From: Epiperipatus broadwayi
Taxonomy: Eukaryota; Animalia; Onychophora
Reading direction: 5' to 3'
NCBI GenBank assembly: GCA_028023455.1
Contig: JAQFVV010000010.1
Location: 13,702,001-13,766,000 of the forward strand
Length of the DNA: 64,000 nt
The notes beneath the pieces were generated by a model, which made no database searches, had not been told where the DNA came from, and saw only the letters and a program-made list of their open reading frames with translations. Below are positions 1-64,000 of the stretch, one piece after another; position 1 is the first letter of the stretch, and each line of letters opens with the position of its first letter. The position numbers were made by a program, and so were the translations under genes.

Positions 1-509
1 TAAATAATTCTAAAAAGATAGCTTTGTTTCAAAAAGATCAATTTTATAAAGATTATTGAGTGTTAGCTACTCTGATAAATTTTTTAAAGTATTTCATTTA
101 ATAGTAATATTTGTAATGATGTAAAGGATAAAAAATTCACCAAAATGGTTCTTACATATTAGTCCTGCAATGTAGAGGGGATGGTATGCTTTTTTACATC
201 CATGATAAATGGGTAATGTTGTGATTACATCAAATAAATCTTGCGATCTTGACCAATAATGTGTTTTTTATGTGATAATTTTATACTCTCAGTTATTTTC
301 CAGATTTCATTCTGATAAGATCTTTAGTGCTGTCAATTGCATTTTTAAACTATTTTTACACCATATGTATTCGTAGTTTTGATTTAATGATTTCTATTTC
401 ATTTGTATTCATAGTTTTAAGTGAGTACATGTACTTTGCATTTTGATTTCATTTTCCCAATTTCTGATTAATAGTACATTTCTTTTTCTAAAAAATACAT
501 ATAAGGATT

Positions 510-720
510 TAACCTTAATACTATATGCCTTGAGTGCTTAATTTCACCATGAGAGGAACCTCTACAAATCTTAACACAAGATTACGACTTTATAAAGATA
601 AGAGCAGCACCTTATCTTCAACCTACTTTCTAATTATATAGGCAAATCTAAAGAATTTTGATTTGAGAGTGTAAGTTAGGAAGTTCTTCACTAATTAAGT
701 CCACTACCTCATTTAGAAAT
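510..720. repeat. Diverged fragment related to the 32172-32462 palindromic family
   Basis: gaggaacctctacaaatcttaacacaagattac and cttcaacctactttct resemble the arm and the reverse-complemented loop of the 32.2-kb palindrome. Confidence 0.45.
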
Positions 721-904
721 TAACATTCGCAAAATATATCGATTTACAGTGAGTTAATATTTAGTTCTTATAATTAGAAATATTTCGAATCAATTTAAAG
801 TTGTAAACATTAATTCTTATTACGTGAATGATCAGCACATAAATACATACAGCGATTTAACGTTAATAAAAAAACAGTACAAAATGAGGACAATTTGGAA
901 TGTA

Positions 905-1255
905 CCCGCTACTGAAATGAATACTGTTTTACATTTTCAAAAAATATATAAAATTGGAGGCCCTAACAAAATTGTCAAAATTGATGAGAACCTTTTCACA
1001 AAAAGGAAAAATCAAGCTGGCTGAATTGTTACTGAACAGTGTATGTTTGGTGGCTTATGCTGGGAGACTGACAAGTGTTTTATCATAATAATTAATGATA
1101 GAACAGCAGCAACTCTCATTGAAGCTGTCAAACAAAATGTGAAGAGCAGTCAATGATTTATTCCAACTGTTGGAAGGCCTATAAAAGTGCTGAATTACAA
1201 AATGCTGGTTGTGATCAATTTCATGCAAACTACAAATACAATCACGTATTAAGTA
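905..1255 (+). mobile_element. Merlin (IS1595/ISXO2-like DDE) transposase remnant
   Basis: Reads KIGGPNKIVKIDENLFTKRKNQAG*IVTEQCMFGGLCWETDKCFIIIINDRTAATLIEAVKQ. This matches the Merlin pattern GGPGxIVEIDESxFxKRKY..QWVFGGICRET..DRSAATL. Stops and frameshifts are present. Confidence 0.85.
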
Positions 1256-1879
1256 AGTGTGCATTTTGGAAAAATTTTAGTCTCCATTTTGGGGGGGGGG
1301 GTGGAGAATTACCAACTTAAAATAAAATAGATAAATTGATTGTTTCATTGTGTCAATTCCTGTTATACATTACATGGTAAGTACCTTTATGTGTACATTT
1401 TAGGGTTTTTTGTAATATTTTATAGTATTTTGTAATTTAGTGATTGTTTTGTCCATATTTAGAGTGACATTTGGGAATTGCATAATGATATGATATTTTA
1501 TATTTTTTATGTCAAATCAATATATTGTTGAAAATTCGTATTTTAGTATTATTAGAAATTAATATTCTATTGCATATTTTATATTCTTTGTGTGAAACTC
1601 ATAGTTTTAGTATTGTTACAAATTAATATTTCTAGTATTCAGACCACCGGTAACTTTGTAAATCTTGCAAAAAAAATATCATGTACATGTGATCATTTTG
1701 ATGAATTTATCATTTTATCTTCATACAAGATTCAAGTGCATACATTATTTGGTCAGATCTCAGATTAGAAAATTATCAGCAGATTGATACGAATGTGAAA
1801 AGGTGTTTATGTGTTGCAACACTAATACGTAAGTACCAATTTTATTTCTTTGCCATTTAAATTATCTTCATATAGAATG

Positions 1880-2420
1880 GTATGTGAAATAGTAATTTGT
1901 AAATAAGAAAATTGCTTGGAAAAGGGGTATTACTTTGAATAATTTGTTAAATACTACAAAGGAAATTTATGATAGAAAGACAATTCCTGCAGTATTGTAT
2001 ATTATCCCGCACTTTTGTAAGAAGGTGAATATAGGACAGGGTACTTTGAGCTTAAACGAAAGAATAAAGATACATAAAAGTAGGGTTAGAAATAAATATT
2101 GTAGTTCTGCTTTATATATTCATGAAACACATACAGAGCATACTATTAATTTTGATGAAGCTAAGATTGTATCTTTGAGAGAAATGAAATAAAAAGAATT
2201 AAAGTTAGTTATTTTATTAAAAATTTGATTCTGAAGCAATTTATTTATTTAAAAGTTCTTTTAACATTAAGTGTGTATAGAAGTTAAGTAAAATTGTGGG
2301 TAATGTTTAGTTTAAATGTTATTTTATAGTTCTTGACACTTGAGAAGTCTGCTTGTAGCAGTGAAACTATTGGTTGAGCTTTAGTTTATTTTTTGGCTAG
2401 TCTGTTTGAGTTGTGAATTT
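1880..2420 (+). mobile_element. Penelope-like element 3' remnant (GIY-YIG endonuclease C-terminus plus HHR region)
   Basis: ORF 1935-2192 reads PAVLYIIPHFCKKVNIGQGTLSLNERIKIHKSRVRNKYCSSALYIH...INFDEAKIV, preceded by AWKRGITLNNLL. It is homologous to the PLE at 23915-24766. Confidence 0.85.
2332..2378 (+). ncRNA. Degenerate PLE-type hammerhead ribozyme motif
   Basis: cttgac-a-cttgagaagt-ctgc-ttgta-gcag-tgaaac-tattg-gttgag: stem II ctgc/gcag and outer stem cttgac/gttgag, directly 3' of the GIY-YIG stop. The core is non-canonical. Confidence 0.5.
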
Positions 2421-2929
2421 GGAATAATTTTGCATTATATATATATATTGTACCCTTTTCTATAGGTCAATGATGGTTATAAATGGTCAATTACTAAAAA
2501 AATTTAAAATTAATATTATATAGTATTTAAAATTATAAATTATATTAAGCAGTAAAAGATTAATATGATATATTTAATAATAAGTATTGTGATGGTGAGA
2601 ATTGTATCTAATTCTATATTTTTCTAAATTGTTTTTCAAAATTTTATATAATTATTTTATATAATATAAGTAGCAAATTTATTAAGACAGATAAAAATAG
2701 ACTAAACACCGGAAATGACTACATGACTGTCTGAAATATTCTATGTATAAGCACCGGTTTAAATTAATACTAATAATTAAAATATTTAAATAGTATATTA
2801 TAGAAGTGGATGGAATTGTCACACACCATAATAAAAATAAGTAGTATACACCTTTATTAATTATTGTTTCAAAATTGTTTTAAAGGTAGTTAAACTGTAA
2901 TAGATAATAATTGATTTAAAAATAATAAT

Positions 2930-3110
2930 GAGTTAACATTTAAGTCTATTACGTCATGATTTTAAAACTTTAGAAATTGTTTATAAATCCAAGTACGGAT
3001 TGACCAATAAAAAATAGATCTTGGCAGACAACCAAAATCGCGCCAACTAATTGTATAAACGGGGGAGAACAAAAATGTGTTGACTCCAGAGCAGAGGTAA
3101 AATTTTAAGC
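2930..3110. promoter_or_regulatory. Promoter-like core within a CpG-rich region (~2740-5530)
   Basis: CRE-like ttacgtca, CCAAT (gaccaataa) and E2F-like cgcgccaa cluster here, followed by a possible donor gag|gtaaaa near 3097. CpGs are visibly more frequent than in the flanks. Confidence 0.4.
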
Positions 3111-6100
3111 TCTCTAAAAATTTTTTTTTTTCAATTTATTAGTCAATTTTATTATAATTTTAATAATATCTTTGAAAGAAACCAACTGACAATTTAAAAA
3201 TCATCCGAAGAGAATCTTAGAATAAAATTTTTTTAAAAAAAGTTTTTTCATAGTAATGTTTCACTAACTTTACAGTAACCTGCCAGTGGATTCTATCGAA
3301 ATATAATCGGAGTTTTCAATAGAAAATGGATAGATTCTTAAAACCAAGTTGTAAATTTTATAATGTTCCAAATATGTTAATATTATTCGTTGATATAGTT
3401 TATATAGCGTATCACTATGAAAGCTGCTTTCGTGCGTATAAAATCAATGAAAGGACATTGTGCGCAGTGTTAAGGAAGATAATGGATAATAAAAAATAAG
3501 TATTATTCATATAAGAATAAATGGACAAAAGGAATTTTAATATTGAAATAGTTTGAATTGCTTTCTTTAAGATGACTTGAGAAAATACTCTAGAAAATAG
3601 TTAAAGATCGGAAGTAGTGTATATAAAATAATAATGAATGAAAGTGAAGTTTACCAAGGAAAACACTTGCTTAAAGAAAAAAAAATATTTTACAGAAGAG
3701 AAATATAAAATATTGGATCCATGGAAAATGCAATTGGTACCGTAATTATTAAATAATTGTAGTTTAACTAGAAATAAAGATGCATCAACGCGCCGAGGTA
3801 ATATTCACCAGAACATTAAAAAGCGTCGTGGGATAACTAAATAAAATGTTTTCTAATAATTTTGGATTAAACACTAAAACTAAAGTTCATCTAAACAGTT
3901 TGTTAAATGAACTAATTTATTTAAAACTTTAATAAGCATAAAGGAGAACATTCGGACAAAAGAAGAAATAATAAATATTATGGGACTAACCAAGATTTAC
4001 CGTCAGAAAAATATGTGATTATGGTTTGAATTATTTTCTTTACTAATCTAAGTTAAACATTAAGTTTTAGATAGCGATAGGGAAAACAAAATACATTAAT
4101 TCGTGATATAACATTATATGAAATAATATGTTTTGATTTTGAATTTTAAAATAAAATTGTATGTATGTGGAAATTTGTATATTTGCGATGCTCGAAGAGA
4201 AAGAAACCTACTACGAACTCTGATAGGAAAATAAAGATTGTTTTGGTAACATTTATAATTATTAATGATATATAATGTATGTTTTATTTACTTAGATCAG
4301 CTGAGAATCGAATGAATGTAGCGCAAAAGTTTTATTGTTATTATTGTTGTAAAACGCATTTTTGAAAACAACACTCTAAAACACTTTGAGATGTGATTAG
4401 ATTTTAAAAAAATATGCATACGATAATCATTTTATGTGTTATTAATATAGTTCAATATAACCGATGGTTATGTGATATTTTCTGTTAATTTTCCGATTGG
4501 GATATTTAAATGTTATTTTAACAAAACGTAGATGTTGAACCTACAGTGTAATAAAGCAAGACAAATTGTTCTTATGGAATAGGGAAATGTTTTTATATTA
4601 GCGAATTTTGTTTATTGTTTTAAAAAGTAGTTAGTATTTTATCGATGTTGGATACAGTAAAAATTTCAAGAGATAGTTTGGGTAGTGACTTGGTAGTACG
4701 TGGTGATTCGAAAACCAAGAGGATGTATTAAAAACTAGGATGCTACAGGAAATGAAATAATAGGTAGTTTTAGATGTTAATCAGCGTAGTTAACAAAGCC
4801 CTACGACTGATACACATGTTGTCTTGGACAGTGGTATTTTATATATTTCTTGTGAGTCATACTAGATGTTTGGTAAAGCTGAGTAAATAGCTGCCACATC
4901 ATGCTTATCGCCAAGGTTATTAGACAATGAATGTCGGACCTATTCACACTGTTCCATACATTTTTTGAAGTATATTGCGGATAAGTTGTCTATCTATCTT
5001 CCCGATATCCTATACATCTTTCGCTATCTTTATCTGTATTTCTTGCAACTACATCGTTATATGATAAGTCTATTAAAAGGGAAACAATAGATATTTTAGA
5101 ATGTATGTCATGCTATTATTTGGAATAAGAATAGTTAAGTATTAACGAAGAGTAGATTATGATTATTGAAAGAAAGATGCAGATATCCTAAGAAGGGAAG
5201 GAGTTAGAGAATTATTTTAATTCTTTTTTAAGAAATGAACTATAATTTTATAAAAGTATATCCAAATAGAAATATACAAAAATATTAAATATAATTTCAC
5301 GTTTTCTTATTGTTAATTATACTTTAAAAAAATATAAGTATTGCATATTTAGAAAAATACAATAACATTCGATAATTATAGTATATGTGAAACTGTAACA
5401 GGTGATAATTAAACCCGTGTTATAGTATTATACATGAGTATGGCTTATGGAATAAACGTATTATAGTTTACGAGCATTGGAGAACAAACGTTAAAAGTAA
5501 TAATAATATTTGAATAATATGCGGAGTGACTTATATAAAGTTACAAGAAAATGTAATTTTCTTTTAAAAACCATATTGATTGTAAAATTATGATGTTATA
5601 AATGATGTTTATCCACATAGATAATTTATAATACAGTAACTTTAATATTAAAAGGTAAAGAATGGTGTTACCCATAAAATAGTTAAAATAAGTGATATGA
5701 TAAACCTAATGAGAAATAAATAAATAACTTTTAAAAGGCATAATAAGTTTAATTAACGATAAAAGAAATATAAATGTGTATAATTCAGCTATTGTAGTGT
5801 AAAGAAAAATGAGGATATCCCTTGTAAATAGATGTAGATGGATTTGTTTGTTTTATTTATTTTTATTGATGTTAATAAAATTTTAAAATTTGTTTATTAA
5901 AACTTGTGTCTGAGTTTTGTTTTCTCTACATCATTGCATGAATTCACCAGGTATGTTCACAACCATTAAACTAAGTATATGATTGTTTGCACAAAAGATA
6001 AATAGAGAAGCATGTTTAATCTTAAATATTTATTGATGTTCTTGTAATTAAATAATTATCAAATTGCATTGTGTTACTGGTCATCAATCCATTATCATAA

Positions 6101-7097
6101 TATTTTGCTAAATTATATGCTATTAGTTGCCACTTGCTTTATTTATCAGATTATCTAAACACTGCCACTTATTATTTTATTTTATTACTTAAAGATAAAA
6201 AAGGGGATATTAGATTATTAACTAATTTACTACGGTTATAAATTTGCGATGAAAGAAAAGCTGTACTAGTTGGATTAAGCAATGAAGATTGTGATTATTA
6301 TTGTTTTATTATTAATCTAATTTGAGAGTAGTAGATTATGACATAAAATCCCTTATCATATTTTGCTACCATATGTTATTAACATACGAATAAATTTAAG
6401 AACCTGAGATTATTTAATTTGAGCTAGATGATTACTATTATTATTATTAGAGATAAAAGATTAATACTTTAATTGTTAAATGAGTCTTAGTGATTAGAAG
6501 TTGCGGAAGTCATAAGAATACTATGTAGTTATTATGTGTAATAGTAGTATAAGGGGGGATAGTGTTCTTATGCCATTGAGGTGGTATCCTGTGGGATATT
6601 GTCTCAATGTAATCTACCTTGTCACCCGTATTTCCACTTCTAGTCTTATGAATTCCTGAATATTTATTTGAGTTAGTTTAAAACAGAACCTAATTTAATT
6701 TTAAGAAACTTGAGCTAGTAAAGCATTTAATTGAATATTTCATTAATTATTAGAGCTAGAACCCGGTTAGGTGATTTTCACTATATTATATTTATTTTGG
6801 GGGAAGTGGAGATGCAGGAACGGGGTGATTAGATTATGGCCCTCAATGTTAGGGGCCTGATAATATAGAGTTTGGGCAGAATATATATATATATATATAG
6901 ATATGTACATAAAGTTTAAATTGCTTTAATGATTTTTTTAAAATTGAAATAATCTTTTATTTTGACAGGAAAAGTTGATTTTTAAAAAACTTTTCCAAGT
7001 AAATGATCATTAATCCATGTGATTTTACTTTCAAATATTTAACAAACTGCTATGTTTTCAGTGATGCATATATATTTTTAAAAACTTTACATTAAAA

Positions 7098-9205
7098 AGT
7101 ATTGAAATGATATTGTCTGTCATTTGTAAATGTATATATATATATTTAATTTAGTAATAATTTCATTAGTTTATAAGAATAAAATTTTACAAAAATACAT
7201 TATAATGAGATATTATTTTATATAGCACTATGTTTATTTACGTAATAGTAATATTGGCTTAATCGCTAATATTAAAAATACATTATGTAAATAATATTTA
7301 AAGCACAGTCGATATTGAAATAATTGAGAGAGTGCAAATTTCTCAAGCACTTATGACTACAACCAGCCAATCAAATCTTAAGCACTGGGACAGAGAATTT
7401 AATAAGAAAAGAGCGGTTCCACTCTCTTCTTTACTTGTCTTTATATATATATATCTGTTCCAGTACTTAAGATTTCATTGGCTGGTTGTAGTCATAAGCA
7501 CTTGAGAAATTTGCACTCTCTCAATTATTTCAAAAATACATTATCTTATTAAATCAATTAAATATTTTTATCTCACAAAGAAATCAGAATTTCAAGTTTG
7601 ATTTTTTAAAATTTATTTAAATTTATTATAATTCAAAGTAAACTAGTGTCTTGAAGTATGAGGTTTTTTAAAAAAGCTTTTTTTTGTTTCTTGGAAAAAA
7701 GTGGGTTGGGGAAATTAGAGAGGGTTGCAATTAAACTATTGTTAACACCAAGCTAAAAAATGAATTTATAATTAAAAATATTCTTAGGGTATATCAGTTG
7801 TGTATTGCACTAATTAATCAAAAACTTTTTCTTAAATTAAAAATTCCTGAGGAAGAAAGGGACAGAAATTTAAGTAACAAAATTTGGCTAAAAATAAACC
7901 AAAAAAGTGTGAATCCTGTTTGCAAATAAATTGATTGAAAAGTGCAGAAAGAGATGGGGAGAAAAGAAAAATGTAAGTTGCAGTTGTTGTTTTTTTGGAT
8001 TATTAAAAATTTTTCATTGAATGTATTATTGCATGTTGCTATAAAAATGTTCTCCAGCTAGAGAGCATCAAGGTCTTTCCTTCTGGAGGAAACTGTATCC
8101 CAACCACATCTAGTCTCTTGAATTAATTCCACATATGGAAAGTATGAAGCCAGCCAGCTAGCCAAAGATATATTCAGGATCCAGAGGACTTAAAGAAATC
8201 ATAGCAGAAGCTACAAACTAATAACCCATGGATTTTATCATCATGGTAAAAATTTAACAGCCAATTAACCAAGGGTAATTATAAACTGTTCTAAAGTGAA
8301 GATTTATACTATAATTAGCATAATACTAACACAGACTCAGTCACTTGTGTTTGATGTTTACTGAAAGTTTCAACAATAGAGTATGGAATTACTGAATAGT
8401 ATTTATCATATTGTTTTGACTTATTTAATAAAGGGGGTAAGTTGCTATACTGGCTTAATTGTTTTTTTGTTATTTTTTCTTTTTTTTTGTTATAATCATG
8501 GGTTTTTACAGGTTAGTTTCCCAAATGGGAACTGCTCAATTATGAAAAATCAAGGGGGGGGGGGGTCAGTTAAAATTTTTAGTCATAAGCAAACACAGGG
8601 CACTTATGATGGAAAAAGTATGTCAAAGTAAAATAGATAGTCATAAGCAAACAGAACCCTTATGTCATCATTTCATGATCAGTATAAATTATTTAATATT
8701 AGTGAAGGTAGGTTTGAGTGAAGTGCTATATAGATCACCCTATTATTAAATTATCTAGATACTCTCCCCTATTCCAACAAATTCTCAACAATAATGTTGG
8801 ACCATTGTCAGATATAGGGTAGATGATGGCATATTTCCTCAGGAAAGATTATGAAAATGTTGAATAATACTATCATTATAAAATTAGTAAGCAATTGAGT
8901 TAATTTTTGTGCATATTTTGCTTTTGAAATTGATCGAGCCAGTGCAGTGAATGGAGGGTTGGGAAAAAGAAAGTAGTAAAAAGGGTATAATAAAGATTAC
9001 TGCAGCCATACTTGCACATCTTTTATTAATTTAAATATAGTATTAACTGCAATTGGGTCCTCTGGAAGAGAAAATATATCATAATTATTAGTTTGCAAAA
9101 GATTATGTGGCCATGTTATGTATATAACATTGATCATAGAACAATCTTCTTGATCTAGTCCTAGGCTATACATATAAAGATGTCCTCATACTGGCTACCA
9201 TAATG
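7098..9205 (+). repeat. 5' LTR of the Gypsy element
   Basis: Colinear with 14361-16605 from agtattgaaatg/agtaatgagatg to ctaccataa, with many substitutions. Confidence 0.85.
7287..7531. mobile_element. Palindromic insertion (29-bp tail plus ~80-bp inverted arms), no recognisable HHR
   Basis: Arms 7316-7395 and 7453-7531. Direct repeat aaaaatacattat at 7274-7286 and 7532-7544 (also 7191-7203). Absent from the 3' LTR. Confidence 0.8.
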
Positions 9206-9842
9206 GTTTAATCTTGGTAATTTTTGCAGTTCTAATGTTTGTACCACCACAGAACTGGGAGTTAGAAAATGGTGTACAACATGTGGCTTTGTTAACAGAG
9301 ACTGGTCTGAGGATAGAGATAGGATGAGTTAAGGAAGGCATTCAGATGTAGACAGGAAGGTGAGATAGAATCCCAATGAGGGGGCAGGATTTTGAGATTG
9401 AAAAATAATAATGATAATTGCAATAATAAATAAAAATAGTAGTAAGAGGAAATTTGGAAAGTGAAAATATAAGACAGAATTAAATAAAAGCATTTAGAGG
9501 AGATAAAGAGGAAACCCCATTTGAATATCTAGAAAGCTTGGAAAAGTGTTTCCACATATATAAAGTAGAAAAAGAGAAAATAATTATAGCCAAGTAATTA
9601 TCTAGAAGGGATGGCATGAAATTGGTGGAAAACTATACATAAACATCTGGATAAATTCAAGCATTATGCATACAATTTGAAACACAGAAAGACAACAAAA
9701 GATGCAAAGGGACATAGAACCAGAAAGATATATAAAAGAAGAAGGGGTAAGATATAGACATTTTTTTAAAAATGGCAAAGGAGCATTGTTAATACCCTGT
9801 GCCAGATTATGATAAAAATAAAGAAAAACATGCCAGAATATA

Positions 9843-10999
9843 CACCTGGGTTAACACGATTTTGAAGTTACGTGATTCATGTTTCACTGGAAGTCGAACT
9901 CCGATAATGCGATATTACTTTAAATAATAAATTTTGCGCACTTACATTATATTGAAAGTAATAGCACATTATTGGAATTCGACTTTCATCTTAGTAATTT
10001 CAATATTTTCAGTGCTTTATAATAGTAAGATTTTATGCAATAATGAAATTAAAATCATGATTTCCACATTTTATGTATACACACATTAAATTTTACAAGA
10101 TTATAATGTAAATTTGTTCAAACATTGTGCGTGTTAATTTTGCATTTTAAATCACATTCTGTTTTTGCTTTTTAAAAAAGAACATAGTCAATTATTAATC
10201 ATTTAGTATCTGCAAGTTTATTTTTAAAAGGTGAGTAATAGCAGTGGGCACAATTAAATTTGACAATTAAAAATTAAAATCTGATTTTTAATTGTAATTA
10301 ACAATTTAAAAATTACTTACAGTGACTTGAAATTAATGTGATGTAAAACAAAATTTGATTTTTAAATGGAATTGAAAATTAAAAAATTAAAGACAAAAAT
10401 AAGAATTTAATTTTTAGTTGTTAGTTTTAATTAAATTTTTCCCAGCAGTGGTGAATAAATGTCTTTTTATTATCATAAGTCTAAGTTCATAAACAATTAA
10501 TAAAATCATAGTCTCAAAGATTAATTACTAATTATGTTGTCAACAGAAAACCATTAACACAATATGAGAGTGAACTTGGCGCTAGTTGTATTTCCTCTTG
10601 TGAAGAATCTATTTTTTACCAGTTTGCAAACGAAACTGTTTATCAGCAAATAGCGATAATAATTAAAACGTGTATAAAAAAATGTAAATTACTGTTACTG
10701 TAAATTATGCATAAAAATATATTATTTTGAATAAAATTAAATATTATAGTTAAAAAAGTTTGTCTTGTATCAATTTTTTTCAAATTTGAAATTTTTTATT
10801 AGTCATATTTTATTTCCTTATTTTTTTTGCACGCAAATTTTAAAGTAAATTTTATGTTGGTGCTTTGCTTTTATGCGAGTTTTGAAAAATCACAGTCTGT
10901 ATCCCCCTTTTTCAAGGTAAGTTACGTCTATTTTTGCGCGATTTCGTTTGTGCGTGTTTTCTGAGGAACCTATCTATCGCGTAAAACGAGACCCAGGTG
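9843..10999. mobile_element. Non-autonomous TA-TSD DNA transposon (Tc1/mariner-like MITE), copy 1
   Basis: TA|cacctggg...gagacccaggtg|TA, inserted in the Gypsy gag region. A reverse-oriented homologue lies at 50275-51972. Confidence 0.85.
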
Positions 11000-11515
11000 T
11001 ATACAAAACAGCTTAATTAGATGTATAAGCAAAGGATTGGAAGAGAGACTGGAAGCACTTAGGGACAAAGAAAACATGCAAGAAAAAGAGGATGAAGAAA
11101 AAAGTAACCCAAAATTTTAAATGTAGTTATTGAAGAAGAAAAGAACTCAACAATGGCTGAACAGACTTGCCCAGTGATCCTGGTAAAAGTACAGGAGATC
11201 AAGATACAGGCTCTGCTGGATTCAGGAAGTCATGTCTTCATAATCTCTAACAAAATGGTAAACTAAATTAAGAATCAGAAGGATGAATTTAAAAAATCAG
11301 GAATAACCATGGCAAATGGTAAAAGAGCAATATTTTCTATACAGGTGTATGTGGAAATACAAGTAGGAGTCAAAATATTATTGATGCCAGGGTTGATAGA
11401 TAATGTAATACTTTCATCTGATTTCATGCATCAAACTGGGACAAAAACAAATTACAGCAAGAAGCCAGTAATGATAAAAAATGAAAAGGTCTGGTTTAAT
11501 GATCACATGAAATGA

Positions 11516-11658
<143 letters not shown>

Positions 11659-14360
11659 GGTAGCATTTATGGTCAATTATATACATGAAGAGATAGAGAA
11701 TAAAGGAATTTAGGAGGGAGCAATATTAACTTGGGAATGCAACTTGAAGACATTACAGCAATACAAACAAAAGTTTACAACAAAACTGGGGGTCATAACA
11801 GGTTATGTACACCAAATCAAAATAAAAGCTGAAACACATTTTCAATGTAGGCCATACCTTCCAGTTAATAAAAATAAAGTAGATAGTCAAATATGACATA
11901 TAGAAGAATGATGGATCATTAAGGAACAACAGTCCCCATATATAAACCCTCTCGTCATTGTAAAAAAAAGATGGCTCTATGAGAGTATGTTTAGGTGTTC
12001 ATCAATTAAACACCCTCACTATATCTGACTGGGATATGTCTCCATCTATAGTAGTTTTTCTGCTTGAAATTTGGGATAACAAATATTTTTCATCTTTCAA
12101 TTTAACATTTAATTATTGGCAGATGCTATTTCACATGGAAGACTGAAAATATACCACATTCCATTATGAGGGATATGCATATGTTTTCAATGAGTTCCAT
12201 TTGATCCCATTAACAGTGGAATAGGGCTGCTTCCATGTTTGGATCAGGTTGTGGCCAAGAGGAAAAAAGAATTCATCATATGATATAGTGATAGCATCAC
12301 AAACACCATAAGATCATTGGAAAAAATTGTCCATGTTCCTACAAGAGTGTCAGCAAAAAGTATATGATTAATTTTTAAAAAGCAATGTACTTTAAGAAGA
12401 AATCATTTTGGGGAAGCACCTTGTTAGTGCACAGGGGGTGAAACCCCATCCCAACAAGATCAAGGCAATACTTAGATTCCCTGAACCTAGGAATAGAAAA
12501 TAAATTAGGTCATTCGTAGCTATATGCAATTTTTACCAAAGATTTTATGAGAATTTTTCCATGGCCACTGAAGCACTTTTACATATGCTTAGAAAAGAGT
12601 CAGTGAGAGTGGACTGAAAAACACTATAAGGTGTTCAAGAAAATTAAAGAAAGTTATTAGAACAATTATGCTAGCCCATCCAGATTTTAGCAAACCATTT
12701 ATTCTGCAAACAGATAACAGATAAAGTGGGACTGGATGCTGTTTTATTCCAGCACTCAAAAAGAATACTGCAAGTTCTATATTTCTTAAGTAGAACATTG
12801 AATCAAGTAGAAATTATACTACAACTAAAAGGGAAGTGTTTGCTATTGTATGAGGCTTTTATAAACTCAAACTTTTATTATTAGGGTCAGAGATTATAAT
12901 AGTTACAGACTACAAGAGCTTTGAGTTTATAAACAAATGCTATTTAGCTAATGATAGATTTATAAAAAGTTCCACTACCAGGTAGTCTATTGCTCCAGGA
13001 GAGATAATATAGTGCCAGACATATTAAGCAAAAATCTGATCCTGAACAAAGATCAAAACTTAACACTAGAGGGAACATGATTGATTACTCTTGTAATCAC
13101 TCTTGATACATCTGTAGAGAGGGATAAAAAGAGACTGGAGTTTGTGCAAGCATCATGTGCCATGTACAAGGATATGATACAATGGTACAACAGTGTGACA
13201 CTCAGCCGGTGGTTAATTCTCCTAGATGGAAAAAAATGCACTGGTACAAAATAACCAATGGGTTGTCAATGTATCAAGTGAAAGGAATAGATTGCTGGAG
13301 AATTGTTGTACCCTGAAGTTTAAGAGAATGTTTGATAAATTATGTGCACCACTCATATGGGTATTATGGCTCATGTAAACAAGCTCTTGGAATGGTGGTA
13401 CTATTGGCCAAATATGTACCATTCTATTATTGCTACCCTGCAAAATTTGTCAGGAATGCCAAAAAATAAACCAGATAACAAGAATTATGCTAGGACTATG
13501 TCTACTATAGGACCCAAGAACCTGAAGAGGTTACTGCCATAGATTTTTACGGTCCCTTATCTTCGTTTTACCAATATAAATATTTTTTAGTAATGTACAT
13601 TTTTTCAAAACTAATGCAAACATATGCTTTGCAGAAAGCTGATGCAAAAAATTTCATTACTGTGCAAAAAGGAAGTTTATTCAAGTGGGGAATGCATATA
13701 TAATTTTAAGTAACCATGGAATACCATTCATGTCTAAAGAATGGCAAGATTGGGTGCATCAAGAAAAGGTCCATCATATTCTAACCTCCATCCATAACCT
13801 ATAGTCTAATCGATGAAAAGGGTTATGAAGAAATTGGTGATCCTGTTCTCATTTTTAAAAAAACACAAGCACTGGATTAATGTATTACCCCAAATAATAA
13901 AGATCATTAATTATATGTATCATAAGTCTACTGGTCTCACTCCAGAGCACTTACATTATAGCTGGTACAGCCATCACTATTTAAATGTCATATACCAGCT
14001 TGTCCTCATAGGGTCATTGTAGTGGAGGACAAGAGTTTTGTGAGAGTGCAATTAGAGAAAAGAGCTGAACAAAGAAAAAAGAGATGGTATACCTGACAAA
14101 TACTCTTTGGGATCAGAGACTGGGTCTTTGTCAAAATCCATCCCATTAGTAAGCTGAGTGCCAACCAATACAAAAAATTTTTTCCCTTATTCAAAGGAAT
14201 GTGCTACATTATTCAAAAGTGTGGTGCTAATGCTTTTATGGTACAAGAAAAAAATGGATGGAAAGGTACTTATAACGCTCGGAGTCTCAAATCATTTAAA
14301 AAGAAAAAAGCAAGAGACTGCACGGGATAATTGGATTATTTTTTTTACTCCCAAGAGAGA

Positions 14361-16605
14361 AGTAATGAGATGGTATTTTCTGCCATTTCATATGTAAATA
14401 CATATATTTAGTTTAGTAATAATGTCATTAGTTTATAATACAATTTTACAAAAATACATTATTTTATTAAGTAATAAGTCATAGATTTATACTTTATGCT
14501 TGTCAAAATTATAATAATAAGATTATGCTAAGCTATATATAACGTAAAGCTATATAAATGATAATTAACAAATTAAAAAGGTTTAGTGCTTTCGACAAAG
14601 TATATTTCTCATAATCATAGCCTGTTATGACTCACTAATTGGAATCATTAAGTATGTGCAATATGCAAACTTTATGTAAATGACTCAATTAGCCCATCTT
14701 TTGGATATAGCAAAACATGATTCTTTGTGATTAATGGTGAAGGAGTCTTCCACTATGAGGTAAGCTTCCTTTATCTTACATTTAACATCATGTCTCTCAG
14801 TATCCAAAAGATGGGCTAATTGACTCATTTGCATAAAGTTTGCATATTGTGCATGCATAATGATTCCAAGGAATGAGTCATAGCAAGCTATGATTATGAG
14901 AAATATACTTTCTCGAAAGCACTAAGCCTTTTTAATTTGTTAATTATCATTTATATAGCTTTACATTATATGTGTGTTAGCATAATCTTATTATTATTTT
15001 ATTAAATCAATTTTTTTTATCTCCCAAAAAATCAGAATTATAAGAATTTATTTAAATTGATTATAATTCAAGATAAACTAGTGTCTTGGTATAAGTTTTT
15101 TGAAAAGCTTTTTTTTGTTGTTGTTGTTTCATGGAAAAAGATGGGTTGAGGGGGAGGGAGAGATTAGAAAGGATTGCAATTAAATTCTATTGTTGAAAGC
15201 AAGCTAAAAAAATGGATTTGAAATTTAAAATATTGTTAGGGTCTATCAGTTGTATATTGCACTAATTAATCAAGAACTTATTCTTAAATTAAAAATTTCT
15301 GAGAAAGAAAAGGACAGAAATTTAAGTGACAAAATTTGGCTTAAAAAAACCAAAAAGGTGTGAATCCTATATGCAAATAAATTGATTAAAAACTGCAGAG
15401 AGAAATGGAGAGAAGAGAAAAATGTATACATTGCAGTTTTTTGTTGGATTAAAATTTTTTCATTGAATGTCTGCATGTTGCTATGAAAATGTTCTCCAGC
15501 TAGAGAGTCAAGGACTTCCCTCCTGGGGAAAACTGTTTCCCAGCCACACCCAGAGTCTCCTAAATGAATTCTATGTATGAAAATAATCAACCAGCTAGCC
15601 AAAGGGCTGAATGGATTCATATCAGAAGCTACAAACTAATGTCACCCATGCACTGTATCCTCATGGTAAAAATTTAACAGCTGATTAACCAGGAGTAATT
15701 ATAAACTGTTTCTAAAGTGAACTTTTATACTATAATTAGGGTGATAGTAACATAGACTCATACAATTCGGTTGGATGTATATTAAAAGTTTCATCAATAG
15801 AGTATGGTATTATTTGAATAGTATTTATCATGTTGTTTTGATTTATTTAAAAGGGGGTAGGTTGCTGTATTGTTTTCTTTTTTTATTATTATTATTTTCT
15901 GTCTTTGTTATACTCATGCATTTTTAGAGGTTAGTTTTGTTATACTCATGCATTTTTAGAGGTTAGTTTCCCAAACGTGAACTGCTCAATTGTGAAAAAA
16001 CAAGGGGGGAGGGAGTATTTAAAATTTCGATAATAACCAAACACAGGGCACTTAAGCCAGAAAAAGTATATCAAAATAAAACAGATAGTCATAAGCAAAC
16101 ACAGGACACTTATGTGTCATTTCATGATCTGTATAAATTATTTAACATTAGTGAAGGTAGACAGTTTGTGTGAAATGCTATAGCTAAATTGCCTAGATGC
16201 TCACCCTTATTTGAACAAGTTATCAACAATAAAATTGGACCATTGTCAGATGTAGTATAGTGATGATATATTTCCTCAGGAAAGGTTATGAAAATATTGC
16301 TTTTGAAATTGATCGAGCCAGTGCAGTGAGGGGAGGATTGGGAAACAAGATAAGTAAAAAGGGTATAATAAAGATTATTGAAGCCATACTTGCATGTCTC
16401 TTTTATTAATTTAAATATAGTATTAACTGCAATTGAGTCCTCTGGAGAAAAAATATATCATAATTATTAGAGTGTGCAAAAGATTACCATATAAAAGATT
16501 ATGTGGCCATGTTATGTATATAAATAACTATGATCGTAGAATAATCTTCTTGATCTAGTGCTAGACTATATGCCTAGTGATGTGCTCATACCAACTACCA
16601 TAACA
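14361..16605 (+). repeat. 3' LTR of the Gypsy element
   Basis: Direct repeat of 7098-9205. Contains its own 33-bp tandem duplication at ~15906-15970. Confidence 0.85.
14471..14992. mobile_element. Palindromic insertion (~40-bp tail plus ~200-bp arms)
   Basis: Arms ~14512-14712 and 14800-15000. 13-bp TSD attattttattaa at 14458-14470 and 14993-15005. Absent from the 5' LTR. Confidence 0.85.
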
Positions 16606-16914
16606 TAAATGGTGTTTTGTATTACCACAGTATTTTAGTATCCATTTAAAATTGAAATAAAACAACTATTGATTGTAAAAGTTCACTTTTAAAAAAGTCA
16701 CATTTTGTCTTTTGATTATAAAAGTTAAATTTTTAAAAAACACTTTCTAAATAAACAAAAATATATTGTAAACTATCTTAATTTAATATATATGATTTTA
16801 CTTTCAAATATTTGAGCTGACAATTGTACAAAGTATCTGAATGTTGAAAATTTTTAAATAACATATGTATATAAAAAAAGGAAGCTTGAACATATGTGTT
16901 CAAATCCCCTATAA

Positions 16915-17190
16915 TTATATAGAAAAATTTATAACCCTTTTATTTACAGGGACTAAAAACTCTAAAAGTAATTGTTTCTTTCAACCACAATTGGGGCTTT
17001 TATACTTAACTTGAAATAAAATCATGGAGAGGGGAGGGTCCAGAAACAAGAGATTGAATTAATTTCTGGACTCCCATGCTTTTATTTCAAGTTAAGTAGA
17101 AAAATTCCAATTGTAATTGTAGAAACAATTACTTTTAGACTTTTTAATCTCCAATAAGTAAAAATACTTGTTATAAATTTTATTTTATAT
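16915..17190. repeat. Diverged inverted repeat (~120-bp arms)
   Basis: ctctaaaagtaattgtttct..cttaacttgaaataaa..ccagaaa versus tttctgg..tttatttcaagttaag..agaaacaattacttttaga. TSD not resolved. Confidence 0.7.
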
Positions 17191-17542
17191 ATATTATCTT
17201 ACTTAACATTATTGTAAAAGGTTAAAAAAGAGAGAGGAATGGGATTATTTCCATAAACAAAATGCACTATAGAATGTTTTATCGATGTTGAGTCGAAGTA
17301 CTAATGGTTTTTTGTTCTTTTTTCAAAATAAACAAACTACTATACACACCAATAAGTTTTATTATAATAAAGCTTCTTGCTTCCTTAAGTTATATGATTA
17401 TCTCAAAGTTGTGCTTATATGTATCTATGTTAACTTCTCTGCTCAAAAACAGATTTAGTATTCCAGATATTTGATAATATTTGATCTCTATTGATGATAG
17501 CTTGCTAATACTTTTCATTTTTTTAACAATTTATTCTAACAT

Positions 17543-17881
17543 TTGTCTGAATGTTTGTGATATGTTGGATTATTTCCATCATTTATGAGTAAATGTTGAA
17601 TGTATAGAAAGTTTTAAACTTTATTTAAACTTTCCAAATACAAACAACTTGTTAGTAATAACACGCAAATACACAAGTTAGTTTTGAGTATTATTTTCCA
17701 CCTGAAGAAGAGTGGAGAATACTACTATTTGAAAGATTGTGTAATTACTAACCTGTGTTGTGTATTTGTGCGTTTTTACTAACAAGTTGTTTGTATTTGG
17801 AAAGTTTAAATAAAGTTTAAAATTTTCTATACATTCAACATTCACTCATAGATTATGAAAATAGTCCAACATATCACATCT
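17543..17881. mobile_element. Palindromic insertion with a degenerate HHR in the loop
   Basis: Arms ~17557-17678 and 17755-17878. 15-bp TSD aatttattctaacat at 17528-17542 and 17882-17896. Loop has cac-ctgaagaag-agtgg..ctact-atttgaaa..gtg at ~17700-17740. Confidence 0.8.
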
Positions 17882-18645
17882 AATTTATTCTAACATCTCA
17901 ATTTTAACATTATTATTGTTACTAAATTTTATTCAGTTTTCTTCAAATAAGATATTTAAAAATGTTGATTTACAATAAATTTTGAAAGAAATAAGGCTTT
18001 TTTTTCTCTCTCTCATTATAGATGTTTTGTTTAAATGAATACTAATCTATCTAAGTGAAAAGAAATTTATATAATGGTTCAAAGTCACATGCAGTGTGTT
18101 GTTAACGTTTTTTAAAAAAATCTGAGTAGTTAATACAGTAAAAGTTGTATGTTTAGAGCTGTTAATAATTTACATTTTATATTTAAATTATTTATTCATC
18201 AAGAAAAAGTTTTTGACAATTTATATATAGATGTCTGTTGTAGTTCTATCGAATACATGACAGGAAAACATTTAAATCCTTTATATAGTTGATGGATAGC
18301 TTCAAATATATTGTAGCAATAGCTATAGAATATACTGAAAGGATGTTCTTATTCTTTAAATGGAAATATTTATTTATTTTATGAAATTAAGCATTTACCA
18401 TTAGATTACCACCACCATTATTATTTCCATTAAATAATGACTAAAATATTGTTTTTAATGTTAGAATAACATTTCATGAGATATTATTCCTTATTTGCTT
18501 AAATATAAATCCCATTCATTATCTCATGGCCTTTCAATCTCTTATTCTACTTTCCAACATTCATAGCTAATTCAGTCTATAAAATGATTAAACATCTTGT
18601 TATTCATGTATCTTTTTGTTATCCCTTTCCCAATCCTATTTCTCT

Positions 18646-19035
18646 CCTTTCAACACTTGCACATTACAATCCTTAAATAGATCTTTTCAACACTTCCACG
18701 TTACTATCCTTAAATAGATCTTTTCAACACTTCCATGTTACTATCCTTAAATAGATCTTTTCAACACTTCCATGTTACTGTACTTAAATACATCTTTTCA
18801 ACATTTGCATGTTACTATCCTTAAATAGATCTTTTCAACACTTCCACGTTACTATCCTTAAATAGATCTTTTCAACACTTCCACATTACTATCCTTAAAT
18901 AGATCTTTTCAACACTTCCACGTTACTATCTTAAATAGATCTTTTCAACACTTCCATGTTACTATCCTTAAATAGATCTTTTCAACACTTCCATGTTACT
19001 ATCCTTAAATAGATCTTTTCCACACTTCTACATTA
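18646..19035. repeat. 37-bp minisatellite, about 10.5 copies
   Basis: Unit cttttcaacacttccaYgttactatccttaaatagat starts at 18646, 18683, 18720, 18757 and so on. Confidence 0.95.
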
Positions 19036-21438
19036 TTGTTAAATATATCTTCTCACTTTTCCAAACTCTCAAAGTTAATTCTTTATATAAAGCTAAACTC
19101 AAAACATTTAATAAGCCCTTTTTTTATATTAATGCGCCCGAAATTAAGCCACCCTTTCTAAAACTCATTTCTCCATTGTTAGTTGGAAGATTAAATAAAA
19201 TTGGGAAATCCTAATCATAGAGTGATTGGCTGGGCTATTGATCAGTGCTTCTCTTTTTTTGGACCTTGGAGTAACTGTCTAGAATCATTTCCACAACATT
19301 AGCAAGTCTAATGAATGAATTTTTCTAGTCATTCCAACCCCCATTTCTATCTAAATTATCTATATTTATGCAACAATTGATAATATTCAAATAAAATGAA
19401 ATAAAATCTCTCAAATAGTAGCTGTTAATTGAAATGTTATCAATTCACAATGCTTTGCAAATTTTCATTACAGCTACAACTTTTACATACTCACTCCATC
19501 ATTAGTATAACATATTTTTATCAATTGAATATTTTTTAAAAATATATCTGCTATCTTGTAATACTATCTTCTTTTTTTTCATTTGGTGCTTCTCTTTTGC
19601 AATCTTTGCTTTTCACTTCAAATTGTTTAACTTTATTATATATTAAATCAAATATACTCTTCTTCTTATGTAATTTCCATGACTTGCCATACTTCTCTTT
19701 AAACCACATCTGCTTGATATATCAGTTTAATGTTAAGTTTTCTATACCCTTCAGGAATTATAGTTTTCCTTTTTTTCTCTACAAATTAATAAAACATTTT
19801 ATTATTAAACTAAAGTCTTTAAAATTTTCTTGAAAAATTAAATCATTTGTAGTTTTGAAATTACCCATTCGTTTTCTTAGCCAGCAATTTTCTTTTTCCT
19901 GATATTTCACATTTAATTTAACATATTTTTTTGTAGTTGCTAAAGACATATTCAACTTTCAACTTCGATTTTACCTTTGCTAAATTATCTAAATTTATAT
20001 TAGTTCCAAGGGAGTGGGAAGGTTTATTTATTTTACCTATAAATGAAGGACAAGAATGTGCAATTTTTTATTACATTTCCTTATGTAACTGAAATCTTTT
20101 TCCAAACACATTGAACTTTTCATTTCAATTCTTCTGTAATATATGATTATAACAGCATATTATTTTCTCTAAAAAAACATACTAATCTTTCATTTCTTAT
20201 CTCTATTTTATAATTTTTCTAAATTCTTCCACGGCACACCACATCATTTTAATATCCCATCTTTATGCTGTCATCTTTTTTTACTATTTTTTAAATTCAT
20301 TTTCAATTATTATTATTATGCCTGCTTATAAATTCTTTTTTGCTTTTGATCCGTGACATTCATTATTCTGTTTTTCCACTATAATAACTTTTTCCCTCCC
20401 TTTATTTTTCATTTCACAGACCAATCATTTAATTTCATCGAGACTCTAGTCTACATTCATTTTGGATCATGTGTATTTTATTACCGATGTAAATTACAAT
20501 GTTAATCTATCATTAAATAAGAAAGCCATTTTTTTGCTGTTTGTCAGATAGTTGTTGATGTGTAACTGAAGTCATTAGTAATATTGACACTATGATTGAA
20601 TATTTAATTATATTTAGAATTTATTGTAAATAATTCTGATTCAAAGTCTTATATTAGAAAAAATGATTTTATTGCGGTATTTTTCAGAAATAATTATGAC
20701 AAATTCTTAATATTTTACCATTACTACATTTGATTATTTTAGAGTTGCAATTTTTCTTGAGTCTTTTTTTTTTTTAATTTAAACTTGAAATTTGTCTTTT
20801 TAAAAAAAACAAAGAAATTAGTATGCTTATCTGATATGAGCACCATTTTTCTATTTTATCTTTTGGAAAAGAAAAACTTTTATTCACTACAATATATAAT
20901 CAATAAACTTGCTTTTCTTCATTATATTAAAATAAATATACAGTATTTATGTCTTTAGAACCCAATATTAATTTTAAATACATATTTTGTTAAGCTTTAC
21001 AGCATATTGATGTTTTAAAAGCACTGAAAATGTATAAAGAAGGAGAGTGTATGTTAAATTGTTTTCAATTAAAAAAATTGCTAATCCAGAAAAGTTCTTA
21101 AACCAAGAAAACTAGATTAATGGAATTATATCTGAATTTGGCTTCAATAGATGATCAATTCATAATTTATCTCTCTCAATTCTTTTTCTATCAATTAGAT
21201 AATTAATAATATAACTATTATAGATTCAACCTGTATTAAGCACATCCCTCTTCTGTGTATTAAATGGTTAAAGTCCTATATCTGAGGGGTCAGATTGACT
21301 TAAAGATAACATGGGCATGACAATAATATTGGCATCAATAAGGAATTTGGATGTGGATATCTGAAAAGTTGGAGAATGAAGTAGATTGAAGTCTTTCCAT
21401 TAGTTTGAAAATTTTCTTAATATAAACCAAGCACTGAT

Positions 21439-21439
<1 letters not shown>

Positions 21440-21471
<32 letters not shown>

Positions 21472-21625
21472 AGGAGATGATGATCTGAAGCAAATGATGA
21501 GTGCTGGTTCAGCATGAAATACATTTATTGGAGATCATTTATCTGTTTCACATGTGGTCATGTCTATCAGTTGTATAAGATAAACACAGTTGGCTGAAGA
21601 GAGCTTAAAAGTCTGTGTTCAAATC
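21440..21625 (+). mobile_element. Single-arm copy of the HHR plus tRNA-like family (same as 33790-34235)
   Basis: (TA)n(TG)n, then caaatgatga-gtgct-ggttc-agcat-gaaatacatttattgg at 21491-21531, then a B-box-like gtgttcaaatcc at ~21615. Confidence 0.65.
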
Positions 21626-21670
21626 CTTTATAATTTAATAATATAAAATATCTTGGCTATAAAATAATAC

Positions 21671-21957
21671 CAAAATCACACTTTTCTTTATTTTTGCCGT
21701 AATATCCTATAAATACAATTTATCCAAATTGCTTCAAATACTTTTTAGGAAAACTCTTTATTTGTACATATACATACACCTACGTTTCGACTGACCTGCA
21801 GTCTTCTTCAGAGTAAGTTTATTTTTATTTTTTTTAAAAGATCAAAATAAACTTGCTCTGAAGAAGACTGCAAGTCAGTCAAAACGTAGGTGTATGTATA
21901 TGTACAAATAAAGAGTTTTGCTAAAAAATGTTTGAAATGGTTTGGATAAATTGTATT
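21671..21957. mobile_element. HHR palindrome family A1 (tail plus ~105-bp arms)
   Basis: Arms ~21706-21812 and 21845-21960. TSD tataaaataatac at 21658-21670 and 21958-21970. HHR motifs at 21781-21811 (-) and 21858-21888 (+). Same arms and tail as 49902-52137. Confidence 0.9.
21781..21811 (-). ncRNA. Minimal hammerhead ribozyme, core intact
   Basis: CUGAAGA-A-GACUG-CAGGU-CAGUC-GAAAC-GUA, with short stem I (UACU/GGUG) and no helix III loop, so dimer-type. Confidence 0.7.
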
Positions 21958-22399
21958 TATAAAATAATACATATGAAATTATTTTTTCTGTTTTTTATTC
22001 AAATTTTAATCACTTGCTCAGTTTATTTATAAGAATTGATAAGCAATTTTATGAAATTATTATAAATATATATTCAGATCTTACACAAAAATGTTATGGA
22101 TTACATATATATTATCATATAGAAATAAGTGTGCATTTATATAAAAAAATAATCATATAGTTAGTTGCTTGGAAGTTCATATGAAATTCAAGCACTGCGA
22201 GACTGAAACCCTTCACCTTTAGAGCCATCACCTAACCATTGCTTTAAAGCATGCACATTACACCCACACACACATATATATATACAGTACTAAAAAAAAG
22301 TATAATAAAAGCTGTTAATGTAAGATGTGAATTGCTGTAATAAGAGTATAGAACAATATCTAATATGGCTAGAAATGAGAATCTCATTTCTCGGAAGTA

Positions 22400-23460
22400 A
22401 TTTCCTGAATCTTGGAATAAGATTAGGGCATTTCAGAAACAAAAAATGTTCTAGGAGATTTAAAACTATATTTTTTGCTAGAATAGAACCAATCAAATAA
22501 TTCCAGAGCTATATTTGTATGCCTCTGAAGGTGTGAAAGCAAATATAAGAAAAATCGAGCAGATGATCTGGATCTTGGCAAGACTTTAAATTTTTCTTTT
22601 TTTAGTTTTAAATATAATTACTGAAGCTAGACACCCCTATCGAAAAAATTCATGCTAATGCAAGACTAAGCACTCATTCTAAAGTAAATAACTAAAAACA
22701 AACTCATTCACAAAACCTGTTGTGTCAAAACAAAATTTCTTGATAGACCTTATACATGATCACCAGCAGTAAATGATTCATGAATTAAAAAATAAAGTCA
22801 TACAAGGCTTGCCAATAAACAGTCAAATTATTTAGTGTCATGACCAAATCCAATGAGGCCATCACAATATACATATTGATTATGTTGGGCCATTTAAAGA
22901 TGACTTTTTTCTAGTAATAATTGAAGCAAAATCTAGGTTGGCAACTCAGAAGAGACAAGACAAAACATTTGCCTGCCATGGTTTTTCAGAAACAATTTCT
23001 GATAATAGGTTTACATATCAAGAAATATGCAAATACATACAGAAAGGGAGATCAGACATTCTTAAGCTATTTTATCACACCCAGTTAAATGAATTCATTA
23101 AAAAAAATATTCTAGGAGTTAAATAGATATCGAGTAAACAAAGTAATCAATGAGTATGAAGCAATCAACTCCGCTGTTGTTCCTAGACTTTTACTTCAGA
23201 AAATTTGCAGTGGAACTTTTAATAGCCAAAAGATTATGCCCTAATATTTTCCTACTGGTTATTCGTCTTGAAGAATTGATAACTTGCCCAAATAGGAAGA
23301 ACAAGTTTCAAATAAGTAAAAGAAAGTATAGATTTAAATGTCTGTAATGATAAAATTGTTGGAAGAATAAAGTGTAATATGAATCCTCTCAAGGTAATTC
23401 ATAATATATAGATGATGTTGTTGCTAGGAAGATGTGAATCATGAAGGCACAACACCAAAT
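22400..23460 (+). pseudogene. Highly decayed non-LTR reverse transcriptase remnant
   Basis: LFLDF (~23175) and YIDDVV (~23410) RT-like motifs at plausible spacing. Clade not assignable. Confidence 0.45.
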
Positions 23461-23789
23461 ATGTCTAATGCTCTAAAACAGTGAAGATAGACCATGAATG
23501 TGACAAATATATTAGTAGAAGAGAAAGAAGAGTATATCTTGGGGACAATAATCTAAAAGTGCCATCATAGCCATAAATTGATGAAAATGATCCTAACAGT
23601 TTCTTTGAGATCTTTAGAAGAGGAATACAGAACAATATCAACAACCAAACCATCAAGCTATATAATTCCTAAATATCTACACAAATATATATATATATAT
23701 ATATATATGCAAAACCATAAAACAATACATATATATATATATATGCAAAACCATAAAACAATACAATACTAGATTAAATTCAAAATTTT

Positions 23790-25243
23790 ACCAAAATCCT
23801 TACACAACCATGGTTCCATCTACTACAAATAGACCTTCTCAAGTGAAAATCAAACTAAAAGAAAATAACATATATATGCAAACAAACAAACCTTCCTATA
23901 ATTCATTTCAAACTCTACCTTCCCTTAATATCAAAAGAAGTCTTCATAAGATTGATAGCCTCAGAATCAAGAAGTTTTATCATCAAAGTCTCCTTTATTC
24001 TTCTTTTTAACTCATTCTTTTCATAAAAAATAACTGAAGCATTGTCAAACAATATTCTATGACCCATATTCAATTTATGAATATATAAAACTGAGTTAAG
24101 ATACCTATGTTTAACTCTACTTATATGAACCATAACCCTTTCATTATGGCTAAACTTACTCTGGCCTACATAAAATTTACCACAACTACATGGAATCTTA
24201 TAAGCAATACCAGGAATAGACTGTTTTGAACCATTAAGTAACGAATTCAAATCCGAACCTTTCTTCCATGCAACCTTCATTCCACCTAACAAATGACTAT
24301 TCCTATAAACCAAATTATATATTGAAGCCTTAAATGGTAAAGACATATAATCATTATCCTTGCCAACAAAATTCTTACTATCAAAATCACGACTATAAAC
24401 ATTATTATTAAATACAACTTTTTTAATAAATTCATGACTATAACTCAATTCTACATATTCACCAGCAAATTGAATTCTTCTTTGAATATCAGCATTATTA
24501 TTAAAATTATTAAGCCTTCTATTCCTACAACAAAAATTCAACAAAGACATTTTTTTATGTATAAAAGGCTGATAACTATCAGGCCTAATCATATTTCTCA
24601 AATTTTTTGGTTTTATAAAATGACTACAAAACAAAACATTTAAATCTAAAAACTTTAATTTTACAAAATCAAAACTACCCCCCTCAATTGTATTCTTAAT
24701 ACTAGAATCAAAAACATTCAATCCACATAAAAACTCTTCTAATTTCTCTTTCTGAATAACAAACAATCATCAACATACCTAACAAATAATTTAATAGAAC
24801 ATGAAAACAGATTAATAACACTACACTCCAAATAATCAATATAGACAGCACACATCAATGGAGAAATAACATAACCAATAACTCAACCTTCTCTAATCTT
24901 ATAAAACACATTATTAGACATAAAATACATTGAATCCTCTAACAGAAAACACAAATCATGAAAAACCTTAATCTTATTTGCAGAAAAACATTCCAATTTA
25001 TTTAAAATTGAAAGAAAAACATCAATACTTTTTAATCTATTAACCGATTGGTACATATTTTCAATGTCTAAAACTACCAAAAACACAATCATCATCCAAA
25101 ACAAAACCATTTATTTTCTTAAAAGCCTCAAAAGAAGAAGAAACACAAAATTGACCCAATTTTATATAATCCTTAAAATATCTTATAATAAATTTTGATA
25201 TTTTATCAACAATTCCTCCTGTAAAATCAAAAATACATCTCAA
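23790..25243 (-). mobile_element. Penelope-like element, 5'-truncated (RT, GIY-YIG, 3' HHR)
   Basis: RT motifs VLDIENMY, FYKIREG*VIGYVISPLM and FVRYVDDC. ORF 23915-24766 ends PGIAYKIPCSCGKFYVGQS...ERVMVH...KRRIKETLMIK (GIY-YIG). Confidence 0.93.
23805..23845 (-). ncRNA. Degenerate PLE hammerhead motif
   Basis: cacttgagaag-gtctatt-tgt-agtagat-ggaaccatggttg, homologous to 2332-2378 and ~70 nt 3' of the endonuclease stop. Confidence 0.45.
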
Positions 25244-25274
25244 AGGAAAATTATCTTTATGAGATTAATCTTTA

Positions 25275-25319
25275 TAGATTAAAAAGTATTGATGTTTTTA
25301 TTTCAATTTTAAATAAATT
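25275..25319 (+). repeat. Short inverted copy of an internal PLE RT segment at the 5' truncation point
   Basis: Reverse complement of 24995-25039. Confidence 0.8.
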
Positions 25320-28300
25320 TCTGTCTGAAATATATATTGCTATAACAACTTGTGACACTACTCAATCACATTCACGATGTTGGTTGACATAGCCTCACCA
25401 TATTTCATTCAGTGATTATTGCCTTGATTTGTGATATTACTTGCCATGAAAAAAATTTCTTATGGATTTGCATTTGGCTTCATATCTGCATTTCATTCCT
25501 TATGGACTGCTTTCATTTAACATCTTTACTAGTATAAATCAGTTCTTGCTTGCTGAAACAAATGATTTTCATGCTCTTATTTAAAAAATTCTTGTTATAA
25601 AGACATTTTAGTATTTTATTTCGTATGAATTTGTGTTTAGTCCCACATCTGCATACATTTTTTTGGATTGCTTTTATTTAATACACAACCATCAATCACT
25701 TTCTTATGGATTACTTTTAGTATTGCTTGCTTGTTAAAATGTTAGATATTTATATGCTTTAATTTAATTTCTCATTGTCCAGTAACATAATTTCAAAGTA
25801 AAATATGGAATAAGACCTATTCATTCTGTATCACTTTAGTTGCTAATTATATTATTTTTATGCTTTTATTACAATTCTTAAAATAAATTCAGTAATAGAT
25901 AAATATTTTCTTTGTTGAATAAATTGTTTTCATTATTTCATATATTATTATGCTTTTATTTAACACACCATATATATATAACAATATTCACTAGAACTAC
26001 AAAATTTTAAAAAATGCCTGTATAAAATTAAAGATTAAAATTCTTTGCTATAGCTAGCTTCGTCGTATTCTGCCATCTTAAGTAGCAATACGTTAATATT
26101 TAAATATTATTAAACTCTCATACCAGTAACGTTCCCACGTGAATATATATATATATAATTTCTTAACAATTAGTTTTTTTTCTTCTGATCACAGATGTAT
26201 ATTATAAGCATCACTTGATACCAACTTTTCAATACAATATGATTGTAAATTTAGTTTTTGCTATTGTGCTCAAAGCTTCAAAAACAAAATACACTTCCAG
26301 TTTTCAGAGAACGAATTCCCTGTTAAATAAAAAATTCCAATCTATCATTACAAAAACACAATTTAAATGACCATCTAGTAATCTTATGCTTCTAGATATT
26401 GGAGTGTACCTGGGCATCATCCATAAGTTTCATAATGAAAATATATTGATAAAATATTTCCTTATGGTACTAATTTGCAAATGTTCATCCTGGCTAATTT
26501 TTTTAGAGTAGTTATCTCAAATCTTTCTAATTAAATTATATTAGCTGACAAGTTGTCATGGTATAGACAAATATCAAAGTTTTTAAGGCATATTAAGGAA
26601 ATACTTAGAAATCCTTAATAGTAATAATTGTATAATGGATTTAATAAAGCTTTTTAATACCAAGATTAGTATTAGCAATTTATTGTGGCAAATACCTGTA
26701 ATATACATGATGACTTAGTTTTAATTATAGAATTTTAGTTTATTTTAATTATTTACTGTACTGAATATATGAGTCAAAGTTATAAATAGTGGTTTATAGC
26801 TTTAGTAAATTATTAAGAAAGAAAAAAAATTAACTTGCCAAAATATCACATGATCATCATCTCTTACTTGCCAAAATAATGATAAAACCTTGATGATCTG
26901 CATAATTTTCATTATATTTATTTTTGTATAAATAAATACAATCTAGGATCTAGGGCTGTTTCACAGATTCAGTTTTAGGAGATCTAGTCAGAAATCTTAT
27001 CCCTTTTGTTATCTAGAATGGCATGTTAAAGGCTTTTTCTCAGAAAATCAGAATATCACTTCCAAGAAGTGCCATGCTTTACACATGCATTGTATAATTA
27101 ACATATTCTCCCCCCCCCCAGTATTTAAACAAATCTATTTTCCTTAAACTAATTAATATATTATTATTTATGTGCACTTTCAATTTATACAAATAGGGAC
27201 GAAGTGTCAATGTATTGAACAGAACGAGTGCTTCGTAGAAAAATTCACTAAAACTTTCAAAAGCTTTAATTAAAATTCAATTTAAAAAATTCACTTTCAA
27301 TTTTTTTATTAATAGTTGAATTGTTTTTATATACGGAAGGAATGAACTTGACTAATGCATTCTCGTAGATTATAAGAAGTTCAAACAATGCTAAGATCTA
27401 TTTACAGTTAAAACTTTTAAGAATGTTAAAAGGATTTGGAAGATAAAAATATATTCTCTGATTTACAGATAAGAGAGTTTCAGATTTTTCTAGATGTGTA
27501 ATATGTATATTAGACGCTATTATGTAAAAATTGTTGTGGCAAGTAAAATAAATAATATAAAAAAAGAAGTGTGCTTCCGTTCCTAAAAAAGTCATGCTTC
27601 ATCAATGATTTATAGGTATGTGTGCACTTATTTGTAAATTATATATATATACGTAATTTATAAACATCGATCTCTATATTTTCTATTCATTAGCAACAGC
27701 CTCTCACAAAAGAGAATGGCTTCTTCAATTCCAAGATTAAAAAAAAAAAGATTAAAAAAATAGGGATACATTTTGTGATGACTGTATGAATCTAATCTAT
27801 GAAACACAAATAACTCTGCATACAGAACATGTTAATCCATTATTCTATTTACTTGACATTTTATGATGCTGATTTTCAAACTTCTACTGTAAACTTTTCA
27901 AATCCTGTCTCCATTATATTCTATCTTCAAACACAATCAATATTGTAAATTTTTTTTGCCAACTGTGAGATAATCTTTATAATGTAAACAAGATCTGCCC
28001 CTCTCATATCATTCTAATGACTTTACATTAAACCAATAAGAATTCCACATCTCATTTCCATACAATAAATTACATATAATAAAGCAGCTTTTTTTTGTGG
28101 TAAATATATTTTTCAATAAAATGTCATCTTTTAATTTGATAAAAACAAAGTCTGCATATTAATACGAGTTGTTGCACCTCAATATCTAAATCCACCTTTC
28201 TACTTAAAAAGTTATCAAGGTAATGAAATTGATAGCATATCCATTCAAGTTAAAGATTGTTGGATATGGCTGGTACAAGACCTAACTTTTTTTAGTTCTG

Positions 28301-29259
28301 TATGGTTTAATGAAATAATAAAGTAACAGACTTCAAAGCTAAATGTTCATGGGTTGTGGTTCACTGTCACTTCTAGTACTCAAACAGCTCAAAAAAAAAC
28401 TCCAGTGCAATAAGTAATCAATTATTTATTTTCTTAACTAAAATCTTTCTATGTTGCATTAAAAATATTAGTTAGATTCTGTAGACCATTTTTCAAAATT
28501 GCAAGAATAGAGTAGTTATCAAATTATTGTAAATTCTAAAACGAGAAGTGCTTTTGCATTCAATCAATTCAAATTTACAAATTACACTTAATTTGTATTA
28601 ATAGTTTGAAAAGCTACCAACATAAAAACTGACAACAAAATTAGACTTTGTATAACACCAGTTTTCATTTTATTTAGATTCGATTAATTAATCAGGTTTA
28701 TAACATTATTTGAAATTAATTAATTGTCTACCACAGTTTATTCATATCAAACAGCTTCTACATGATAAAATAAAAATTGTTTTTTGTTTCAGATTTTCTA
28801 TTATTTCATCTCATTTCATTACGTAGCTTTATAATATGAATACACTTTGGTGGACATACAACTAATTTCAAACAACCTGATTAATTCCATCGGTATAATA
28901 TCAAAAAATATCAATGGATAGCTATTTAATTTCAAACAATGCCATAGACCTATTCATTTAATTGTGTCAAACACCTTGGCCAAATCAATAAAAGCAATAT
29001 ATAAATTATTCTTTTGTTTCGAATACTTTTCTTGCATTGCCTGGCAGCAAAAACTATGTCAGTAATACTTTTTGATTCTCTAAAATCAGTCTCTGGCAAT
29101 CATTCATCTACGATTAGAAATAATCTATTCAATAAAATCAATGAAAGCATTTTTGCTGTAGTAACATACAATAATAACTACAATCTTGTCTATCTCCACT
29201 ATTTTTAAAAATTAAAACTATATTTCAAAAAATGTCACAACTTCATAAGACCATATATT

Positions 29260-29435
29260 ATCAGAAGTATATTCCCTTATTCTTCTCTTTCACTTTCTTT
29301 AATTAAAGCCGAGAAAAAGATTAGAGCTCTGATGAAGACTGCTGAACAGTCGAAACTGTAAGGAAAATAAAGAGGTTTTTAAGAAAATTAGTTTGCATTG
29401 AAGTGTATAGGAAAGAAGTGTTATAAGCAATATAT
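29260..29435 (+). mobile_element. 176-bp HHR insertion (inverted tail plus one HHR arm), family A2
   Basis: 15-bp TSD ataagaccatatatt at 29245-29259 and 29436-29450. Confidence 0.85.
29329..29360 (+). ncRNA. Minimal hammerhead ribozyme, core intact
   Basis: CUGAUGA-A-GACUG-CUGAA-CAGUC-GAAAC-U-GUA. Stem I is weak (2 bp). Confidence 0.65.
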
Positions 29436-32171
29436 ATAAGACCATATATTCCTATAAAAATTTCAATATTTTTGAAGCTAACATATGACCATCATATTTT
29501 AAAACCTTCTCGCTATCTCATTAACAGCATTTTCATTTTTAAGATCATAAAAATCCATTTAAACATCTTTAAATTGGGTGTCTTTGTTTGAATCTAAATA
29601 AGTGCATAGAATAAATATTAGTAAAAGTCATTATTACAATTTTTGTATCATTATTCAAAAATATCACAATTTTTCCTTCATCTGTTTGAAATGTCATTGT
29701 TATCACAAAGAGAGTACCAATCATGGATTTAATTCCATATGTTACTTTCAATGCATTAAAAAGCATCTAAAATTATTATATCAATGAATGTCTATATCTT
29801 TTCTGCAGTGGAATTCACCGATTACTTTTGAGCTTTCATATAAGGCTTTTAAATCTCTATATTGATTACGAATTCCACATTCAATTATTATTATTATTAT
29901 TTTTTTTTTTTGGCATTGTGTTTTATTGGCTCAATGTGATGGCTTGATTATATGATATAGGAACAACAAAATTTTTATATTTAAAATAGAGGTACAACCA
30001 AGAGTCTTTTATTTCTTTAAAAAAATCTTACATGAATTCTGAACGTAAAAATCGACTAGGAATTGTTTCCTCGGTGAAGAAAAGTCAGGTGCCTTTTTTA
30101 ATTACATTTATACAGAACTATAAATAAATAAATAAATAAAAATATGCACAAATGCAGATATACACAACATTTGTGTGTGTGTATGTCTATTAAGTATACA
30201 CAAATATAAAGATAATTTTAGTACAAGAAAACTATTTGTTTGTTTGTTAATAACACTCTGGGTGATTGGTTGCCTAGATTTATGTAACAATAAAAATAGT
30301 TCTTAATATAGAGTTTTGTTAGGGCTATTAATTTCTTTTTGTTTGTTTCATCTTAGAAGAAAACAAAGACATTATTATGAAGGTGAAAATTTTCCTGAGA
30401 AAACTTACCCATGTCAGATTTTTGAAGTTGAATTGCCATATTTCCAAGTCACAATGTTAAAAAAAATTGGCTTATCATAGCCTAAAAGATTAGCATAAAG
30501 TGTTACTAGAGAACTGGAGAATTGTGTAAGTTCTGTGAAGATTTTTTTCTCTTAATCTTTCGGAGTAAACGTATATTAAAAGATTTGCAGCCATTATTGC
30601 TATATGTAATTGACTGAACAATGTGATATGTTTCTATGATTTAATTTGCTTATATGTTCAATAAAAATTCAGAATATTGATGTAAAAATCTACATGTAAG
30701 AATTTTTATTAGGCATGTATTCCCTATTTAGAAGGAACTAAACCTTCACACATGTGCTGTGTATTTATACTGTATGAATTTTACATGCACTTCTTTATAA
30801 TACCAACTTTTTGAATAGCTCTACCAAATTCTATAAACCTTCTGTTTCTATTATCAATTCTAATTAGCTATTAGTAATTATCAGATGAATTTGATTTAAA
30901 GAATGAGGTTAGCATAGTGACTGTATAATTAAATTAATATACATACTTACGAAATATGTTCTTCAACTGAACAAAATAGAAATAAAACAATCCCATAACC
31001 TTTTTTTTAATGCCTACAAGAACCATCTCTCCATACAAAACTGCCACCCAGTGTAAGCTTTAGTAATCAATAATTACTAGAAAGTTATGCATAATAATCC
31101 CTATTCAGTGTAGGGATTATGATGCCCAATCTTTTAGCACCTATCAATTACTAGGGCTTAAATTAGGTGGCAATATTGAATGGAAAATTTTGCTATAAAA
31201 TAGAATTAGTTAGTAAGCATCTATTGAAGTAACAAATTCAATGGACAATCTATTATTAATCCACAGATTAATAATGACAGTTTGGATAACAATCTAATAA
31301 TGGATTCAGCAGCTATTAATATGCACATTGTTCCCTTTGTAAGATTGGTGCAAAGTATAGAACTTAGGGAAATAAAAGTTTATTGAAAATTACTCTGGAA
31401 ACTATCTTGGAATATCTATTCTCCTAAAATCCAAAGGTAGTTCAGGAATTACAAGTCATATTTATTATAATTTTTGTAAGTTTATAAACTACTAAGGAAT
31501 GAATATATAGTTTTATATCACAAGATAGTCTTCTATAAAACTGTATAGAAATGATTAATATCGATCCTACTTGTGTTAGGGTCTATCAAATATTCATTTA
31601 TGCTTCGATTACTGACATTAGTTAAGTACGTATCTGATTCAAAAATGTATTGTATACCAATCAATGTTTATAGTAATCATATCTATATCTGTGATTAAAT
31701 AACATTTAAAAATATGTTTACGTTTTAGCCAATCCTATATGATAACTGGCTACTAAAATAATAAGTTATGGTAATTGGGAATATTTTTTACGACATATAG
31801 CATCTGAATACTCAATGTTATTATTAAAAAAGTTACGAAAGCATTTTACTTCAGTATAACAACAAAAAAAGTAATATATTTTCAAATAGTAAAATAAATA
31901 ACATTATTCTTTCATTATAACAAATTTTAAATCTTTAAAAATAGTGGTATATTATGCAGCAGTACAATGTAATTTTCATTCAGTAAATTTTTTTATTAAT
32001 GTAGTATGTACATAATGAAAGTAATAGGCTAAGAAAAAAATAAAAATATATGAATCTTTTTCAAAATGAAGTAAAAGGAGATCTCGCTTAAACTACCTTG
32101 ATGTATACACACTGCAACTTTAATCTCCGCTAAAAGGAAATAATTCAGTTCTGACATTAACTTAGTTATGT

Positions 32172-32462
32172 GGAATTATAAATTTATTTAAATGCACATT
32201 GATTATGTAAGTAATATTTACTACGGTTATAATCTCAAGAATATGCGTGTAAAAATTTGATAATAGGGACCTCTACAGGTCTTAACCACAAGCTTACATT
32301 TTGGAAGAAAAGCTTCACCTATTTATATAGAAAGTAGGTTGAAGTAAAAAAGGGGTCCCCCTCTTTTCTTCCAAAATGTAAGCTTGTGGTTAAGGCCTGT
32401 AGAGGTCCCTACTATCACATTTTTATGTGAATATTCTTGAGGTTACAGCCTTAGTAAATATT
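32172..32462. mobile_element. Palindromic insertion (37-bp tail plus ~105-bp arms), no recognisable HHR
   Basis: Arms 32209-32314 and 32363-32467. 12-bp TSD acttagttatgt at 32160-32171 and 32463-32474. Confidence 0.85.
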
Positions 32463-33889
32463 ACTTAGTTATGTTGGGTAACTTTGTTATTATTTGTTTA
32501 AAAAAACACATGTATACAAATTTTGATTATTAATCAACTAAACTCATAATAAAAAGATTTATCCATAATGCATTTTAATATTAGATTTAATAAATTATTT
32601 TTATTAAAAAAAAAAAAAGACTGACAGAGGAATAGATGCATATGCTGCACATCCTTTAAAATAAAAACAACTTAAGAATAGCATAGTCATAATGTTATTT
32701 AATAGTTGTAAATATTTATGATTGGCAATTACATAAGCTAAGAACATTAACAAGTTTTATTATATATTACCTATATACAACCTTAATGATAATCAAGTTG
32801 GATTTAAAATAAACAATTACTAGTAGAACATTATTCTTATTATTACTATATGATTATATAATATTATTATTAGCAGCTTCTTATAAATGAGGCAGAGAGA
32901 AAAACATCGAAGTCATTAAAGTGAGAATTTGTATGTGTGTAATTAAAAGACAGAAATGTTGCACAAAACACAATTCCATAGTCAAACTTAAATCAGAAAA
33001 ATGACCAATAGACAACGAACTAAGACACCAACCTTTGTATTAATTTAAGTTACTTAAGGACAATAAGGTAAAATAAAATGCTAGAGGAAAAAAATTATAA
33101 TGAATTTAATTATAGTTTTCATATATAATATTATTAGTGATTTAAGTTGGAAAGAAGAGTATATCAAAAATATATTTATATCACTTTATTTTAATTTACT
33201 TAAGTAATATATGACATTATTAAAAAAAATTATATCAAAGTTGATACTATTTTATCTACAAACCAAGTATACTATAGACAGCTTTTAAAATAATATATAT
33301 ATATATATTTTAAAAACCACATATTTAATTTGAGGACTAATAAATTAAAAATATATGTTTTTTCCTTTGCCACAATATTGGTTGATATATATAACTTTAA
33401 ATAAAAGCCGTTCATAAATTAATTAATTCAAGCAATAGAGAGTATTTAATTTGATCACAAATTGTATTGATTGAATTAATTAATTTATAGATACTCCGTG
33501 CTTTTATTCAATGTTACATATAATAGCCCAAATTATAGTCCAAGTAAAAAATTATTCTTTGCTTCTTGGTGCATTAGTCCTCAAATTAAATAAAAGCATT
33601 TTTTTTAAAAATATTTTTACATACATTATTTTTCAGTTTTTAGTATTTGGTAAGCGTGTTAAGTGCAAATATTGATAAATTACAATCATAAAAGAAAAGT
33701 GTGTTATATATTTTACATAAAATCATTTAAAATCCATTACAAGATTTTTGTTTTAATGAAGGCACCACAAACTTTATATAAGCAATTAAGCGGGATTCGA
33801 ACTCAGACTTTCACATGATCCACAACTCTCAGTGCCATCTTATATTGCTGACCCACCTGATCACACACACGTTGAAAAGATAAATAATC

Positions 33890-33933
33890 ACCAATACACG
33901 TATTTTGTGCTAAATCAGCACTCATCAATTGGT
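33890..33933 (-). ncRNA. Hammerhead motif, family B (C3 and G12 mutated)
   Basis: ACCAA-UUGAUGA-GUGCU-GAUUU-AGCAC-AAAA-UACGUG-UA-UUGGU. Confidence 0.6.
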
Positions 33934-34099
33934 CTAGATTACTATCTCCACACATATATACAGTCAATACTCAGCTTTATATTAAGATAGTCAATCTAAG
34001 ATTTGTGGGTTGGAGTAGTTTGAATTAACGTATGAAGAATGGCTATCTTAATATAAAGCTGAGTACTGATTGTATATATGTGTAAAGATGGTAATCTGG

Positions 34100-34143
34100 A
34101 CCAACTGATGATTGCTGGTTTAGCATGAAATATGTATATTGGT
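34100..34143 (+). ncRNA. Hammerhead motif, family B
   Basis: ACCAA-CUGAUGA-UUGCU-GGUUU-AGCAU-GAAA-UAUGUA-UA-UUGGU. Stem I ACCAA/UUGGU is perfect. Confidence 0.65.
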
Positions 34144-34759
34144 GATTATTTATCTTTTCGACATATGTGTTCAAGTGTATCACTATTATGAGATAGAATG
34201 GAGAGTGGTGGGTCGTGTGAAAGTCTGTGCTCATATACCCTATATATTACATATATAGATATAAGTATATAATAAGACTGGGTTTCAGTTATTAATTAGT
34301 AATTTATTAAATATTAGAAAATATTTACTAGAAATTAAAAATCTTGAATACAAGTTTCATTAGCATACTAAAATTAAATCTATATTTTAAAGATAAGGGA
34401 AACATTCTGCTACAGCATAGTGTATTTTTAAATAGAGTATTGTATAAGCTTTAAGGTATCAGAAATGTTTACGAAATAATGAGCTTATGATTACATATAT
34501 ACATTTTATTCTTCATTGGCAAAATGTGAAAATGTAATTGTTTTGAAATTTTTATCATTTAAAAAGAAATGTATTCATTTATTAAACTATTACAATGTGC
34601 AATTTAATAATGTGAATTGTATATGGTTGATAGTTGTGTTCATTTTATATCTTATTGCATATATGAATGTGAATTTATCTTGGTAACTTCTAAATTATAT
34701 TTATATTTTATTTCAGAAAAGATATTTTTTTAAGCCTATACCTTTCTATATATGAAATA

Positions 34760-37700
34760 TTTTTTTATTTAAAAAAACATAGAATAGATTAGTACAATGT
34801 TTATAGATTACAAATAATACATTATTTACATACATAGTATTGACATTAAAAAAAATTAATAATAGTAAATGAAACAAAAAAAATATTATAATGGTGTTGG
34901 GAAAGTAACCACAGACTCCATGTAGCATTAACGATGTTTGGTGGGGCAAGTGCCTGATCTTTGTTTTTAATTTTTGAAATTTTATTAAAAAACAGTGATT
35001 ATAATTTCTTAGATATAAGGTTGAAGCAAAGATGGCATCGTATGAACGAAAGAGTATACATAAGGAAAATAGTGATTCTAATTAAAGAAAAAAAGCTTTT
35101 TTTTATATACTATCAATAAAAATAACACTAGAAGAAATATGAGATTTAATAAATGACTTAATGATGTTTCTATATATGAGAAAAGCCACTGGATTTGAAA
35201 ATGGTGTATTGTTTCTTCAGACTGATGACAAAGAGAGCAAGCTGGATCAATGTTGGTAAAAGACCTTCTCTGTGATAAGAAATGACTAGTAGGTAGAGTC
35301 TCCAAATTAATTTTAGTAACGAAATCAAGATATTTTGGCTCTAGGTACCAGAATTTGAATATTTTGATTATTTGTTTATTAGTGACTTTTAAGAGTAGAT
35401 GGAAAAGGATGGACCATGTTATAGGCCTCCCAAAAGATTATTATTCTGGAGAATGTCTGAACATCAATGTCAATATTAGAAGCTACGGGTTTGATTAAGG
35501 AATGAAAAAAAATTAATTTTACACAGTGGAGGTGTATCGGTAGGATTGACTAGAGTAAATTTCATAGTGTGTGGATAAACAGAAATGAATTTAGAAATAG
35601 TACTAAATGATCTCTGAAATAAAAGGTGTGTATTGAATGGAGGGAAAGGCTATTATCTTTGGCATGCATTTGTAAGATTCTAATATCAATTACAACCACC
35701 CTTTTGTTCCAAAATAGTTTTGAGCAAATAGAGTTGATCTTCTTCTTGAAAGCATTGGTATAGTTGACAATTGGCATATAATAAGTCATCTTTGGAAAAA
35801 TCAGAATGTTAATGAGGAATACTTTTGCGTGGAGCAAAAGGTACACTTTAGAAAGAGATTTAGTTACATTTTCAGCAGATGTAAGAATGGAGTCCTGAAT
35901 GGCTGTTCTCATAGCAGTCATAGGCTTGTAAATGGGAAATCCAAGTAAGTTGTGAGGCGGTGCAGTGAATGGAGAAGAATACCCTTACTAGTGGTGATAC
36001 TCCATGTGAATGATTTATCAAGATTAAACTGAGGTTCATATTGAGCCATATTATTTTCCAGAATAGCAATAAGTGAAGAGAGGTATTTCTTGGAGGGAAG
36101 GAATACAACAAGATCATCCATGATCACCATTCCTTATGCTTACACTGACTGGCAATATGTATGGAGAGTTTTGCCTGTTTTACGATCATTCATGAATGAT
36201 ATATGCTTAACCGCTTTGTCAATCAATGGAACATGTACACAAGGCAATTTTCTCTCTATTTCCAGAAGCAATGTGTTTACATAAGTTATAAAAAAAAATC
36301 CACTCAACAAGGAACCTTAAGGAATAGTTATAGGGTTTGAATGAAAGTGTAATTTTTCCATTAAGAGTGATAAAAATTTCCCTACTCATTAGAGGGTTGG
36401 CTAAAATATAGATAATTGGAACAGAAATATTATGCAATTTTAATAATTCAATAAGAACATCTGTACAGACATAATCAAAAGCTGAAGCAATATCTAGTTG
36501 TACTACTATGGAACCTGCAAATCTTACTTGGTCAATGACAAGTTTAAAAAGGATGATAGCATCAGAGGTGGAAGCTCCCTTTTTAGCAAACTGCAAGTTT
36601 GAGATTACAGGCAGTATAATAGGCTGTATCTTATCCTTAATAATGGATTCAATGACCTTGATAAGTATAGGTGACATATTAAGAGAAGATGGAATAGTAT
36701 TTTGCTTGAGAAACGTAACTATGGGAAAAAAGTCTATCATATTCATAATGATTGACACTGTAAAGAAACTCATATGCATGAAAAGGTATTTAGGGATCGC
36801 ATGAGGACCAGGGTGGATGTTCTTGAGTAAAGATTTCAGCTTAAGCATTATATCAGACTTTGTGAGACAATGACCCTGATGACCTTCACCAAGAGCAGAA
36901 ACAAGTAGTTCTGGGCGGCTGACATTTTACAACTTAGATTTAAAGTGGTACAAAATAGAAGGTAACATGTTAAGACCTGTGCTGAGATGGTTGTCTACTA
37001 TAATTAAGGATGGGACTGGCTTTTTATTTCTATACAATAAAGCCCAGTGGATGTAGCCTTTCGACCAGTTATGAGGTTAAGCCAAAAAGATGTTAGCCTT
37101 TTTAATAGAAAGATACTCAGCCAAGATAAATTGGGTATGTTTATATTGATGCTTAAGAGACATAATTGAAGGAATAGCAGGGTCACAGAAAGTGGCTTTC
37201 AACTTGAAATTAATAGCATCAAGGTCCTTAACTAAAACTGTGGGTGATTTGTTTTTGCTAGTGTAGTGTCTAATGACTGATTGGATAATATTGATAAATG
37301 AAAACCAAGCTACAGTGAATGGTTGAAAAAGAAAGAATGTCTATCTTCTTAAAATAAATTTCTGAGATTACTGCCTCTGAAGATGTAACTCTCAGTAATG
37401 CTCATATTATATTGTTGTAGCTAAGAATAGGTTGTGTGTGAAAATTAGTATTGTGCTGATAATGCCAGTTGATCTGAAAAAACTACTGATTCCAAAGAAG
37501 GATTAATCATAAAATGCAGATCAGGCGAATAAAATAGAAAATCAATGAGAATTGAATATTTCAAAGTATATATAAGGAGAAGGCATTACTGGTGAAGAAG
37601 CCTTCACCATTCATCAGTTTACAATTAATAAAGTGTAGGTATTTAGCCACAAACTCAGTATAAGGCATATTAAAGTTGCTAAACAGATTAGGAAAAGGGT

Positions 37701-38100
37701 TGGATGAAAGCTTAAAGTTAATATGGCATATTGATTAATGAATGAGAGTTGGTCTGTTATATAAATAAAGATAAATTATATTAATTGTGAAAGCAATTTG
37801 GTGAAGGGTAATGATAATCATGTTTTGATCAAGATGTAGAATGTTGAATGATTGAAATGGTGCCCTATTATGAATTAAAATGTCTACCCCCATAGCTGGA
37901 GTATTTGATGTAGAAAATTTGTAAAAACTCAAATTTTCTTAGATGACTTGATATTTGGTCGTGCATGAAGTTTAGTTTCAGAGAAAAAAGTAATATGAGG
38001 TGAAAATTGAGAGATCCAATTGTTAATAACAAACAGCCTTTTGAGAGAGTTCATACCCCTCTCATTAATACCAGTAATATTCAGATGCATTTACCATATA
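34760..38100 (-). mobile_element. L1/Tx1-clade LINE, decayed ORF2 (APE, RT, CCHC)
   Basis: APE start LNITGINERGMNS (~38085), RT VVQLDIASAFDYV, GSLLSG and MDDLVVF, C-terminal CSLCHQSEETIHH, and aataaaaaaa near 34770. Confidence 0.85.
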
Positions 38101-39000
38101 ATTTAAGAGTCAAAGGAATAAGCAGTTAATTACACCTCCCAACCAAATCTTGGTGGAATAGGCACAACCATTCAATGAGGATGTAGGAATGAGCCTGACA
38201 TATAAACAATATTCCACAGAAATCAAACAAGCATAATATATGAGGGGAGATTCATAACTAAAACATTTATAATAAGACATCTTAATAGACAACAAAAAAA
38301 GCAATAATAAATATGTAATAAAGCAAAAACCATTATTTCAGTCACTCATGGTAGACACATTTGTCACTTTCAACTACCGCCAAATCAGAAGAACCACTAG
38401 AGATCTTCCGCATCCAGGTTGCACAATTATTATTGTCAACTCCATTAAAGAATACTTTCTTTTTTGATGATAGGGATGCAACTGTATATCTATAAATATT
38501 ACCACATAAACCTCAACAAAATGAAGAAGCAGAATGGCTTAATCAAAGATTAAAAATACTTGTGATAAAAAAGCAACAGATTACAAGAAATGTTGGTTGA
38601 AACTATATGTAAAGTTAATTCCTAAAGAAAAGAATCTAACAAAATGCAGTAGAGTATGCTAAAACTACTTTCAAATCCAGCTTGTCCTTTAGGTTGGTTA
38701 AAATTCCGAGTTCAATGTTGACAACTTATTATTTGGATAGCTTGTGTATAGAAATCCGTTCTATAATTTCTAATATTTTCTTTATCACTTTTCTTAAATA
38801 TCAATATTACTACCATATTACATTTTTATAGACATTTTGTATACAGGTTTATTATCAATTTTTCTATTTCTTCATCTGCTTTTTTAAAAATATCAATAAT
38901 GATTCCATCATTTCTTGGATATTTTTTCTTTTTCGTAGATTTAATTATATTACTCACCTGAAGTTTTCATTTAAAACATTTGGCAGTTTGGAAGATATAG

Positions 39001-40750
39001 TCATCATCATCATCATTATCAACCATTATCAATCCACTGCAGGATAAAGGTCTCTCCAAGTTTAATCCATCTTCTCCGATCTTTAGCTTCTCTTCTCCAC
39101 ATCAGCCCTACACATTTTCTTATTTCATCCATCCATCTTACATGTGGTCTCCTTCTGGGTCTTTTACAATCTCTTGGAATCCAGTTTAAAATTTCAATTG
39201 TCCATCTATTATCATCTCTTCTAGCAATATGTCCAGCCCAACTCCACTTCAATCTTTTAATTTTTTTCAATGAGGTCAGTAACACCTGTTTGTTCTCTTA
39301 CCCATACATTGCGTTTTCAATCTCTTCTTGTTACTTCCAACATACATCTCTCCATACTTCTTTGAGTGGTCTGAAGTCTCTGTATTGATCTTCTATTAAG
39401 TGTCCAAGTCTCAGATCCATAAGTAAGAACTGGTAAAACACATTTGTTAAAAACCTTTCTTTTCAAACACATAGGCATATTTCCTTTTAATATCAAGTTA
39501 TTTCTACCAAAAGCACTCCAACCAAGTTTAATTCTATGATAAATTTCCTCTATTATGTTTCCATCTGTATTAATAATCTGACCAAGGTATTTGTAACTCT
39601 TAACTTCTTCTAATTCATCATAATCAATCTTTATTTTCATATTTGGAGCAAATCGATTAAACATTACTTTAGTCTTTTTAACATTTATCTTTAGTCCTAC
39701 TTTCATCTGATAACTCCTGCAACATTTCCTGCAGCTCGGAAGCATTATTTGCAAAAACAACTACATCATCTGCGAAATCTAAATGACTTAAATAATCTCC
39801 ATTTACTTTCACTCCTTTAGTTTCCCATTTTAATCCACAAAATACTTCTTGCAGCACTGCTGTAAAAAGTTTTGGAGATATGGAGTCACCTTGTCTTACA
39901 CCTTTCTCAATGTTGACTTTCCCAGTATCATTATGTAATATATCTTGTTTTTTGTTCATTACTATGTAATTCTTTATAGAACTCTTCCACACATTACATG
40001 GTGTCATCCCTTTTTTTAATAATAGTTCTATTGTTTTTTCTTATTGCTAAAATAGCTTTTTTTTCAATACCAATATATTTTTTTACTTTTGAAATTTGTA
40101 TTCACATCTATAACTTTTCTTGCCAAATCACAATTAGATTTTCTTATATCATTATTAATTCCTTCTCATACCATTTATAGAACTCCAATGAATAATTTTT
40201 AAATATTTTCATTTTTCTTCATACTTGTCATCTCAGTCAAACATTTACTGATAAATAGCTTCTTTTTTTATATCACCTACCTTTGTTGCAGGTCATAGTA
40301 AAGTATCAATTATCTGCTTATTGACTTCAATTATTTTTGAACTATTTACAATGTCTGCCAACATTTAAAATCAATCAGCAAGTTCTAATTTAAATCCATT
40401 TGAGTTATTCTGAAGATTAGAAATATTAATTATGAATACTGGCTTTTAAAATAGTCTTCTCTTTAGTTCTGCATTAATATGCATCTTAATCTCATTAATC
40501 ATTTCCTGTATTGAATCTATCTTGAAATACATATTTTCTTTTATAATCCAGTTCTGATCTACCTTCCTCTGGATGCTTCCATATTCATTTCTGTTTAATA
40601 TTTTCTCCAAGAAAGAATTCACAATATAGTCTTTTGCTCTCACTTCAAAGCAAATGATAAATTTCCATTTATTAATTTTCATTCAATATGGAAGCTTATC
40701 TAAATTTTTGTTATTATGATCCTCAATAACTAACCTTAATAAATTAAGTA
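39001..40750 (-). mobile_element. RTE-clade LINE, 5'-truncated
   Basis: GVRQGDSISPKLF, HLDFADDVV, YKYLGQ, CVLPVLTYGSETW and KWSWAGHIARRDDNRW; (GAT)n 3' tail at 39001-39018. Confidence 0.95.
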
Positions 40751-42239
40751 AACAACTAAAATTAAAATAATGTTTTGCATTTTAATTATTAACAAACATA
40801 TTTATAAAATCCAATACAAAATATTCTTATATAGTATAATAACGAATATATAAAATCTTATAGCACATAAACTAATATTAAATATGACCTGCAAAAAGTG
40901 GATTCATTCTTTTTTAAACTATCATAGTATTCAATTAATGCTGAAATAACTACTGTATTTTTCAATTTAATTTGTTATAATTCTTCTTTCTCTGTAAAAA
41001 GGGTTTTTTTTTTTCTTAATCTATTTATTATCTTTATTGTTCAAAATCTATTTTTGGTAGATTAGATTATGTTAAAAATTCTCTGTTTGAATCTTTAATT
41101 AAGTAAATTCTTTAATTAACTTTTTAGTTATTTTTAAAAATCACTTTAAAGTGACTTTTGTCAAACCATTTTTATTTTCTGCAAACTTCACAAGGTCTGT
41201 TATTTTTCATTCTTGTCACCATGTTTATTTTGGCAATTCTAGCATTGGTCTCTCTTGAGAATTTTATTAAATGTTTAGTATGATCAAACTATTTTCTACT
41301 TCTATATAAAAATCACTATTCTTCATCACAATCAACTTATTGGGATATATCAAATATTATTTTCAATGAACGTGCAACTATAGATATTAGAAGAAAAAAA
41401 AAAGACTTCATTTAATCAAAAATTTTGTACGCAGCTCTGCAAATTTTTCGAATAACTTTTTTTGTACAGGTATATAATTGGAATTAAGCAGCCAGCACTA
41501 TTTTTTGTTCATTTATTTTGCACCAAAAGGGTTTATTATTATTAGTTTGATTGCTAAAGATTTTCATCCGTAAATCACTAAAATTATTTCAAAATCTTTT
41601 TTAACAATTCTTATAAGTATTTTTGAATTTACTATAAATAAATTTTGCAATAACTTTGTTAAGCTTTGTATGAAAAACTTGGGTTTAAGATAGAATGGTT
41701 GCAAAAGTTTGTTTACAATTAACTTGGTCATCCTTGTCATTGTTAATAAACTAATTTCACAATTTTAACATAATTGTTTTATCCTGAATTGTAAATTATT
41801 TCTAATATATATTAAAAAGTATCAATAATTTTTATTTTCGGATTAAAGGATTTTTTTCGTAATGTTTTGGATTTGGCAAAAGACAACTATTACAATGCTT
41901 GCATACTTTTTTTTTTTTATATACAATTCATTTTAAAATATTACCTGGATTTAAATAAAGTCGTCTTCCTAACAATGTCAAAAGTTTAAGGATAAATGTA
42001 TTTTCTAGAACAATATCAATAATACTCAGAATGTTAAGAATTATAGAAACTTGTTATAATTTTGAAAACAAAAAATCCATACGGGTCTAAAATAAGGCAA
42101 ACTTTTTTTAAGAAAAAACTTTAAAACATTAGTCTTTTTTTAAATATAAACGACTTTTATGTTAATTAATTACCAAAACATCTATTAAATATTTCAAATA
42201 AAATACTTTCATGTAGAAATAAACTCAAACGAAAAAAAA

Positions 42240-42362
42240 AAAAATCTTGACCACGTGAGATAGAATATCCTCGCTTAATGTGTGAACAATTACGAGATTT
42301 AATTACGAGATTTTAGTATCACTCGCCATTTAGCCTCAGCTGATTGCGATCGCTTTCGGACT
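42240..42362 (+). promoter_or_regulatory. DCAF5 proximal promoter/5' UTR in a CpG-rich region (~41350-43100)
   Basis: E-box cacgtg (~42252), duplicated aattacgagattt and YY1/Pho-like cgccattt (~42324) directly upstream of the ATG. Confidence 0.6.
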
Positions 42363-42564
42363 ATGTCGTCCAAAGTAAAACCTATATTTTCTCCATATCA
42401 TTATATTACAAGGAGACAATACATTCAAAAAGATACATGTAATAGATTATTGAGAGAACGGCTAGAAGTCTGCCAAAGTTTATATAGGAAAGATCTATAC
42501 GCTCATTTCGGCTGTGTTAACGCCATCGAGTTTTCAAACAATGGTGGCGAATGGCTGGTATCAG
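42363..42564 (+). CDS. DCAF5: First coding exon of DDB1- and CUL4-associated factor 5 (WD40 protein)
   Basis: ...CQSLYRKDLYAHFGCVNAIEFSNNGGEWLVSG matches the DCAF5/WDR22 N-terminus (LYKKDLLGHFGCVNAIEFSNNGGQWLVSG, from recall). Ends at the canonical phase-1 donor tcag|gtaaga. Confidence 0.92.
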
Positions 42565-43647
42565 GTAAGATACTTAGTTGTCCAATTTATTCGATTTCTG
42601 TAATAATAGTTTGTTGCACAATTCTAATACGTATTTACTAGAATTCTAATCCATTGCCATTTTTTTTTCTACGGATGAACGCAGTCGATTTGTAGAAACA
42701 TTTAAAAATTAATTTAAAGTAGGCCTACCATAATGGAATGTTTACAATGAACGTAGTAACTTTAACATGCCTCTTAAGCAACTTGTTTTATAAATAATTA
42801 ATTTTTTTTTTCATTCCACTGAAATAATTTTTACCATCGAAAATTTAAAGAAAATTATTCTCGAAATTTGGTAGCAGTACATGTTAATAAAAACAAAGCT
42901 CAATTTAAATGAATTTGTTTTGGAGTTTTTGTGAGTTGGTGTTTGTTAAATGACCCCTTCCCTCCGCATTTTAATGGTATCTCCACGACTTAAAATTAAA
43001 TTAAAGAATAAAAATGATGATTCACTTATTAGATTGCCTGACTAAATAAGCCTGCATGAAAATATTTATTGTTGGAAATATTATCGCAAAATATATTTTC
43101 TGTCTCCAAATTTTAATTAAGAATTTTTCTTTTCCTATCTCAGTCTGGCTATATACCTATGGATTGTTTAAAATATGTATATATACATCTAGCATTGCTT
43201 GAGCTTTATCTATTAGCTTGTACAGCATTAACTTAGGGTACTTATAAAGCTCTTCTCACTAGTTAGGCAGCTTGTATTTAATAATATTTAAATTATGGAA
43301 AATATTGACTAAATATGCATTTATTTTTAATATTTTGCTATATTTGTCGATTTTTCATATTCCATCTATTACAAAAAACATGTCCGGTAATTTTAAAAAC
43401 AATGTATTACTTAAGAGTTCATATATGGTGACTACGTTATTTATTAATATTTACTTGTAAAAACTGCAGATTTTTTCTTTCTATGATTAAATTTTAATGG
43501 TTTAAATAATTGTTAAAAAAAAAACTAACAATATTAATATGTGAGTAATGCAGTTTTTAAAAAGATTTTTATTATGCATTCTGTATTTTTGTATACACAC
43601 ATTTATATAAATGCATAAACAATGTTTTCTGAATGATAATTAAAAGA

Positions 43648-43762
43648 GAAATTATGCCTATTATCTAATTTATTTATTATTTGCTATTGAGAGGATATAA
43701 ACTAAAAAATTCTGCCTATCATCTAATTTATTGATTATTTGCTATTGAGAGAATATAAAAAT
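43648..43762. repeat. ~62-bp tandem duplication
   Basis: aaattatgcctattatctaattt...tttgctattgagag occurs twice. Confidence 0.8.
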
Positions 43763-44029
43763 GAAATTGAAATATTTTTAGTTATTATAAAGTTTATTTA
43801 AATAATAAAAAAATAAAAAATACAGCAAGATAGACTTAGGAAAAAGCTATTTATCTTAATAAATATGGCAGTTGTAATTTTTTAAAAATAAAACAAAGCT
43901 GTGGAATAGAGAATTGACTCTACTAAAATCTGTATACATTTTCTAATTCAGAGCAGAATAAATTAATATATTATCAAAAATGGAAATTATGAAGTCCATT
44001 ATGCTGTTTTTTTTTTCATATAAATTATA

Positions 44030-44330
44030 ATAAATAAAAATATGTTTAACAGCTATGTAATATTAATAATTATATATAAAAAGCCTTTTTTTTCTATTTC
44101 TCATGTGTCATAGCATCAGTCGGGAAGTGAACCCGCCAACCCGGGACAACTACTTGTAAAGCAGCCGTCGCTGACCTCTCGACCACCTATGAAAAGCCTT
44201 TTTTACATTAAAATGGGTGTTTAACATTAGATAAGGGCATGAAATCATGTGCCGAAAAGGGCTTTTTATGTATAATTAATATATTTATATAGCTGTTATA
44301 TATATTTTTGTTATTTATTATAATAAATAA
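44030..44330. repeat. AT-rich inverted repeat (~60-bp arms) interrupted by a SINE
   Basis: aacagctatgtaatattaataattatatataaaaagcc versus ggctttttatgtataattaatatatttatatagctgtt. Confidence 0.7.
44092..44191 (-). mobile_element. Short tRNA-derived SINE
   Basis: Minus strand ggtggtcgagaggtcagcgacggctgctttacaagtagttgtcccgggttggcgggttcacttcccg has an A-box, anticodon-like stem-loop and degenerate B-box. 13-bp TSD aaaagcctttttt at 44079-44091 and 44192-44204. Confidence 0.75.
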
Positions 44331-44685
44331 ATAGTACTGTATATAAATTTAACAGTCTATAAAAGAATAAAAATCGATCATCAATAATTTTTTATAGGAA
44401 TATTGCTTTTTTAAAAATTAAATGTCCTGCATGAATTAGTATAGCGATAGAATGTTAGATTTTGGAGGTCAAGGTTCATAGACCATGGCTTCAGCTTCCA
44501 ATGTTTGAACTTCTTAAGAACCCCAACAATAAACCTTTTTTTTTTTTAAAGTAAATTGTAAATCTTTATTTTTTTTTTTACACTATTAATAAAAAAAATA
44601 GGAAAAACAATTAATTTATACATGTTTCATTTAATTAGGAATTAAAACAGGTAAAACTCTATACGTATTGCCACTCAGTGCAAGC

Positions 44686-44851
44686 CAGAGTAATCAATGG
44701 ATGCCAGAAGGCTTGTGCATAAAATCCCATCTAGTACCTTCTCGTCCAATATCCCCAGACTAGTTTCTGGCTTGTGGCCTTCATCAGTGAGGAACCTTGG
44801 ATCTGAGAGCACTGCACCTAGATCTCCTCCTGGAATTCATTGATTACTCTG
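44686..44851. mobile_element. Small palindrome (~30-bp arms) with an HHR in the loop
   Basis: ccagagtaatcaatg and cattgattactctgg termini. Confidence 0.7.
44752..44793 (-). ncRNA. Type I hammerhead ribozyme with all three stems
   Basis: UCCUCA-CUGAUGA-A-GGC-CACAA-GCC-A-GAAAC-UA-GUC/UGGGGA: 6-bp stem I, palindromic ACUAGU helix III and GUC cleavage triplet. Confidence 0.75.
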
Positions 44852-45281
44852 GGTAATAACAATTAAGAGCAAGCATAAGAAATGGTGATCATGTGATGTT
44901 TATTGGCTTAATTAAGAATTCAGTGGAAAAATAATTTTTACATGCATATTTAAATATTGAGATGTTAAAATAATTTATGTTAAAAGGATTGCAAGCAATA
45001 TTCTGCATCTGATAATCAAGTATTATTGCTTAGTTTTGGTATTCCTTTATCAGAAAGCATAGTTATATAGATTAAAAATTACTTTATCATACACAATTTT
45101 AATTTGTTGCAAACAATGATTAATAATTATAAATGTGATTTCTGGAAATCCCCCCAAAAATAATATATTTTCAATTGGGGAGAAATTCATAATTTTTTAT
45201 TTAAAAGAAAAAAAAATTACATTTGAAATTACTGGTCTACTAATTTTCAGTAAATTTTAAAGACAGTGAAAAAAATTTATA

Positions 45282-45424
45282 TTAACACAACATAGGTAAA
45301 TTTTATTTATTACAATTATATTTTTGACTTTTACAGGAAAGTTTATTTATTAACTCACAACATAGGTAAATTTTATTTATTACAATTATATTTTTGACTT
45401 TTACAGGAAAGTTTATTTATTAAC
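45282..45424. repeat. 70-bp tandem duplication
   Basis: cataggtaaa at 45291 and 45361. Confidence 0.9.
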
Positions 45425-46146
45425 TTTAAAAAAAATTATATTTGATCCAATATTGTAATATAATAACAGTTTTTCTAATAACATGTATTGCTTATTTCTA
45501 AATGTTTCACAATGGTACAATCAACCCTTCTTTCTGTTTAAAAATTAAACCCTAAATGGATAAAATAAAAAATACATTATTTTAAATTTTCATTTGACTT
45601 TTCATGGTTTCCATAATATGGCGATGTTCACTTTTTATTTGGCACGTCTTTAATAGTCATTAAAAAATGGAATACCTATCGCTTAAAATTTTTTAGAATG
45701 GCTGATGAACTTAGTGAATCATGTTTATATATTATTTTAATAAATTATTATACTGTATTACTAAATATAATGAATCAACTATACCAATATGTAGATAAAA
45801 ATTATTAATATATTATTAAAAGATAGGGTACATCCATTTGATATTTTTAACAAAAATATTTTGATAGATGAAAATTGCTATATATTTAAAATCAAAAGCA
45901 TAAATAATGATTTTTTGTATACGTTTATATTTAAAAATTCCCAGTTTTGTGCGAGTCCTTGAAATAATTTAAAGGCTTATTCTAATAATACAGTATATCT
46001 ATTTAATTGTAAAGCAGTATGTAATTTTGCTTATACTGAATGTTTTTTATATATGTAAATAGAAGGATTTGAATTCAGGATTTTTCAGTCTATTTATCCT
46101 TCTTTCTATCTCAAGCATATGATACACATGACTATTCAAAAAGATA

Positions 46147-46455
46147 AAATTCCCTTCCACTTCTTATTTGCATTGCTTAATTATATATACTATAATACAC
46201 CATATACTCCTTAAATTACACTCTACAATGCAGTTTAACATATGATTTATTTTATTTCCTTTCTTACAGTTTCAACTGTCCAGCAATCATCATCAGAGCT
46301 TTTATCTCGGTACCCTTTCTTCTATACAAAAAAAAAAAGATTTAAGCTCTGATGATGACTGCTGGACATTTGAAATTGTAAGGAAGGAAATAAAATAAAT
46401 CATATGTTAAACTGCATTGTAGAGTGTAATTTAAGGAGTATATGGTGTATTATAG
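46147..46455. mobile_element. HHR palindrome family A2 (~40-bp tail plus ~110-bp arms)
   Basis: HHR motifs at 46265-46296 (-) and 46349-46380 (+). TSD tattcaaaa(a)gata at 46133-46146 and 46456-46468. Confidence 0.88.
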
Positions 46456-47702
46456 TATTCAAAAGATACATGATCCCTAATATTTAAACTTTTATTTAAT
46501 GTTAAAATTTCAATTTTACTTGTTTATTATTTCCCGAAGGAATGTCTGCTACTTAAGTTGTTCATGTAATATATAGAAAGTTTTTAATATAGGAGAGTAT
46601 AGAATGTAGGTTGCAAAAAAAAGTTTGTTATTAAATAGAAGGAAACTGTGTGATTCTTGTTTGAAGCCCATAAATGAACCAAGCAGGGGAAAAACTTAAT
46701 TATCCCTCTATATGGCCATGTTGTTGCAACTGTTATTACTGTGTGATTATTCATATAGAAAACAAACGTGTATGGGCTGCTTACCAACCCAGCCAGCATC
46801 ATGAATTTACTTTTTGCATCCTATTTTAAGACCAAGAAACACCATGATTTTTTTTTTCAATTACTGGCTAGTTCTTAACCAAAGTATCAGTTTTGAATCT
46901 GGCAGGGTAAATGCATGACAGACAAAAAAGTAAATTATGACCATATTTCCAGAAGGCTATAAAGTCGCCAGCCAAAGCACAAGTTGGCTCTGAAGGCAGA
47001 GGTTAATAAGAATGTTCCAATTAAGGACCCAGGCTGTCATTCAATGACGATCTTTTTTTAGCTATCTTTAACTGCAGATCTTTCAAGTAAAGGAAAATTG
47101 CACTAGTTGGACAAAGAATTATCTAATATTAAATGGGCATTTGTTGGACTTTATACTTTACTACAAAGGCACAAGTATTGGAAGCATAAATGGAATGGTA
47201 TTCATTATAAACAAAAAGTGGAAGATTGATCGTATATGGAGATTGATGGTACATCAAACAGATTGGCAAGATTAGTTATTAATATTTAAGGGAAGATACC
47301 AAATGCAGATAATTCAGGTTTATGCTCCAAATTCTCATTATGATGATGAAATGGATGATATTTATAAGGATGCACAAAATGCTTTTGATCAGACTAAAAA
47401 TTTTAAAATTGTTTGGTAGACTTTAATGCTATAATTGGTAAACATTTGAAATATGAAAGAGCTATAGGTAAAATTAATTATTGCGATAGAAATGAGAAAG
47501 AACATAGACTTATGGAGTTCATAGAAAAAGTAAAACTGTACATTATGAATTCTTTCTTTGAGAAAAATGTAAGTGAACATGGAACCATCTGAATGACAAT
47601 ACAGGAGAATGGAATCATATTTTGACAATGTGAATTTCAAGATTATAATGTTCTTAATAGATTCAACACAGGAACTGATCATTGTTTAATGAAATGTAAA
47701 AC

Positions 47703-48604
47703 TATTCGGGGGATACATCAAAATAACCTGAATCATTCTCTGGAGGGCAAGTGCACTGTAATACAGGCTTCCATTGTTAGATGCCTCTTGCAGGGACTCC
47801 TGCATCAGTCTGCCAACTATCATCATTGAGTGAGGTTGTGATGCTGCATAGTAAATGTTTTTGTTAAGTGCATCTCACTTATTTGTTGATTTTTATAATG
47901 GCTGAAAAGTTGGAATAATGTGAAATTCTGATTTTTGTTAGGGAAAACAGTTGTAATGTTTGATACAGTTCGGAGGTAAACTGTTCTGGTGAAATACAAA
48001 TTTGCATGTGGTTTAATAGAAGTATCAAATTCACCACGTCTCAAAAAAGCATGACGAGTGAAGTCCAATGTCAAGACGATTTTTTTTTATACAAACATCA
48101 TGTTCATTCAGAAGTCTTTTGTAATGATCGGATGATTTACCTACAACTTCTGAAATATTTGTGTGATGCAGTAAAATGAAAATGTGATTTATGGTAAAGT
48201 GGGGAGTGCAAGTTTCAACATGACATGCATCAGTATACAATTTTTAATTAAAAACATCATTATCCAGCTTATCCATCAGCTATATTCACCTGATCTTGCT
48301 ATGTGCAATTTATTTTTGTTCCCCTGAATAAAAAATGCTGCAAAAAAAAAAAAAAAAAAAGTTTTGCAAAGTTGGGAGTGGTGAAAGAAAAAAACAATGG
48401 AAGCGTTAAAAAGCATCTCTTTACAAGAGTTTCAAGACTATTTCAAAAAGTGGAAAACATATTTAGACTGGTGCATTGTATCAAATGGACTCTACTTTGA
48501 AGGAGATTCAATTTGTAATATCTAAAAATAAATACACAATTTTTTATTACAAAATTCCTGGGTTTTTTTTTTTTTTGGGGGGGGGGGTCCCTTCTCAGAT
48601 GTAT
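47703..48604 (+). mobile_element. Internally deleted mariner element
   Basis: SPRLKKA*RVKSNVKT, YSPDL-like and FQDYFKKWKTYLDWCIVSNGLYFEGD. Degenerate TIRs at ~47703-47732 and ~48555-48604 with TA ends. Confidence 0.8.
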
Positions 48605-48610
48605 TAATGC

Positions 48611-48789
48611 AAAAAATAGAGAAGAAAACTATTAAGAAAAACAGTATGAATGATTGGTGTTTTTAACCTTCAAAAATATTTAAATGAATTTAAATTATAC
48701 TAAAAATAGAGAAGAAAACTGTTAAGAAAAACAGTATTAATGATTGGTGTTTTTAACCTTCAAAAATACTTAAATGAATTTAAATTATA
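48611..48789. repeat. 90-bp tandem duplication inside the RTE
   Basis: aaaaatagagaagaaaact at ~48612 and ~48702. Confidence 0.9.
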
Positions 48790-50274
48790 GCCTATAAATT
48801 CTGTAAAAAAAATTAAGATGGTTTACATTTGACTAAAATCAGTAAGAAAATAATTGATACTCTACTAAAAACTGCAAGAAAGATAGCTGGTGCTAAAAAA
48901 CAGCAATTTACCATTAAATTTTTTATTGGGACAAGACAGAAGAAATATGAACATTTTTAAAAATGATTAATTAAAAAGAATTAAATATCTAGAGTTTTGT
49001 GAAATTGTATATATAAAAAAAAAAATAATCATGTAATACAATATATTTATGAATTATTGTGTAAAACCATAGAAGAATATAAGACTCAGCAGAATAAATA
49101 ACAGTTTGGGTGAGTTTTTTTCCAATAAAAAGAAAAGAGAATTTTACTAAAAATGAGATGGCATCATGAAATGTATGGACTTATATAGACAAAGTATCCT
49201 CTACAGTTATTACATCTGAATTGTCCAACATTTTAAATGAGACATGCAATTCTACGAAGAATGAAAAAGTTCAAGAAATTTATGGAATTTTTATTTTAAA
49301 AGAAACAGATAAAAAAATAGAAAAATTGCTGGCAGATTTATATACCAAACGTCTAAATGATAAAGATGCATCAAATGTTTATTAGAATGCATTTGTAATA
49401 TTGATATTGAAGAATGATGATAAAGAAAATATTAGAAATTGTGCAGACTACTGGTTCTATACAAAATTTTTACCAAGGTAATTACAATCTTGTCTATGGT
49501 GAATTTTGGATATGTAGATTATGAAAAGGCATTTGATTCTGTAAGCATTGGAACATCAAAATATAGATCCAAGATATTGACATTCTGAAGAATATTTATT
49601 AAAATGCAAGAGCTGTGATTAAATTACTGATAATACTAAAAAAGATGTAAGGCAGTTGAAAACTTTTTACAGCAGTTTTGCAAAAAAAAGTATTTCTGGA
49701 ATAAAATGGGAAACTAAAATAAAAATAAATGGAAATTACTGAAGTCATTTACATTTTGCAAGAATTGTCAGATGAAAGTAAGAAAATAGGTTTGAAGATA
49801 AATTCTAAGAAAAAAATTAAAATACTGTTCAACAGATTTTCTCAAAAAAAAAATAAAGATTGATAATCATGAATTTAAAAAAATTACCAACTAAAAATAC
49901 TTTGTATAAATGCAATTTCCAAACATTTCAAACACTTTTTAGCAAAACTCTTTATTTGTACATATATACATACACCTACGTTTTGACTGTCCTGCAGTCT
50001 TCTTCAGAGCCATGATATAATGAACAAAATAAAATACATAACTATATAAATAATACCATAAAATATATAAAAAAAACTTAAAACTGAAATAAATAATCAA
50101 ACCCAAATAAAATAATCCAGTTAATATAAAATAAAATATACAATATAAATAGAAAATAAATTATACATGTGTATTTCTAATTGTATACTCATATATTCAA
50201 GAACAACTATTAATCTAAATATTGTTTATATTTTTATGGTATTATTTATATAATGTATTTTATTTTGTTCATTA

Positions 50275-51972
50275 CACCTGGGTCTCGTTTTACGCGATAG
50301 ATAGTTTCCTCAGAAAACGCGCAAACGAAATCGTGCAAAAATAGACATAACTTACCTTGAAAAAGGGGGGATACGGACTGATTTTTCAAAACTCGCGTAA
50401 AAGCAAAGCACCAACGTAAAATTTACTTTAAAATTCGTGAAAAAAAAAAATAAGGAAATAAAATATGATTAATAAAAAATTTCAAATTTGAAAAAAATTG
50501 ATACAAGACAAACTTTTTTTAACTATAATATTTAATTTTATTCAAAACAATATATTTTTAAGCATAATTTACAGTAATTTATATTTTTTTATACACGTTT
50601 TAATTATTATCGCTATTTTCCGGTAAACAGGTTCGTTTGCAAACTAATAAAAAAATCAGATTCTTCACAAGATGAAATACAACTAGTGCCAACGTCACTC
50701 TCATGTTGTGTTAATTAAGGGTTTTCTGGTGACAACATAATTAGTAATTAAGCTAACAACTAAAAATTAAATTCTTATTTTTGTCTTATAATTTTCAATT
50801 TTAACCTTTTAACCGCTAATTTTATTATTGGTTGTATCAGATAAAAATCAAATCTTTTAATTGGCCAACTCACAAACTGAAGACAAAGCCTATTGTTAAA
50901 ACATATTCGCCTATAATATTAAATTCAACTCAGATGCGTTTATAAAAAGTATATTATTAATTTTTCAGGTTATGAAGAGAACGAAAGTTCTTTCAAAAAT
51001 AAATTGCTATTTATTTATTCTAAAATATTCAATATCGGCAACATAAAAGCTATAATATAAACAAAAAGATCGACTTTTACGTTATAGAAAAGTAAATATT
51101 TCTTTTTACTACATCTTCAATATTTTTACTTAAATCTTCAATATTTTTCGAAAATAATTTTGTTTTTTTATTATTCTCTCTGAAATAATTTTAATTTCTC
51201 AAAATATTCTTTTATAATAATTTAAATCGTATTCGAAATGAAAATCTCAGCGTTTTTCTTTATTTTCTTTGATCAGGCAGTTTCTTTGTTCTTTCCAGCC
51301 AATCAGAATGTCTTTTTCGGCTGAGAGCATGCTAAGAACCAATCACAAATAATGTTCCTTCTTTGTTTAGGTTTAAATGCATTTTTTTTCTATTTTTTAC
51401 TTGTAAAATAAATCGGAAGATGGCACCATCTTACAGAACTTTTAAAAACGAATTCAATACGTGTTTAACGAATATTTTCGTATAAAAACTGGCTGAGTTA
51501 GAGTGATGTCAGATGTCGACGAGGAGCCTCGTAAGAGGCGGGCAAAGAGTTAATTGTGCTCATCTTTTAAAAATAAACTTGCGGACACTAAATGATTAAT
51601 AATTGATTACGTTCTTTTTTAAAAAGCAAAAACAGAATGTGATTTAAAATGCAAAATTAACACGCACAATGTTTGAACAAATTTACGTTATAATCTTCTA
51701 AAATTTAATGTGTGTATACATAAAATGTGGAAATCATGATTTTAATTTCATTATTGCATAAAATCTTACTATTATAAAGCACTGAAAATATTGAAATTAC
51801 TAAGTTGAAAGTCGAATTTCAATAATGTGATATTACTTTCAATATAACGTAAGTGCGCGAAATTTATTATTTAAAGTAATAGCGCAATATCGGAGATTGA
51901 CTTCCGGTGAAACACTGATCGCGTAACTTCAAAATCGTGTTAAATAAGTCCGTGTAAAAAGAGACCCAGGTG
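50275..51972. mobile_element. TA-TSD MITE, copy 2
   Basis: TIR cacctgggtctc/gagacccaggtg. The TA duplication is confirmed by the uninterrupted opposite palindrome arm. Confidence 0.9.
50805..51549. mobile_element. piggyBac-like non-autonomous element (TTAA TSD)
   Basis: TTAA|ccttttaaccgc...gcgggcaaagag|TTAA. This segment is absent from MITE copy 1. Confidence 0.7.
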
Positions 51973-54314
51973 TATATCGTAGCTCTGAAGAAGACTGCAG
52001 TACAGTTGAAACGTAGGTGTATGTATATATGTACAAATAAAGGATTTTGCTAAAAAGTGTTTGAAGTGGTTTGGATAAATTGTATTTATATAAGATATTA
52101 CAGCAAAATAAAGAAAAGGGTGATTTTGGTAATATTTCTAAAAATACTATGATCAGATTATTAATACAGATGAAAACATGAGTGAAATTAAATCATAGAA
52201 TTAAACTTGGATTGAGTTCTTGAAAAGAAAGATTTTTATTAGGTTTGTTGTATCAGTTCATACTAATGATCTGAGACTGACATTTAACAGAAGAGCAATA
52301 CGGAATCTTCAGTCCATTCAAAGAAACATGGAGAGATTTATGTTGAGAATAATAAATCAGAAATGAAATACATGACAGAACAAATAAGTATCATTGATAT
52401 CACTAAGATGGAGCTGGCCTGGACATATTGCTAGAAGAGATAATAATAGATGGTTAATTGAAGTTTTAAATTGGACCCCAAGAGATTGTAAAAGACCTAA
52501 AAGATTATATATGATATGAATACTTGAAGTCAGGAAGTTCTCTGATATGTTGTGAAGAAATAATAGTTAAAAAAGATGTTGATGATAGAATTTAAATCTA
52601 ATACTTTCCAATACTATGGAGATTGAGAATTTTATTAAAATGAAGTAATAAGCTAAATCCCTGATGGAAAAAATATCAGATTAAATGGGAGGATTATTTT
52701 ACTCAATAATTTTTTGAGATTGCTTTTTTGTTGTTGTTAGAAATGACATATTTTTATATCAGTAAACATGCTTAGATTTCAATAAAGATAAATATTTAAT
52801 GTGTTTTTAAAATCACAATGCTTCAATAACTATAATCTTCAATATAATTCAGTATAATCTATATTCTGTTATTAATGAAAATATATTGGATTAAATTTTT
52901 TAAAATTAATATCATATCTTAAGTGTTGTCATAAGTATACTTGTTTTTCAAACTTAATAGATATATTTTTTAAATGCTTTTAAGAATCCAGTCCAAATGA
53001 TGGAACATTTGATTTTTTCTATAGTTTGTGTTATTTTATTCTCTTATAATAAAAAAGATTGATAATAATATAATGCTTAATAATTGTATATTATAAGCTA
53101 ATTATATATATTGAATTTTTTATCTAAATGGGAGCTTGATATAACTATACAATATAGCCTTCATCAAGTGATAATACTTAAGTTACATCAGAAATAATTT
53201 GCCATCCCTTTGACTGTATTATCTCAAATTTGGAATTATGTTATAAAATAAAGAAATCTCTTTCATCATTGAGATTTGTACTTTAATGATGAACTGCTTA
53301 TTAAAGTTTATCGTGTAATTTTAAACTTGGATTATAAAGTAAGAAGTGATATGTAGTTGCAAACTGCTATCTATGATGGAATATTTTCATTTAGGCATAG
53401 TATTCTAGTGTCTAGTTTCTCTAATTTGCCTTCAGAAAGAGAACTTAATATATTATAAATTAAGGGGATATTTGTAAAAATGTAACTTAATAATTGATAT
53501 TAATTTAATAGATTATGACTTACATAGCATTGTCTTTTTTATTATAAATCTTTTTTTTTTCTAAATTTTTGTCAGTTATCCTAAAATCTTTAGTCAGAGA
53601 TGAATGCCTTATTTTAAATAATCACAGATATAGCAATGAGATGTGAAGTTTTTCATAACTTCTGTAAAGTTGTAGCTACTTTAAATTAAAAAATAATTTG
53701 CTATCCTAAATATTTTTAGATTTCAAGTATTCCAGGATTATTAAATAGGTCTGAAAGCAATGAGAAAGAGAACGGAGTTAATAAAAAATAAAATGTCAAC
53801 TGAATGGAACTTTTATATGTTCAATGTGATAGTTTAATGCACAAATATTACAAAACTTTTAGAACTATTTTGCATGTGATTATTGCCTTTTTTTAAAAAA
53901 TATATATTGAAATATCAAAAGATATGTTTATTTTATTATTGGATCAAGCATGATAAATTTGTATTTGATACAATTTTGTTAGCCAATTCAACCTGTTTGG
54001 AAAAGTGACAGCAGTATATTTACATAGCTCTTACTTTTGGTTATTATATAAATTATATGACATTTACAATTTTTTTTAAAAATTAAAACTTGCAATATAA
54101 AACTTTTTAGATATGTATTGATAGTAATATTCAAAAAGAGTTTTCTTTGCTTTATTTTGTAATTTTGGAGTCGGTTGCATAGATTTTTTTTGTTCCAAAT
54201 CTTCATTCAATGCACACACACACACACAGTTTTTTTTTTCCATGTCTGTTCATAGTTTCCTTTCATAATGTTCTATGTATGCCTATAGGTTTTCCCAATT
54301 TTCTTTAAATATAT

Positions 54315-55310
54315 TTTCAACTATAATCTATCCACTGCAATATGATCTCTCCAAGTTTAATCCAGTTTCTCTGATCTCTAGCCTCTCTTCTTCACATCAT
54401 CTCAACACACTTCCTTAATTCATCATCTCACATATGGTTTCTTTCTATATTCTTTACTATCTTTTGAAAGCCAGTTTAAATTTCAACTATCCATTTATTA
54501 TCTGTTCTAGCAATATGTCCAGACCAGCTCCACTTCAGTCTCTTTAATTCTTTCAATGATGTTAGTAACACCTGTTCTCTCCATGTATTTAGTTTTCATT
54601 CTCTTTTTGTTATTTCTGACTTACATCTCTTCATACTTCATTGAATGGTCTGAAGTCTATATTGTCTTGTTAAGCAGTTATATCTCAAATTTATAAGTAA
54701 AAACTGGCAACAAACATCTACTAAAAATCTTTCTTTTTCAAATAGTCATATTTCCTTTTAAATTTTACCAAAGCACTTCAAGTTTAATTTTATGATTAAT
54801 TTAGTATGGTATTAGTATCAACGATGGTACCATTAGCTGGATGGTATTGTTACTTCTCAAAAACACTTAAATATAATGTTACCTGGCCATGACCTTTTAA
54901 GAACTAACTGACCTTTTTTAATAACTAAATAAACATTGTCTTTTTTTTTAAAGAAATAACTAAAAAGTAAATAATAAAAGACGTCTTTTTTTAGTAGACC
55001 TTTTAAAAACTAACTGCCAGCGGACGGTACTGTTGTTGATACTAGTATCTTTTATCTATTATGTTTCCATCCATATTAATAATCTGACCAAGATATTTGT
55101 TATTGCTAACATTTAATTCATCATGAAAATCCTTTGAACATTATTCTTCTTGGTATTTAATTTTAGTCCTTTTTCTTACTTTTATCAGATAATGCTTGGG
55201 ACATTTACTGAAGCTCTAAAGTATTATTTACAAAAACAATTGCATCATCTGCAAAATCTGGATGACTTAAGTAATATCCACTTTTACTCCCTTTATTTCC
55301 GATTATATTA
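54315..55310 (-). mobile_element. RTE LINE 3' fragment
   Basis: Colinear with 39030-39850, from DFADDAIV through WSWSGHIAR. Confidence 0.85.
54815..55042. mobile_element. Small MITE with ~26-bp TIRs and TA flanks, inserted in the RTE
   Basis: ta|gtatcaacgatggtaccattagctgg ... ccagcggacggtactgttgttgatac|ta. Confidence 0.65.
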
Positions 55311-55364
55311 AATATGTAGTTGTATTTAAAAAAAAATTTTAATAATTTAGTTTTATATTACTAA

Positions 55365-55505
55365 TTTTAAAGAGAAGGTAATTAATCCCTTACACATGCG
55401 CTGAACTTTTATATTCAATCAATATTTTTTGTTGAATGTAATGTTGATTGAATATAACAGTACAGCACATTTGTAAGGGGTCGATTACCTTCTATTTAAA
55501 ATTAC
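55365..55505. repeat. Short hairpin/inverted repeat (~60-bp arms)
   Basis: ttttaaagagaaggtaatt..cccttaca..atattcaatcaa versus ttgattgaatat..tgtaagggg..attaccttctatttaaaa. Confidence 0.75.
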
Positions 55506-56286
55506 AGTTTGAAATGCGCTAGGAAATCTCTTAGTTTATTTTATATTATTACTAATAATTCTGATTAATAAATTTATATACCATTTATTACTATTATAGT
55601 ACAAAATCGTCAAATGAGTATTTTTTTTTGATTGCATTGATATTATAAGTTGTCCATTTATTAATATCTGAAAATCAGTTGTTTAAATCTGCAGAGATAT
55701 TTTATTTTTAATGGAAATAATTTTAACTCATTATAGAAAATGTAGATGGAATTACAAGATATGGGTTTAATATTTATAGGAGAATGGTACTTCTATTTCC
55801 AGTGGTGAAGGTTGCATCTTGTTATAATGATTCTATTTTTATTTTGTAGTCAGACACATCAACACTCATCTGACCAACCTAGATTAATCTGCAACCCAAT
55901 TAAGAATAACTAGATACTCATTTACTTATCAATTATTGAATAGCTAGTTAGATTGACTACAAATTGACCATCTAGAAAAATTTTAGGCATGCTTAAAAAT
56001 CTTATTTTTTTTTAAAAAAAAAACTCCATCAGCATTCAAACATACTTTCAACTAGTCAACAAGTGGTGAAATTGTATATTTCAGAAATTAATTCCTCAAA
56101 ACTATTTCTCATTTAGTGGCCGATACTTTGATAATATTTTGTTTTAAATATTGAGCTATCTTTTAAATGTTTTAATATAAAAAGTATTTTTTAAATATAC
56201 TCTTCAAATAATGTTTATTTTTACAAAAATTATCAGATACACTTGTCCCAAAAAACACCAACTATTAAACTTGCAATAATATTTCT

Positions 56287-57283
56287 AAATAATATTTTAA
56301 TTTGCGAAGCGCATATAGTTGAAATTGAAATATATCGAGATACTGCCAAATCTCTAGCACTCATTATAATACTTAACTGACAGCTAATCAGATGTCATGG
56401 ATAGCTGTCCAAATGACATACAAACTCAAACACACAACAAAGATTTTACGAGAAAAGGGCAGCCACCCTTTTCTCTACTTTTCTTTCTATATATCTAAGC
56501 CAGTCGTAAGCATTTAGGTTTGAAAGCTTTTTTTAAATATCTTCACAATTAACTCACTGAGTCTAAATCATAAATGTACAACGTGAAATCCTATGATTTA
56601 CTACAAAGTAGTTTTTAGAATAAATAACAAGCAGTAAAGTATGTAAATAATATTTTAATTTGCAAAGCGCAGATAGTTGAAAATTGAAATAAATCGAGGT
56701 ACTGCTAAATCTCTAGCGCTCATTAACTACCTAAATGCTTATGACTGGCTAAGGTATATAGAAAGAAAAATAGAGAAAAGGGTGGCCACCCTTTCTCATA
56801 AAATCTTTGTTGTGTGTTTGGGTTTGGATATCATTTGGACAGCTATCCATGACATCTGATTGGCTGTCAGTTAAGTATTATAACGAGCGTTAGAGATTTG
56901 GCAGTATCTCGGTTTAATTCAATTTTCAACTATCTGTGCTTCGCAAATTAAAATATTATTTACATATGTTACTGCTTGTTATGTATTCTAAAAGCTACTT
57001 TGTAGTAAATCATAGGATTTCGCGTTGTACGTTTATGATTTAGATTCAGTGAGTTAATTGTGAAGATATTTAAAAAAAGCTTCAAGCTTTCAAACCTAAA
57101 TGCTTACGACTGGCTTAGATATATAGAAAGAAAAGGTAGAGAATAGGATGGCCGCCCTTTTCTCGTAAAATCTTTGTTGTGTGTTTAGGTTTGAATGTCA
57201 TTTGGACAGCTATCCATGACATCTGATTGGCTGTCTGTTAAATATAATGAGCACTAGAGATTTGGTAGTATCTCAATTTATTT
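56287..57283. mobile_element. Fold-back of a 358-bp tandem unit (about 1.2 units forward, 1.55 inverted)
   Basis: Unit starts at 56287 and 56645; the inversion point is ~56730. 13-bp TSD caataatatttct at 56274-56286 and 57284-57296. Confidence 0.88.
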
Positions 57284-57304
57284 CAATAATATTTCTGTAG
57301 TTTA

Positions 57305-57488
57305 ATTTTCACTACACCACTCTCATGCAAGGTAGGGAATGGTTTCTGGCCACTTTTAACACCTTGTGGAGGGATATAGACATGTGGAAAATGTCTGTTT
57401 ATGTGTTTATGATTATATCCCTCCACAAGGTGTTAAAAGTGGACAGAAATCATTCCCTACCTTGAGTCAAAGTGATATAGTGAAAATG
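57305..57488. repeat. Inverted repeat (~70-bp arms)
   Basis: caaggtagggaatggtttctggccacttttaacaccttgtggaggg versus ccctccacaaggtgttaaaagtggacagaaatcattccctaccttg. Confidence 0.85.
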
Positions 57489-58395
57489 TTGGATAATATC
57501 TAGTCTAATGAATGATTAAAATAAGTTATTAATTAAACTTAACAAATGTAAATATTTTAAATTTTATCCTTAATTCTGTGCCAATAAATGATGCATTATG
57601 GAAATAAAGATGGTGCGTCAAATCTCTAATAATTCAGTTTTTGTAATGTAATGTTACAAAACCAATTTTTATTAGTATTCAAAATAAAAAAATTATAATT
57701 TCAATTTCATTGAATCAAAGTAAAAAAGGAATATTTTTCCTATGTTCATTTTTGATACTTTTCTAATCTTGAAATGCCTAATCCAGAATGAAACCAAAAT
57801 AGCTTTTAATTTTCATTTTGTAATTGACAGTCTTAGATTAGCAGTTTGTACTCTGATCTTCCTTTACAAGCCTTGCAGTTTTATTTTTTTACAATTTTTT
57901 TTTCAGTTATCTATCACATTACAAAAGAAAAGTAGGAAAGTAATAATAAATGGGAATTCAATGATTAGTGGGAAATTGCTTTTTTATTTATATTGAGGCC
58001 ATCCATTGTTATGAATTGTTTATGAAAATACATTATTGTATAGTAGAAGACATAATCTTAATAGACATAATGTCATAAGTGTCTTATAAAATTGCTTTAA
58101 CATTTAAAAAAAGCCTTTCCTTTTCTTAAATCTTAGTTCCTAGTATTTGCAGGTATTTTAAAAATATTGAAGGAAAAATAGATAAAATTATCCTTAACAA
58201 GCAGTTATTTTATAAATTGAAGAATTTTTATGATGTGTACTAAACAATTGAAAAACTTTTTTCATTACTTGCAAAATTCTTTTCATTAGCTCTGGTTGAA
58301 TCTGCTGACATAAGTGATATAATATATACATATGATACCATTTCCAACTTTCTTATACACTTAACAATACCATTTTTATACCAAAACTTTACCCT

Positions 58396-58427
58396 TACAG
58401 TTTCGACTGTCCTGCAGTCATCATCAG
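58396..58427 (-). ncRNA. Minimal hammerhead ribozyme, core intact
   Basis: CUGAUGA-U-GACUG-CAGGA-CAGUC-GAAAC-U-GUA. Confidence 0.65.
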
Positions 58428-58558
58428 AGCTACAATGTCCAAATATATAATTATACAATTAATACTTTATATACACAGTCAATAACATACATCTTAGTCT
58501 GACCATTATAAATAATCATTTTCCATTTTATTATTCTACCCCTTAACTAATTTTATTT

Positions 58559-59065
58559 TAATAACTAATCTTTCTTATTGCATTACCAAAGGTATATCAT
58601 ATAATACTAAATCATCCACACACTTTATTACTGTTACACAATGTTTTATTTACCACTCTCTTTTACAGTTTTGATTGCCCCAGCAATCTTCAGATCTTTT
58701 ATGTCTCCTAACTTCAACTGCTAAATTCAAATTTTTTAATAAGTTGTACATTAAAATAATTATTAATTAATTATATTTTCAATAAATTATTATAATAAAT
58801 ACAATAATCAATTCAATGAATTTGAAAGAATTATAAAATATTATTTTAATTTTTTAATTATTTTAATTTCAATTCAGTTTAAATATTTTATTAACAAAAT
58901 ACATAACTAAAATTAATAAATTTGAATTTAGCAGTTGAAGTTAGGAGATATAAAAGTTCTGAAGAAGATTGCTGGGGCGATCAAAACTAAACTAAAAGAG
59001 GGTGATAAATAAAGCATTGTGTAACAGTAATAAAGTGCATGGATGATTTAGTGTTATATGATACA
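58559..59065. mobile_element. Second HHR palindrome nested in the left arm of the large one
   Basis: Arms ~58592-58740 and 58915-59063. HHRs at 58664-58693 (-) and 58959-58990 (+). Imperfect ~10-bp TSD aattttattt/aattttaatt. Confidence 0.82.
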
Positions 59066-60479
59066 AATTTTAATTTCTTATTTACAGTATTTTATTATTA
59101 AATTATTCTAAAACAATTTTATTATAATTTTAAAATGTAATCTTTAAACCCTACTATCATTTTATTATCTTTTTAATTATATTTTCTTAATTACTTCTAA
59201 ACTTTCTTTATTTTTATTATATATTTAACTATCAACTTTTTTACATTATAAATTACATTTTTATCACATTTCCAAAAACCAACTATCAAATTTTCAAAAA
59301 TTCTTATACTTGTTTAACAACTTTCTCTATCATCATTTTTTTTAACTTTATTTTTAAATATTTTTATATTCAAACTATTATTAATAATAATAACTATAAT
59401 TATTCATAAAATTATTAACTTTACCCCAAAATCTCTATTAAGACTTGGTTTTATATTTTTAATCAATATTGCCTTTTTAATTTTCCTATCCCTTCTATTA
59501 CTTGTATAATTAATAATTTTATACTATCCTTCTCAAACCTTACACCTGTTTCTAATGAATGCAAATAAATAGATGACCATATATAAAACCAAATCTAAAT
59601 AGAGATTTTGGGGTAAAGACAATAATTTTTTGAATAATTACAGTTATTATTATTAATAATAGTTTGAATATAAAAAGGTTTAAAAATAAAGTTGAAGAAA
59701 ATGATGATAGAGGGAATTGTTAAACAAGTATAAGAATTTTTGAAAATTTGTCAGTTGGTTTTTGGAAATAGAAATATAAAGATGTTAGTATTTAGTAATG
59801 TAATAAAAAGGTAATTTATAATGGAAAAAAGTCAATAGTTAAATATATAATAAAAATAAAGAAGATTTAGAAGTAATTAAGAAAATATAATTAAAAAGAT
59901 ATTAATAAAATGATAGTAGAGTTTAAAGATTAAGTTTTATAATTATAATAAAATACTATAAATAAGAAGATAAAATTAGTTAAGAGTAGAATAATAAAAT
60001 GGAAAATGATTATTTATGATGGTCAGGGTAAGATGTATGTTATTAATTGTATGATTATATATTTGGATATTGTAGCTCTGATGATGACTGCAGGATAGTC
60101 AAAACTATAAGGATAAAGTTTTGGTGTAAAAAAGAGTATTGTTAAGTGTATAAGAAAGTTGGAAATGGTATATGTAAATATAAAAATCAATACATAAAGG
60201 AAAGAGGAAGAAGGAAATTGTATTACTTCCATAAGTGATATAACACAAACATTTTTATAAAAGGGATTGATGACAGATTTAATATGTTTGAAGAGGTTAG
60301 TGGTCTTAAATCACTTTATTATAAAACAAGAGTCTATAAATATATATATATATGATGATTAGAAAATATATAATTAGTCTGTTTTGTTTTGGTCTGATGG
60401 AGCTATATACTAAGAATCATTGTGTAGAAAAACTAAGCATCAACTATTATAAAATGTTTAAATAAAATTAGAATGAGAG

Positions 60480-61740
60480 GGTTAAATAGGCAAGAACTCG
60501 AAGAATATGGGTAAATGTTAGATTTGAAATATGGCAATCTCATTCTGCATTGGCTTTCTAGAGGACAGCTGTTATGTAGACTTTGAAAACTGAAAATTTC
60601 TGTTCATGATTTACTGAATGAAAAAAATGGAGCTGTTGTGGAAAGAATTTTTTTATATGATAATAACTGGTTATTTAATTTAATATTTTTAGTTGTTGTA
60701 ACCAACCATCTGTGTGATCTAAATCTGAAACTGCAAGCAAGAACAAATTGTTTCCTAATTTAATAAGTAATAATATATATTTAAGATGAAATTAAAATTG
60801 TTCCCTTTTCAATTAAAAAAGATTTGACCTAGTTTTTGCACTTAAAAAAGCAAAATGAATATGCTGAGAATAATGCTAATTTTTTACAATGTATTTTAAA
60901 AAATCAAATGATCACTGCCGGATGAAGGTCTCTCCAAGTTCAATCCATCTTTTCCTATCTTTAGCTTCTTTTCTCCAATGTCATCCATCCATCTCACATG
61001 TGGTCTCATTCTGGGTCTTTTACAATCTTGGAATCCAGTTTAAAATTTCAATTGTTCATCTATTATCATCTCTTCTAACAATATGTCGAGCCCAACTCCA
61101 TTTCAGTCTTACTTTTTTCAAAGAGGTCAGTAGCACCTGTTTGTTCTCTTACCCATACATTATGTTTCCGATCCCTTCTTGTTACTCCCAGCATGCATCT
61201 CTCCATACTTCTTTGAGTGGTCTCAAGTCTCTGTATTGCTCTTCTATTAAGTGTCCAAGTCTCAGATTCATAAGTAAGAACTGGCAAAACACATTTATTA
61301 AAAACCTTTTTCAAACACATGGGCATATTTCCTTTTAGTATCAAGTTATTTCTACCAAAAGCACTCCAACCAAGTTTAATTCTATGATTAATTTCATCAT
61401 ACTCACTTTTATAAATTACTTTTTACTTAGTGAATAAAAAATTCAGTACACACAAATGGAACTACTGGCTTGTAAACAGATTCATTATTGAAAATGAAAT
61501 TTCTCAAACATTTCACGTTATAAATTCTGTTAATAGGATTTTTTCTGTTGATTATTTATTGTCTTGTGAATTCAGAACTAAGAAAATTTATCCAAAGTTA
61601 CTTTGGTACAGCTTTTGGGTGTGAACAAAGATTTTCATTGTAATGGCCTGATTCAATTTAAAAATGCTCTGCTGCTTTTATTAACAAATTGAACTCCAAA
61701 CACTAAACATTTGGGGAAAGCAAAACAAATAAGTAATATT
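60480..61740 (+). mobile_element. hAT (Charlie/SPIN-like) transposase remnant, split by an RTE
   Basis: YGNLILHWLSRG, WLFNLIFLVVVTNHLCDLNLKLQ and, after the RTE, FGTAFGCEQ. Confidence 0.75.
60905..61395 (-). mobile_element. RTE LINE 3' fragment
   Basis: ORF 61075-61344 KGNMPMCLKKVFNKCVLPVLTYESETWTLNRR is nearly identical to 39317-39760. Confidence 0.92.
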
Positions 61741-64000
61741 TAAACTTTTAATTTTTTCTGCAATGCATTATTATGTTATGAATTAAATGTTCCCAAAAAT
61801 AACAGAACATTATATGTGCAAAAATGAATGTTTATATTATAGTTAACATACATTCAAATAAAAATGGTTAAATTTCAATATATGCAATATTAACCAAACA
61901 TCTGTGATGGTAATGAGAATGATTTATACTCTTAACACTGAACATTAAACTAAGTACAATTACTCCCAAAAGTATTTAATTTGTTTTTCTAGTTTCAGTT
62001 AAAAAAATGAAACTTTAAGGTGCCAAACCTTTTAAATAGGAAGTTTACTTTTGGAACACTTATTAACATCCAATCATCATCATGTATAAATTATTACAGT
62101 TATGGCTTCATATCCCTAGTAGATTGCATGGTTTCTCAGAGTTGTGGATATTGATAGCGTAATGGATGTTAACAGTACAATGTTTGGAGTTCGATAAACA
62201 AAGAAACTAAATTGAGTAGAAATAAAAATAAGTTAATAGTTTATTAACAATGGATATATAAACTTGTTGCTTATGTATTTGCAACTAAATAGAATAGTAA
62301 AAATAATAATTATTAGAGATATTTTAAACCTAAGGCCTTAGAATAATTATATTAACAAGATCTTACCAAGAGTAAAATTTGAAAAGTTCAAAACCGTCAT
62401 GTTCTGCCGATATCTTTTTTACTATATTTATGAATATCTTAATTCATCCAAGACAATAGTTGTCCTTCTTGGGCATTAATGAAGTTAGACAGTGAATTCG
62501 GTAGATCCGGGTAGGTCTTGCAGCATAGTCCACTTCTCTTCTCACAGCATGATTAAAACAGATGGCTGTTTTTAGCAAACTTCAGCATTAGCCAGGCATT
62601 ATGACTGTTATAATTATTTGTTTCTAGCCACACATAGTAGTTAGTCTTCTGCTATCTAATGTCATAATTGGCTGGTGGATCTTGGTATTGAAAAATATTT
62701 TTAATGGTACAAGGCACGGCAAACCGAATAATTGTGGAAAATTGTTTTAACTTGCACTTTCTCTTCTCTTTATGAGATAACTGCAACACTCTTTCTTGAA
62801 TTAAGGCTTGGAATACACTAGACCTTTTTTTTATTTTAATTGCCTAAACCAGGGTATTTAAGTGACATGCATCATATATCTAATCCACGCTTATCCACAC
62901 ACAACAGTTTTATGCATTTTATTTTACTATGCAACTTTGTAATGTAACTAATTCAAGCAGCTACTGGATTTTGTTTCAATTACAATATATTTTATACAAA
63001 AATTAAATAATGGAAGAATTGCATCTGAACTTATGCATTAAAAATTGTAGCTTTTAAAATTTAATTTATTTTTTATAATATATATATTTTTAATAATTGT
63101 GTATTATCTTTTCAAAATATATCTTCAATACATTCCATTAATGTATTTTTTTTTTTCCAAATTCTTTTAATCTCTATTATCAGCATTGAAATTAGATGAA
63201 ATGTTAGCCACGTTAAATCATATTATCTGTTGCATTTTTTGTTAGGCTCAATTCAAACTTGTGCCAAGACATCAATGTGGTAATTGGTCATGATGTTAAT
63301 TAAAGATTTAGATAGCATAATTGGAGTTCTTAACTTTACTAAATGTATATCAAATATTTTCAATTCAGTCCTTTTTCGCTATCTTAGAAACTTTTGTAAA
63401 TTATTTTTTAAATTTATCAGTGATCAAATTTATGCATATTTTTTCTCTTTATTATCTATCGAAAAACTTTTCATCTGTTATAGAGGAAAAAGTAAATATA
63501 TATCTAATTTCATATAATATATTCAATTTTTCACCTTATCTTGTAAATTGAATATGATAAAATTCTGGAATATGCTTCTACTATTTGATAATTAGAATTA
63601 ATCTGGATTAGATTTATTTTGATCTTACAACAAAAGTTTGATTTGAAATTGTTTTTAGAGCAAATTTTTTTAGAAAGATGGTTACTATTACTTGGGATGT
63701 ATGATTAAAAAAAATTTAAAATAGCTTTCTTAGTATTTCTGCACTTTATTGCTGAATATTCTTTGAAAAAAGATTATTCACTTTAAGCTTAAGGGTATAT
63801 AAATCCAATAACAAAATCAGCTGGAATCTCTCTTATCAGCACATTCATAATTACTCTTGTTCACAATTCTTATTTTATTTAAAAATGAAATTTGGCAGCC
63901 TCCTATTTACATCTCTGGAGATTAACAAAGATCATATTCCACATTGCTAATGATTGTTCAGTTTATATATACAGTGGCATAATTTAGTTGCATGAATTAA

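Follow-up and report, generated by a model that had tools for sequence, protein, structure and literature searches.

Fold-back insertions of a hammerhead-less 358-bp repeat family point to mobilisation by Penelope-like machinery

The fold-back at positions 56287–57287 of the window (the whole stretch of 64,000 nucleotides of Epiperipatus broadwayi DNA that was analysed, numbered from its first letter) is likely to be the insertion of a high-copy, non-coding, hammerhead-less and non-autonomous short retroelement, integrated in trans by a Penelope-like element (PLE) through its reverse transcriptase (RT) and GIY-YIG endonuclease. Animal retrozymes are defined by their hammerhead, and tandem arrays are usually put down to ribozyme-made circles and rolling-circle copying. 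The family described here is without a hammerhead and is present in thousands of copies, with tandem and fold-back insertions and a one-sided tail; we argue that this architecture comes from Penelope-type machinery. We further argue that mobilisation in trans can do without a ribozyme, in agreement with the observation that hammerhead mutants still insert in vitro (PMC11167929). The 358-bp element is otherwise an ordinary decaying repeat.

Architecture of the insertion and of its genomic copies

The insertion in the window consists of 1.22 direct units, of 358 bp each, followed by 1.55 inverted units. Arm A (56287–56725; + strand) contains the direct units, with unit 1 at 56287–56644 (358 bp) and unit 2 at 56645–56725; the latter breaks off at 56725, at approximately unit position 80, with BLAST extending the match to 56737. 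The direct-repeat family D4 also stops at 56725, and the direct-repeat family D6 and the inverted pair I5 both start at 56729; the inversion junction is formed by the 3 nt outside both arms (56726–56728). Arm B (56729–57287; − strand) contains the inverted units, running from unit position 233 to 1 at 56729–56961, and from 358 to 38 at 56962–57287. Unit positions 1–37 are missing from arm B, and are present as a tail at the outer end of arm A only (56287–56323; + strand), where they carry a small hairpin, TGCGAAGCGCA.

A sequence-only reading of this region had described a unit at 56287–56644 with ~85 bp of a second unit, an almost spacer-less inversion at ~56730, and ~1.55 inverted units lacking the first ~38 bp. 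Each of these features is borne out, with the refinements that the second direct unit reaches 56725, that the junction comprises 3 nt, and that the missing segment is unit positions 1–37; the three hairpins named in that reading are likewise present in the sequence. The same reading proposed a 13-bp target-site duplication (TSD). The 13-nt sequence CAATAATATTTCT is indeed found at 56274–56286 (left copy) and, as an exact repeat, at 57284–57296 (right copy); the right copy overlaps the last 4 nt of arm B (microhomology CAAT). The TSD is given as 9–13 bp, of which 9–12 of the 13 nt are certain (at least the last 9–12 nt of the left copy being a true duplication), and up to 4 nt (CAAT) may instead be microhomology with unit positions 38–41.

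A search of the assembly (eukaryotic, 5.6 Gb, 27% GC) with the unit returned 3,703 first-look candidates; 29 independent loci were analysed, a sample in which copies containing one full unit or more are over-represented. The outer end of one arm lies at unit position 1–5 in all copies (29/29). Fold-backs account for 22 of the 29 (76%), each with a different inner junction; the outer end of their inverted arm is at 37/38 in about 15 of the 22, at 40–46 in four, and at 74–81 in three. The simple copies (n = 7) all start at position 1 (site 1 below), two being of the form [1–358][1–38] and five ending at 128–160. Across the 29 copies, arms contain between ~1.1 and 3.5 units, and the inner ends of the position-1 arm are clustered at 92–99, 119–139 and 160–166. 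Position 38 (site 38 below) is also a recurrent cDNA end, in 4 of the 29 copies (L004, L006, L021 and L017). No fold-back (0/22) has both arms starting at one site, which corresponds to P ≤ 0.5^22 if the choice of site is independent.

TSDs of differing lengths (7–16 bp), some of which carry one or two mismatches, were identified in the majority of the 29 copies by exact-match search and by reading of printed flanks; a T directly precedes the position-1 arm in 22 of 28. The copies are dispersed single insertions, not arrays. A related species carries the family as well. Since the layout recurs in 29 copies, every one of which has a junction and a TSD of its own, the fold-back is neither a chance arrangement nor an assembly artefact. 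In contigs from sequencing runs of uncertain type, guessed to be RNA, the family is present and its single-copy flanks are absent; low-coverage DNA would give the same picture.

Full units are ~92% identical to each other, with the variation mostly at CpG sites. Identity is 92.2% within an insertion versus 90.6% between insertions, and the within-insertion pairs A1–B1, A1–A2 and B1–B2 are all 92–93% identical; decay after insertion swamps any signal that might separate rolling-circle from multimer templates. The family is an old burst that is now decaying neutrally.

Relationship to Penelope-like elements

Reported PLE insertions include partial tandems, an adjacent inverted and 5′-truncated copy, and a 30–40-bp tail that is often at one end only (PMC8557442). 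In vitro, both strands of the target are cut and extended by PLE protein, preferentially at AT-rich sites; reverse transcription begins at two neighbouring sites within the RNA, and what lies between them is the genomic tail (PMC11167929). The 358-bp family resembles PLE insertions in its partial tandems, its adjacent inverted 5′-truncated copy and its tail at one end (here 37 nt), as well as in its two apparent internal RT start sites, its AT-rich target and its variable-length TSD. By analogy with the PLE model, the tail at 56287–56323 would thus be what separates the two RT start sites. Non-autonomous, multicopy head-to-tail insertions have also been reported on the PLE side, for Chlamys (MRC1) (PMC8557442; PMC11167929). 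The family differs from PLE insertions in that its unit is only 358 nt and non-coding. A second difference concerns the start sites, whose use in vitro did not differ between top and bottom strands (PMC11167929); in our sample, site 1 on one arm is obligately paired with site 38 on the other.

In the mechanism that we propose, a multi-unit or repeatedly copied minus-strand RNA would be bound by PLE protein, and an AT-rich target would be nicked on both strands, 7–16 bp apart and usually after T. From each 3′-OH, cDNA would be primed at a different one of two internal sites, site 1 for one strand and site 38 for the other, which lie 37 nt apart; the two same-sense cDNAs would extend inward for one to three units, tending to stop at a stable ~110-nt rod in the RNA or at the next start region. 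Joining of these cDNAs at a copy-specific position would create a fold-back of head-to-head arms in which only one end has the 37-nt tail, and failure of second-strand priming would give a simple [1–358][1–x] insertion; a ribozyme would not be required for either outcome. A staggered break that primes on both strands at defined RNA sites accounts for the combination of fixed outer ends with a free inner junction. The variable-length TSDs point to target-primed reverse transcription (TPRT), and rule out both cut-and-paste and rolling-circle DNA transposons.

The absence of same-site fold-backs, together with the start at site 1 of all seven simple copies, suggests that site 1 is used for first-strand priming and site 38 for the second, inverted priming. 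A possible cause of the pairing is that two protomers of a PLE protein dimer sit 37 nt apart on one RNA; the strictness with which start sites are paired on the two arms constrains models of how such a dimer primes on both target strands. The cDNA ends at position 38 may reflect, equally well, protein at the next start region blocking the RT, or the 5′ end of the RNA.

In terms of this mechanism, the + strand of arm A would be the cDNA sense from RT start site 1 (unit position 1), and the minus strand of arm B the cDNA sense from RT start site 2 (unit position 38–42). We infer that the template RNA is the minus strand of 56287–56644, because both arms read in the cDNA sense from the outside inward. 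Support for a minus-strand template also comes from the coding PLE ORFs, which read toward the outer ends, and from RNA folding, which is better for the minus sense; minus-sense RNA is more stable than plus-sense RNA in 35/35 units (mean −83.8 versus −68.7 kcal/mol), with folding z values relative to shuffled controls of −3.3 and −2.2, respectively. The predicted fold of the minus-sense RNA contains a ~110-nt G-U-rich rod, the apex of which is the hairpin GAGAAAAGGG/CCCUUUUCUC. This hairpin (hairpin C) lies at 56450–56475 in the window, as GAGAAAAGGG-CAGCCA-CCCTTTTCTC, with more copies at 56773–56798 and 57139–57164. The arm A inner ends at 119–139 and 160–166 fall on the side of the rod that the RT meets first, and, given the predicted fold, the clusters of cDNA ends would fit stalling of the RT at the rod. 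A second hairpin (hairpin A; 56337–56354; GAGAT-ACTGCCAA-ATCTC) lies 12 nt from start site 2 and is at least 90% conserved (35 units); it is a candidate RT recognition element or roadblock. The multi-unit template itself may be a read-through transcript, a template-jumping product or a circle.

Coding PLEs are plentiful in this genome. A first-look search for GIY-YIG gave more than 10,000 candidates; 150 of these were scored, and all exceeded the cut-off. The protein-atlas neighbours of the PLE ORFs carry RVT_1 and GIY-YIG. The PLE ORF at L061:4372–7005 (+) was identified by motifs read by eye together with the protein atlas, and a Pfam scan of this ORF gave no match, probably because its composition, in a genome of 27% GC, is extremely K/N/I-rich. 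Proteins encoded by this genome may therefore be under-called by domain scans.

Among the coding PLEs, the arrays examined were L061/62 (L061+L062 2258–10617), L063 and L069; in these, units repeat in tandem every ~3.13 kb and are joined to an inverted arm with no spacer. On one side the array starts exactly at AATTTAAAACCCG; on the other it starts ~57 nt further in for L063 and L069, and ~130 nt further in for L061/62. Their TSDs are 10–15 bp and their ORF reads toward the outer end. The start-site offset of ~57 or ~130 nt is longer than the published 30–40-bp PLE tail; the one-sided asymmetry of the ends is common to the coding arrays and the 358-bp family. Comparison of the unit with 40 sampled PLE loci, which form one DNA-related group, revealed no similarity by blastn (word size 7) or by nhmmer with the family profile.

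The PLE families of this genome also carry a minimal hammerhead-like motif, ~105 nt upstream of the inner start site. It has the form UUGAWAAW-GACUA...UAGUY-GAAAC-RUUG, with a U3-A8 core, and is present at L063:7949–8006 with equivalents in L044–L070; between families, stems I and II have changed in a compensatory manner. The motif goes undetected by Rfam. The 358-bp family, unlike these coding PLEs, is without it.

Ribozyme searches and alternative origins

The sequence-only reading reported that no CUGANGA/GAAA core was to be found on either strand, and proposed a comparison with the Rfam ribozyme models. The comparison, made with Rfam 15 (E ≤ 10) on 55500–58500 of the window and on 8 further copies, identified no ribozyme, and returned only sub-threshold miRNA-precursor-like matches on the fold-back hairpins. 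NUGANNA, stem II and GAAA were also sought, with swapped 3-8 pairs allowed, by regular expressions combined with stem matching on both strands of the circularised unit, and no candidate had a Watson-Crick 3-8 pair; both searches thus uphold the absence of the core. We also built a covariance model, R1, from an alignment of the hammerhead variant of this genome's PLEs. R1 scored 30–82 bits on held-out PLE loci, and its best score in 94 kb of family loci was 15.9 bits (E 0.45), with no match recurring in most copies. Two candidates were considered and rejected as chance: the minus-sense AUGAGUG...hairpin A...GAUA, which is loosely hammerhead-like by eye and fails at A9 and A14, and the plus-strand TAGTTGAAA, which shares 9 nt with a single PLE hammerhead family and is on the wrong strand with no stem II. 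With neither a canonical hammerhead nor the local variant, the 358-bp family is, by definition, not a retrozyme.

The resemblance to retrozymes is nonetheless considerable. As for metazoan non-LTR retrozymes (Cervera & de la Pena 2020, PMC7229834; Li et al. 2026 preprint, doi 10.64898/2026.07.22.740005), the family has non-coding, low-GC tandem units in the 150–450 bp range, TSDs of more than 4 bp, co-occurrence with PLEs and a highly self-paired RNA; it differs in lacking the defining type I hammerhead, and is known here from sequence rather than as circRNA. The sequence-only view of the element as RNA-mediated, retrozyme-like and non-coding, with no recognisable ribozyme, stands, but the circular template and new self-processing motif that it also envisaged are unsupported, and are not needed because tandem arms, a spacer-less inversion and a one-sided tail are the footprint of PLEs (PMC8557442).

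A true retrozyme analogue, in which the plus or minus RNA cuts itself, or is cut with the assistance of protein, near 38/39 and perhaps at 358/1, to give circles and, by rolling-circle reverse transcription, tandem arms, is in our view unlikely. Arms of more than one unit do imply a multimeric or circular template, position 38 is both the preferred cDNA start (~15/22 fold-backs) and a recurrent cDNA end, and the minus-sense RNA has a rod-like predicted fold whose stability exceeds that of shuffled controls, resembling retrozyme circRNAs (PMC7229834). However, Rfam 15, the core scan and model R1 all find no ribozyme in the family; two sharp sites 37 nt apart are the behaviour of a PLE RT without any ribozyme (PMC11167929); and the equal identities of the A1–B1, A1–A2 and B1–B2 pairs carry no rolling-circle signal. 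The neutral decay, being mostly at CpG, renders covariation unreadable. We consider it slightly less probable still that site 37/38 is the cut of a new self-cleaving or protein-assisted motif that replaces the hammerhead and yields a unit-length or circular minus RNA. This site is located within a UUUCAA-UUUCAA direct repeat, and the conserved hairpin GAGAU-N8-AUCUC is 12 nt away.

Two origins that involve neither PLEs nor ribozymes were also weighed. Variable-length TSDs and AT-rich targets would fit any TPRT element, including a SINE-like RNA moved by a LINE and inverted by L1-type twin priming, and the window contains an ORF with a weak RVT_1 match. As in L1 twin priming, the 5′ part is inverted, TSDs flank the insertion and the junction shows microhomology, but the family has no poly(A) or microsatellite 3′ tail and instead has a fixed internal 3′ end (...AAATTAAAATATTATTT in the RNA sense), inversions are the majority form (76% of copies), and the inverted arm has a fixed outer end (37/38), which twin priming would instead scatter. 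Rfam moreover detects no tRNA-, 5S- or 7SL-like head, and we regard a LINE-mobilised SINE as very unlikely. The long inverted arms of tandem units, as in Foldback elements, and the palindromic hairpins might alternatively be taken to indicate a DNA-based origin, as a Foldback/TIR transposon, as Helitron/Helentron cargo, or as a satellite rearranged by replication fold-back. Such an origin is highly improbable, given that the TSD length is not fixed (7 to 16 bp), that the outer ends do not form a pair of inverse complements (position 1 versus position 38), that the inner junction and arm lengths differ between copies, that copies occur singly and dispersed instead of in arrays, and that there are no TC...CTRR ends and no confinement of insertion to AT or TT dinucleotides. 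A Helitron/Helentron or a satellite, named in the sequence-only reading as what would refute its proposal, is excluded by the variable-length TSDs and asymmetric ends.

Insertion site and other repeats in the window

Immediately downstream of the insertion, the window contains a separate and extremely abundant repeat (57285–57546), with inverted 79-nt arms at 57305–57383 and 57409–57487 that are 87% complementary. It gives a sub-threshold, miRNA-precursor-like Rfam match (mir-3688; 41 bits versus a gathering score of 84) and looks like a MITE-like hairpin element. Loose read ends place the 5′ end of this repeat at 57285–57288, from which it follows that the left TSD copy is a duplicated piece of the repeat terminus, and that the insertion took place 9–12 bp inside the 5′ end of the repeat. 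Copies of the neighbouring repeat were sought in the analysed loci as a proxy for the empty site, and none was found there.

Elsewhere in the window, the ORF with similarity to RVT_1 (36219–36848; − strand) encodes 209 aa, with a weak match (E 7e-5, below the Pfam cut-off), and is probably a fragment of a decayed retroelement. A tandem array at 18648–19035 comprises 10.5 copies of a 37-bp unit, which are 93% matching.
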